A DNA stretch of 64,000 nucleotides from Podarcis bocagei (GCA_964188305.1 OZ076888.1), one strand, 5' to 3'. Counted from the stretch's first letter, positions 1 through 64,000 are shown. Made by a program: numbers and translations. Notes: generated by a model not told the origin, from the sequence alone.

Positions 1-1071
1 CTAGAAAATGCGTAGTCGTTCAATTGGAAACTTTAGCACTGTAATTTTATTATTAAAATATTTACTTAAATCTAAAACTGATGAACTTTTTCTTCCAGTG
101 CAAAGATGAGAAAGCTTTCAAGTAGGAAACAGTTACTAAGTTAATAAGGTCATCATAAGAGATCAGTGTCACCTTGGGGAGATAAATGTGATATCATAGC
201 TAAATGTTCATCTCCTCTTTACTCAAATGTGTGGAAAGATAGTCACTTGAGCATTCTTTGTTGCTTCTGCATAATATTTGAAAGGGTATTTGAATTGTAC
301 TGTCAATTGTTTTTAGAGGAACAAACGGTGTTGTCGTCCTCTAAAATTCTTATTAACATCATCACTTTCTTTGGTTCCAAAAGATTAATTCCTTTTCGAT
401 TTCAAATTGACTGATAAAAATATAGAGGGAAGTAGGCAAATAGCCTTTCTGTAAATGCAGAAAAGGTAAGATGATGATAGGAAATAAGTCTACATTCACT
501 ATGTTTGAACTGAAGTTGGAATGAGGAAATTGCTGGAAGAGACTAGAAAAGGTTTGAGGAGAATAGCTACAAGTGTGTGGTGCTGCATCATAAATATGAT
601 TGAAAGTTGATGGTTGGCATAAAGATTAGCATCAAGGAAGCTTTGTATGACTGTAATTTCCACTGAGGAAAATATTTCAGTATTTCATTCTACTGTGATT
701 TTAAATTCAAGACAAGATAGGTTCTCATCTTATTACATATTTCCTTTCCATTTTTTCATTGACTGTGCACTGACTCTCTACATCCTTATTTTCTTGATAT
801 TGATAACTCTCCTTGTCAATGATTTCTTCACCTCAGCTCACCCCAGTATGTGAGAATGAACATCTCTGTTATTTAAATAACTGGGTCATAGAAAAATATC
901 AGAGATTCAAATTGTTACTGAAAGTCATGGGGACTGTTGCTTGGTTTGTTTGTTTTTTTAGTGCTTAGCTTTTTTAGAGACTATTGATTTTGGTGGAACT
1001 AAATTCTGCAAAATTGAGCCCTTAGTACCTCAGCATAATTTACTAGGGTCTTTCTCTTTCTGGATTTACAG

Positions 1072-1143
1072 AGATATGAAAAATGCTGTAATTGGAAACA
1101 ACAAACAAAAAGCCAACTTGATTGTTTTGGGAGCAGTTCCAAG
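1072..1143 (+). CDS. ARMC8: ARMC8 exon ([24 protein letters not shown])
   Basis: tttacag|A GAT ATG ... CCA AG|gtatgt. Confidence 0.95.
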
Positions 1144-4100
1144 GTATGTCCTCTGCTACTCCTTTTCACTGATTCACAGCAGGTCTCAAGTTAAGCTATT
1201 AAGATACTGGGACTTTAATTTGACTGTCTGTCATTGCATTTGTCTTTTCTTCACTGTAGCTGAGATTAGTATGTCCAGTTCCTAGTATAAAACTAATTAT
1301 GCATACACATTTATACTACAGAAGTTGGGTTTTATGGGTGATACCCACATTTCTCAGAAAATAATTTCCCAAACATACTTGATTAGTAAAACCTCTTAAG
1401 ATTCAATGCAACTTGAAACAGCTTTAAGTTTTCTCTGTATCCCACTTACCAAAAATAAGAACTGTATAACAAAACATATAATTTTTGTATTTCTGTAAGA
1501 TGTTTCAGTTTGGGCTGCAAAGTTTAATGCCTTTTTTAGGTCATACCACGTTTTTTTGTAGCCCTGAATAAACATAAGGACTCTGAGACCTGCTGACTGT
1601 TAGTCTTGTATTGCATCCCTTTTGCAGTTTGTTTAGTATTCCTAGCTTCATGTTGCATTTTAAAACAACAAAAAAACAAACAAGAATGGGAACTGGTTGA
1701 TTTCTTCTGGAAAACCCTTTAGTCGTAAAACATCAAAATAGTTGCATTTCAGTCTGTCTACCTGATGCTGATTATCCCCATAATTTTTTGGAACATTGTT
1801 TAGCATTTTTACTGGTTGGTGTCTTTTTCTTCTACAGTGGTACCTCGGGTTAAGTACTTAATTCGTTCCGGAGGTCCGTTCTTAACCCGAAACTGTTCTT
1901 AACCTGAAGCACCACTGTAGCTAATGGGACCTCCTATTGCCGCCGCGCCACCAGAGCATGATTTCTGTTCTTATCCTGAAGCAAAGTTCTTAACCTGAAG
2001 CACTATTTCTGGGTTAGCGGAGTCTGTAACCTGAAGCGTATCTAACCTGAAGTGTATGTAACCCGAGGTACCACTGTATTTTGTGGGTACAGTGGTACCT
2101 CGCAAGACGAATGCCTCGCAAGACGAAAAACGCGCAAGACGAAAGAGTTTTTCGTTTTTTGAGTCGTTCCGCAAGACGAATTTCCCTATGGGCTTGCTTC
2201 GCAAGACAAAACGTCTTGCGTGTTCTTGCGAGTTTGTTTCCTTTTTCTTTAAGCCGCTAATAGCCGCTAAGCCGCTAATAGCCGCTAATAGCCGTGCTTC
2301 GCAAGACGAAAAAACCGCAAGACGAAGAGACTCGCGGAATGGATTAATTTCGTCTTGCGAGGCACCACTGTATTAGATTTTGCTATGTACAGTGGTACCT
2401 CTGGATACGAACGGGATCCCTTCCGGAGCCCCATTCGCATCCTGAAGTGAACGCAATTTGTCACTTCTGCGCATGCGCCTGATGTCATGTCGAGCGCATG
2501 CGCGAGCGGTGAAACCTGGAAGTAACGTGCTCCGTTACTTCCGGGTCACTGCAGAGCGCAACCCAAAAACGCTCAACCCGAAGCTACTTCAACACGAGGT
2601 ATAACTATCCCATAAAAGTGTAAACATCAGTTTCAGTAACTGTCATTTAGAAACATAATCAGCATACCTCAGCTACTTGGTGTAGGCACTTCATGAATCT
2701 CTCTTAAGTTTTATGATAATTAAAAAAATAGATGTTTGAAGACACATTAGCATGTATTTTTAGATATGCAAGTTTAACTGAATTGTGCCTCTTTTCCATG
2801 GAAGAGACACATTTACTAGGCCATCTTTCAGAATTTTGTCAGGTTCTGCTAACACTGCCTTCTCTGAATGAATTAGATGTTATCATTAAAAAAGAAACAT
2901 AGTTTCTGCATAAGGTGGCATGACTTCTGAAATCAACCCATGTTAAAGTTCCTTTAATATCATTCACTTCAAGAAGGTTTGTTTTGTAAATTTACCTTCA
3001 GACAAGAGTTTATTTGGAAATTTTTCAAAACAAACTCTTAAACTAATGTACTGTATCACATGGTGCAGTTTCAATTTACTTATAAAAGAAGAATGCTGCC
3101 ACTTAGGTTCTTGACTTGTGTACAGCATATGGGATGTTGACTTTTGTTGTAATCTTCATGCTTTTCTTTCCTGCTATAGCATCACTGTACAGGAGTGCAA
3201 TTTCCACAGCCACCACAACTTGATTCTTTATGTTGAATTCTTGTAGCCTTACTAAAACAAATGCAGTACCCCACTCATTTATATGTACCTGTTTTGATAA
3301 ATTGGACAGAAGGTACTGATGGCTGTTTATCTGGAAGGAATTTTGTGTGTCTGATAACTTTTATCAGACTGTCAGTGACTATTTCTTATGAATTCTTAGT
3401 CACTGAAAACCAGTTTATAGAAAGGCAGTGTTATTTGGCATAACTCAGCTGTGAATCCATTGGCAAATGTATATTAATGTATAATACCCTCTATTTTTTC
3501 ACTGTTAATGATTTATTGGCTTACCAGAATATAAAAGTAATTAAAGAAACTGTACATCATGAGTCTTCTGGAAAATCTGTTTTGAAAGTGCTCAGTATAA
3601 GTATAGTCCAATATTTCTGGAGCAGTGAATTGGGGCTCCACCGTAACGACAGATGGAAGTAAAGAGGCTGATAGTGCCCATGACCCTGAGTTGTGCTGGT
3701 TTGATCAGTCAGTTTCTTCATAATCACAACTTCTTTCATAACCATTGAGGTTTACTTGGAGCAGACTGGAAGGAGGCTGTTTTTGGAAATCATGGCATCT
3801 GTTTGATCAGATTTTACTTAAGCTTTTTGACAAATTAATGATGTCTCTAAATATTTGGTAGGCTATGACTTGAATTTTCAGTGATTGACAGGTGTGTTTT
3901 TCCCTCTTGGATTGGTGCATTCCTTATCCTGCCCACTCATTGCTAGCTATGATTAACATTGCATCTGTATATTGCCAAATATTAACCATATCTACTTCTA
4001 ATATTGGTATCAAACTATGTTTAATATTGCACGGTGCAGATTTAGCGCTAAGAAGGCAAAAGAATCATGCAATGCTGAGGAAGGGTAGTACGTGAGCCTC

Positions 4101-7100
4101 AGGTATGCATCCTGTCTCTTACCCATAATTAAGAGATCTGGAAGTCTTAGTCTACAGTGAGCTATATTGAAATGTAGTTTTAATGCCACTCTAGAACTTC
4201 TAGAGATTCTTCTGTCGCTGTTGAACCAGGCATAGCTAGAATCAGGCACTCCTAGCCACTGAGGTCAGCCTCAAGGGACAGTATTGGATCCAGGAGTACC
4301 CCTAAGCTATGATTATGTTGCTTCCAGGGGCATACAACTGCATCCAGAACAGGCCGTCTTTCCACCTAGTTTCAGTTTGTTGGGCCATTTCTCACCTATC
4401 ACTGCCTGCAAACACCTGTCTGGCACCTCAGTGCCTCTTCTGATTCAGATAGAACAATGAGAGCAAGAGTTGGGTGTCGTCTGCATATTGGTAACACTTC
4501 CCTTCAAAACCCTTGATGACAGGCCACAGTGGCTACATGTAGATGTTAAATAGCATGTTCTATTAACCAGGAGTGCCTGGCGTGCTCTGGCCCATGGGGT
4601 CACGAAGAGTCGGACACGACTAAACGACTAAACAACAACAACATTAACCAGAAAGGAAATATGGTTATGGTGGTAATATTCATGAGGCCTATGCAGCAAC
4701 CTTTTAAGAACATCTCATGATCTCCTGAAGTGTGTCTGCTTTTCTGTGAAGAATACACACAGAATGCACTTTTGTGTATTTTGCAGGGAGTTGGACTAGA
4801 TGACCCATGGGATCCTGTCCAACTCTACAGTTCTATGAAACACCTGAGACGCAGTTATCCCTTGTAATACCATAGGATTGCATCTAGAAGCCATGCTGGA
4901 ACAGGCAAATGTTCAAAGTTCATTACTAGCAGAAAAATTCATGCAAAAATAAATTATGTAGGTGTGTTAATTTGTGTCCTGTAATTTGTAAGCACAAATG
5001 ACACTTGTCAGCAGAAATGGAAACAAATGATAGAAGATGATCATCCATGCTTGGTTAAAAAGCCTGGCCTAATTGTAGTATAGTAATGTAGGAGAAAGAG
5101 GAATGGTATGTAAGGGAACAGGATTCATAAGCAAATGGTGCTTGCATCTGTGTACATTTACACACTGGCTTACAATACATGTAGTTAACCCTCATTTTAA
5201 AGAGAGGTTAAAAATATAGGGCTTTACCCCCATCTTTCCCACCACTTCTGACATGAACCCTAAGAAAACGGGGCTTATCCCCTCCCTAAAAAAAGCTCGG
5301 CAACTTTGACCCGAACCCCTAAAAAACAGGGGCAGATCACTGCCAGTTTTTAATTCTGTGAGTAGATCTCAGTCTCTTGGAAGTTGGCCACCCCTGCTCT
5401 AGGGCAATTTGTCAGTATTTGTCATGTATGATTGCCTAATACTTCAAATTGATTAGCAGCTGAATGGATTCCTGCAGTGCATATGTAACATTGGACTTCT
5501 GTCTTCAAATACTCTTTATTTTTTAACTTTATTACATTTATATCCCACTTTTATTCCATTGTGAAACCCAAATGGTGTGCATGAGATTCCCAGGTGATCT
5601 TGGTGCTGACCAGACCAGACCAGCTTAGCTTCAAGCAGATGATTCTATTTTAAGTGACACACTCTTAGTGAAAATGTTCTGAGGATCAGAGTGCCTTTAG
5701 ATTCCTCACAAAGAAAATAATCTTATGGGAGATACCTAAAAATGATAATACTATTGATTCTAATGACTTCAAAGTAGTTGATTATGATGACCAAAGCCTA
5801 TAATGCTCTTATGTAGTTTGTGCAAGACTCTACTTGATATGCTAGGTGTGAGAAACTGATCATAGTGATAAACAGAGTGACTTCTTCCATTAAGCGTATC
5901 CTGTTAGGCTTGTTCATTCTCAGTGTTTGGACCTGCTGCAGATACTAAAGTTTACTTAAAAAAAAAAAAAAGATAATCACAGGCAACCTTTTCAACTCTT
6001 GTTTCTGGAATAAGCATTGAGATTGACTACCTGCAGAAGTGATGGCTTGGAATTGCTGTAATATTGAATTTTCTTCCCTTTACCACCTAGGACAGTCTTC
6101 TTTTCAACTACTGTTCCTTACTCTTGGGGTGCAGGGTGGGTTTTGGGGAAAGGCTATGCAGTTATACCTATCTGAGCCAAAGAATTAAAATGCTGCCGCA
6201 CATGTTCATGTACCCAGAGCATATGAGTTAGCACAGACCTGCTGCATTTGTGTCCAATCTTTTATGCCATAGGAGTTTTTAACAAGTTCAGCATAATAGC
6301 TGGATGGGTTTACTTGTGGACTACTACTAATAATACTGGCACTGTTTGCCATCATGGTAAGTTATAGTGTGAAACAAACTGTGGTTTAGCTATGGTCAAA
6401 TCCCACTTACCTCACTCCTTCCTTTACCCAAGCCAGAAGGGAACAGACCAAAATACTGACTTGTCTCTACATGTGATCTAGCTTTTTTGAGCTGTAGTAG
6501 TGACATCTGAGTAATTGCATTTTCTGTGCATATTTTCAATGTTTTAGGTTTACACTTAAAGTGTAGTGTAGTGAATGTGACAAACACATCCATTATACAA
6601 GTTCACTCACCTGAAAGTGTGATTCACTGTGAAGTGCATTGAGTATACACTTTGGGGTATGTGTGATATTAAAATTTTAGTACTGAAGTATGAATAACGT
6701 CAAGTATAGTAAGTGTGACTTTTTCTACTTGACATCTTTTCATTTTTTAATATAAAAATGTCATTAAGAGTACAGTCATACGTCGGGTTCCAGCCGCTTC
6801 AGGTTGCGTTTTTTTGAGTTATGCACCTGCCGAAACCCAGAAGTACCGGAATGGGTTACTTCTGGGTTTCGGCGGCCGTGCATGCGCAGAAGTGCCGAAT
6901 TGCAACCCGTGCGTGCACAGACGCACCGCTGCGGGTTGTGAACGTGCATCCCACACGGATCACGGTCGCAACCCGAGTATCCACTGTACATAATTATCTT
7001 CAGTTGTTTCAGTAAGAGATCCAGTTAATCACTTTTCCATATTGCTTGGAAGAGTTAAAATGTGTGTGTTTGCAAAGGGGAGGGATACCTTTTTTACATA

Positions 7101-10100
7101 CCTTTTGTGTGCAGTCTTAAGCAAATGTGTGGAATGTGCTGCTGAGATTCTTTCTGAAGAGGATTAATTAACAGAATCTCATGATCCTATTAAGGAAAGT
7201 TCTTTTCTGTAGTCTCTGCATGGGATGTAAAGTAAGAGGTTGGTTTGTATAATTAACGTAAATACGAAGTGGTTAAGTACTTGCAGTAATTAGTATAGGA
7301 CGAGGAAGTTGAGGAAGAATGTCTGAATACATATAAGGTTGAGGCTGCCAGTCAGTTGACTGGTCCAAATTAGGTCAGTTGACTACTATCAAAAATAACA
7401 TATCAAGGCTGCTTCTACTAGCCACTTTGTAGAACCATAGGTATTTCTGAACAGGATCACAAGCAGTCATTGGGGCCATAGGTCTCTCTCTTTGATTCCC
7501 TCTTACTTATTGCAGCATCCTGAGAATCTGCTGTGGCTATCTGTTCTGTAAAGGTCAAGTAGCGGATTGGACTTGAGTCTAGAAACATATACATTTGTTG
7601 TTTGAAAATATTTTGTGTAAAAAATGCAAGTATCAGACTTAAGTATCTTTTGTTAATATTTTTAAAAATAAAACAACAAAAAACCTTTTCTATTATTTGA
7701 CAAGTCTGTTGACCAAATCTCTTTTTACTGGTCAAATGCTTGAATAGTTAATATTTCTGTGGATATGAGTGCAAGAGTATGGTATAGCAAACATAGGTTA
7801 AACCATCCATAGGATCAAATATTAATATGTCTTGGAAATAATGTTTTAACCATTTAGAAGGATAAAATCATGGGGCAGTTCTCCCTAAGACAGTGGTTGG
7901 AACAAAAATTTGTAGAACTACTGATAGCTGGAATTATATACTTCATCATACTTGTTTTATTTGTGTTGTGCTTTCTTGACTGTTACCTGTGTGGTTTATT
8001 TTTTTATTGAATAAAAGACCCTGACAAAGCAAAAAGCCTAAATAATTACTCTCTTTTAAAAATCTTCTTGGGAAATGGCAAATTCAGATTGTTGGAAAAA
8101 AATGATTTTAGAAACTTTGGGTCAAGGAAATATTCCTCTGATATCTTGAGTTAAACCAGGGTTCTTCAAACTCGGCCCTCCAGCTGTTTTTTAAGACTAC
8201 AGTTCCCATCATCCCTGACCACTGGTCCTGCTAGCTAGGGATCATGGGAGTTGTAGGCCAAAAACATCTGGAGGGCCGAGTTTGTAGTGGCATTCTACCA
8301 GCAACAGCTTTTGCTTTTCACCTTCCATCCCTAATCTTTTCTTTTAGTCTGAAGTGGCAGGATACTGACAGCCAAACTACACATTTAGACAAGCAAACCT
8401 AAGCCAGCCACTTTGACAGTGATACTTTGAGTTCTTGTGAGTTAAAAATGGCATGAATATTAATTCAGTGTTTCATATTTTTATGTTAATTTCGTTGATT
8501 TAATCAGTTTGGCTGTATACAAGGATTGTGCACATGGCACTATAGCTACTGAATTAGGCACCTCAGGCAGCATTCAGAGCTGTTTCTGGAAGAGGGTATT
8601 CTGGTGAACTTGTGTGATCTTCTGAAATGGGATACTTCCCTAATAAGTAAGGTAAAGGGACCCTGACCATTAGGTCCAGTCGTGACTGACTCTGGGGTTG
8701 CGGCGCTCATCTCGCTTTATTGGCCGAGGGAGCCGGCGTACAGCTTCTGGGTCATGTGGCCTAGCCCCACTTACCACGGGGTCATACCCATTAAATTCAG
8801 TAGGATTTGCGAGTAAACATGGATAAGATTGCATTGCAAAACTCTGAAATACATCTCAGAAAGATGAGGGATGCAAAACTGATCCTTATTCATGGTGACT
8901 GATAAAGTAGTCATCTGAAAATACATTTAGATTTAAAAGTCCTTAGTTGAAAGAACATTTTATGAAATAACTGCACCATCTTCCCAAATAAAGACAGAAT
9001 TCATATGATACAATGAAATAAAGCAGTAGGATCAATTGCTTACAGTTAAAGTGAATTCCAGCTGTAGTGAACAGATCATTTGTATCAGTGTAAGTCTTAA
9101 TGGAATTTGATGTCTAGAATAAAGGAGTACTTTCTGTATGTCTATGAAAGAATCTCATAGATCAGGGTGTGGAGCTTTTCTGGCTCCAAAGGCCAGATCA
9201 GTATCAGGCCAGTGGTATGGCCCAATTTAAATGTCATCTGATCCCCTGATTGGCAGGTGGGCATGGCCAATTTCGAGGGTACGTAGGGAGCTTTAGGGGA
9301 GAGGAGGGGGAAGTTCTGTTCCATGAGTGAAAGTCTGCTTTGTGAGCAGAACAGCAGCATCAACTGTAACTCTAGGTCAGGGGTTAGCAACCTTTTTCAG
9401 CCGTGGCCCGGTCCACCGTCCCTCAGACCATGTGGTGGGCCGGACTGTATTGGGGGGGGGGGAAATGAACGAATTCCTATGCCCCACAAATAACCCAGAG
9501 ATGCATTTTAAATAAAAGCACACATTCTACTCATGTAAAAACACCAGACAGGTCCCACAAATAACCCAGAGATGCATTTTAAATAAAAGGACACAGTCTA
9601 CTCATGTAAAAACACGCTGATTCCCGGACCGTCCGCAGGCCGGATTGAAAGGCAATTGGGCCGCATCTGGCCCACGGGCCTTAGGTTGCCTACCCCTGCT
9701 CCAGGTTATGTGACAGCTCCACCAGCGTTACATGTTGTCATATTGGGCAGGGCTAAGATTTGTTGTTGTCTAACAAGTTGCATATGCCTCAGCAGAAGTG
9801 GGAGGGGAAAAAAATATTCCAACTCTTTCTTTAGGGTTGTGTTACAGCATATCCCTTTTTATAAATGGGCATCTGGAGGTCCTGTTTAGTTGTGATAGCA
9901 GGGAGGAGGCTAGGAAGGTAAAAGGTTCCCAATACTAGATTTTGTTTTTGGGCAATGTGCTCTAGATTTGTTCTAAGGTTTCAAACTTATTTTGCTTAAT
10001 GCTTTCTTATAAAACAATATAATTACAAATGAGAGCTACTCTGATTCCTTAGATGTTACCCTGCTTTTACCAGTCTTCCATTTTCTTTTGGTTCTTACAC

Positions 10101-13100
10101 ACCTATTCCTTAGTGTCCGTATCTGATATTGTCTCCTTATCCCCATTAGTCCATCTTATGTAGACTGGACAGACTCCAGCGTAGGATTGTGTCCTTTCTG
10201 TGTATAACACTTAACTCACGACTTGGGCTAGCACAGAGTAGAGCAGTGTTTCCCCTTTCCATAGTACCGGCTTACTTTCAACATAAAATAGTTATTTGTT
10301 TGAATTATGCTTTGCTAAGTCAAACTTTTCTTTTGTGTTTCCGTGTATAGGTTGCTATACTTGCTTCAGCAAGAAACCTCCAGCACTGAGCTGAAAACTG
10401 AATGTGCAGTGGTGCTAGGAAGCCTTGCAATGGGTACAGAAAACAATGTTAAATCTCTTCTGGACTGCCATATCATACCAGCCTTACTACAAGGTACCTT
10501 CATTTTCATTATTGTTATCCTCTTGTTTGCACAGCATTTGAGAACTGGATAAAGTTTCTCAACTTGTATTCACAGGGTTACTGTCGCCAGATCTTAAATT
10601 TATTGAAGCTTGCCTCAGATGTCTTCGCACCATTTTTACCAGCCCTGTAACTCCTGAAGAACTATTGTACACGGTAAGTTATATGCAACAGGTATGTTTT
10701 CTGCAATAGCTGGTCACACATTGTAGCTCATTTAGAACACTCTTGTGTATGAGAGTGTGTGTTGCTGAAAGAATTTTGAACAATGGTGATTGTGAAAGGA
10801 TTCCACACGATGGCATATGTGTGTTGGAGAACTGGCTTCATGGGAACTGGAAGCTAGAAAAGAATTTCTAAAGTTCTGCTGCTCTGTGGAATAGGAGTGC
10901 CTGGCGTGCTCTGGTCCATGGGGTCATGAAGAGTCGGACACGACTAAACGACTAAACAACAACAACCCTTAAGGACCTATATCTTCCATCCTAATATATA
11001 AGGCAATTCAAAAAGTGAACTGCATTGCAGTAAGTGCCTGTCACCATAGCCATCTGTTGCAGCAGAAATTTGTGAGACCTTCTCTTATTCGTCCATATGA
11101 GAGGTTTGTGAAAACTATAGTATAAACACCAAGAATAAAAGCAAACAAACGTTTCACTTCAATGTTATCTGTGTTGTAAAATGAGTTTGAATGATTTTAA
11201 CTCAAACTGTTGGCAATTTTATTCAATGTTAAGTTTTGGGAGATATTTGGGAGATAATAGATTATTATTCACAAATTATTTCTTTATGTGAACTAGTAAG
11301 AAACCTGTTTCAATTGCAGTGGGAAAATTGGTTAACATTAACCCAGTATAATCATGATATCTGAGAAAATAAACTCTGATTTATAGGATTAAAGGTTCCT
11401 ATGTTCATTTTCAAAAGAAAACTACTAAACAGGGGACAACGTGCAGCTTGTAGAGTCTTATTAGAAATCTGAGAAACTCCATTTCTGAAAGGAAGAGCTA
11501 GGTTGCCCCAGATCACTTTTCCCTGGAGCCTCCTGTGTGTCTGCTTTTTCTGAGTTGCTACTGTTAGCAGATCTCCTCCTTGTTATGGTGCTAAGTGAGC
11601 AGCCAGAAGTGAATAAATATTCATTATTCTAAGATCTGGGCCTGTTTCTGGGATTGGATGCTGGAGAACTTTCTAGCCAGAGGTATGTGATGGAGGAGCA
11701 GAGCATTTCTCTGGGGAATCCTCTGGAGGAGATTTGGAAGGGGCATGGAGGGCTGCAGAGATGAAGAGAGCAAGGGAAATCCTTTTGTGTTAGTAGAAGC
11801 CTGCTCATGCGATATTGGGTATCTCCCATTGATTTTACTTTTATACAAATTTAGGTGGGAGTTGCTCACTGGGGCAAGACAATATCAGCATATAACACTG
11901 ATCCTGACGCGTCTGCACTAGCTGCCAATTAATTTCCAGGCCCAAACTAAAGTGCTGGAATCCTTAACGGCTCAGGACTACAATACCTCAAGGACCATCT
12001 CTCCTCCATATGAACCAGCTCAGGCCGCTCTGCCTCCTCCATGAGAGATCTGGAGAGTGGCAACTTGAGAATAGGCCTTTTCTGCAGTGGCTTCCCATTT
12101 GCAACATGCTCTCCCCAGGGAGGCTCACCTAGCACCTTCATTACTTATCTTTAGGTGCCAGGCAAAAATGTTTCTTTTTAACCAGACCTTTGACTGATTA
12201 ACATTCTATGTCATTTAAAATATGTTTAAAATACATTTGAGGGAGGGGGCTTATTGGTTTGTTTTGTTGTGTATTTTGTGTTCTTGTATTGTATTTTTAT
12301 GCAATCTTTTGATGAAGGGCAGTATACAAACTTAATAAATAAAATAAATAAACTCCAACTTAACTCAAATTTCTTTAGCAGGGAGATAGTCCTCCTGATA
12401 AATATTTAAGATGGTATTATGGATTCACATGATTTTTGCAGAGGATTCCCTAAAAACTAGCAATGAAGCATAGGTCACCTCAGTGTCCGCAGATGTTTTC
12501 TTTTATAAGTTGGTGGTTTCATTATATATTCATTTGTAAAACTAAATCTGGATCAGTGTTGTGATGCTAGCAAGCACTGGATCAGTGAATTTCATTGTAA
12601 GCTTTAATTTTGTGGTGTTTTGGGAGGGACCCCGTGTAAAATCACGCAAATTCAAAACAATCTGTTTTAATTCTACTGAATGAGATTTCGGGGAAAGCGT
12701 TGTGTGTGCTTCCTTTTTCTGTTGGTCTGAGGAGGGAAAGTGACTGGGAGAGAGAAGGAACCAGAGCTGGTGGTGCCAATGGGCCCAAAATGTTGGCGGG
12801 CACCCTACCTTCACAGATTCTGTTTCCAGATTCTGTTTCCAGACATTTTTTTGCCATGCTGAAGGCTATAAGTCTGTTACAAGCAGAGCTGAAATGTCAG
12901 TATTCTGAGACTGTTACTGTATTCTCTGCTATCGCTAGATTTCTTCTGAACAATGTCACAGCTGTATAGAGTTCAAAAATCACTGGTTAGAGATGGTCAG
13001 TTATGAATATATTAAAAATCCCATTATAAGGCTCCAAGCTGTTCGTTTCCTTGTGAATCTCAATAGAAAAAGGGAATAACCCAGTGCATGTAGTGTATAC

Positions 13101-16100
13101 ACAATAACTGCTTGCTAGTGTTGAAAATTTTAGTTGTAATGTTCAGCTTTCTCTCCTGACTCTTTTAGGATGCTACAGTTATTCCCCACCTCATGGCACT
13201 GCTCAGTAGGTCTCGATATACTCAAGAATACATATGTCAGATCTTCTCACACTGCTGCAAAGTAAGAAAGGAGCATGAAACATTCTACTGGGGTCTGTAA
13301 AACCAAGTATTCCCTTTTGGTGGGCTTTAAAAATACTGTTTTGTTAAGATAACTGTGTGTGTGAGTGAAACAGTGGGCCAGACATAGTAGAATATTTTCT
13401 TTGATTTGCTTGCCAGGGCTAAGCAGGGTTGCTCTTAAAGCAAAATAAAAGGAGAAAATACGAGTTAAGATACACATTTCATTAAAAAAATTAGCAAGGC
13501 ACAAGCCCTTTTCAGGGTGACTGTATATAAAGGTTTCTCACTAAAGCTCTCAAATCAGGACAACGTGAATGAACCACTCCTTAATTTTTTGCTCTGTAGA
13601 ACAGTTAAATTTTTGGACAGTATTTCAGCACTTGTATATATTCCAGATTTAACCAACCATAGCTTTATTTCTGTTTACAAACTTCTCTCCGTGTGCGTCT
13701 GTCTGTCTGTCTATTTTTTAAGAAATTGACTGCCTGAAAATTGGCAGTTATTATCTGCAGAAATGATGTGGTACATGCTTCAAACCTCATTTTCATAGTC
13801 CAAAATCTTAACAATATAAATACTTTTCTGGAGAGTTGTTCCTACTCTGTCTGCTCTTCTATAGGTGTTATCTCATCTGTGTCTCCAGTATTTGACACCT
13901 ACAAATGTGTGACAGATGTAGCCATTGTCCCAAGGTTTCTGAGTAAAGTGACACAACCATGCATAGCTATATTCTTGCTCCACCCTGGTTTAAAACTTGG
14001 GCTGTTATCTTTGAGTCCTTTTCTTTCCCATCTCTGTCCTATGAAGGTGTCCAGTGTGGTGTAGTGGTTAAGAGCGGTGGACTCGTAATCTGGTGAGCCG
14101 GTTTCGATTCCCTGCTCCTCCACATGCAGCTGCTGGGTGACCTTGGGCTACTCACACTTCTCTGAAGTCTTGTAGGCCCACTCACCTCACAGAGTGTTTG
14201 TTGTGGGGGAGGACAGGAAAAGGAGAATGTTAGCCGCTTTGAGACTCCTTAGGGTAGTGATAAAGCAGGATATCAAATCCAAACTCTTCTTCTTATCGTT
14301 CACCCTGCCATTTCCTACGCCCCGCATGTGTCTGGAACTAGTGCAGGTTGTGATTAGGGCAACTCGGATGAGCTCACCAAGCTCTGAAATGCTTGATACT
14401 GAAGATAAATTATTGCATTGAGTCTGAGGTGGAGCAGAAGATTTGACAATCCAGAAATCGCAAATTATGCCACTGTTCCTCTTCATATGCATTCAGAACC
14501 AGATTAATTTTGGAAGAGGCAATCCTAAATGCACAGTTGTGACAAAACTAGGCAAGGAGGGGGCATTCAAATGCATGATTTCACTGCTGCAGACTGAAGT
14601 GGTATCATGGAAGTAGAACATTACTATCCCTTGCTATTTCTGCATGCCTGTATCAGCCCGTTTTGTGTGACAGATACAAAATGTCCTGCTGTTCGGGGTC
14701 TTGTGCAATTATAGCTCAAACAGATGCAAAGGTTACAGAGCGCAAATAAACTGTAGCAGCTGATGTCTGACTGGAACACGAATTAAGTATTTTTTTCAAG
14801 GAATGTGTATCATATTAGAAATGAGTCTTGAGTTGCTACTCCCAAATTTCCAGGGTCAAGTTTTCCATATATTGTCTGGCAGTTGCATAGAGGTTACTTC
14901 CTGAAATATATGGCTTCACAAATATAACTTTTATAAACAATGTGTATGTTGATGTTCTGAACCAACTGAACAGAAAATGCTTCCTAAAATGTTTACCCAA
15001 AACATTGGCAAATGAGATAATTTCTTGTGACGTTTTGAATGCTGTGTGAATAAGAATGATCAAAATACATTTTTTAGCACCCTAAATCTTAAGTTTTGGC
15101 ATATAGATTATTTTAGCACAAACAAAAAAGTAGTGAATTGATGAGGTCATACAGAAAATTGCAAGAGTTACAATATACCATTTTAAAGTTTCCAGAAATA
15201 TTATTAGAATAATGGGGAAAGTCAGCTTATCTGTTTTTAGTATCTTGCTGCTTATCAAGGTCCCCCCCCCCCATTTTTTTTCTGCAACTGTGCTCTCCAG
15301 AGTTTCAGAAATAGTTCAAGACAGTATATTTGGACAGACTGTCTCAAGCAGCTGGTGGTGTGCTGTAATAATGCATAACATTTATTTAGCATTTAGAGTC
15401 TCCAAATGTCATTTACATTGTAATCCTTACAATAGAAATATTGTAGGAAGGTAGGTCAATATTTTCCCTATGTTGCAAATTGGGGACTGAAGTGGGTAAA
15501 CTAGTTACAGCTATACAGCTTAATGCTGTATAGAGTCTTTTATGTTTTTACTAAAACCATGAAATCATTTGAAATCAATTGCAAAATTGTAGAGCAATGC
15601 CAATTATCTTATTGAACCTTAAGGAGACTACACATGCAAATCTACACCTGAGTAATTACAGATTGGGGATACTAACAAAAGATTTTAAAACTGAGCAATA
15701 GAGTTTGCACAAAAACCTGACCAAAGGCAACCAATTTATACTTGTATTTTACTAGTGAAGAACATTGAGGCTGAAATATAGTAATCCATTAGTGCTAACC
15801 CAGTCATTGTAGAGAATTTTGTTATTTAAAAGTCTTCTTTTTTATCTCTTGAGAAATGTATTATTATTTGTTTGTCATTGTATGCAAACAAAAGTCTCAA
15901 AGTGACATAACAACAAATTTTAATACAAACAGTAGAATAAGGAGGACAAATTCTACCTCACCCACAGATCTATCAGTTTATTCCAATCTACCTTTTGTTA
16001 ATCCCCGATTCGAGACACTTTATGCTAAAAGTAGGTGTTTTTTAAATTTTCTACTCCGTTTCATAGCCTTTACACTAGTTTTCAATCACTGTATATCTGA

Positions 16101-19100
16101 TTTTTGAAATTTATGTACTCTTTTTCTATAGAAATGTTTTTCTGTCTTGTATATTCAGTAGTAGTTCCTGAATGCACACAGGGGCCTAGATTGGTCCACT
16201 GTATAAAATACTGGACATAGATCCATCTGATAAAGATCAAAATTCAGTTTATAAATCAATATTTGAGAGAACATGTGGGGAGGCGGGGTGGTAGGGGAAG
16301 GGAGTTAGGCCCACAGTACTCAGATAAGTTGCAGGTTAAAAAGGAGAAAATGATACTTGACTTTAATTTTATATCTTTTAATATCTGTTCTTCAGCTCCG
16401 ACACTGGCATAGCTGCGGCTTTAAATCCTCGCCTCAGCCACTTCTATGTGCCAATGTAAGTTTTTTTTTCCTCCTTCAAAATGGTATATTAATTGCATTT
16501 TATCTAAACAAATTGTCAGTTGTAGTAGCTGAAGTCTGTCTTAAAAGTCCAGATTCTTCACAGCTGTTAACTTGGTTACTTGTTGCATAACGTCAGATTT
16601 TTACTTGAGCCAGATTTTGTGTATATATTTTATTGGCTAATTGAGTCATATTTTTTTAATAGTAAGAGAAAAGTTTTGCTGCTTTGATTTGGAGCCACCA
16701 GCCTTATGAGAGGAAAGTGGCAGAAACAACACTGTTGAGTGGTATATGAAGTAGGGCTGGTTTTTGTAGTATGGATGTTGATGTTCATAGCACCAGAAGA
16801 GTACAAATAGCCATAAAGTCCAAATTGTCAACCTCAAGCCAAGACTCTCCAGCTATCAACTCCCCACACAATGTACTGTAAATAGAGCAGAACTTTATAT
16901 CACTCTGTAGGTTTCCAGGGAAGATGACTTTGGGTGACTCAGTCAGCTGAACCTAACTGCACATTAGAGCAGAATTGGGGTGGGAGGGTTCAGTAGTCAA
17001 CTGGCCAGGGAAAAAACTCTTCCCTTATCCCATTATGAGAATCCATTAGACTCTGAACACAAAGCAGAACCGAGGAATCAAACATCCTTAACTTAGTCTA
17101 AAGTTTTAATCCTTTTGTTGTGAGAGGGGCAATCGTTGTGGGTGGCAAAAATAAACTGTAATGGAAACTGATGGAAACTCTGCACTAGTCTAATTTGACT
17201 ACAACCAAGCATGGGTAGGCAAACTAAGGCCCGGGGGCCGGATCCGGCCCGATCACTTTCTAAATCCGGCCCGTGGGCGGTCAGGGAATCAGTGTGTTTT
17301 TACATGAGTAGAATGTGTGCTTTTATTTAAAATGCATTTCTGGGTTATTTGTGGGGCATAGGAATTCGTTCATTCCCCCCCAAAAAATAATATAGTCTGG
17401 CCCCCCACAAGGTCTGAGGGACAGTGGACAGGCCCCCTGCTGAAATAGTTTGCTGACCCCTGGTTTGAAGTAACATAATTAGGGCCTCAATTTCAGATGG
17501 GGTGAATAGGTATTTTACCTTGTCTTTCTGAAATCTAATTGTTTATCTGTATCATAAAAATTTGGACTAGGCATATCTTTTATAATTTATGTTCAGTTGT
17601 ATTGTGTAAAATATTCTTACTCGATTACAAGTGATCATCAAGGAAAAACATAGTTAGGGAGAAGCTTCTTTTTGTAAGTCCAGCCATAGGCTTATAACCT
17701 ACCTATTAAAAAAGATACTCTAGGACGTGCTTCCTCAACCTCGGCCCTCCAGATGTTTTGAGACTACAATTCCCATCATCCCTGACCACTGGTCCTGCTA
17801 GCTAGGGATCATGGGAGTTGTAGGCCAAAAACATCTGGAGGGCCGAGGTTGAGGAAGCCTGCTCTAGGATGAGGTTGAAGGAATAGAGACAGGAAAGATA
17901 AACTAGCCAAACAACATTTTTTTTCTTTTTAAGCATCCACCACCACCATATTGGAGTTGCGTATCTTTTGGTTTCTGATATTTATTGCAACAAAACGAAT
18001 TGGGTGAAAAGATGACTAGTATGTTTGAGGCCATCTAGTTGCCCATGCGATTTTCTGCCTTTTAAAATCTGGCTGTTTTGTATAAATTTATATTTTTGAA
18101 CTTTTTCATAATCTTTACAATATCTAAAACACCGACTTGTTGAGGGGAGGGAGAGAAAGGAAATACATGAACCCATTATTAAAAGGGTGGGTTGAAAATA
18201 AAGTTGTAAATGAACGAAACAGGCACATATAAAATGCCACAGATAAGTAAAATATCATAGGGAAGAGAATAAAAACAGCAAATGGACAACACTTTACTTT
18301 AATTATACTAAAATATATTGGGATTTCTTTTGACTCTTCCTTTTTTCATGTCTTCCTATTTAAGAATACTGCTTTTAAAAGTCAATTGGTAGGCGAGCTG
18401 GCAGGATATTTCCTGCAGAGTTTAAACTCTGTTACAGGCTTCCCATTCTATAATATTAGATGTAAGATACACGTGAGAAGAATGATTATTGCCTGTGCCT
18501 TTCATGGGGGGGGATAGGTTTATTAAACTATCTGACATTTGGGGGGGGAATTGCAAATTATGAACCTTCTTAAGCATTTTTCAGTGGAAAGGCGGGATAC
18601 AAATGCTTTAATATTCCCAGTATATATATTTCTGTCCGTCCTTGTTCCTTGCTGCTTCTCTGTCAGCTCAAAGGCTTTCTTTTCTCACATTCCCACAAAG
18701 TTCTTGCAACCTGTGTTCCTTTTTCCATCTTGTGGATTTAGCTTTCTTTTGCAGTATTTTCTGTCTCCAGTTGACAGTTGTCTTTACTAACTTCATGAAG
18801 CTTGCTGAGACTACACATGGACATGTATTCTGCATCTATTTCCTCCAAAAATTGCACCCACTGCCAGACATCCCCCCCTTTCCCTGAACAGTTCAAGCCC
18901 ATCCAGGATCTGATAAACTTTGCTGGGCAAAGTGCTTAGTAGTAATAGGGTTTCAGTAGAGTTGCCTACTGTTGGTCATGTTCACCCACAGTTTGGTATT
19001 TGAGAAATATTTCTTTAGGCTCTGATGCCCAGCTGTCATCTCCAAGAACTGCACAGCTTTTAAGGCTTGGAGCTTCCACTTTAGACACAAAAAATGGGAG

Positions 19101-22100
19101 TATCGTCACCTGTTCTATATTGTTACCATTACATTTGGGGGAGGGGGAGCATTATCAGAAAGTAGAGACAAAAGAGTTATGAAAATTAATTGTCATTGAA
19201 GTTGGAATGATCAGTTGTCCGTTTGAGATGCACATCTTACAAAGCACTTTGGATCTCTTCTTCAGTTTACAACTCCTAGTCTGTCTGTACATTCTTGCAT
19301 TACTAAATCAGGATATTAAAATGCAAGTAAGAAAATGGCCTGCGGGGTTCTAGAAGCTATTCTGCTCGCCCAAAATCTCATGTACTCAGAGTAAACCGCT
19401 AGATCCTGGTGTCTGCTGTAGGATATGCCATGCCATCAAAATTTCTTTCTAGCCACTATAGCTAGAGTTGATTCCTGCAATAAAGGGAAAGCTGAGGCTC
19501 TAATTCTGTTGCAGCATCAGACCTTAGGGTTCAAGGTACCTCAGCATCATAGGAGGTGGTAATCCAGTGCATTGTACCGTGTGACATTTGGTGTATGGGT
19601 TGGATCCAGAGAATGAAGGGCCACTTGCACAGGTTGTCTTTTCAGTCTCCCTTCCCCTCCACCCCTTGTGCTCCCCCGAAGCCACTCTGTAGCATGGGAT
19701 AGATAATTTGGGGGGGGGTGTCATACAATGGAAGGGAAAACTGGAAGTATTTGGCAGGGCTGTCTTGTGAGAATGGCAGCACTTTGTTTGAGACAACTTT
19801 GGACAAGCCTGGATTTTTATCAGACGCTTGCTTTCATATTTTGCTGCTTGTCTTTTGAAAATACAAAAACTGAATAATTTATAGTGCCTGATTAAAAAGA
19901 AAATAAATGTTTTCTGAGTCTAATATGAGAAAGAGCACAATTTTGATGAATGAAATTCGTTACAGCTAAACTGCACATTGCATTAAACGTGCAGTTTTGG
20001 GTATGTGTCTCAGGTTTTTTCTTTTTAAATTAGCAGTTACCACAGCTTTTCTAATGGAAGCCACCACCACCCAGCTGCCACGTAGCTACTTTTCCATAGC
20101 AAATTGCAGCTGTGGGGGGGGGGCAGTTTCCTGGGATATTGGTGGAGGGTTAAACATTTCTTTGCAGTTCTGGCCCACTGCCCACCTCAAATCGGCTGCT
20201 ACTTTATATGGAAAATGGAAAAGCAGCACAACAGAAAACTCTGCATCTTAGCCCTTACTGGAGTTGCTGGATTCTTTCTTAAAAATTTAGCTTGACTCTC
20301 TTTTGGTAGCAATTTTGGAAGATGCTGTAAAAATCCAGTCTATTCTTAGCTTGGAATGAACAATAATAAACTTGGAAAATGAGTGACCTTTCAATTTAGT
20401 ATGCATTATGTACAGTAAATTAATTATTTCTTCTCCCTTTACATTTAAGGAGCAATGGCTTTTTTCTTTTTTAATAGGGTCCAGACCATCAGACAGTCCT
20501 GTTTAACCATGGAGCAGTGCAGAATATTGCTCACCTGTTAACTTCTACATCTTATAAAGTAAGGCATTAATATAACCTCTATTCTATAAAGTAAGCCATT
20601 AGTTTGAATCTTGATGCAGCATCATTGCTGGAGTGAAGAAGTAAGTGCAACAGAAGCTGCTGTTTTCGTACAGAAGAGACTGCAAGCATTTCACTTTTAG
20701 CAGTGTGTGTACAGATATGGGGAAACATCACAAAGCATATTTTCCTATAAAGGACTCTTCTGTTGTATACTTGAGAGGCATAAAAAAAGAAGAAAGTGGG
20801 AGAGTAGAAGGGAACATAATGGAAATGGGTAGAGGAAAGTGAAGCTGAAGAAATATCTCTGATGCCATCTTCCTGGCAACATTATTCCTGTCATGAAGTA
20901 GCATGCTTAATCATTACATAATTGTTTTGTTATTCTCCTAATACCAACTACTTGCAACAAATTTAAAATGTAGAAATGTTTAAAATGGCTATAAGCAATT
21001 AACCTTGTAACATTGAAAAGGATGCCAACCTCCAAAAAGAAAGCAAAAATAAGATGAACTACAGTGGTGCCCCGCAAGACGAATGCCTCGCAAGACGAAA
21101 AACCCGCTAGACGAAAGGGTTTTCCGTTTTTCAATGTGCTTCGCAAGACGAATTTCCCTATAGGCTTGCTTCGCAAGACGAAAACATCTTGCGAGTCTTG
21201 CGATTTTTTTTCGCTCCCCCCCCCCTTTTCTAAGCCACTAAGCCGCTAAGCCTTTAATAGCCGCTAAACCGCTAATAGCACTAATCCGCTAAGCCGCTAA
21301 TAGGGTTGCTTCGCAAGACGAAAAAACCGCTAGATGAAGAGACTCGCGGAACGGATTATTTTTGTCTTGCAAGGCACCACTGTACTCAGAACATCACCAA
21401 CAAAGAAACCATGGCAAACCAGCTCATCTTATTCCATCAGGTGCCCTGGGAGAGGATAGTTTTAACAGGCACTGGTAATTAGTGCCTGAAACTTCAAATT
21501 ACAAATTAGTTATATGGCAGAAATGGCCAATGGCAGTATTAAGAAAAGATTCAAACAATTAAATTCTTCAAAGCAAAGTATATACTGAGTTGAGTCATTT
21601 CTACCTTCATTGAATAACATTAACTTTGGCCCAAGACGACTACTTAGTACATAACATGAAGTAATAAAAGAAAAGTAGACCTCTTCAAAGTTAACTTTCC
21701 GAAACATAGAAAATAAAGTTGTACTTTATTGAATTCAAGTACAGTGGTACCTCGGGTTAAGTACTTAATTCGTTCCGGAGGTCCATTCTTAACAAGAAGC
21801 ACCAGTTTAGCTAATGGGGCCTCCTGCTGCCGCTGCGCCACCGGAGCATTATTTCTGTTCTCATCCTGAAGCAAAGTTCTTAACCCGAGGTACTATTTCT
21901 GGGTTAGCGGAGTCTGTAACCTGAAGTGTATGTAACCCGAGGTACCACTGTATATGTTTAATATTTAGGGAAATGGAGGAAGGGGATTGAACCTAAATCC
22001 CCCCCTGCATGCTGCTTGGGAGACTGCGCAGGGAGAACTCTGTATCTGGCATCTCCCAGCACATCATTCTTTAGGAAGGTCTTTATTTGCTGCCCCTGGT

Positions 22101-25100
22101 CAGTTTTAAAATTAACCTGCAAAAATTAGATTAATTACTTAGATAACCATTCGTGATGTTTGAAAACATTCCATGTCATCTAGAATAGTTCTGGATCATT
22201 CTCCTAGCATGGAACCTGGTCCATGTCAGATATTATTGGGGACGTGCTATGATGAAGAGGCCTCTTGGAAGAGTTTGGTTGTTTTGGTGGCAAGTGTAGT
22301 AAAAGACTGGCCTGAGACCCTGAAGAGCCACTCCCAGTCAGAATTGCCAATACTAGGCTAGATGGACAAGTATAAAGGACTTAGTAGAAAGTAGCTTCCT
22401 ATGATCTTTTTGAACCAGCCAAATCGGCTTTATACAAAGTTCATTGGCAGCTCTGATTTTATCTGTAAATTGAGTAAAAGGATGTGAGGACCTGTGCTAC
22501 AAATTGTATAATAAATATTCACTGGATACAAATACTCTGCAAGTTCCAAATATTAAGGCTTCCGTTGCATTCTTTCGGAATGGAACATCCTGTAGTTTTA
22601 ATCAGAAATATGTTCTGTTCAATGCATTTAGACGTTGACTCGTAAAGTTACACTTCCTTAAAAAGGGGGTTTCCTGATAGCTCTGGAAAGTGAAAATCCC
22701 CTGTGTGCTTAGCCTTATATGAATTGGCAGTGAGAAACCTTGTGGGCATTTTATTTTGACTCATTATAAGTAGCCAAAGGTCGTTTCTCAAATTAGGCTG
22801 CACTGAGCCTGTTTACATTATGTGGGAAAGTAACTGCCCAAGTATCAAATGCAATTATGATGCAAGGGAGGGTAGAGAGTCAAAGAAGAAGCTGATTGAC
22901 AGGCCCTTGCAGCATGTCAAATGGAAGGGAGGAGAATGAAGAACGTGGGACTGGCAGTGTTAACTCTTGTTCAACAAAAAGGAGACTTGCTCATTATACT
23001 GATTGGGAAGGAAGCAGGAAGACGTGGGTGAGCACTTATTCTGCACAAACTGGAGTGCATAAAAGTTTCAGAGTGAAGGAGAAGATGATTTCTGCTCCAG
23101 TGATGATTCAGATTCTGTTTTGGCAGGGCTCCCTCTCAGTTTGAGAACTGTGGCTCTAATCACTTAACCCTCCTAGCTTTTTTAAAGGACTTCCTCCGTA
23201 TTTGCACCACATTTTCAGTGGACTTCTGACAAATATTTAAGTGATAGTAGCTTTGACTGACCTTACATAAAACATAAATTTATAAATGTGTGTTTTTATA
23301 CAGGTTCGAATGCAAGCCCTGAAATGCTTTGCAGTTCTAGCCTTTGAAAACCCCCAGGTATCGTTGACTCTCGTAAATGGTAAGCTGAGCACTTTGCTGT
23401 CAATATACAGATTCACAAAGTAATTGCAATTTTGCTAAGTAATTACAATTTAGTTAATTCCTGACACTTCGATTTTCTCATTTTCAGTGTTGGTTGATGG
23501 AGAACTATTACCACAGATTTTTGTGAAGATGTTACAAAGAGACAAGCCTATTGAAATGCAGCTCACATCAGCCAAATGGTAATATTCTTCAGGCTCATGA
23601 AGGAGTAGCACTTTAAATCCGGCTTCCTCAACCTCAGCCCTCCAGATGTTTTCAGACTACAATTCCCATCATCCCTGACCACTGGTCCTGCTAGCTAGGG
23701 ATCATGGGGGTTGTAGGCCAAAAACATTTGGAGGGCCGAGGTTGAGGAAGCCTGCTTTAAATGCTACACATATTTACTTGTCACAATAAATTATGAATAC
23801 ACAACTGTGTCAACCCATACAGCAAATTAGCAAAATCAAAGGGTTGTATTCCACTCTCACCGTGGGACTGCTCAAGAGGGTCCTTCAGGCCTCTGGAATA
23901 GATAAGGGCGTGAAGTAGTGCTGAAGGTGGGCAGGAGAGGAAGGGAAAGACTTACTTTGCAAGCAGAATTATGTTCTGCTCACACAACAGCAGCATTAAA
24001 TACCTGGGCCTGCAGATTGCCCACCTAATGTGAAGGTTGCAGATGTTGCTTGTTGTCTAGATAGCCTGGTAGGAGTTGGTGATCTTGGTGTATGTTGGCA
24101 CAATGACATGGGCAAATGTAGTTATGAGGCCCAGGAAGTGAACTTTAGATTGCTAGGTAGGATGCTGATGGTAGTTTTTTCTGAAATGCTCCTGGATCCA
24201 CACACAGGTGCAATTTTTCTCCCTCTCATAACATTAGAACTCGGTGACATCTAGTGAAGCTGAATGTTGTAAAGAGTCAGGACCAACAAAACAAAGTACT
24301 TCTTCATAGAGTGCATAGTTAAACTATGTAGTTGTGTCCGCTTGATCACTCACACTACAGGGGCTCTTGCTCAGTGGTAGAGTAGAAGATTTACATGAAG
24401 AAAGTTCCAGCTTCAGTAACTGGCATCTACAGTTAAAGGGGGTAATGGGAGTGGGTTGTCTCTGCCTAAAGCTCTGGTGGCCCATTGGGAGTCAGAATAG
24501 GCTGTACGGGCTAGATGAACAAATTCTCTGACCTGTTATAAGGCAGCTTCCTGCGTTCCACTTTAGTATAGCTTTCTTACCCACCAGCTTATATCTGCTC
24601 TAACAAGGGTCATGATACTCTTCTTCTGTTTTCCAGAGCTTTACTATTTCATTTGTTTTTAAAACGTGTCCCCTTAACTGCTGAATGGTTCATCCAGCAA
24701 TGAGACAAAACAAAATCTAAAATATACTTGATACTTCTGACAATATGGGTAAATTAGGTCTGTAGTTCTGTCTAAGGTAGTGTAAGCCTTCTAATGATTT
24801 TTTAAAAAATCAATTCTCTGTATATACTACATGTGTCAGTTAATCAGCATTTTGATGTTTCATTGTAGCCTTACTTACATGTGCAGAGCTGGAGCAATTC
24901 GCACTGATGATACCTGCATTGTGTTAAAGGTAAGTTGAGTAAGCATATAGCTGTACTTAGACAAATTGTGTTTTGCACCAGGGTCTCGCCTAGGAATTTA
25001 GGAAGCACTAATAAAGCTGTTCCTACTTGGTGGTGATTAGCAGCTGCTAGTTTTTGGTAGTATGGTTATGAAATATACACCCTCTTTGCTCTTGACTTCT

Positions 25101-28100
25101 GTTGGCCTATCCTTGTTAACCGTATGGACTGTAGCAATGTGTTCTATGTGAAGAGTCTTTTGGAGCGGAAGGGTTTTTTGTTTTTGTTTTTAAAGTTGCA
25201 TATGTATCATCAATGCAACATACCTTTATCAGCTTCTCAGGTTTGGACTAAAGTCAAGTTGATTTAGAAGTTAGTTCACTATACTGAGTACACTGCCTTG
25301 GATGATGGTTCTGCTGCACAGTCGTTGCCTATGTGAGATGCTCCCCATCCTGGGAATGGGGCAGCCTGGGGATCATACTGAGGGTATATTGAATGATACA
25401 AAGGGCAATTTGAAAAGCATTTGATATTGTGTGGAGAGTAGGTTATAGCCCTCTTCCAGCAGCTATTCTGGATGGTGCCAGAACATGAACGAATACCCCT
25501 GTTCCTCTGCACTTTGCAGATCAGGAGAGGAAATGCAGCATTGTATATCAGTTTGTCATTTAGGAGAATAGTGAAAAATTACTTGTTCTGCCACACATAT
25601 TTGAAAGACCTTTCTCCCCATTGCATCTTGGTAAGTGATTCACTTACATTGCAGTACCAGAACAAAAAATATGTTCCTGTCTGGGTTCCGGGTTCTATTC
25701 ACTAGATCAGAAAGGCGCAGGGTAGTGCAAGAAGAAGAAAAAAATTGTACCAAGCAAAAGGGTGAAGGAGGGGCAAAGTGATGTATTCTTCCTCTGCCAC
25801 TCCACACAGTTTTGTGGTGTTCACAGAAGAAAGGGCTTTCCTTCCTATATGGCTGGCACAGAGCCATCCTTCTTCCATCAGCCTGGTCATCTGTGACTAG
25901 CAGCCCAGTCGTTAAATTCAAGCCCGTAGTAGATAAATCATGTTTTGTATCTGTTAATATTTAGGGATTAGTACTTGTCTTGGTCTTGATTTTGTGAAGG
26001 ATCCCTGTAGGAGAGAGATTACCAGGCATTCTGGTGTCACTTTATTTTTCAAAGTTATTGCAGGGGAAGTAGATTGTTTCAGTCCCTATGACCACTACCA
26101 TAAGTGAATTATTGACCAGTTTGCTTTTGGATAACTTTGTTCCATCTTAGTGCTAAGTCATTTGGCCTTTAAATCATGAAGCTGTGTACGGCAGATCAAG
26201 TAAACCTTGGCAAGTCTAAGTGGATATTAGACAGTTATTTTATTTTCAGGTTCCTAGCTGCATATAAATTTGTATTGTTTGTACAAGTTACTTTGATGGT
26301 GCAGGGACACTAATGGCAGTGGCTATTTTAAATTTTGCATTTGTACAGAGACTTGTCTAGATCTCTGAGAAGATCTATGCTTAGAAAATGTCTTTTTTAT
26401 CTGAAAGTTGATCTAAATGACAAACCTAACAAATTTCAAAAGCAAGTATAGATGAGTTACTTCAAAATAATAATAATGGTTTTTGTACTTTCCAGACACT
26501 ACCATGTTTGGCGCGGATGTGTAGTAAGGAGAGGCTACTAGAGGAGAGAGTAGATGGAGCAGAAACTCTTGCCTATTTGATTGAAGCAGATATTGAGCTA
26601 CAAAGAATCGCCAGTATTACTGACCACCTTATTGCAATGCTTGCTGACTACTTCAAATATCCGAGTTCAGTGAGTGCCATCACTGATATAAAAAGGGTAT
26701 GTCTTCAATCAATTTGGGAAACTTCCCAAAAGTATGTGGGGAGATTGTGTGTGAAAAATTAAAATATATAGTATCTAAGCACTCAGTTCTCATTGACTGG
26801 CTAATAATTAGATGCAAGGAGGTATAAGATATCCCGGTTTACTTTGTTGCTGTAATCAAATGCCTTTTTGTCTGAGTTGTTTGGTGTTGTAATTAGTACG
26901 TTCTTTGTAAGATCCCAACTGGATAACTAAACAAAACAGAATGAATACAACTTGGGGCAAGACACAGAATATAGTCCTAGCTGTATAAACTGTGAACAGT
27001 ATTCACTGGTACAAATGCAGCAAACATTGACAGGTGCAAATGTGACTCTAATAGGTGGTAGCGGAAGGGGCCTAAAAAGTATATTGCCCAAGGCTTTGGT
27101 TTATTTCACTCTCTTGTTACTTAGACATTGAAAGTAGACACTGTTCTATCAACAGCCAAAAGATTGCAATTTAAGTATAACTTGAATTTGATTATTATTA
27201 TTTTTTACTAGCTTGATCATGACCTAAAGCATGCTCATGAACTGCGCCAGGCTGCATTCAAGCTCTATGCTGCACTTGGAGCAAATGATGAAGATATAAG
27301 AAAGAAGGTGAGTCTTGGCGTGAATGTATTTTCCAATACCAATAGCTTGCAGACAGGAAGTGGTATATTCTAGTCAAAGCAGTTGCCCTGACTTTCCAGA
27401 CAAGTACAGCGATTGTGTGTCCTTGGCAAAAGACTTACAGTGGTACCTCGGGTTCCAGACGCTTCAGATTACAGACTCCGCTAACCCAGAAATATTACCT
27501 CGGGTCAAGAACTTCTCATCTCAGGATGAGAACAGAAATCGCACAGCAGCAGCGCAGCGGCAGCAGGAGGCCCCATTAGCTAAAGTGGTTAAGAACAGTT
27601 TCAGGTTAAGAACGGACCTCCAGAACGAATTAACTTCTTAACCCGAGGTTAAGTAATGCTGAGTTACTGTAGTAACGCTGAGATACAGGTTGGTGGTCTT
27701 CCTTTTTCTTGCTTGTTTAAACTCTACTGAACTTGCTTTCCATCCTTAGTTAGCCAGACCCCAGATTTTTTTGACCTTCAGACACTTTCGCAAGACACAT
27801 TAAAAAACCCTTCTTTACTATTCTACCTTTCCGTAACTTTCTGCATCATTATTGGACAGGGGTCTAGATATATACAAGAGTCACCATTCTTAGCAGCTGA
27901 TAGCCATTCTGCTGTTGTCACTCCTGAAAAGTTGTATGAATGTGGAATCATATCCAGTGAGGTTGGGGTGGGAGAGTACACCCTAAGAAGGGAAAGTATT
28001 TCCATTGGTGTGTCTCTCTTGTTACTGGTTAATGTAATAATAGCTACAGAAACGTCTGTCACTCAGGAAACAGCATGCAAAAAATAATAGTAACAAATGA

Positions 28101-31100
28101 GCATTGTGAAGAAATGTTGCATTTACTAGGTAAACTACCTAGGTGGTGTAGAACCTTTGGCCTGTGGGACAATTGCATCTTTCTTGCAAAGCCTTCCCAG
28201 CTGGTCTGCCTCTCTCTTTCTAGGCATTGCTCCGTCTTTCCAGCCACTGCGCTATTTCCCTCCAGTTAGCTGAGCAGTGCTGTTAGGGATGCATTGTAAG
28301 GAAAGGAGACATAAATCTCCCCTTCCTAAAGTCTCCCTTGGCTGATAAATAGGAAACAGTGATGCAGTTGCCTAAGGAGGGAGGCACGGCTTTTTCAGTG
28401 TGTAGTAATGGAGACAAAGGTGTGGGTGTATGTGGGTGTAAATGAATGTATGTATGTAAGTAAGTAAGTAAGTAAGTATTTAAGTAATTAAGTAGGGTGT
28501 ATCCTTACATACTTTGGTCTCACCCACTGTTGGTATGTGGCCCTGGGATCACTTTCCCCTGAGGCAGTGCAGCCCTTAAGGGGAGGTGGAGGGGATGGGG
28601 CAGGTTACCACCCCCGGTATGGAACATTACTCTTTCACTATCTGGGAAATACTCTGTACACAAATAGATATGTGACTTTAAGGAAGTGAATTAGGAGACC
28701 CTACCACATTCTTTAGGGACGCGGGTGGCGCTGTGGGTTAAACCACAGAGCCTAGGACTTGCCGATCAAAAGGTCGTCGGTTCAAATCCCTGCGATGCAG
28801 TGAGCTCCCGTTGCTCAGTCCCTGCTCCTGCCAACCTAGCAGTTCGAAAGCCCGTCAAAGTGCAAGTAGATAAATAGGTACCACTCCGGTAGGAAGGTAA
28901 ATGACGTTTCCGTGTGTTGCTCTGGTTTGCCAGAAGCGGCTTAGTCATGCTGGCCACATGACCCGGAAGTTGTACGCCGGCTCCCTCGGCCAATAAAAGC
29001 AAGATGAGCCCCACAACCCCAGAGTCGGCCACGACTGGACCTAATGGTCAGGGGTCCCTTTACCTTTTTACCACATTCTTTGTCACAAAGAAAACATGGT
29101 GGCCTCTTTGCACGTGTCAAATTGATGCCTGACCACAAGCCTGTGGGTCCTTTTGTACCCGGAAGAGGGCGAAACAGGGCAAGGTGGATTTATGCGTGCT
29201 CCACTGATGCTCCCGGAAGCCAGGAATGGAACCCCCATGCAAAATGGTCGCAGCCTGTGTCCAAACATGCTATTTGCAGCATGAAGTTTTTCATATGAAA
29301 AGGTGATGGCTGAAAGGACTGGAGTAAATTTATACAATATATGGAAGAACATTGTAAACACCTGAAAACGTTTGTAGGTTTAAGTTAAAATATTTCGTAA
29401 TGTTACCGTATTTTTCGCCCTATAGGACGCACTTTTTCCCCTCCAAAAATGAAGGTGAAATGTGTGTGTGTCCTATGGGGCGAATGCAGGCTTTCGCTGA
29501 AGCCTGGAGAGTGAGAGGGGTCGGTGCGCACCGACCCCTCTCGCTCTCCAGGCTTCGCGCAGCTCTCCGCAAGCAGTGGGACGCTCCCGCTGCTTGGGGA
29601 GAGTTGCCTGCATGCTGAAGCCTGCGCGCGCTGAGCTCAGCACGTCCAGGCTTCGGGGACCTCTCAGCAAGCAGTGGGAGCGCTCCCACAGCTTGCAGAG
29701 AGCTGCTTGTTTGGGGGCTGGGGTCGGGGGAAGCTCGAGCTTCCCTCGCCCCAGCCCCGCACCTGGGGGAAAAATAATTTTTTCCCCTTTATTTCCCCCC
29801 CAAAAAACTAGGTGCGCCTTATGGGACGGTGCGTCCTATAGGGCGAAAAATATGGTAATATTGGGAGCTGGTTTACAATTAATAAGGTAGATTTTATTAA
29901 GATAGAAAGAAAGTAAATAGGAGGTTATAGAAATGCTAAGATGTAAGTGAATATTTATGAAAGCCAGAGAGTGGGATGGGGGGGAAGTCAAAGCTAAGTT
30001 TGAGCAATGTTATTGGTGATGAGATTATTTAATGATTGTGATTATGGTAAAATGTAAACTTAATAGAAAATATTATTAAAAAAAGAAAAGGTGATGGCTG
30101 AAAATATTCCAAAAATATTGTGAAAATATTATACATATTAAAATGTAAATCTGCATTACTAAGTGTCATTGTACAGGTGCGAAACATTTCCCCCAGAAAT
30201 TTCTATTTTGGGGAAATAACATTTTTTCCAGTTAACATTTTTATACGTTCTCTGTAGAGTTTAGAATATTGAGCTAAATGTACCAGATGCCATGTTCTGT
30301 TTTGGAGATTGAATTATTCTACTGCCACATGTTCCAGCTAACTGATTTGATTTCATAACTTTTCACTCAGATAATTGAAACTGAAAATATGATGGATCGG
30401 ATTGTGAATGGCTTGTCTGAATCTAGCATCAAGGTGCGCTTAGCTGCAGTCAGGTATGAAGTTACCTTATGTAAGTAGACTTACATCCAGGGTGCTTTGC
30501 CTTACTATTTTTCACTTCATTAGCTAGGAAATACATTGATTTTAAAACATTTAAAACTACAAATCCACAATAACTATCGCTTGAAAAGCAAGATGAATTA
30601 ATTTTCAGATAATTCTCAGTAATTTTTGCATTATTACTTTTTCTGTAAACATTTCTCACAAGGTTATCTGAGGAATGAAAATTATCTTGGAAGTTGGTTG
30701 GCTTCAGCACTAAACTTGTAGAAGTAGTATGGAAGAAATGGACTTTCTTGCCCTTTCTTCTCTCTGTCTGCCACCCAAAAAGCCTTTCTTAAGGGTTGAG
30801 GGACCCGGCTGTAGTGAGTGAGAGGAAGGGGGAATTCCTGAAAATTGGGTGGCAGCGGCTTCTGAAAACTAAGTTACTGCTGGTAAAAGCTGTCTCTGTC
30901 CTCATCCCATTGAACAGGGATCCTCTGAACCTTGGAAAAGGCTTCCTTGTAATTTTTTCTACATTTTTTCTTTTGCAGATGTTTGCACAGTTTGTCACGA
31001 TCCGTTCAGCAGCTCCGAACTAGTTTCCAAGACCATGCTGTATGGAAACCTTTAATGAAGGTACATGTACACTTGAAAAATAATTGTGTTTGTTATTCTT

Positions 31101-34100
31101 TATTATATCAGCTGACAGCTTCAGAAGGGCTCACTTTCAACTGATTGACACTGACAGCAAGCCTTGCTTGCCACTGAACAATCAGGAGTGCACTTTACTA
31201 GGATATTATGAAATAACATAGTGGTATAAAGCAATAAAAATGCAGTATGTAAAACCAGGTAAAACAGTTCTGAAAAAGGAGTCAGAGACTGCCTGCAAAT
31301 CAAAGCATCCTTCTGAGAAAGCCAATAGAAATAGCTTTTCTGCATTGGATGAAATCTGGATAATGTCAGAGCCTGTGTAACTCAAATTGGCAGTGGGGTC
31401 CATAAAACAGTGCTTTTCTACACTGCCATCATGGAATAAGCCTCCAGTGCGTGTGTCACCAAAAGGAGGGCTCCAATGCATGACCACAGCCATGTATTGC
31501 AGGGGTGGGTGGGAATGATCTCTCAGATAATGCTGATCCTAAGTTGTTTAAAGCTTTATACACTAGCAGTAAAACTTTAAATTTGACCTAGTAACATGCT
31601 AGCAGCAAGTTCAGGTCTTTTAACTGATATTAATTTGTTGATGGAAGTCAACCCTGGCCACAAGGGCACTGCCACGTTCTGTGGTAGCTGCAGTTTTCAG
31701 ACCAAATGTAAGGGCAGGCCCACACAGAACACACTGCAGTATTCCCATCACATGGTTACCAGTGTATGGACTGCTGCTGCCAAGCTATCCCTGTCCAGGA
31801 ATGGTCAAAACTGATGCATCAGCCAAAGCTAAAAAAAAGCCATCCTGGTCACTGAGGCTACTTGAGCCTCCAGTGACAATAATAGATCAAGAAGTACAGT
31901 TAGTCCCAGACTAACATACCTGAATATTCAGGTGAGGTGCAGCCATATCCAAAACAGATAACTTACCTGTATTTTGGACAGTAGAACTACTCACTTGCAA
32001 GTCCCCCATCTTCCCAAGATTCAGCTTCAGTGTATAAGCCCCTCACCCATCCCACAATCAGGTCTAGACTCTGCACTATAACAATAGTGTTGTTTTCCCT
32101 CCATCTCTCCTTAGGTTTTACAGAATGCTCCAGATGAAATCTTAGTGGTAGCATCTTCTACTCTATGCAATCTTCTCTTGGAATTTTCTCCAAGCAAAGA
32201 GGTTTGGTTTTTTTAACCAGAAAAATATATTGGTGTTATGTTCTTTTTATGACATAAAAAGTGTGTCCTGAATCAACAGGCACTGGACTGATGTGGGTAG
32301 AGTTCTTTCTTGAGATTTGAAGTCTCTCTGGTCCTTTCCAGTTTTGATTTCCAACTATAGAAGTATTTTTTCTCAAAGCCCAGATTTACCAGGCTGTTCA
32401 GCACCTGGAATAATGCTGCTAAATATAATTTAATAGATGATATGGCACTACTCGCGTGTAGGACCCTGGCAGAGACACATGCCCGACTGGCATGTTCTCT
32501 CCCTCCTGGTTGTTCGTTCGGGAGCTTCAAAAGCTTTCTCCAGACCGAACATCACAGCGACGGATGTCAAGAGGCATCGGCATGCTTTGGAACCAGCAGA
32601 GTATTAGCAGTCTGCGTAACAAACTCAGCAGCACAGCATTTTGGCTAATTACTTTATTTACATGTAATACACTCGGAGCATTCTGACTTAGCTCCTTTCT
32701 CTTTCTCATCAGGCAGCAAAGAGAGAGAACAAAGAACAATAGTCCCACATCACGTAAACACAGTAAACCAAACATCCTGTCTCCGTCACTTCCCACGCTG
32801 TGGAATGAAAACATACACCATCATGTGATAAAACAATCTCATGACTGCAAACACGAAGCAAGAATCCTAACAGTTCTCTGGTAGTCTACCCACCTGCTTC
32901 AGCTACATTTATATCATGAGTGATATCCAGCATACTCTCCACAGGCCCATCAAAATAAATGAACTTAAAGCTACTTAAATTTATTTATTTCAATGGATCT
33001 ACTCTTAGCACAACTTAGTTGGTTATCACCCCATACAGTGGTACCTCGGGTTACAGACGCTTCAGGTTACAGACTCCGCTAACCCAGAAACAGTACCTCA
33101 GGTTAAGAACTTTGCTTCAGGATGAGAACAGAAATCACATGGCGGCGGCACAGCGACAGCGGAAGGCCCCATTAGCTAAAGTGGTACCTCAGGTTAAGAA
33201 CAGTTTCAGGTTAAGAACAGACCTCCAGAACAAATTAAGTTCTTACCCTGAGGTACCACTGTATTTCTAAGCTGTGTGATAAATCTCCAAACTGCAAATA
33301 AACAATTTAAAAACCAGTGTGCATTTTATGGATTGGCATCTAAAAGTAGCATAATTGTATTTGCATGTATGTCAAATTTATAACTGAGATGATAAAAAAA
33401 ATGATTGTGGTTTTGTTTGTTTTGTTTTTGTCCTGATAGCCTATTTTAGAATCAGGAGCCATAGACCTTCTCTGTAGTTTAACCCAGAGCGACAATCTTG
33501 CCTTGAGGGTGAATGGAGTTTGGGCTTTAATGGTAAGAATTAATGTTAAACCGATAGCTATGGCTGCACCCTATTTCCTTTCCCCAAGATGACGTCACAA
33601 TTATATTGAAAATGGGAAAATCTTAAGCTAAAAGTCTTGTTGAGCCCTAGGATACTTTCAAGGATATGGTGAAACTTGGTTGCTGTTCCTTGTACATTCC
33701 TTGTACATTGTAATTGTTTCTATGTATGTAACAGATTGCAACAGTCTTTGTAATGAAATTGTGTCCTTTTGTGAAAAAATATGGGATGATTATTTTTTAT
33801 CTATCATATTTAGAATATGGCATTTCAAGCAGAACAGAAGATCAAAGCAGACATCTTACGAGGCTTGAGTACAGAGCAATTATTCCAGTTACTCTCTGAT
33901 TCTGATGTAAATGTACTAATGAAGACATTGGGACTACTTAGAAATCTTTTGTCTACTCGCCCGGTAAGTAAAATAATGAAACAGCATTTTGATTTTTTTA
34001 AAAAAAGTATTAGTGGACAGTTCCTTTAAATTGATATCACTTATATGGTTACATACACCTGGCACTGGAGTGAGGCCACAGTACTCACCTTCATCACAGC

Positions 34101-37100
34101 TTGAGAATAGTTCTTGATCAACCTACAATATAAAGAAAGCTATGGCAATGACTAGAGCAAAGTGTTTCCTAAATCTCTAGTGCCACATCCTCTGAGCCTT
34201 GTGGAGTAAAAGCTTCCTCAGCTGAAAGTAATAAACAGAGGGATCATTCTTGCGAGATGCAGTATTTTGTGAATCAGGCTGTAAATACAAATATCTTTAT
34301 CTTTAAAGGAAGTCAGTCTTTGACTTGTTACATATCCATGGTAGAGACTGTGGAAATATTGGTAGAATGCTGAAAAATAGCACAAATTGTTGTTGAAGTG
34401 GTACATGATCTTAATCTATACACCAAATTACACATGATTATTGCTCACTTGGATCCTTCATAGAATGTTGGTGTTGAGAGGGATCTTAAAAGTACAGTAG
34501 TTAAACAGAAAAATTCTTCTTAGGTATGGGAATAAAAGTTGCCACAGGGTACTCTTTATGAAATTATCCAGATTAGTTTTAAAACTGTATAAGCAATGAG
34601 CCAGATTCAACCAAATACTTGTGTTAGCAGGAGCCAGCACAAATGAGTCCTACTAGCACAGCAGGGCTTTCCCTCCCTCGGTTCTACCTGCTCCCCACCC
34701 CGCGCCCTGGTTCTTGGAGGGTCAGGAGAACCCCTAGAGCAGCACATGGGGGAAGAAGAGAGGAGGCTGCTCCATCAGGCAAGCATAAATTCTTGCCTTG
34801 AGGAATTGATCTCCTTAGCTATACTTAGAATGCCACCCAATATCTCCAGATCTGACTAATTCGATTGTGAGAAATTTTATTCTTTAAACGAAGTGCAACT
34901 TAGACTTTAGGGGTGGCATTTAACTAAACTTTACTCAGAGTAGACTTGTTGAAATTAATGGCTGTTACTTAGTCATGTTCATTCATTTCAGTGAGTCTGC
35001 TGAATAAGTTTTCTGTGTAATGATCCCACTTTTAAATTCCACCAGTTTCTAGGAGAAATTCCTTTGATTTGTTAAATGTACTTTGTAGGATTTGTTTGAC
35101 GGCAGAGGGATGTGGTTTTCCAGCATTATTAACATTTCCTTATAACAATCCTTGCCAAATACACTAACTGCAGCCTCCGGATCAAGCATGAGGGAAGCCC
35201 AGCCTCGAGTGCATGTGTGATTACCTTGTGCAATAAAAACTCTGTTATGGGGTGGTTGTTTTTTAATGAAATTTGTCTGACTTTTAAAAAATTGGTTATT
35301 TGCTAATGCTATATTTTGAAATTTGGCAGCACATAGATCAGATCATAAGTACTCATGGGAAGCAAATCATGCAAGCAGTGACCCTCATTTTGGAAGGAGA
35401 GCACAATGTAGAAGTCAAAGAACAGGTATGCATTGTTTGTATTGATCATACATATATAACATAATAGGCAGGATGGTGTATACCTTTGTTGAACAAAGAA
35501 ATAATATGTCTAGAAAACCTGGATTTGGTGAGCATTCTAAGGATGTTTGCACAAATCTTATTGGTAACTTCCTGACATGCGGACCTTGAAGGTGAAGATT
35601 TAAGGGTTCTGAAGAGTTCCTCATCCTTCTTAAGAAAAAAATATCCCACAGGCAAAATTTCTAAAACTGACATACATATTGCCAGGGAAATGTTAAGACA
35701 GCAGAAGGAAATAAGCAGGTTGATGCTCTTAGCTCGCTGGGGCAGGAAGTTAAGTAAGAAAGCAGTGTGCTAATAAACCTAGTAAAAATAAGAAAACCCT
35801 GCAGTGAATTATAGAGCTATAGGGAGAGATGTGAGGAAGGAGGGAGGCCTAAGGCAAGCCCTGATGATAGTTGCAAGGGACAAATGGGACAGGGAGCAAG
35901 TTCCCTCTCTACCTTTTCGCCCTGAACCCATTGTGGGGGCTGGCAAGGGGTCTCTAGAGGAGGTGTAAAATAGTGTGCTCACCCCAGGACAAGATCTCAC
36001 ACTAAGTTACTTTTAGGAACACTGTGTGGCTTCAGTTAAGTAACTATTGAAACTGTCATTATAACTTTACAATTGACTGCTTTTTCAATGCCTTTTATTG
36101 CTGTCCTCCCCTTTTCCCCCTCCAGACGTTATGTATACTTGCCAACATAGCAGATGGAACAACAGCTAAAGAACTTATTATGACAAATGATGACATCTTG
36201 CAAAAAATAAAATATTACATGGTATGTAATTTCATTGAACAGGCCTTTCTGCCATATACAAAATCCTTTGCGTAGGGGCCACAACTCAGTGTTACCTTCT
36301 GTATGTGATCTAACATAATCAGTGGCATCTCCCATTTAAAAGGCTCTCTGATAGTACTTGAGAGCACTATCTGAGACTGGATAGCTGCTGCTAGTTCAAA
36401 TAGTGATTTGGGTAGCTGGGTCTGACATACTACAAGACAGCTTCATATGTTCAGTTTTTAATAGTTCAGAGTGAAATACTGATTTTCTTTGTGGCTCTCA
36501 TTTACTTGCACAATAGGAACTTAATAGCTGTCTGCAGAATTTTTCAGAGCACAAGATGCACCCTCTTAATAATGTCTTCCCTCCTCTTGAAGGGCAGTAG
36601 TACCCTCCTTACGCTGTGAATGTTGTTTCTGATTGCTTGAAGGGTGGTAATTTTGAGAGAAACAACACATTTTCAAACATTTAATTCTAATATATAAACC
36701 CCTTTCTGTTCATGCTTAGAGTCATTCGAATGCTAAACTTCAGCTGGCTGCCATGTTTTGTGTATCTAATCTTATATGGAATGAAGAAGAAGGTAAAATA
36801 TACTTCTCTGTGTTGTCCCTAAAATGTTTTTCAAACCTTGTATATTACTTCCAGAGGTGTAGGGAAACCCCTTGAAAGACTCTTAATTTCACTGGGGGGG
36901 GGGAGCCCTGATTTAGCCTATGTAAGATGAAACAAAGATAGGCTGTTTAGCATGTGGAATTCATTTTCATCTCAGTATGGAGATGAGTAGATTAAAAGAA
37001 AGGTAAAGTGAACAACCATATTCACCTTCCCTCAATACCAAGGGAAGTTATGAAGACATACTGACTGGGGAAAAATTAAAGTAATGTGGAAATGCCAGTA

Positions 37101-38980
37101 GCTAAATTATGACTGAAACATGAAACATCTTGAGGTGAGGAAATCAAGATGTTGAGTCTGGAGTCATATTTGCACTGTCTTCAGAAAATGGAAGTGTTGC
37201 AAAGCAGCCATTCATGTTAAGATTTTCATCAGGGCCACCAAATGCTGCATACAAGCAGAGGCTGATTCTTTCTGATATAAATCTGCTCACAGGAGTATGC
37301 AGCACTGAGTAGTTCCATTGCATTGTATCCAGTGCTGCAGTTGTGCACAGAGCAAACTTCCCTTTCCTGCTCTCGGTGCTGCAGAGCGAGGAGGAGAGGA
37401 AGGGAAGGTCCTTTTGCATAGATGGAACTCCACCCATGCAGGGTTAGATACAACACAATATTGAGATCCACATAGTTGAATTTGGACATTGTAGTATTAT
37501 TGGCTTGAAATTTATTTGTTAAATAGGAATTATCAAGAATTATCCTTCATTATTACAACAGCATATATGCCAAATACTGGAGATTAGAAAAAATACCTAA
37601 ATTAGAAGCATGGAATAGCTATTGTTTATTGGAAGAGTAAAATGCATTTCTATTTCTTAAATTTTTTATATTACACCTTCCTCCAAGAAGCTGTTGATCA
37701 CTTATTTCATTTACTGTAATCAACTGTCAAGTGTGTATGGAAATTAATAATATTGTAAGTTTATAGTTCTCAAAGTCAGTAAACTGCAACTGCAAAATGC
37801 ACAATTCTCTTAGTTGGCCCAGTGGCACAGATCTGGTTTATCTCCTTTGGAAGGGAGTTTCAGAAATTTGCCACTAGAAGGCCCTGCATTCTAGAACTGA
37901 TTTGCCTAATTGATGGTGACATTAAAGAAGGTCCTCATCTCCTAACCCTCATTCACACAGTGAACACATGGGATCGTGGGAGCTGGAGCTAAGTGGTATT
38001 CTGGCTGTAAGAATTCTTTGCATAGGATTGTATTGCATTCCTTGCAACTTTTTAGTTGTTCTTGATAAACTGCATGGAGCATATCATTAACAATATGCAG
38101 TGTTTTTGTCTTAGGTTCCCAAGACCGTCAGGATAAACTCAGAGATATTGGAATAGTAGATATTCTACACAAATTGAGTCAGTCATCAGATCCAAATCTT
38201 TGTGACAAGTAAGTATAAAACTATTCCAAAACCAAATTTTATGGTGCTTGGTAACTTTTAAAACTCATTGCAGTGGTCTATGCAGATAAGATTAGATACT
38301 TGGACTTGACTGTGCAGAGCTATTAGTGAAAATGCACTTCTTGTAAATGGGATATTTTTTACTGTTTACTTTTCCTGCAAACCTTAGAGTTGCCCCTTGC
38401 CTTTCAAAAATAGTTTAATCAACAGGTCCGAAATATCACAGAAGATTTAACTTTGATTTCATACTCTACAGGGACAAGTTCTCCATGGGAGTTTGGGCTT
38501 TTCTTCTTTCAAACAAAGGCTGAAATTTATATACCTTTCTGGCATGTCTTTATGCCTCCACAAACTGAAAATGGGCAGTGCAAATTATTAAAGGGCGAAC
38601 TAAAAGCCTGCTTTATTGGAAGTATCCCTTTCTATTATTCCTCTATCATATTTAACTGAAGTATCCGTTGGATTCCTAAAGCAGTCACTTGCTTGAAATA
38701 CTATTGGGATTCTTGGTTTATAGTTGTTGATTTCAATCCAAAACAGACTTTTAAGGAAACAGATAATTTTTTGGACATGCCATTAGAGAATTTCAGAAGA
38801 AATGTTGATTAATTTTGTGAGAAACTTCATTGACTCAGTTTTCCACTACTGCAGTTGGCTATTTGCATAACGACACTGTTAAAGATCCTGTATTTTATAA
38901 GTGTGCTTTTGTCATCCCAGTGGCTAACGGGTGTTTTTCCTTACAGGGCAAAGACAGCACTCCAGCAGTACCTTGCATGA
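1072..38980 (+). CDS. ARMC8: Armadillo repeat-containing protein 8 (CTLH/GID E3 ligase subunit GID5); 5'-partial, 20 coding exons in window
   Basis: join(1072-1143,10351-10493,10576-10673,13169-13261,20478-20558,23304-23379,23488-23578,24869-24929,26496-26696,27212-27307,30371-30453,30979-31060,32115-32201,33440-33532,33814-33963,35330-35425,36126-36221,36720-36792,38115-38208,38947-38980). All introns GT-AG with consistent phases; 1900 nt, open from [24 protein letters not shown] to [11 protein letters not shown], near-identical to human ARMC8 from about residue 42. Confidence 0.97.
1835..2076. mobile_element. Tc1/mariner(pogo/Tigger)-type MITE, family A
   Basis: TIR CAGTGGTACCTCGGGTTA...TAACCCGAGGTACCACTG, TA on both sides; other copies at 21742, 27438, 33036. 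Confidence 0.85.
2090..2370. mobile_element. Tc1/mariner-type MITE, family B
   Basis: TIR CAGTGGTACCTCGCAAGACGAA...TTCGTCTTGCGAGGCACCACTG, TA TSD, internal GCAAGACGAA and AGCCGCTA repeats; copy at 21062. Confidence 0.85.
2390..2607. mobile_element. Tc1/mariner-type MITE, family C
   Basis: Starts TA-CAGTGGTACCTC, CpG-rich palindromic core; inverted copy at 6773-6986. Confidence 0.75.
4260..4560 (-). mobile_element. Degenerate LINE (L2/CR1 group) reverse-transcriptase fragment
   Basis: Minus strand reads [12 protein letters not shown] around 4460-4497 (YADD motif); boundaries approximate. Confidence 0.7.
4571..4642 (+). mobile_element. BovB/RTE LINE 3' end
   Basis: GGGGTCACGAAGAGTCGGACACGACTAAACGACTAAAC(AAC)n tail; 9-bp TSD ATTAACCAG at 4562-4570 and 4643-4651. 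Confidence 0.8.
4783..4838 (+). mobile_element. CR1 LINE extreme 3' end
   Basis: GGAGTTGGACTAGATGACC...CCAACTCTACAGTTCTATGA. Confidence 0.65.
6773..6986. mobile_element. MITE family C, inverted relative to the 2390-2607 copy
   Basis: TA-CAG...CCACTG-TA ends; reverse-complement similarity to 2390-2607. Confidence 0.75.
8157..8284. mobile_element. Palindromic hAT-type MITE (about 136-bp family), partial
   Basis: Near-identical to 17726-17861 and 23619-23754. Confidence 0.75.
8649..8761 (-). mobile_element. Sauria SINE 3' fragment
   Basis: AAGGTAAAGG (reverse complement of ACCTTT tail) plus body matching the 56632 copy. Confidence 0.8.
9378..9698. mobile_element. hAT-type MITE with internal tandem duplication of about 70 bp
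   Basis: CAGGGG...CCCCTG ends; 8-bp TSD CTCTAGGT/CTCCAGGT; CCCACAAATAACCCAGAGATGC unit occurs twice. Confidence 0.8.
10351..10493 (+). CDS. ARMC8: ARMC8 exon ([15 protein letters not shown]...IPALLQ)
   Basis: gtatag|G TTG ... CAA G|gtacct. Confidence 0.95.
10576..10673 (+). CDS. ARMC8: ARMC8 exon ([32 protein letters not shown])
   Basis: cacag|GG TTA ... ACG|gtaagt; preceded by an 82-bp intron. Confidence 0.95.
10893..10966 (+). mobile_element. BovB/RTE LINE 3' end
   Basis: Near-identical to 4571-4642 including the (AAC)n tail. Confidence 0.8.
11940..12352 (+). mobile_element. L2-type LINE 3' end
   Basis: Degenerate ORF2 end (YLKDHL.. and RAFS..-like motifs) followed by a (TAAA)n tail. 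Confidence 0.6.
13169..13261 (+). CDS. ARMC8: ARMC8 exon ([31 protein letters not shown])
   Basis: ttttag|GAT ... AAA|gtaaga. Confidence 0.95.
14047..14293 (+). mobile_element. tRNA-derived SINE (Squam3-like)
   Basis: Pol III A box TGGTGTAGTGG and B box GGTTTCGATTCC; (CTT)n tail. Confidence 0.75.
16396..16455 (+). CDS. Candidate in-frame cassette exon of ARMC8 ([20 protein letters not shown])
   Basis: Long AG-free pyrimidine-rich tract + ttcag| 60 nt open in phase 0 |gtaagt; host intron is phase 0. Confidence 0.45.
17210..17462. mobile_element. hAT-type MITE, inverted copy of the 9378-9698 family without the internal duplication
   Basis: Reverse-complement match to 9378-9698. Confidence 0.8.
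17726..17861. mobile_element. Palindromic hAT-type MITE
   Basis: Long inverted arms; perfect 8-bp TSD CTCTAGGA. Confidence 0.85.
20478..20558 (+). CDS. ARMC8: ARMC8 exon ([27 protein letters not shown])
   Basis: aatag|GGT ... AAA|gtaagg. Confidence 0.95.
21062..21382. mobile_element. MITE family B
   Basis: TA-CAGTGGTGCC...GGCACCACTG-TA. Confidence 0.85.
21742..21950. mobile_element. MITE family A (same orientation as the 1835 copy)
   Basis: TA-CAGTGGTACCTCGGGTTA...GTACCACTG-TA. Confidence 0.85.
23304..23379 (+). CDS. ARMC8: ARMC8 exon ([25 protein letters not shown])
   Basis: tacag|GTT ... AAT G|gtaagc. Confidence 0.95.
23488..23578 (+). CDS. ARMC8: ARMC8 exon ([29 protein letters not shown])
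   Basis: tttcag|TG ... AAA TG|gtaata. Confidence 0.95.
23619..23754. mobile_element. Palindromic hAT-type MITE
   Basis: Perfect 8-bp TSD CTTTAAAT; near-identical to the 17726 copy. Confidence 0.85.
24869..24929 (+). CDS. ARMC8: ARMC8 exon ([20 protein letters not shown])
   Basis: tgtag|C CTT ... AAG|gtaagt. Confidence 0.95.
26496..26696 (+). CDS. ARMC8: ARMC8 exon ([18 protein letters not shown]...ITDIKR)
   Basis: tccag|ACA ... AGG|gtatgt; overlaps ORF 26508..26762. Confidence 0.96.
27212..27307 (+). CDS. ARMC8: ARMC8 exon ([32 protein letters not shown])
   Basis: actag|CTT ... AAG|gtgagt. Confidence 0.95.
27438..27649. mobile_element. MITE family A, reverse orientation, right end truncated
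   Basis: TA-CAGTGGTACCTCGGGTT start; body is the reverse complement of the 21742 copy. Confidence 0.8.
28441..28494 (+). repeat. (TATG)/(TAAG)n microsatellite
   Basis: tgtatgtatgtaagtaagtaagtaagtaag. Confidence 0.7.
28716..29068 (+). mobile_element. Full-length Sauria SINE
   Basis: GGGACGCGGGTGGCGCTGTGG head, ACCTTT tail, 13-bp TSD TACCACATTCTTT (28702-28714; 29069-29081). Confidence 0.9.
29316..30084 (+). mobile_element. 5'-truncated L1-like LINE carrying a nested MITE
   Basis: 19-bp TSD GAAAAGGTGATGGCTGAAA (29297-29315; 30085-30103); begins with ORF2-like end [23 protein letters not shown]; A-rich tail. Confidence 0.7.
29406..29855. mobile_element. GC-rich Tc2/pogo-type MITE
   Basis: TIR CCGTATTTTTCGCCCTATAGGACGCAC / GTGCGTCCTATAGGGCGAAAAATATGG; TA TSD. 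Confidence 0.85.
30371..30453 (+). CDS. ARMC8: ARMC8 exon ([28 protein letters not shown])
   Basis: ctcag|ATA ... GTC AG|gtatga. Confidence 0.95.
30979..31060 (+). CDS. ARMC8: ARMC8 exon ([27 protein letters not shown])
   Basis: tgcag|A TGT ... AAG|gtacat. Confidence 0.95.
32115..32201 (+). CDS. ARMC8: ARMC8 exon ([29 protein letters not shown])
   Basis: cttag|GTT ... GAG|gtttgg. Confidence 0.95.
32457..32872. mobile_element. Possible solo LTR
   Basis: TGTAGGA...TCCTAACA inverted termini, relatively CpG-rich, minus-strand AATAAA near 32655; no TSD seen. Confidence 0.4.
33036..33261. mobile_element. MITE family A, reverse orientation
   Basis: TA-CAGTGGTACCTC...GAGGTACCACTG-TA. Confidence 0.85.
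33440..33532 (+). CDS. ARMC8: ARMC8 exon ([31 protein letters not shown])
   Basis: gatag|CCT ... ATG|gtaaga. Confidence 0.95.
33814..33963 (+). CDS. ARMC8: ARMC8 exon ([16 protein letters not shown]...LLSTRP)
   Basis: tttag|AAT ... CCG|gtaagt. Confidence 0.95.
35330..35425 (+). CDS. ARMC8: ARMC8 exon ([32 protein letters not shown])
   Basis: ggcag|CAC ... CAG|gtatgc. Confidence 0.95.
36126..36221 (+). CDS. ARMC8: ARMC8 exon ([32 protein letters not shown])
   Basis: tccag|ACG ... ATG|gtatgt. Confidence 0.95.
36720..36792 (+). CDS. ARMC8: ARMC8 exon ([24 protein letters not shown])
   Basis: cttag|AGT ... GAA G|gtaaaa. Confidence 0.94.
38115..38208 (+). CDS. ARMC8: ARMC8 exon ([30 protein letters not shown])
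   Basis: cttag|GT TCC ... GAC AA|gtaagt. Confidence 0.95.
38947..38980 (+). CDS. ARMC8: ARMC8 last coding exon ([10 protein letters not shown])
   Basis: tacag|G GCA AAG ... GCA TGA. Confidence 0.95.
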
Positions 38981-40969
38981 TCAAAGACAAGTCGAACTGT
39001 CCGTACAACTCTCAAAGCTATATAATAAGGAATAACGGGAAATAGCCGCACCTAATTCCTTATCTTTTGCACAAGGCACCTTGGGCTGCATTTCTCTCAG
39101 GTGCAGGGAGCTGCTTGGCAGGAGCAGTTTAAGTGATCAGGTCTCCAATGCACTTGAGGACTTTTTTGAGGTAGTTCCTTTACTCAGAGGACTCTTCTGG
39201 GATTATTTTCCTGAGCTACCTGAACTCTACTAGAACAATCAGTCATCTTTTTTCCTTTGGGCCTACAATTTTCTGCTTATACCACAGCCAGTTGTGGCTG
39301 TGTCTGGGTGGGTGTGATACCTCAGAGCTTTTGTTTTCCTTTTTGTGTTTTTTCTACAGATTTTCAAGGGTTAACCATTCTTTGCTGTATGAAAACTTTA
39401 AAGAATTATATACGATTTGAATTGAAATGTTATTTAAAAAGTTTTGTCCCATGAAGTTTATTTTGATCAGATGAATGTTTTTAAGTAAAATATATGCATT
39501 TGTTAAACCTCAGCTTAATGTACCTGTACTTCCTCTTTTGAAACAAAATGAAGTGACATCTAGATGACTGGTAGCACATGTAATGTGACTAACGCTAGCC
39601 TCCTACTGCCGTGTGTTACTAGCGCCAGCTCCCTGGACTTGGGAAATCAAAATTCAGAGAACCCAAGGTGGAGCCTTAAGTACACTTGACACCAAGGTTG
39701 AATTTGTGGAAATCATACCTGCTGGGTTACCCAGCAAGAAAAATACAGTCCCCGTGCCAGTGCCACTGCTGCCTCAGAGAAATTACACTTGTTAAAAAAG
39801 CTCTGCGTTGTTCTTAGATGACTTGAAGCTGTGATGGTAGATTGATTAAAGTAAAAAACAACAACTGGCGGCTGCCGTTTGAAACCGTGCAGTGATGAAC
39901 GTGAGAGGACAACCCCACAGAAGATCTGGGTGAAAAACAGACACCAAATCTTTTTATTTTTTTATTTTTCCAGAAGTGCATGATGATGGGACAAAACGCT
40001 TCCTCCAGCAAAAGTACAAAATGATTAGTAGGATGTTTTCAATTCTGCAAAAATGCTTACTATCTTTTTCAGACCTCTTGGTTCACCAGTAAGTTTTCTG
40101 TGGGCTCAGTCCAAAGTTGTTCATGTCAAGGGATAAGAGAACCAGTCAGAGGCTAATCTCATTTCACTCACCAGCTTTGGTCATCCCAAACTTTTATTTA
40201 TAATTAATAACTAGGCACATCACATTTATAGTTAAAGCAAAGGTTGAGAGTTTGGGCTTCTGGCTGGGAAGGTTAATAAACTGAAAGGAGGCTACAAAAC
40301 AACACCATAATTTTTATATAAGTCTTTTAATGTATTGCTTTACTCTGAAAGGCAAGTAATAGTGATTTCAGGGATAGTAGTAAGTGATGCCATTTCTCAG
40401 TGTCATTGCTACAAGCTTGTTGGGGTTGGACTTCTGCAGGTCTGCACGGTGTGTGCCTACCTGCCAACTAGTACCTCAGAAATAAAGCCTTATTTAAGTA
40501 ATTAACGTGATTGTAGCCTTAATAATACTGAGAAAAATCACTTCCTTGTCGGGTTTGTCCAAAGCCACTCCCTAGAAATAAAGGGGTGGGAAGAAGGGAA
40601 GGCTCCCTTAGCCTGGCTGCTGCTTTTGCACTCTGGATTATTATTACACCTGCACTTCCGATATTGCTGTCATGCCTCCATCACTCATATGCATATCCAT
40701 TTACTTTGAAATATAGATATGCCTAAAACTATGTTGAATACAGCTGAGATGTGCAAATTTTCATCTTCACACTTGAAGGTTGCTTTTTAATAGTGTGGCA
40801 AGATATGTGCGAGAAGGATATAAACTATGCTAAGACAATCTGGGTAATGTTGGGGAAAGGTGGGTGAAATATTAGGATGGTAGGTGATAATGAAGTGGCA
40901 TTTTGCACTCAGTGAAGCATTGTGAATACTTTTTTGATGTTGCTATAAATATGTACAAATAGAAAACAC

Positions 40970-40979
40970 TGTAAATAAA
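40970..40979 (+). terminator. Probable ARMC8 polyadenylation signal (AATAAA at 40974-40979, overlapping a TGTAAATA Pumilio-type motif)
   Basis: TGTA motif upstream at about 40952, T-rich stretch downstream; an alternative AATAAA lies at 40481. Confidence 0.5.
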
Positions 40980-41381
40980 AAATGACCTTTTACTGGAGAA
41001 CATATTTAAAATGACTTGGCCCTATTGATATGGTTTTTTTCCTGACTAGAAGGAAAGATTACAGCCTTAGGAAAGGCAGTCAAACTCAGTTATATACTTA
41101 GTCTCTTAGACAACTATTCTAAGGAATAGTTCATCTCAAATTCTTCTAAATGTCATGATGTTCGGGGTCATAAAACTACAAGTTGACACACAGTGAAAAT
41201 TATTGCTTTTTACTTTAAATGCTTTGTTTATAGTTGCTGAGAAACTAGGAGTCACAATTGTGTAAATCTCTTCATGATTTGGGGTGGTGAAATGCTTTGA
41301 ATGCTTGGGGAGTGCTGTAATGTAGGACAGAGTTAAAAAACAAAGTTTGATTCATGTCACAAAGCTGTTCATACTCGTTCT

Positions 41382-41556
41382 CAGTGCTTTTTTTCTGGGG
41401 GTACGCAGGGGTACACATACCCCTAAATATTTTGTGAATCTTTGTACTTTTATCCATTTAGTGTACTTATTTTTCCCTATTTGAACTATAAAATGGTGAT
41501 TTTCTTGAGACAAAATGAGAGTACCCCTAAACAATTTTTTAAGAAAAAAAGCACTG
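41382..41556. mobile_element. hAT-type MITE
   Basis: TIR CAGTGCTTTTTTTCT/AGAAAAAAAGCACTG; 8-bp TSD CTCGTTCT/CTCATTCT. Confidence 0.8.
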
Positions 41557-41840
41557 CTCATTCTATTCTGATCCATATTACACCTTCTCTGGTGTATTCC
41601 CCCCATTTACCTCTTGCAGACATCCAAGCTGTTTCTCCTCAGCTTTGTGAAACTTACAGATGAGCTAAGCTTTGTGAATATGTATGATAATTCAAGACCC
41701 AATAATCATTTTATTAAGGAAAACATTTTTATTTGAAGAATCTTAGGAACTTGAAGTGACCCCAAAAATTTCTGGTCCACCACTTACACCCCAGGCTGCT
41801 CGAGCCATTATATTTATTCCAACTCAACTGAACACATATA

Positions 41841-42210
41841 AAAGGTAAAGGTAAAGGACCCCTGACAGTTAAGTCCAGTTGCAGACGACTGGGGTTGCAG
41901 CACTCATCTCGGTTTATAGGTTGAGGGACCTGACGTTTGTCTGCAGACAGTTTTTCTGGGTCATGTGGCCAGCATGACTAAACTGCTTCTGGCAAAACCA
42001 GAGCAGTGCACGGAAACACCCGTTTATCTTCCCACTGGAGTGGTACCTATTTATTTACTTGCATTTTTGGTGTGCTTTCGAACTGCTAGGTTGGCAGGAG
42101 CTGGGACTGAGCAACAGGAGCTCACCCCGTCGCAGGGATTTGAACCACCGATCTTCTGATCAGCAAGCCCAAGAGGCTCAGTGGTTTAGACCACAGCGCC
42201 ACCCGCGCCC
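41841..42210 (-). mobile_element. Full-length Sauria SINE
   Basis: AAAGGTAAAGGTAAAGG tail; reverse complement of the 28716 copy. Confidence 0.9.
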
Positions 42211-45200
42211 CTATATATAGTCCAAACTATAGTATCTTGAAAGCAGGGTATAAAAGTGAAAGAGGTATTCTGTCCATTCCAGAGGCTGAGATCCAGTTGG
42301 TGTAGTTGAACAAACTGACTAGATCCTGGGCATGGTGGAGAAACTGACAGTGTCAGTATATCTTTGTCTTCAAGCATACACTTAGGATGCTGGAGATTAA
42401 TCTAAACCCTTTCAAAGAGAAAATAGTCTTGGCCCCACTACCATAAGTTCACTTTTAAGTGTTCTCTCCTAATAATTTAGTTCTTATCTCTCAGTTTTAC
42501 TCTGTTTTTCATGCATAAGGAACCAGCATCTTACTGAAAAGAATTCAAAATGTAAAAGCCTATTAAACATTTAAAAAAGTAACATAAAACAATGACATGT
42601 AGCAATCCCAAATAAAATGCATGTTTGCTGGATCCAGATGGTAAACAGTTCCTTTGATAGGAATGACCTCTTCCCCTGATATTGACATATCAGGGGGATA
42701 TTGATATTACACAGTCTTCTGCCTTCTGAACAGGAGGAGGCGCCATCTCCCTCTCCAAACTGATCCTGACTGTGTTCCATGAAGATTTGGGCCTGATCAG
42801 CTGTCATAGAGGCTTGTCTTCCCGCTTCTTTGGCTGTGTTTTTTAGTCAGTTTCTTGCCTTTTTTCACCCACCTCTCCTCTCATTTTTCTTTTTACTGTT
42901 GTTGTGAGTGTGTTTCTGGTTTGCTTTGAGTGTTTGGATTATATTTTTACCTCAGCACATTTTCACTTTTTTCATTCCAGCTCTAGTCCCTTCTGGTGGC
43001 TACAGAGTGAGGGGTGTTTTTGCTTTTTTATGTGCAGTGCCTACTTGGCCACATTTCTGTGAAGCAGCTTCTGGAGTTTTTGGCATGTCCTGCAAATAAA
43101 CTAGGTAGCAGTAGCATTTTTAGAACAGGCTTTGACTGCGCAATATCTGTGAGTGCTTGGCGGGGGGGGGGGGAGTTTGTTTTGCAGCCTCCTACACCAT
43201 CTGCCTGGGCTTTCCAGATCACCATTCTCTGCTAGATCACCCAGTTTTGGCTCCTGCCTTTTTTGCTGGGCATTCCAGCTATTCCCACTACCCAGATCAC
43301 CCAATGTCCCCATATTTTTGGCAACCTCAGCCACACGTTTTGAGGAAGTGGAGCAGCTGTGAGGAGGGTCCCTTGATAAATTGTCTAGGCGGGAGTTCCA
43401 TTTTGGAGCAGGGTTTTCTCCACACCTACCCGCCATCCTTTATGCTCCATTCTCCTCTGTATTTGACAGTTCCCTTAGTTTTTGTAGTGGGTCTGCTTCC
43501 TTTTGGGGGCTATTGGCCTCATTGACCCCCTTCTTTAACACTCAGCAGAGGCAAGTTGGGTGGGCACTATTTCTTTTGGTCTGAGGACACATGCTGCCCC
43601 CTCTTTTATTTCTGTCATTACTCCTCCCTCAGTAGTTCTCCTACAGGAGTTTTTTGGGGGGTGAACTTTTATTTAGACTCCCAACATTTCTGCCTGGGGG
43701 GGTGGGCTGTGTCTAGAGATAGGATATTCCTCTCACTTCCTTTGCTGGAAGTAAGGGATTTTGGAGGGTTGTCCCAAATCAGTGTGTCTCTGTGTGTCTT
43801 TGGGGCTTTTTAGGGTTTTGGTGCCCCTTATTTGACTAGTTGCATTTTCTTGGCCTGGGGTATCCTTTCCTTCCTGTTCTCATGTTTTCTCTGTTGATTG
43901 CATATTTGAGTGAATTTGTTTAGGGGTGTGGGGTTGTCTGCTCTGCCACTTGATTTGGCGAGGGAGATGGCTTATCCCCTGAGAGAGGAGGCAGAGAATT
44001 GTACGACTCTGCATGTCATCCTTATCAGAGGAATATTCTCCATCTGGATCCCCAAACAAAAATTCATGGTAAGAATTCCCATTTTCTAAACTATAAGCAT
44101 TGATTGATTGCATTTATATCCCACCTTTTCCTCAAGGAGCTCAAGGTGATGTATGTAGGTGTCCTCTCCATTTTATCCTCACAACCCTGTGAGGCTGGGA
44201 GTAAATCCTGAGGAAGGGTGCAGGAATATTTGTGTATTTCCCTTCCTTTGGGAAGCAATTAATAATATTATGGAGGACAGACCTAACAAATGGGTTCTAC
44301 CTATGGCAGGCAAATGGAACCTCCAGTTTCAGATATGGCAGTAATCTGAATACCAGTTGCTACTGGAGCTAAACAATGGTAAAGGTTTCCTCTGAGTTCA
44401 CCTTTCTGTGCTGTTTGTCTCCCTACTAGTACATGGAGGGAACGAACCATTATCCCTGGCTTAGCATTATGACTGAATCAGGGATTGTAGTTTTGTTTCA
44501 ACCTCATCAAACCACTATCTCTAGTCAATCTGGAATGAAACAAACTAGGGTTCTTGATTCAGTCATAGCACCAAGCCAAGGATCACAGCTGGTATCTTTC
44601 AGGTGTGGGGAACGTTTGGCCCCAGATGCTAGGTCAACTCTTGGAACAGATAGCCAGGGATGATGGGAGTTAATAGTTCCTCCACCTGCTATATGGGCTA
44701 GCAGGGAGGAGGCAAATGACACAGAAAGTTGCATTCATTAGAAACTTACTATCGTTTACCATGACATACAAACAAGACAAGGCTAATGTCTTTATGCCTG
44801 ACTGATAGCTTTCCTTGAAGCATCTAGCTGGCTGCTGTAGGCAACAGAATGAACCCATGATCTGATCCAGCAGTGAGTGCTCTTCTTATCTGCCAGTTCC
44901 AGGTGGTCATGTGCATGCCTACTATAAAGAATTGTGCTCCTAGAATAGAATGAAAATTGGATTCGTAGGACAGATAAGAAAAATGCAACCACACTCTTCT
45001 GTAAACATGCATTTTGCATGTGTAGAGTTGGTTGCCAGGTATAATCCAAAGTAGAATGAATGGAAGAGAGACATATTCTAGTTTTTGATCAGGATGAAGT
45101 AATAGGAAAATCTTTTCCAGGGGTTGAGGTAGCAGCAGCAGCTAAGTTACGGTAAGTAGGACTAAGAGTGAGATGCAGAAAGAGCAGCTACAGCCGCGCT

Positions 45201-46259
45201 CTTCACCTCCCAGACCTACAGATGTAGGCTTTTCATTTATATCAAGGCAAATGAACATGAGAGAAGTTACTTTGCATAGTACCTCTGAGTAAAATAGGTG
45301 TTAGACTGGGAAGATGAATTTTTTCAGTTAAGTGTCTCTTGGAGGAACAGCTTCCTTTTGCTTTTCTATATTCAGAGAGAACTGGCAAAACATGAAATGA
45401 AGAAAATTATCTTCTAAAGTGCACTTCAGGTCAGAACACAGTGTCTGGTTCGTTTTCAATAGCTTAACATCCATGGGAAAGTCCCAAAGGTGTAAATGAC
45501 TTAGACTACTAGGCATCAGTTGTGCATTAAACTTCTAAATAGCAGCATAGGGTGGGAGAGTTGATGTTTATCATCTTGTACTTTGTACAGGTAGCTTAGG
45601 GATAGGTCTTCTGTTTTAAACTTGCTCTAAAGATAACATGCAATCATATCTTGGGGTGATTCCCCCCCTCCCGGCTTTCATCCAATTTACTCTATTGTCA
45701 GTAGGCTAGGTACATGTAGCCTTTTCAGACATTGGTAGGTAGCATAATCACACCATATGTACTCATTTTTTAAAGATGAAAGGGTCTTCAAAAACAGTTT
45801 AAGAGCTGTTTGATCAGGCTGAAAGTGCATGCATTTCACAGTAAGTTATGGCTTTTCTTCTGAAAACTGGCATCTGGTTCCAGCCTTTGTGTTTCTTTCC
45901 TTATCCTTTCAAGACTTTCACACAATGATTCAACAGCAAAATGAGAGACAGAAAGTACAGAGACTTCTATTTACATACATCCAGACATGTGTGTGAGTTT
46001 ATGAGCATATAACAACTTGCACATTGGGAGCACACATTTGTTGAAGAAAAATACAAAGGGCATAACAGCACTAGTAAGTGTGCACAGTATAGCATGCAGT
46101 GAAAACAAAGTTTACTCTTGTGAATTGTAAACTATAGGTACATTATGGAATAAAGAAAAGGGAAAGCACTTTATGTGGAATGTGCCTCTGATACCTTGCA
46201 TGTCTTAAGTGTCACTGACTATTCTGGATCTTCTGTGTAAAAAACAGTGGGGTGAGGTC

Positions 46260-46367
46260 TTATAGCTTGTTCTTGAGACAGTGCTGGAGAGCATCTTCCA
46301 GAGCATGGAGGACTCTGTCAACATTGTATTTAGTGGAGTTATAGCCCATCAGTCCTATTCGGAGAAC
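46260..46367 (-). CDS. AGXT: AGXT exon 11 ([35 protein letters not shown])
   Basis: actag|GTT ... AAC AAG CTA TAA. Confidence 0.95.
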
Positions 46368-49300
46368 CTAGTGATGAGATAATATAAAAAATCAAGTAAG
46401 TGTTCTGGAACTCATTCTCTTAGAAGGGCCCAGCCCTCATCTTAGTCTAAATGAGAAAGTGATTGAGTTCAGCATCTCAATGGCATGGAAACCATGTAAA
46501 TAAGGTTAATTCTAATTAGAGGTATAAATAACTGATTCACTTCTCTTTCAATTCCTCTGCATCAGAGGCTAGGGTGGGGTATTACATGTCTGAATATTCA
46601 TCTGCTTTCACACACAAAGCTAAAGTAGTAAAAGCCAGGTTTGTGGAGAAATAAAATATTTACAAAACGCTTTGCTTTTTGTTGAAAACCAGACAGTCCT
46701 GTCTTCAAACACCTTAGTTTATTTCTCATTTCCTGCCCTGAGACAATATCTACCTTGCCTGCTGAAGCACCCAGGCCTCCTGAAATCTCAATCCCATGCC
46801 TTTTCATAATGTAGTCAGTGATTTCCTTCCAGTCATATCCCTCAGGTACAAAGACAGTGTTGACTGTTGGAAGCCTTGCATCCTGAAAAATAAAGAGAAT
46901 GAGTCAAAGACACCCAGGTAATTTCTGAATGCATGTAAATGCTTCAATTTCCCAGGATTTCTAGCAAGCTGCACCATCTGGATGAAACACCCTCACCCTA
47001 ATGATTTCTCTCCTTGCTTGCATGGGACCTTCTCACAATAGGAATCTACACTCACTGACCATTTGTCTGTGGTGAGCTTGATTCTGTGCAAGGCTAGAGA
47101 GAATGGTTTCTGAGTGTTAAAAGTTGGCTTCATATATGTTTCACATTCCGTCCTGTACATTTTGGTTTCCCTATAATTTCTGGTTACCTGTTGATTGGTG
47201 CTGAAAAGTGAGATGCTCATGCAGTAAATGATCAGCTATCCTGCTTTCAAACTACATTCAGCTGTGGAAACACTATTGCCTTAGGTAGCTAGAACAAAGT
47301 CTCTCTGGCTTATCTCTGGTTCCCTTCTCATACCTCACTACCCTCAGTATATAATATTCAACAGGCCTGCAATTACTGTCATTGTCTATTCCTTTCTCCA
47401 TCTCAAAGCAGGTCCTATAAGATGCAGCAGCACACATACGACTTAGTTCTCTTGTTCACTTCAATGGTGGTTAGCACAGAATGTGGAGCTAATTATTGTG
47501 GTTTGCATCTTACCGGTTCTTTCACAAAAAGTTGGAGGCCTAACTTCTGTAGCCCTGCACACAGGTCCAGGCTGTTCTCCTTGTGAAGCTTCCAGGAATT
47601 TTCTAGCCCCTGTATATAAAATGCACTTTTATTTTCATGTGTAGGAAATAAAAACTATTTCAACTATCTCTACATAGCAGGCATATTATATTAGGATGGA
47701 CACAGTGGGTGGGTATTTAACTAAACAGTTCTGCTATCACAAGTACCTTTGACTGTGCAATGGAATTTCCTCTCTCTCATGTGCCCCCTAAATATGTTAT
47801 TTGGTGAGCAGGGAGAGGAAGCTGCGTTGTGCAGCCGAAAGTGTATGTGCTAGCAGAATTATTTAATTGGATACTACCCTTTCATCTTTAAAAATGATAG
47901 GTTTGTAATTGAGTTTGGCTTTGACAGTTCTGACCAGTTAGCATCCAAAAACTCTAAAATTAGTATGGTACTCATTTGTTTATTAGGGTCCACATCATAC
48001 AAAGTAATATACTCCTTACCAGTTGTGAATAAACCAAGGGCTTGCTTAGAAAGTAAGGCTGCAGCCCTAACCATGTCTATTCAGAAGTGAGTCCTGTTGA
48101 ATAAAATGGGGTTTACACTCAAGTAAGTAGGGTTAGGATTGCATCAGGCAGGCATCAGCCTTCAGTAGTCCTCATTCTGCTTCCAGTCAAGAAAGGGTGA
48201 TACTGGTTCTATATTAGTTCCTTCTATGAGAACTAAGGTGCTTCATACATTATGCAGCATTCCTCCCTCCCATAATTTCACAAGTGTTATAACCATTATT
48301 GCTTCCAGAAAATCATATAGGGGAGACATACTTTGGGAAGTCCTGGATGGACATTCAGGGCAAAAATTAATCTACTACACCTTTTAGGAACACATTGACT
48401 TTTTATGCATTGTAAGTTTATTACTAATGAGGTCACAGTGAATATGATTGCTGAATAATATCTGGATACACTCTAATATGCCCATTCTTAACTAAGCAGC
48501 AGAAATATCTTGATTTCAGTATCTTCCTTTGTTTCTCTACTACTTCAGCCTGTAGGTCTTTCAGTCTCCCACACTGACTGACCTTTTCTGCAAGAATTGC
48601 CAAGCCTTCTCGCAGACAGAAAAACGTGTTGATGGGTGCAGTATGATGATACCTGCAAAGATACATGCAACATGTAAGGGAGATGCTCAATTTGCATGGA
48701 CCAATCTATCAGAAACCGCTTCACAATATATACCCTACCTATCAACACCCCCACATGCCAAAACAAAATAGTGACAGGAAAGTGAAGTGAGGAAGTATTG
48801 TCATATTCTCAGTTGAAGCCTATGTCAAACTAGGTGCTGCCCAGTGCTTGTTTTTGTGCTTTGAATCACTCATTGTAAGCAAGCAGCAAGTGTGCTCTCT
48901 GTCTCTCCCCCCAAGAGTTGCATGTGAGAGAATGAGCTGTTCCCTGCCATATTTCCATTCAAAGCCTTTTCTCTTACCCCACCTGCTTTCCCAGCCATAT
49001 GATAGAAATATTGGGGGAAGGAATGGTAGTACAGATCTGCTGCTCAATAATGGTCCAGGGCCTAATCCATTTCTGGAGGCCAGGAAACTACTTTAAAAGT
49101 GAGGAGAATGAGAAGCCATAGAATTAGCTCTCACTTTCTTGGCTGATCGTTGCAGCCCCAGTATTGAGCCAACTCCTCCATGTCCAGATAAAATGAGATT
49201 GGTTTCGTCTTCCTACTGTTAATCTTCTTCCTGACAAAATGGAAATGCAAATATTGGTCACCTGAAGGAAATCTACCAGTGAATCACATTCTTTGTGCAC

Positions 49301-52300
49301 CTCCTACCCCTTGTGTATTTGCTGTAAACCGCACAGTTCAGTGGGGGGAGGAAACTGGCTCTTCAGAGGTTGAACTTCAGCTTCTATCATCCCCAACCAT
49401 TAGCCATGATGACTGAGGTTGATGGGGGTTGGAATCCCACAACGTATTTAGTTTCCACATAGACTAAATAGTGCCAATGTGTGTGTGTGAAAGAGCAATG
49501 GAGTGGCAGTGCCAGATCAGAACCTGGAACAGTCATAGAGGTATTGATTCTCTCCATGAGAATCCAGTACTTTGGCATCGAGGAGTCTATTAGAAATCCA
49601 GTAGAGGAGCAGACTATTGGAGCAGTAATGCTGTGAATTTTCCATCTCATGCTGAGCCTATGTGTATGTAAATTCAGCTTTAGATCACGAACACCATTAT
49701 TCCCCAGTGACTTTCATTCCATGGAAACCACTCACAGTTGGGAGATTGGGGTGTATATAATAGTATTGCCCAGTGGAATTGATTCATGTGGGATTTTCAA
49801 TGCCATGTGGCCTCACTTAACCCCTTTGTTAGAAACAAGCAGGAAAATGTAGATAATATGAGGTGCTTGAACCTGGAGCTTGCAAGAAGGCACAGAGGTT
49901 GAATTCTGTGAGATGTGGGGCTCACTTAGTTCAGTGAGTTGAACCCAAAGAATGGAATGGTAGGAAAACACCATGGCATTTTTGATAATTTGTAGAGTTT
50001 ATGTAGAGCGTAAACAAGCTGTTGCAGGAGCTGAAGAGCATTTTTGGATGAGCTTCATTCTTCTCTCACAACACTTTAGTGCCAAGGTATAAAACAGTTA
50101 TTTGGTTAGCTGCGGACCCCTTTTGCACATGGAAGTCCATTTTTGGATCCAGCTCAGTGTCTTTAGGAGGGAAATGAGCCTCCTATCATTTCCTATATCT
50201 CAATGACTGTCTTCTATAAAGTATTGACTTGCCTAACATCCAGTTGGAAATAACATCTCCCCAAAACAAATATTATTTTGCTTACCTTGCTCTCTGGCTG
50301 AAAGAAATGGGTGAAGCACCAGGTGGTGCATTTAAGACTTTCTGGGAGCCTGAGTAGAGGATGTCAATTCCTGTGTGCTCAACAGGGGAGAAAAAATGTT
50401 AATAAGTGTTCCTTCACTATAGCAGATGTCCTGTTCAGTTCTGTGCTACCAGGATTCTTTGTGGAAAGTTGTGGCAATTAAAAATGAAATAAAGCCAATA
50501 TAAGTGCAATATAGAGCAGTGGTTCTCAAATGGTGGCCTGTGGACCACAAGTTTCCATTGCATGTCTGTAAAAACACAAATAATCATACAGCACCTAACA
50601 CAGTGCATTACAATTGCTATAACAGGCATGAAAATTATTAAGTGGTCAAGTAGTCCATGGGAAGAAAATTTGAGAGGTTAGGCAAGATACTAGTTTGTTT
50701 GTTACTAATGTCATAAATTACTTCCCCAACCTGGTGACCTCCAGATGTTTTAGATGCACTTCTTGCTGGTGGGAGTTGTAATCCAGAACATCTGCAGGAC
50801 ACCAAGTTGTGAGAAGCTTTCATATACTTAGGGAGAAGCTTGGACACTAGTTTCAGATTTACCTACTCGTCCTCTAGAATGTGGCAAAGGCCAGAGAGCA
50901 TCTCCTATACTATCTTTTGTATTCCTCTTCTCTTAGCAAACACACATCAATCTTCTGCCTTCTCCAGTGATGATGAAGGAAAGATGCAAGTTACTCTGAT
51001 TAGGAACCTCAAACCATTTCTACATCAATGGTAAACATTTGTGTTACTATGACAGATTGTTACATCTTAGAATCATAGAATCATAGAGTTGGAAGAGACT
51101 ACAAGGGCCATCGAGTCCAACCCCCTGCCAAGCAGGAAACACCATCAGAGCACTCCTGACATATGGTTGTCAAGCCTCTGCTTAAAGACCTCCAAAGTAG
51201 GAGACTCCACCACACTCCTTGGCAGCAAATTCCACTGTCGAACAGCTCTTACTGTCAGGAAGTTCTTGCTAAAGTTTAGGTGGAATCTTCTTTCTTGTAG
51301 TTTGGATCCATTGCTCCGTGTCCGCTTCTCTGGAGCAGCAGAAAACAACCTTTCTCCCTCCTCTATGTGACATCCTTTTATATATTTGAACATGGCTATC
51401 ATATCACCCCTTAACCTCCTCTTCTCCAGGCTAAACATGCCCAGCTCCCTTAGCCATTCCTCATAAGGCATCGTTTCCAGGCCTTTGACCATTTTGCTCA
51501 CCTTGCTGGTCCATAAGAATTGGAGCTCCACCCAGTGATGCTACAGCATCCACCAGTAGTAAACAATTATATCTAAAATGAGGAAGGAAAGAATAGAGAT
51601 TTAGCATGCTATGGAAGGCAGGGCTTAACTTGCAAACAGGTCATCCAGATCAGATTTCTCTGTGTGCAAGTGCACTACCACACATTCTGTTGTTTTTAAG
51701 TCATATTCATTGCTATTTCACTGTTAGCCATTGATGCCAGTTGGCAGAGCTTGGTGGAATGCATCTGGGCTGGGTTTCTCTCTCCCCCCACTCAATTGGT
51801 CTTCCCCTGCTGCTCTCTCTTTTCCATTCTGGGCAGATGTGGGTATCCAGGAAGTGCACAAGAATGTAAGAGTAAATGTTAGTATCCTTATCCAACCAGT
51901 TACCATGTTTCACAATGAGCAAAATGGAGGCTTGTACTTTTTCTGTCGTTGACTTATTCAGATATTCTAAGCATAGGGAATCTTTGGATTTGGGGAAAAG
52001 AAAGTGTGGTACAGCAGTAGTTGTAGGAGAATGCCACATGGGCAAGGGGGAATTAATGGAGGCACAATGGGTTCACAATCCACACTAAGCACAGTAAATC
52101 AGGCAGCTTAGACTACAGCCTTGAGGCCTTTGTTTCTGAGGCAAATAAGTGTTTGACCTCCATGACCCACTGACCTGTGACAGAGTTCTCCAAGGCCATC
52201 CAGGGGCTGAAGCACTCCAGTGGAGGATTCTCCATGTGTGATGAAAAATAAAAAGGGAGCATGTGTCACTAAACCCTAGGAGAGGCAACAGGGGGGGTGG

Positions 52301-55300
52301 AAGAGTCAGACAAGACAAAAAAAACATGGGAGGAGTAGGTGAACAGTAATATTCTCCTAGTAGGTGGGAGGCTAAATTGCTATGAACTGGTTGTCCCAAC
52401 CATTTACATAAGAAAGACATAGACTGCAGGTTTCACTTAGAGTTGTATTTATGTATCTAAATTAGCTATATAATATCCTGCCTTTCAGGATACAAACTCT
52501 CCCAATAAACATGCTCTTTGCTGCTACTTTCAGCTACTTTGCTCACATAACTCACCTTTTCTATTTCTTCTAGAGTGAAAAACTCTCCAGGGGCCTTTAC
52601 TAGCTGATGAACGTCTGCTCCTAAAATAGGTAATGGATTACAAATCATGTTACTTGAACTTTGTTAAAGGAGAAGCAAAGGACAAAACTGTTCCTAAGGC
52701 TCCTGGGAAGCACCAACATTCATTCCAATTAGATAATAATAAAGCCCTTCTAGGGGAAGGTAGGATATAATGTTCTATATTTATTATTATTATATTTATA
52801 TCCCACCTTTCTGCCAAGGAGCTCAAAGTGATGTACATGGTTTCCCTCACTGGTACTTCAATTTTATCCTCACAATGACCCTCTGAAGTAGGTTAGGTTG
52901 GCAGATAGTGACTGACTCAAAATCACTCATAGAGTGTAATTTCACTGGGTTTCAGTTTCCTTGGATTTAAAAGAAGAGGGCCTGACTAAGCAGCTTTTAG
53001 AGGCTTCACTTGACTAGTTTGGATTTTGCTGATCCCTGAAAAGGAATGAGACGTGTGCTAATAAGGACTGAGTATGCCTCAGTGCACCCTGAAACTATAT
53101 TTGAAAAGTGGTTTGGACCAGGAGAAATTACAATCTAGACACAGGTTGAAGACTCTGGATTGTTGGTTCAGCTGACTGGTTATGACAGTGAGCTCCTTTG
53201 ACATTTTCATTTGATGGCATTATGACGTAAGGTGATTTGAGAGGTGTATGGTCCTGCCCATCTGTCAAAACTGACCTGCAGGGAATGAATCAGCTCTTGA
53301 CCAGACCCTTGGTGTGAGAAAGGTTCGCTACCCCTGATTTGGCTCAACGAAGTCCACCAAAATAGCCAACACATGAGAATGCAAGTTTTAGGTTTAGGGG
53401 TGGTGGACTGATGGGAAGACAGCAAATCACTTCTCACTTGGTAGCAGTTCACAACAAGTTATGTTAAGAGAGCCACAGGCGCTTCTGTTTGAAATGGGTC
53501 ATGTATTAACAAGTACATAGCAGCACCTTTGCCAAAGTCCATTCAAGCTCCCTGGGAACCTCCAGAGTATATGATGATTAAACTTGGAGCAGGAAAGAAG
53601 CGTTTGATTATTAAAAACAAATTGGGAGGAATTCAACATAGTGTTAAGCTACAGTCCCATAGTGGTGTACAAGTTGCAATAGCAGAGAAGGTTCTTGTGG
53701 CTTGGTTGCACAGCAGATTGCAGTAGCCCCAATACATCCTGTTGCACTGGATTTCATATTATACAGCCATTATTCTCACCCTTACATGAGTGGTGGTGGT
53801 TGGTGTTTCAAATTTTGCATTCAGTATGGTTTTACAACTCTTAAGTTACTTTGAAACATTTTATGCAGTAAGCAATGAATAAATGAAATAAATAATACTA
53901 TAAAGGAATGCTAGGTTTGAAGGAAAAGGTTCCAAAAAACATACCAAGTCTTTTGGCAATGCCAGTTGCACGTTCACCCCAAAATCCATTCATAGCTATG
54001 AGCACTTTGTCTCCCTGCTCCACCATGTTCAAGAAGGCTGCTTCCATGGCACAATGGCCGGTGCCACTGACAGCCAATGTGAGAGGGTTCTGTGTCTGAA
54101 ATGCATACTGTATTCCAAGCTTGATCTCATCCATTATCTGAGGGCAACAGAGAAGATAATCAGTGTTCAAAGAAACTTTCCAAAGGCTGGCAGTGCACGT
54201 GTATTTATGTCTGTGGATTCTGACAGTGGCATTCATAGGAGGAAGAGATAACAGTGTGGCTCCCATTAAAAGTTTCTATACATTTTGATGGACAAACGAC
54301 AACAGCCGGAAAAGGCTGAACAAAGTCCAAAATGCTGTTACGGAAGAGAATACTCCCACAGTAGAGTTACTCAGCCACAGTTGAGATTCTGCTCTTGCTT
54401 CTTTATTTCTTTGCATCATATAATACATTGATTACTATCACTTTATGAACAGCCATGCTCCTGTGTAAGTGGAAATGTTGAATCCTAAAGCCTCACACAC
54501 CCTGGTGAGAATTAAGTAGGTTTTCTGATAGAGCAGATTTCAAGCATCATAAACACAGAAGGCGTCTGTATTTATATACAAGTCTGCTCTCATGGGACCT
54601 CAAAATGCAGATCAGCGTGGAACTCCCTATTTCTTAACATGGCTCTTAGCCAGATTATACACAGAAATTACATGCTTCCAATTTAGTGATATATTTGCCT
54701 GCTACTAAGCCTGAGATCACTCCCATGAATAGTTAGCAATCCTTTCTGCGTAATGGATCTCAAAGGAATATCTGTCTTCCTGACTGACATACAGAAGAAT
54801 AAGCACCATGAGATCTAAATAGCAGAAGTTTGTCTAGATTTAAAGAGTTGGGTTTTCAAAGTTTTATATTTGCTTAGTGAATCTAGATCAGAGGAAAGCC
54901 TGAGACTCTCATGAGCTCAGTGGAATCAAGTTCTTAAAAATGGGGAAATAACCAGAAATAATAGTCCCATCACAGAGGAAGAAAATCATGCTTCTGGTTA
55001 TCAAGAAATTCTGTGGCTAAATAATAATGATTTTCCATAAATCTAGATTGTATTAGTTAAGAACATTACTTTTGATTAAAAAAATTTAATCCATAGACTA
55101 ATGAATAATTAGTCAGGGTGATACTTGAAAGCTGGAAAAGCATTAAGTAGAAGCTGAAGTAGGAGCACACAAGGAATTAGGTAGGATTTTATTTCTTACC
55201 TGGATCATCTCTTTGTGGACATGTCCTATGAGCTGTCGACAGCCTGCAGACAAGATCCGGGGAGGGCAATTGGAGGGCCCAGGGCCCAGCAATAACCTGT

Positions 55301-55466
55301 CTGGAACAGACAGTGGCTGTAGCAGAGGTGCTGGAGGTGGCAGAGATAGGTTTTGAGAAGCCATGGTGCGGCAACACTGAGTTAAAACCAGAGGCCGCCG
55401 AACAGGAGTCCAACCTGCTGCTTGCAGCACTAGGAACACACTGCTCACCCCTGACCTTAAATACAT
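46260..55466 (-). CDS. AGXT: Alanine:glyoxylate / serine:pyruvate aminotransferase, complete, 11 exons (426-aa long form; 392 aa from second ATG at 55364)
   Basis: complement(join(55200-55466,53945-54137,52556-52620,52175-52275,51502-51572,50286-50370,49135-49230,48583-48652,47514-47609,46754-46882,46260-46367)). All GT-AG; intron positions match human AGXT; motifs [26 protein letters not shown] (PLP lysine), YHHT and LRIG intact; ends NKL*. Confidence 0.95.
46754..46882 (-). CDS. AGXT: AGXT exon 10 ([20 protein letters not shown]...GGLGASAGK)
   Basis: 129 bp; ttcag|GAT ... AAG|gtagat. Confidence 0.95.
47514..47609 (-). CDS. AGXT: AGXT exon 9 ([32 protein letters not shown])
   Basis: 96 bp; tacag|GGG ... 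CCG|gtaaga. Confidence 0.95.
48583..48652 (-). CDS. AGXT: AGXT exon 8 ([23 protein letters not shown])
   Basis: 70 bp; tgcag|G ... AAG|gtcagt. Confidence 0.95.
49135..49230 (-). CDS. AGXT: AGXT exon 7 ([31 protein letters not shown])
   Basis: 96 bp; gtcag|G ... AA|gtgaga. Confidence 0.95.
50286..50370 (-). CDS. AGXT: AGXT exon 6 ([27 protein letters not shown])
   Basis: 85 bp; PLP-binding Lys codon at 50339-50341. Confidence 0.95.
51068..51495 (-). mobile_element. 5'-truncated CR1 LINE in AGXT intron 5
   Basis: ORF 51145..51531 encodes a CR1 ORF2 C-terminus ([14 protein letters not shown]-type motif ... WNLLP); (ATTCTATG)n tail. Confidence 0.92.
51502..51572 (-). CDS. AGXT: AGXT exon 5 ([23 protein letters not shown])
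   Basis: 71 bp; tttag|A ... G|gtgagc. Confidence 0.94.
52175..52275 (-). CDS. AGXT: AGXT exon 4 ([33 protein letters not shown])
   Basis: 101 bp; cctag|GGT ... AG|gtcagt. Confidence 0.94.
52556..52620 (-). CDS. AGXT: AGXT exon 3 ([21 protein letters not shown])
   Basis: 65 bp; tttag|GA ... AAG|gtgagt. Confidence 0.94.
53945..54137 (-). CDS. AGXT: AGXT exon 2 ([15 protein letters not shown]...AKRL)
   Basis: 193 bp; ctcag|ATA ... G|gtatgt. Confidence 0.95.
55200..55466 (-). CDS. AGXT: AGXT exon 1 (presequence + [15 protein letters not shown]...KEMIQ)
   Basis: ATG1 at 55466, ATG2 at 55364 (gcaccATGG); CAG|gtaaga. Confidence 0.92.
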
Positions 55467-56631
55467 GGCAAGCTGGGGTTGAGCAAAACAAACAGATCTT
55501 AGATCAGATAAATGCTAGCACACCTCCCTCTTGTTTCTCTCCTCTTCTGAAAAATCTTCCAGTTATTGCCATTGGTCTCCAAGCTCCTTGTGAATATGAG
55601 CTTATCTTTAGAACACAGCCTCCAACTTACTTACTCCTTGGTTTTCTCCCAGAGAGTTCTGTGCTTTCTAATGCCTTTGGCCTTCCTTGCCTGGGAATTC
55701 TACACCTGTTAGAAGCTGGAAAGTTAAATATCATGCAAACAAAGATCTGAAGGAGACTTATTTTCCTTGTTCTTTGGGCAACACAGAGAAGCTTCCTATG
55801 CTGCCTCAACATCTGTAGAAGTTGCTTCCCTCACAGAACGGAGAGAAACTGGACAACTGGACCATTATGTTTGGTTCTGTCCGAAATCCCTGAAACTATA
55901 TAAAATTGAAGTTTCATTCTTTATTCTTTATTGTAGTTGTGTAACACTGGTCTGTTGAGCAGTCACTGGTTATAGTTTGCCAGGAACAGTGAATTCTAGA
56001 TTAATAATGGGGTTAACAAGTAACTGTGCTTGCCTGCTTATTGGCAGTGCCTGACTGAAGAAATCCCCCCTCCCCGCAATAAATAGGGTGACCTGTGTGT
56101 TATTCTGTGTTCCTTTTTTTGCCTGACTTGCTCCTTCTTTTCCCTCCGACCCATCCTGTGATCCACCCTTCAGCTCTGAAGCTTCCTCTGCCTCTGACTG
56201 TTGCCTCCTGCCTGGTACAGTTCCCCACAAATCACTAGCCCCCTCTCCCAAGTCAGACACCAGCACCCTTTCTCCCTGTACGCACTTGTCAGCATTCTGC
56301 CAGTCTCTGACATGTATGGGAACTGCAGATGAGTGCATCTAATAACTGAAATAAGTACCATGCAGACATATTGTAAGAGCAGCTGGTACACAGAGGTATA
56401 CTGCTTCTGAACGTTGAAGTAACCAGGTAAAGCTGAAAGTGGCAAAAGGCAATTAATAGGAGACAAGCAACAATTCACCACACACAACTGTGTCCTGACT
56501 GTCTTGTAGTCTGGGGACAGATGCTACAACTTCACTAATTGTTTTCCTTTGGGCCGAGTAGTATAAAAATGTAACTTGCACATGTTCCTTAAGATCACAG
56601 TAGAGCACCTTTAGCTGTCAGTAGACAATAG

Positions 56632-56970
56632 TAAAGGTAAACAGACCCCTGACCATTAGGTCCAGTCATGACCGACTCTGGGGTTACGGTGCTCATCTCG
56701 CTTTATTGGCCGAGGGAGCCGGCGTACAGCTTCTGGGTCATGTGGCCAGCATGACTAAGCCGCTTCTGGCGAACCAGAGCAGTGCACGGAAACGCCGTTT
56801 ACCTTCCTGCTGGAGCGGTACCTATTTATCTACTTGCACTTTGACGTGCTTTCAAACTGCTAGGTTGGCAGGAGCAGGGACCAAGCAACAGGAGCTCACC
56901 CCATTGCAGGGATTCGAACCGCCAACCTTCTAGGCTCTGTGGTTTAACCCACAGCGCCACCCGCATCCCT
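56632..56970 (-). mobile_element. Sauria SINE between ALLN and AGXT
   Basis: 14-bp TSD TCAGTAGACAATAG (56618-56631; 56972-56985). Confidence 0.9.
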
Positions 56971-59237
56971 TTCAGTAGACAATAGCCCACTGTAAATATC
57001 TTTATCTTGCTTCCCTATTTCTTTTTTAATTTCCTAATGGGTTCACTTAATCTACAAAGAGTTTCAGTGTGCAGTGCAGCAACTTCTCTATGGGTAGACC
57101 ACAACTATTTTTGTGCTTAAAAAATGTATGTAGCTGAGATGCATGCATTTGTGTCATGCCGAGTCCATATTAGTGCTTTCAGAGCTCTCATATGATTGCT
57201 GAGCAACCTCCCCACCTCCCACCCCCTGCCCCTAGCTTCATTCCAGTAATAGAACAATGGTGACCAGACAGGAGGGAGCAGGGCTGGCCAAATTCTGTAA
57301 TACAGTAGTTTGAACTTCTGAGAGCCAAACTAGACATTAACTTCATGAATGCAATTAGTGTAAATAGTAGCTGAGCTTGAGCAACCTCAGCACAATGAGG
57401 GGAGAGGAAGAGAAGTGGAATTCTTTCTGCTTCACCAGAATCCCTGTAAAATTCCTTTACAAGGCAAGGTCCTATTTCTAGACTGAGGTGATGAAACCTA
57501 GTATATCTACTGGCTATGATGAGCATTGGACTGGGTCCAATGGGACCTCCAGACAGCCGTTTTATTGAACATTCACCTTGATTTGGTTTTCACAAAGATG
57601 GCAGGGAGGTTAGACAACACCAGCTATTTATTCAACATTCATTCTGATTTGTCTGAGGGGAGGTTAGACAATGTTGCATCAAACAATTGTTTTTCCAGCA
57701 CATTTCTTCATCACTTTCCTTTTTGCAAAAAGTTTGGAGGAAGATTTGTTTCACAAGAACACCAATAATCTTCAATTGCACCATCTGAATGCCATTATCC
57801 CACCAGAAGATAGCAACAGTTTCTCTGGTTTCAGTGACTGAATTACTTCTCTTCTACCCTTGCCCACAATTTTCCTTTGTAACGTTTGCATTTTCAAGGA
57901 AGTTCACTTTGTATCAGACCATATACTGTACTTCATTCTGAGAATCTGTCCTTTTACTGGGACAACTTGTATTTCTGTGATATTAAGCCCTCTAATGTTT
58001 TGTTTAGCATTTTTATGTACCACGAGCCCTTGCCAGCTAATAAACACTAAGGTCCAAATGCTCTGGCAGGATGTATGTTCTAGCACAGCACTGTCAAAGG
58101 GAAATGCTGCCTTTTAGTTTTGATAAAGTGATTACTTTGTTTCTATGGATTTTCAAATTAAGTCAAATAGGAGAAAAATAAATTATTCAGGATTGCTTGG
58201 CTGGCAGTGGCAGTCTTAAAGCCTCATGGATGTTGCAGAGCACTGTGCCTAGTTTTGCATTTAGTATAGTTTGTCTGAGAGAGGACTTAAAATATGTAAC
58301 CCTCTAATTCAGGGGTAGTTTAACTCCCAACTCCAATAAAACTCAGCCAGGATGGTCAGGAATGATAAGAGGTATAGTCCAACATCTGGAGGACTGCAGG
58401 TTTCTCATCCTTGCTCTACTTCTTGCAACTGCAAGAATCAAAAAATGCACAATTCAAACACGTTTACTTGACATCCCATTTTGATCATATCCTGATCAGG
58501 AAATCAATAGATCATACTTTGATTAAAGAGTTATATCGAAAGCCTCTTTATCTAATTTCTAAGGTCATAGCCATAGTGAAAGAATACTTATTCAGAACTC
58601 ATCACACTTTGGCATATTACTGTTTGATTCACTGTGAGCACTGTGTTACATTAGATTTAAAAATCAGATCAATGATTTGCAAAATAAACACTTTGAGATG
58701 AAGCATTAAGAGCTGTGAGATCACCCAGACTTTTTGTCTTGTTCCCCCATCACCCTGATTTTTTATTAGCTTTATTTATACTTCTGGAAAGCAAGAAGGC
58801 ATGAGGGAGTGGCTCCAATAACTTTTTACTGTTCCATTGTTGCATATCCTTGACATATTAGTTGGAGCTGTTGACCTCATTTTATTTATTCAGCAGTTGT
58901 AGAAAAATTCAGAAAGTGTAGCAGCTGCTCTCACTGAGACAATAGACTATGTGATTGCAGTTTTTTGTTTATGTCGCTCATCCTCAGACTCAGATATACA
59001 GCTGCAAATAAAACGTTTTAAATGTGTTGTAAAGTGCAATATACAAATGTGACACTAGATGGTGACAGTGAGCTTTGCAAAATTCAATGTATTTTTCAAA
59101 ACATTTTTTTAAAAAGCATTTTGACAGCGTTTTTTGTATGTGTGTAGATTCCACTCTCCTCTCCTCTTCTATTCTTCCAGCTTCTCTTCTGCCCAGATTT
59201 GTGTTTAGCTAGTACATTTGTCATACTCTCTTCCTCA

Positions 59238-59399
59238 TTAGTAGTAGGGTGATGAGACTCTTGTAGGCATCTTTCTCTCTGTCACAAGCAGGTCCCCTTC
59301 TGGCTTGGGTGCAAATTTCCCATTCAGATAAACCAGCCTGCCACGTACAAGAGTGGCAAAGACCTTACCATAAAGCTGGAAACCCAAGTATGGGGTTAG
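59238..59399 (-). CDS. ALLN: ALLN-like terminal exon (LTPYLGFQLYGKVFATLVRGRLVYLNGKFAPKPEGDLLVTERKMPTRVSSPYY*)
   Basis: tttag|CTA ACC CCA TAC ... TAC TAC TAA; minus-strand AATAAA candidates near 58881 and 58762-58776. Confidence 0.9.
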   Translation of the reverse strand, partial: LTPYLGFQLYGKVFATLVRGRLVYLNGKFAPKPEGDLLVTERKMPTRVSSPYY

Positions 59400-62300
59400 C
59401 TAAAGGAGAAAGCAGGGAGAGAGAGAAAAGCAAGGATAAATAGAATGCAGAATCAAAGGTCTTTGGGTAAATGTGTTTTTGTTTATGGTGGTTCTGATCT
59501 GTCCATAGCAGATATGCACAAGGCAAAATAGATGCAGTGGTGCAGACAGCTCTAAGTGAACAACAAAGACTAGAGGTGAATTGAGGCCTTATGAACCCCT
59601 CCATCCAGTTTACCTTTCTCAAGCTCCATGCCCAAAGAGTAGGTATCCTTAAAGGGCCAACTCCCTAACCTGGAGCACTTCTTTTCTCTTCTGTGGCTTG
59701 CTGGCCTGGTGAATTCTGTTGGGTAGGCCTGTAGAGCAAGAAGTACTTGACTCTTCAGGCAAATGGGACTTGGCGAAAGGCATCTGTGAGGGTTCTGGCT
59801 CAGGTTCTGTAGGTTCCACTAGCCTCAGGTTCACTTCCAGGGAACCTGGTGGTGCAGCAGTCCTGGCCTCAGCCAGCTCATCCTCCTCTGACTCTGAGCT
59901 TGAGGTTAGGGCCATGAAACTAATAAATAATCTAAGATACCAGATGTGAAAATGATTTAGACTCCTTCAGCATAGACATGCGTCCTGTTGAGTGCCTACT
60001 AGGACCAGTCCTTATTTAAATTTGTATGAGGCAGATCCTCTGACCCAGTAACTTCTGACCTGGAAAAGATAAAGACTGAATAGCCCATAAATGTCAAGGC
60101 TGCAAAAAGGCAAGGAATGTTGAAAGCCGAGGGCTGTGCTCACCCCTCCTGGTGGTATTTTGTTTGTTGGTTTTTGCCTGCTAAGCAAAGTGATAGATGG
60201 AGGTGAAGATTACTAAACAGTCAGTTCATTATAGCCTCTACCACCACAGAAATGACACTTGGGATGTCCCATTTGCTTAACAGTAAAGCCTGCCCTAAGC
60301 AGAGGCCAAAAATGTAATGAATTATACAGTAAATTACAGTAAGGTGTTTTGAGGGTGGGATGGCGGGGGGCAGTAATAGGAACACTGGGAGAATGCAGAA
60401 AACATGAGCCTTCCCATACCTTATCCTTGTGATGAATTATGTTTTTATTCACCTAAGAGAGAAAGAAGGAGACAAAATAATTATAATACAGATTAGTTTG
60501 GGATATGTTGCTTACTAAGGATAATGCATACAACCTAATATTATTGTCCCTGTGTTGTATCAAAGAGAATGGTAATATCAGAACTGGCACTTTCCAGATC
60601 ATCAATTATAAAAATTTCAAAGCATAGAAAGGTTAGTTTCACACACTCCCATTTACTCTGCACCCAGTGAGCTACCACCGCTGGCTTGGGAAGTGGTATA
60701 TACATGATGTTCGCTACAATCAATATCTATCTTGTATCTCTCTAGCTAATAACCATAACCATAATAAGTGTTTTGATGTATCTTTGATCCAAATTGAGAA
60801 AAATAATGCCCCAGCTGACACCCTAACTTTGTGTCAAGATTACTCTCTTGCTAAGGTCGTTGAAACAACCATTCTGCTATGCCTTTTTATACTGGAAACA
60901 TTCAAGACCAAAGTGTTTTAACTGATTTTAACATTTTATTTTTACATTGTTTTATCTTACCTGGGACCTTATGGTGAAGTACGGATAAGAAATCCAAAGA
61001 ACAACAACTACACTTTGGACTTCTGTCTCATAAAACTGGCACATTTAATTCTTCACTTGGTATTAGGTCACTTCACTGTTTTCTGTAAGGGCTTTGTTTG
61101 TTATAACTCTTTATTTTATTAGATTTGCTATATCCTGTTTTTTGCTCTATATCAGACTCCCAAGGTGATTCACAAAATTTTAAAAATGACCTATATCCTC
61201 TCCCATCCTTACCTCAAACTCCTTTTCTGGATCCCAGATCACCAGGTCTGCATCCATCCCAGGGCCAAGTGATCCTTTACGGTCTTCCAGCCTGCTCAGA
61301 ATGGCAGGATTTTTGCACATCAGTTGCACTAGGTCATGGAAGGAGAACCCTCTGGATTTTGCAGAAGTCCAGAAGAGAGGGAGACCTATGAATTTTCCAG
61401 TCACAATTAGTAGAGGAATTTATTGTTCAGAAGATTGTTCTTCCCTGGTTTCTTCTTAAAGTATATCACTTGATGCCACTCAAAGAGAAGACTTGAACAT
61501 TTGGTAAAGGGGTGAGCAGTCCTTTCCTGCGAGGGCCACATGTGGCAATATGTTGGGTCACCCATAAACACATTCACTGACATTCATTCACACTCATTCA
61601 AACATAAACACATTGAATTGCACACACTATTGTGTGATTGTATTGGGGGCGGGGAGCACCAGGGAAGTAAATTCATGCTATTTTCTTCAGAATTTTTGTA
61701 TGTAAACATATGCAAATTTAATCAATGAATTGGCTACTCTGTGAAAAGTGATCTGATCAATTAAGATTTCTTTGTCTGAAAGCCATAACCTACCCAAAAG
61801 AAAATTATTCTGCATTCAATGGAACTTATTTTGAAGTAACTATGCTTGGGATCCCATCTTTGCTTTATTGAACATGCTTTTTAAAACAAATTTAAATAGA
61901 GGAGGGAGAAAGGTTGTTTTCTGCTGCTCCAGAGAAGCGGACACGGAGCAATGGATCCAAACTACAAGAAAGAAGATTCCATCTAAACATTAGGAAGAAC
62001 TTCCTGACAGTAAGAGCTGTTTGACAGTGGAATTTGCTGCCAAGGAGTGTGGTGGAGTCTCCTTCTTTGGAGGTCTTTAAGCAGAGGCTTGACAACCATA
62101 TGTCAGGAGTGCTCTGCTGGTGTTTCCTGCTTGGCAGGGGGTTGGACTTGATGGCCCTTGTGGTCTCTTCCAACTCTATGATTCTATGATTCTATGAAAT
62201 TACTTTAATTTACATAGTGAAAAACTAAAGTATTTGTAATTTAAATGAAATGGGCATTTTGAATGGGGTATTGGTTGGCTTTGCTTGAGGACACTAAGGG

Positions 62301-62775
62301 CACCTGGAACAACAGGATGACAGGTCATGCTTTGGGAAGGGCCATAGTTCAATGGTGGATCACATGCTTTGCGTCCTGAAGGTTACTGTTTTAATTCCAG
62401 ACACCTCCAGTTAGCAGGTAATGGGAAAGACCTCTGAGGACCCACATTCTGGAGAGATTAGCAGGTAATGGGAAAGACCTCTGAGGACCCACATTCTGGA
62501 GAGATACTGCCTGTCAGTGTAGTATATTCTTGAGATGATATGGGGATAGCATCCTTTCCATTTTTAGCAGTACATGCTCATTGGATGAAGATAAGAAAAA
62601 GAACAGCATATATAAAATAGTTCATAAACACATTACCAAACTGTAGTGAAGCAATCCCTGCTGGGGCCTTGAGGAAGTCTCCATTGTTCAAATCTTTCAA
62701 GTCTCGGGAGCAAGGAGTATGGGCTGAGACAACCATGTCTATCTCTCCCACTTCCAAAGCTGCCCAAAGCTGCTC
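59238..62775 (-). CDS. ALLN: Allantoinase-like protein (cyclic amidohydrolase superfamily), last four coding exons; catalytic Asp substituted
   Basis: complement(join(62637-62775,61213-61385,60420-60452,59238-59399)). GT-AG, phases consistent, no internal stops: EQLWAALEVGEIDMVVSAHTPC...IASLQFGLPLFWTSAKSRGFS...RKGSLGPGMDADLVIWDPEKEFEVNKNIIHHKDKLTPYLGFQLYGKVFATLVRGRLVY...PYY*. The SLQFGLPLFWT and HHKxKLTPYLG motifs point to vertebrate allantoinase rather than DPYS/CRMP. Confidence 0.88.
60420..60452 (-). CDS. ALLN: ALLN-like 33-bp exon (VNKNIIHHKDK)
   Basis: cttag|GTG ... AAG|gtatgg. Confidence 0.85.
61213..61385 (-). CDS. ALLN: ALLN-like exon (LPLFWTSAKSRGFS...GMDADLVIWDPEKEFE)
   Basis: catag|GT ... 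GAG|gtaagg; ORF 61180..61404. Confidence 0.92.
61896..62197 (+). mobile_element. 5'-truncated CR1 LINE in an ALLN intron
   Basis: Highly similar to the 51068-51495 copy in opposite orientation; (ATTCTATG)n tail. Confidence 0.92.
62411..62504 (+). repeat. Perfect 47-bp tandem duplication inside an old tRNA-type SINE
   Basis: TTAGCAGGTAATGGGAAAGACCTCTGAGGACCCACATTCTGGAGAGA x2. Confidence 0.9.
62637..62775 (-). CDS. ALLN: ALLN-like exon (EQLWAALEVGEIDMVVSAHTPCSRDLKDLNNGDFLKAPAGIASLQF)
   Basis: tccag|GAG ... TTT G|gtaatg; 139 bp. Confidence 0.9.
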
Positions 62776-64000
62776 CTGGAGATATGAGAGTAAGAGTTTA
62801 TGCCAAGGAAATACTTTTGTAGTTCTCTTTAGTAAGGTGAAGCCATTGAATGATCAAGGAAGGGTCACATCCCTTTTTGGAGCCAGTGGCACATTTGCAA
62901 ACTGGATACACAGCTGTGGGCACCACAGCCAAGCACACTTCACAACCTGTTCTACTAGCGACAGGAGCATGCTTCTTTCAACACTAATTTCAGTGGAGCA
63001 GGAAAGGGGACCCTGTAGGCACCAGGAAAGGCCTCTGTGGGCATATGTGTGCCCACAAGCAACACATTGGTGACCCCTGCATTAATCTATTGATGCATAC
63101 AGAGGTAATGCAGTTTGTACCAAAGATCCAGGATCAGCTTTCAACTCAAAAATAGACCAACCAAAGCAACAGTGACAGAGCTGCCACTGAAAGTTAGCTC
63201 TCCTTAGAATGGAAAGGAAATTTCTTTGACTAAAGATCCACATTTAGAAACAGATAAGGATAGTGTGGCCACGCTGATTCTTCTGACCATGCTGATTCTT
63301 CTTCTTCACCACCACCACCACCACCAAGTCCTTCTGGAATGTTTTAAGGAACTGGGAACAGGAGCATTGCTTTGCAATGATTCCACTCCTGGATTTTGCA
63401 TCCTGGCCCAATAAAGAAGCACAATAACACTTAATTCACTTGTACTATGTATTGTGCAGGAACTGACATTTTTGCTTTCTAGTGCCCTTATTTCTTTAGG
63501 AAGGCCTGCCTCATACTTCGGGCAAATTATTAGGGCCAATAAACCATAGTTTATTAAACTGAGAATACACCCATGTGTTTGCCCCCCCCCTTGCCTGGAT
63601 CCAGTGTTTTTATTATGGCTATTTTAAACCAAAATTTCCAGTTACATCTGTTTTACCTCAACTTACCAAATAGGATGCAAAACCAACATCTTATCCTGGT
63701 ATTTGTAGTCTGAGATTACATGATAGTTTCCTAGTTAAGATGTAACAGGAAACTGTGGTTTGAATTAACCATGATGGAAGCACTGAAGCCAGAGCATCAT
63801 GGGAAGAAGAGAGGGACAAGGAGGTAGCATATAGGCTGATTCTTGTGCTCAAGCATGGTTTATTAAGCTGAGTTCGTTAAACAATGTTCGTTAGAGAACA
63901 ATGAACTTACATTAAGCACTAAACTACCATTTCTTTGAACATGTCTGGATGTGACACAAATGCACTTTGCACTGTCAATTTTAACATATTTTATTTGTTT

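Follow-up and report, generated by a model that had tools for sequence, protein, structure and literature searches.

Alanine in place of the catalytic aspartate of allantoinase across non-avian reptiles: a probable pseudoenzyme still under selection

The closest described relatives of the gene discussed here are the metal-dependent allantoinases (EC 3.5.2.5), represented by AllB of Escherichia coli (PDB 3E74 and 8HFD) and by the ALLN proteins of fishes, amphibians, monotremes and marsupials, to which it is directly orthologous and which lie nearest to it in sequence and fold. Six residues, namely H59, H61, the carbamylated K146, H186, H242 and D315, are essential to the binuclear metal centre of these enzymes (PMC9863593). 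Dead-enzyme homologs are a familiar phenomenon, and reptile ALLN, as argued below, would be a pseudoenzyme of the cyclic amidohydrolase fold. The CRMP/DPYSL proteins share this fold and are known as non-catalytic scaffolds; they are duplicates of dihydropyrimidinase, the active parent of which persists, and they are still conserved with their metal ligands replaced. Inactive dihydroorotase-like proteins, such as the PyrC' that accompanies aspartate transcarbamoylase in Pseudomonas and the dead DHOase-like domain of fungal CAD, serve as structural partners; their metal ligands are gone, and what maintains them is their part in keeping a multi-enzyme complex assembled. In CRMP-1, the position of the carbamylated lysine is taken by Gln165 and that of the aspartate by Gly332 (PMC2999344). 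A related case of retention is that of Allc, a gene of the route from urate to glyoxylate, which survives in lineages that stop at urate, implying another function (PMC10120013). A 2026 review covers both allantoinase and pseudoenzymes, the reptile ALLN case not being among its subjects (PMC13751858). No account of catalytic-residue replacement in reptile ALLN was found in the literature searched, and the replacement appears to be undescribed there. Intact downstream purine-catabolism genes were reportedly found in a lizard by Keebaugh and Thomas in 2010, with new functions proposed for them, and their paper may mention the residue.

The locus was met in a stretch of 64,000 nucleotides from Podarcis bocagei (GCA_964188305.1, OZ076888.1), referred to below as the window, in which the gene lies on the minus strand. 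Only four coding exons are visible there, because exons 1-8 lie beyond the window end: positions 62776..64000 (minus strand) are part of intron 8, window positions 64000..62458 align to the intron 8 region (21892..23421) of the Lacerta agilis gene sequence in a 90% alignment, and exon 8, the nearest of the eight upstream coding exons, would be expected some 415 nt beyond the last window position. Coding exon 9 of 12 (62637..62775, minus strand) is flanked by an AG acceptor and a GT donor and corresponds to residues 311-357 of the 478-aa lacertid protein; it includes the strand-8 motif and the subsequent active-site loop. Its translation of 46 residues includes I-D-M-V-V-S-A-H-T-P-C and, later, K-A-P-A-G-I. 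Coding exon 10 (61213..61385, minus strand) encodes the conserved D-A-D-L-V-I-W-D-P region of the amidohydrolase fold and matches Pfam Amidohydro_1 and Amidohydro_3, while the 46-aa exon 9 searched alone against Pfam gave zero matches. Coding exon 11 (60420..60452, minus strand) contributes 11 residues, and coding exon 12 (59238..59399, minus strand) ends in the conserved C-terminal tail S-P-Y-Y and a TAA stop at 59240-59238. The statement of an earlier note on this DNA that the four exons splice cleanly is borne out, since the joined exons run through 168 codons to a stop, free of internal stops and frameshifts and with canonical splice sites throughout.

The same note had read the codon GCC at 62724-62722 as an alanine standing where allantoinases carry their catalytic aspartate, and a phmmer search against PDB sequences agrees: V-S-A-H-T-P-C of exon 9 pairs with V-S-D-H-S-P-C of E. 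coli allantoinase 3e74, placing the alanine codon (62722..62724, minus strand) at Asp315, the alpha-metal ligand and proton shuttle (index 335 of the 3e74 chain, which carries a 20-residue tag, is native Asp315). Two codons further on, ACT (62716..62718, minus strand) encodes threonine where canonical enzymes have the pocket residue Ser317 (the serine of D-H-S-P). A second change within exon 9, not stressed earlier, converts the A-W-G-G motif to A-P-A-G, with CCA GCA (62659..62664, minus strand) encoding Pro-Ala at the canonical Trp332-Gly333.

The identity of the gene was established from several directions. When exon 10 was used as a query against 1.84 billion cluster representatives, vertebrate allantoinases were returned, and queries with frog and turtle proteins recovered full-length proteins in many reptiles, which the databases name "allantoinase, mitochondrial-like". 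Over residues 311-478, the 478-aa proteins of Lacerta agilis, Zootoca vivipara and three Podarcis species share 97.6-98.2% identity with the 168 residues encoded in the window, which marks the window as lacertid DNA. In Lacerta agilis the locus comprises 12 coding exons across 16.3 kb, with AGXT lying 4.1 kb downstream on the same strand; the window shows the same arrangement of ALLN and downstream AGXT and is colinear with the full-length gene. More broadly, sauropsid ALLN is 58-63% identical to the ALLN of amphibians, platypus and marsupials. A sequence search of the PDB placed allantoinases first (E 1e-64 to 1e-65) and CRMPs well behind (E 1e-27 to 1e-31), and the reptile protein nests inside vertebrate ALLN, which speaks against descent from the dihydropyrimidinase lineage of the CRMPs. 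In a maximum-likelihood gene tree the sauropsids form one clade (support 100) that is sister to mammals, and the branching within it largely follows the species tree; this identifies the window gene as the ortholog of ALLN rather than as an ancient paralog. The frog-query search yielded no second, canonical ALLN copy from any reptile. Among the best 120 turtle-query matches, which reach down to about 59% identity, no ALLN of a bird or a caenophidian snake was present; this absence from the match list suggests that ALLN may have been lost in both groups.

The distribution of the replacement was followed in an alignment of 28 sauropsid, 14 canonical vertebrate and one non-vertebrate ALLN proteins, the sauropsid set comprising 20 squamates (from geckos to snakes), the tuatara, 2 crocodilians and 5 turtles, including a pleurodire. 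All 28 sauropsid proteins read S-A-H, and all 14 canonical vertebrates (shark, fish, coelacanth, lungfish, amphibians, platypus and marsupials) read S-D-H-S-P. The alanine is common to turtles, crocodilians, tuatara and squamates, and the change thus dates to the stem of living reptiles; it happened once, in the common ancestor of the living non-avian reptiles. Among the 11 sequences for which DNA was compared, the alanine codon is GCC, GCT or GCA depending on the lineage, and the koala has GAC. An assembly error or a rare allele was considered and rejected, given the alanine in 28 other sequences and its three synonymous codons. The suggestion of the earlier note that the change is tied to the uricotely of squamates does not hold, since the same alanine is found in turtles, crocodilians and the tuatara.

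Further losses become apparent when the rest of the active site is examined through the six ligand positions mapped by alignment to 3e74. For the tree and the column statistics, the models of Phrynosoma and Sceloporus were left out on account of mispredicted stretches, which leaves 26 good sauropsid models, 18 of them squamate; the models of the tuatara and of Salvator look imperfect around His186, and odd residues there are not to be trusted. D315 is Asp in canonical vertebrates and Ala in turtles, crocodilians and squamates alike. K146, which is carbamylated and bridges the two metals, is Lys in canonical vertebrates as well as in turtles and crocodilians, and Gln in 18/18 squamates. The beta-metal ligand H242 is again His in canonical vertebrates, turtles and crocodilians, and Asn in 15/18 squamates; His242 is kept in most geckos and in the tuatara, and lacertids have Asn. 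H59 and H186 are His in canonical vertebrates, turtles and crocodilians and mostly His in squamates. N94 is Asn in canonical vertebrates, in both crocodilians and in the pleurodire, Ser in 4 turtles, and Tyr, His or Asp in squamates. In lacertid orthologs it is Tyr, with Gln at K146 in 4/4. Of the other ligands listed in the earlier note, the HxH pair (H59, H61) and His186 are thus present in the Lacerta and Podarcis orthologs, while the carbamylated lysine and His242 have given way to Gln and Asn; elsewhere H61 itself has been lost, in Zootoca (H-V-Q) and in Gekko. Taken together, three of the six metal-centre residues are replaced in lacertids and one of the six in turtles and crocodilians, in each case along with pocket residues. 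This dismantling is still seen at different stages in living lineages, the Asp having gone first and the Lys and His having followed in squamates.

The pocket around the metals has changed as well. In canonical vertebrates 169 columns reach at least 95% conservation; of these, only five are without the canonical residue throughout the 26 good sauropsid models, and each of the five belongs to a pocket motif. They are the Asn that follows HxH (S63 in E. coli), R67, D315, S317 and W332. More specifically, S63 (Asn in vertebrates) has become Cys, R67 His, S317 Thr, Asn, Val or Arg, and W332 mostly Gln. The Cys after HxH is found in 22/26 sauropsids and the His at R67 in 19/26; in lacertids, the clade of the window included, the Cys has turned into Tyr and the His at the R67 position into Gln. 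No new acidic residue was found in any motif column of the alignment.

At the same time, the gene is intact and under selection. In nine species (eight reptiles with 12 exons each, and the koala with 11) the annotated protein agrees with the genomic DNA at every residue, which means that no frameshift corrections are hidden in the models; the upstream exons that lie outside the window are intact in the orthologs, the Lacerta and Zootoca proteins mapping exactly in 12 exons. Pairwise dN/dS, computed with three methods in four independent clades, ranges overall from 0.13 to 0.41: 0.13-0.21 between the window and Lacerta, 0.24-0.35 between Lacerta and Zootoca, 0.21-0.34 between two Anolis species, 0.28-0.41 between Alligator and Crocodylus and 0.23-0.33 between Chrysemys and Gopherus. 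In a tree-wide test with a one-ratio codon model of the Goldman-Yang type (F3x4, ten sauropsid sequences), omega was 0.27, and fixing it at 1 cost 170 log-likelihood units (likelihood-ratio statistic 340.7, p = 4e-76). An omega of 0.27 is only moderate constraint. Relaxation after the squamate loss of Lys and His was considered and found unsupported, with omega at 0.245 in squamates versus 0.329 in turtles and crocodilians (p = 0.052). Measured from the amniote node, root-to-tip protein lengths are 0.24-0.40 in sauropsids and 0.31-0.32 in mammals (monotremes and marsupials, with canonical ALLN), and protein identity is 73% between Lacerta and Chrysemys and 72% between koala and platypus. Judged by these protein distances, the rate of change equals that of the active mammalian orthologs. 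The fold, a TIM barrel with a beta-sandwich, is predicted to be retained as well: the AlphaFold2 model of the Lacerta agilis ortholog (97.6% identical to the 168 residues of the window) has a pLDDT of 86.3 and a pTM of 0.89, and its best structural neighbours in the PDB are three solved allantoinases (TM 0.84-0.92).

The selection acting on the protein as a whole is not mirrored in its former pocket. Nine positions were fixed in advance, namely the six metal ligands plus N94, S317 and W332 from a published docking table (PMC9863593). They are invariant in canonical vertebrates, and their mean entropy in sauropsids is 0.90 bits versus 0.33 for canonical-invariant columns (permutation p = 0.002). 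W70, N94, S317, W332 and G333 fall between the 91st and 100th percentile of variability in sauropsids; H59, H186 and H316 are invariant or nearly so, and Ala315, His316 and His59 alone are fixed. A cruder test than that of entropy, which asked whether the columns that changed lie in clusters no more than 5 residues from a ligand, gave a marginal result (p = 0.057). With the pocket among the most variable parts of a protein that is otherwise conserved, the retained function would depend on the fold, the oligomer or the surface.

The reading that best fits these observations is that non-avian reptiles keep a catalytically disarmed ALLN for some non-hydrolytic job. Compared with functional allantoinase, sauropsid ALLN is without Asp315, S317, W332, R67 and the residue after HxH, and in squamates the carbamylated Lys146 is Gln (18/18) and H242 is Asn (15/18 good models), leaving the canonical hydrolytic mechanism seemingly unavailable. 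Judging from the mechanism of cyclic amidohydrolases, hydrolysis of allantoin by the known binuclear-metal route should be impossible where the Asp is missing (and, in squamates, the carbamyl-Lys too), which would make the protein a pseudoenzyme. This conclusion, taken together with the placement of exon 9 in the ALLN ortholog, the ancestral Asp-to-Ala change, the losses of pocket residues and ligands and the intact, selected gene, is considered probable. The earlier note had arrived at a similar view, namely that an intact gene, unable to act as a classical hydrolase, may have been maintained for another purpose, much as the CRMPs have been; the intact upstream exons of the orthologs, the fixation of the alanine throughout the clade and dN/dS well below 1 all support it. 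In the sequence of events proposed here, the ancestral reptile ALLN lost its catalytic Asp to Ala, with four other pocket residues changing alongside; squamates then swapped the carbamylated Lys146 for Gln, and most of them His242 for Asn; and the protein would have been retained as a non-catalytic scaffold or regulatory subunit in the manner of CRMP/DPYSL. Granted a pseudoenzyme, such a scaffold is about as likely as not.

Several other explanations have to be weighed against a pseudoenzyme. The gene might simply be decaying or artefactual, that is, a young unitary pseudogene, a codon error or a partial duplicate; the window holds just four of its exons, a 130-aa Podarcis muralis fragment starts at M-V-V-S-A-H, and the literature counts Alln as lost in reptiles (PMC10120013). 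Such an origin is nevertheless the least probable of all, as there are no stops, frameshifts or lost splice sites, an omega of 0.27 (rather than near 1) rejects neutrality, full 478-aa proteins exist in Lacerta, Zootoca and three Podarcis species, and three different alanine codons occur among 11 sequences. The partial duplicate in particular, suggested by the Podarcis muralis model, is dismissed by the colinearity of the window with the full-length Lacerta agilis gene from intron 8 to AGXT; Podarcis muralis also has a 478-aa model, and its 130-aa record is an isoform with an alternative last exon. An old paralog is excluded by the species-tree-like gene tree and by the frog-query search described above. 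That the protein might still be an allantoinase, through a compensating residue or a metal-independent route, is what its database names imply, and its sequence and fold are indeed closest to allantoinases; but lacertids are without three of the six residues known to be essential to the metal centre (PMC9863593), in addition to pocket residues, and no motif column offers a new acidic residue, making continued activity very improbable.

Two further possibilities give the pocket a use. A remodelled site might catalyse another reaction, for example at a mononuclear His site or through the new Cys, and the near-invariance of H59, H186 and H316, the Cys for Asn and the His for R67 in most sauropsids, the K146 and H242 kept in turtles and crocodilians and a constraint as strong as that in active orthologs, by protein distances, could all be read in this way. 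However, lacertids have Tyr in place of the Cys and Gln in place of the His, Zootoca and Gekko have lost H61, five pocket residues are among the most variable of the protein, and no pocket composition beyond Ala315 and His316 is common to all lineages, so that a new enzyme is judged unlikely. Alternatively, the protein might act as a sensor: it would bind allantoin, or a similar ureide or hydantoin, leave it unhydrolysed and link the amount of the metabolite to stability or signalling. DPYSL2, a pseudoenzyme of the same fold family, sets a precedent in that its vestigial pocket reportedly binds dihydrouracil (bioRxiv 10.64898/2026.06.14.731825), and the sauropsid protein is modelled to retain the overall pocket architecture and fold; yet the expected substrate contacts R67, N94, S317 and W332 have been replaced and then diversified, which is not expected of a conserved ligand site, and a sensor appears somewhat more doubtful still. 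Two points do count against a plain pseudoenzyme: turtles and crocodilians, with 5/6 metal ligands left, could bind metal and perform some chemistry, and the nearly invariant H59, H186 and H316, with the fairly conserved Cys and His near HxH, could belong to a site that has been remodelled instead of abandoned.

If ALLN is indeed a pseudoenzyme, allantoicase (ALLC) would be a conceivable partner. Allantoinase and allantoicase are associated in amphibian liver according to the title of Takada and Noguchi (1983), as cited in PMC7401351, and Allc is reported to be retained in reptiles (PMC10120013). Placental mammals reportedly keep ALLC without ALLN, which means that ALLC needs no ALLN partner and counts against the idea; the partnership is speculative and on balance improbable. 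The full form of the proposal is likewise put forward only tentatively. In it, once the reptile ancestor had given up degrading allantoin, ALLN itself, with no duplication, would have turned into a non-catalytic subunit that works with the equally orphaned allantoicase in a new role peculiar to reptiles, which birds and advanced snakes could later do without. If true, two remnants of the ureide pathway would together make up a functional module of a new kind, and the change from Asp to Ala would serve as a molecular marker of when purine metabolism came to end at urate in Sauropsida.

Set beside the known systems, the likeness of the reptile protein to CRMP/DPYSL lies in the shared fold (TM about 0.80 to the Lacerta model) and in the combination of replaced metal ligands with a conserved protein. 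The earlier note placed an alanine at the aspartate position of CRMPs, with CRMP2 as its example; CRMP-1 has Gly332 there, as opposed to the Ala of sauropsid ALLN, and the true parallel is the change from carbamylated Lys to Gln, found in CRMP-1 and in squamate ALLN alike. The histories also differ, in that CRMPs arose as duplicates beside an active parent, whereas in reptiles the single-copy ortholog itself has seemingly been converted, and the frog and turtle queries returned no active copy from a reptile; nor does the likeness imply any neuronal or cytoskeletal role for reptile ALLN. The mechanism proposed for reptile ALLN is the same as that of the inactive dihydroorotase-like subunits, with a putative complex in which ALLC as the partner is a guess from the amphibian association. 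In comparison with the retained ALLC, reptile ALLN persists under selection as a gene whose catalytic residues have disappeared, the structure being kept where the function is lost.

These results would affect both annotation and evolutionary interpretation. About 40 reptile species carry a protein that is automatically annotated as allantoinase (EC 3.5.2.5), which in squamates at least is almost certainly wrong. Conversely, a recent comparative study counts Alln as lost in reptiles (PMC10120013), where the gene is actually present, selected and, by all indications, catalytically disarmed. The shared set of substitutions suggests that allantoin hydrolysis ended before lepidosaurs split from turtles and archosaurs, a timing relevant to the age of urate-terminal nitrogen metabolism in amniotes. 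That split is about 280 million years old. The case also offers a passage from enzyme to pseudoenzyme without gene duplication, with a stepwise loss of ligands, intermediates of which survive in living lineages and make the case suited to reversion and rescue experiments. It raises the question of what role an allantoinase that may have been dead for some 300 million years could play, and why birds could dispense with ALLN.

Two smaller observations concern transcripts. An alternative terminal exon, read by eye at 60094..60180 (minus strand), corresponds to the C-terminal end of the 130-aa isoform XP_028572495.1 of Podarcis muralis. In addition, a contig of 2143 nt from one gecko sequencing run (SRR6291277) contains a complete ortholog of 478 residues with no introns, and is taken to be a spliced transcript.

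Downstream of ALLN and on the same (minus) strand of the window, some 3.9 kb beyond its stop codon, lies exon 1 of AGXT, the gene for alanine-glyoxylate aminotransferase (about 55143-55466, with the start codon near 55364). The two genes are likewise adjacent in Lacerta agilis, at a distance of 4.1 kb, and in Alligator two gene models (P0341 and P0343) fuse ALLN with AGXT, which implies that the genes are neighbours there as well. At the Chrysemys locus, no AGXT lies within 10 kb of ALLN.

Reptile ALLN proteins are labelled 'allantoinase' in UniProt and NCBI by automatic transfer, and their EC assignment is almost certainly wrong, in squamates at least. Pythons and boas possess ALLN with a more diverged pocket, in which the strand-8 motif reads S-A-H-R, and canonical ALLN is found in monotremes and marsupials. 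Protein searches with frog and turtle queries returned, among the best matches listed, no ALLN protein from birds and none from caenophidian snakes.

The protein ends in the tail P-Y-Y (59241-59252, minus strand), for which the alignment gives the form S-P-Y-Y in most reptiles. This tail is kept in ALLN of lungfish, frogs, all squamates, crocodilians and turtles, and is missing from that of marsupials, fish and the tuatara model; in tetrapod ALLN it may serve as a short conserved motif for interaction or sorting. An alternative terminal exon located in intron 11 (60094-60180, minus strand) codes for the tail of the Podarcis muralis isoform XP_028572495.1 (130 aa). This isoform would lack the final 53 residues of the fold, and its transcript is probably minor or non-productive.

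Intron 11 also contains an open reading frame of 88 aa (59649-59915, minus strand), acidic, rich in Ser, Glu and Pro, and possibly a fragment of a repeat or transposon. In intron 9 there is a tandem duplication (62400-62510, minus strand) with a unit of ~47 bp beginning ctctccagaatgtggg, at which the alignment of the window with Lacerta agilis is interrupted.
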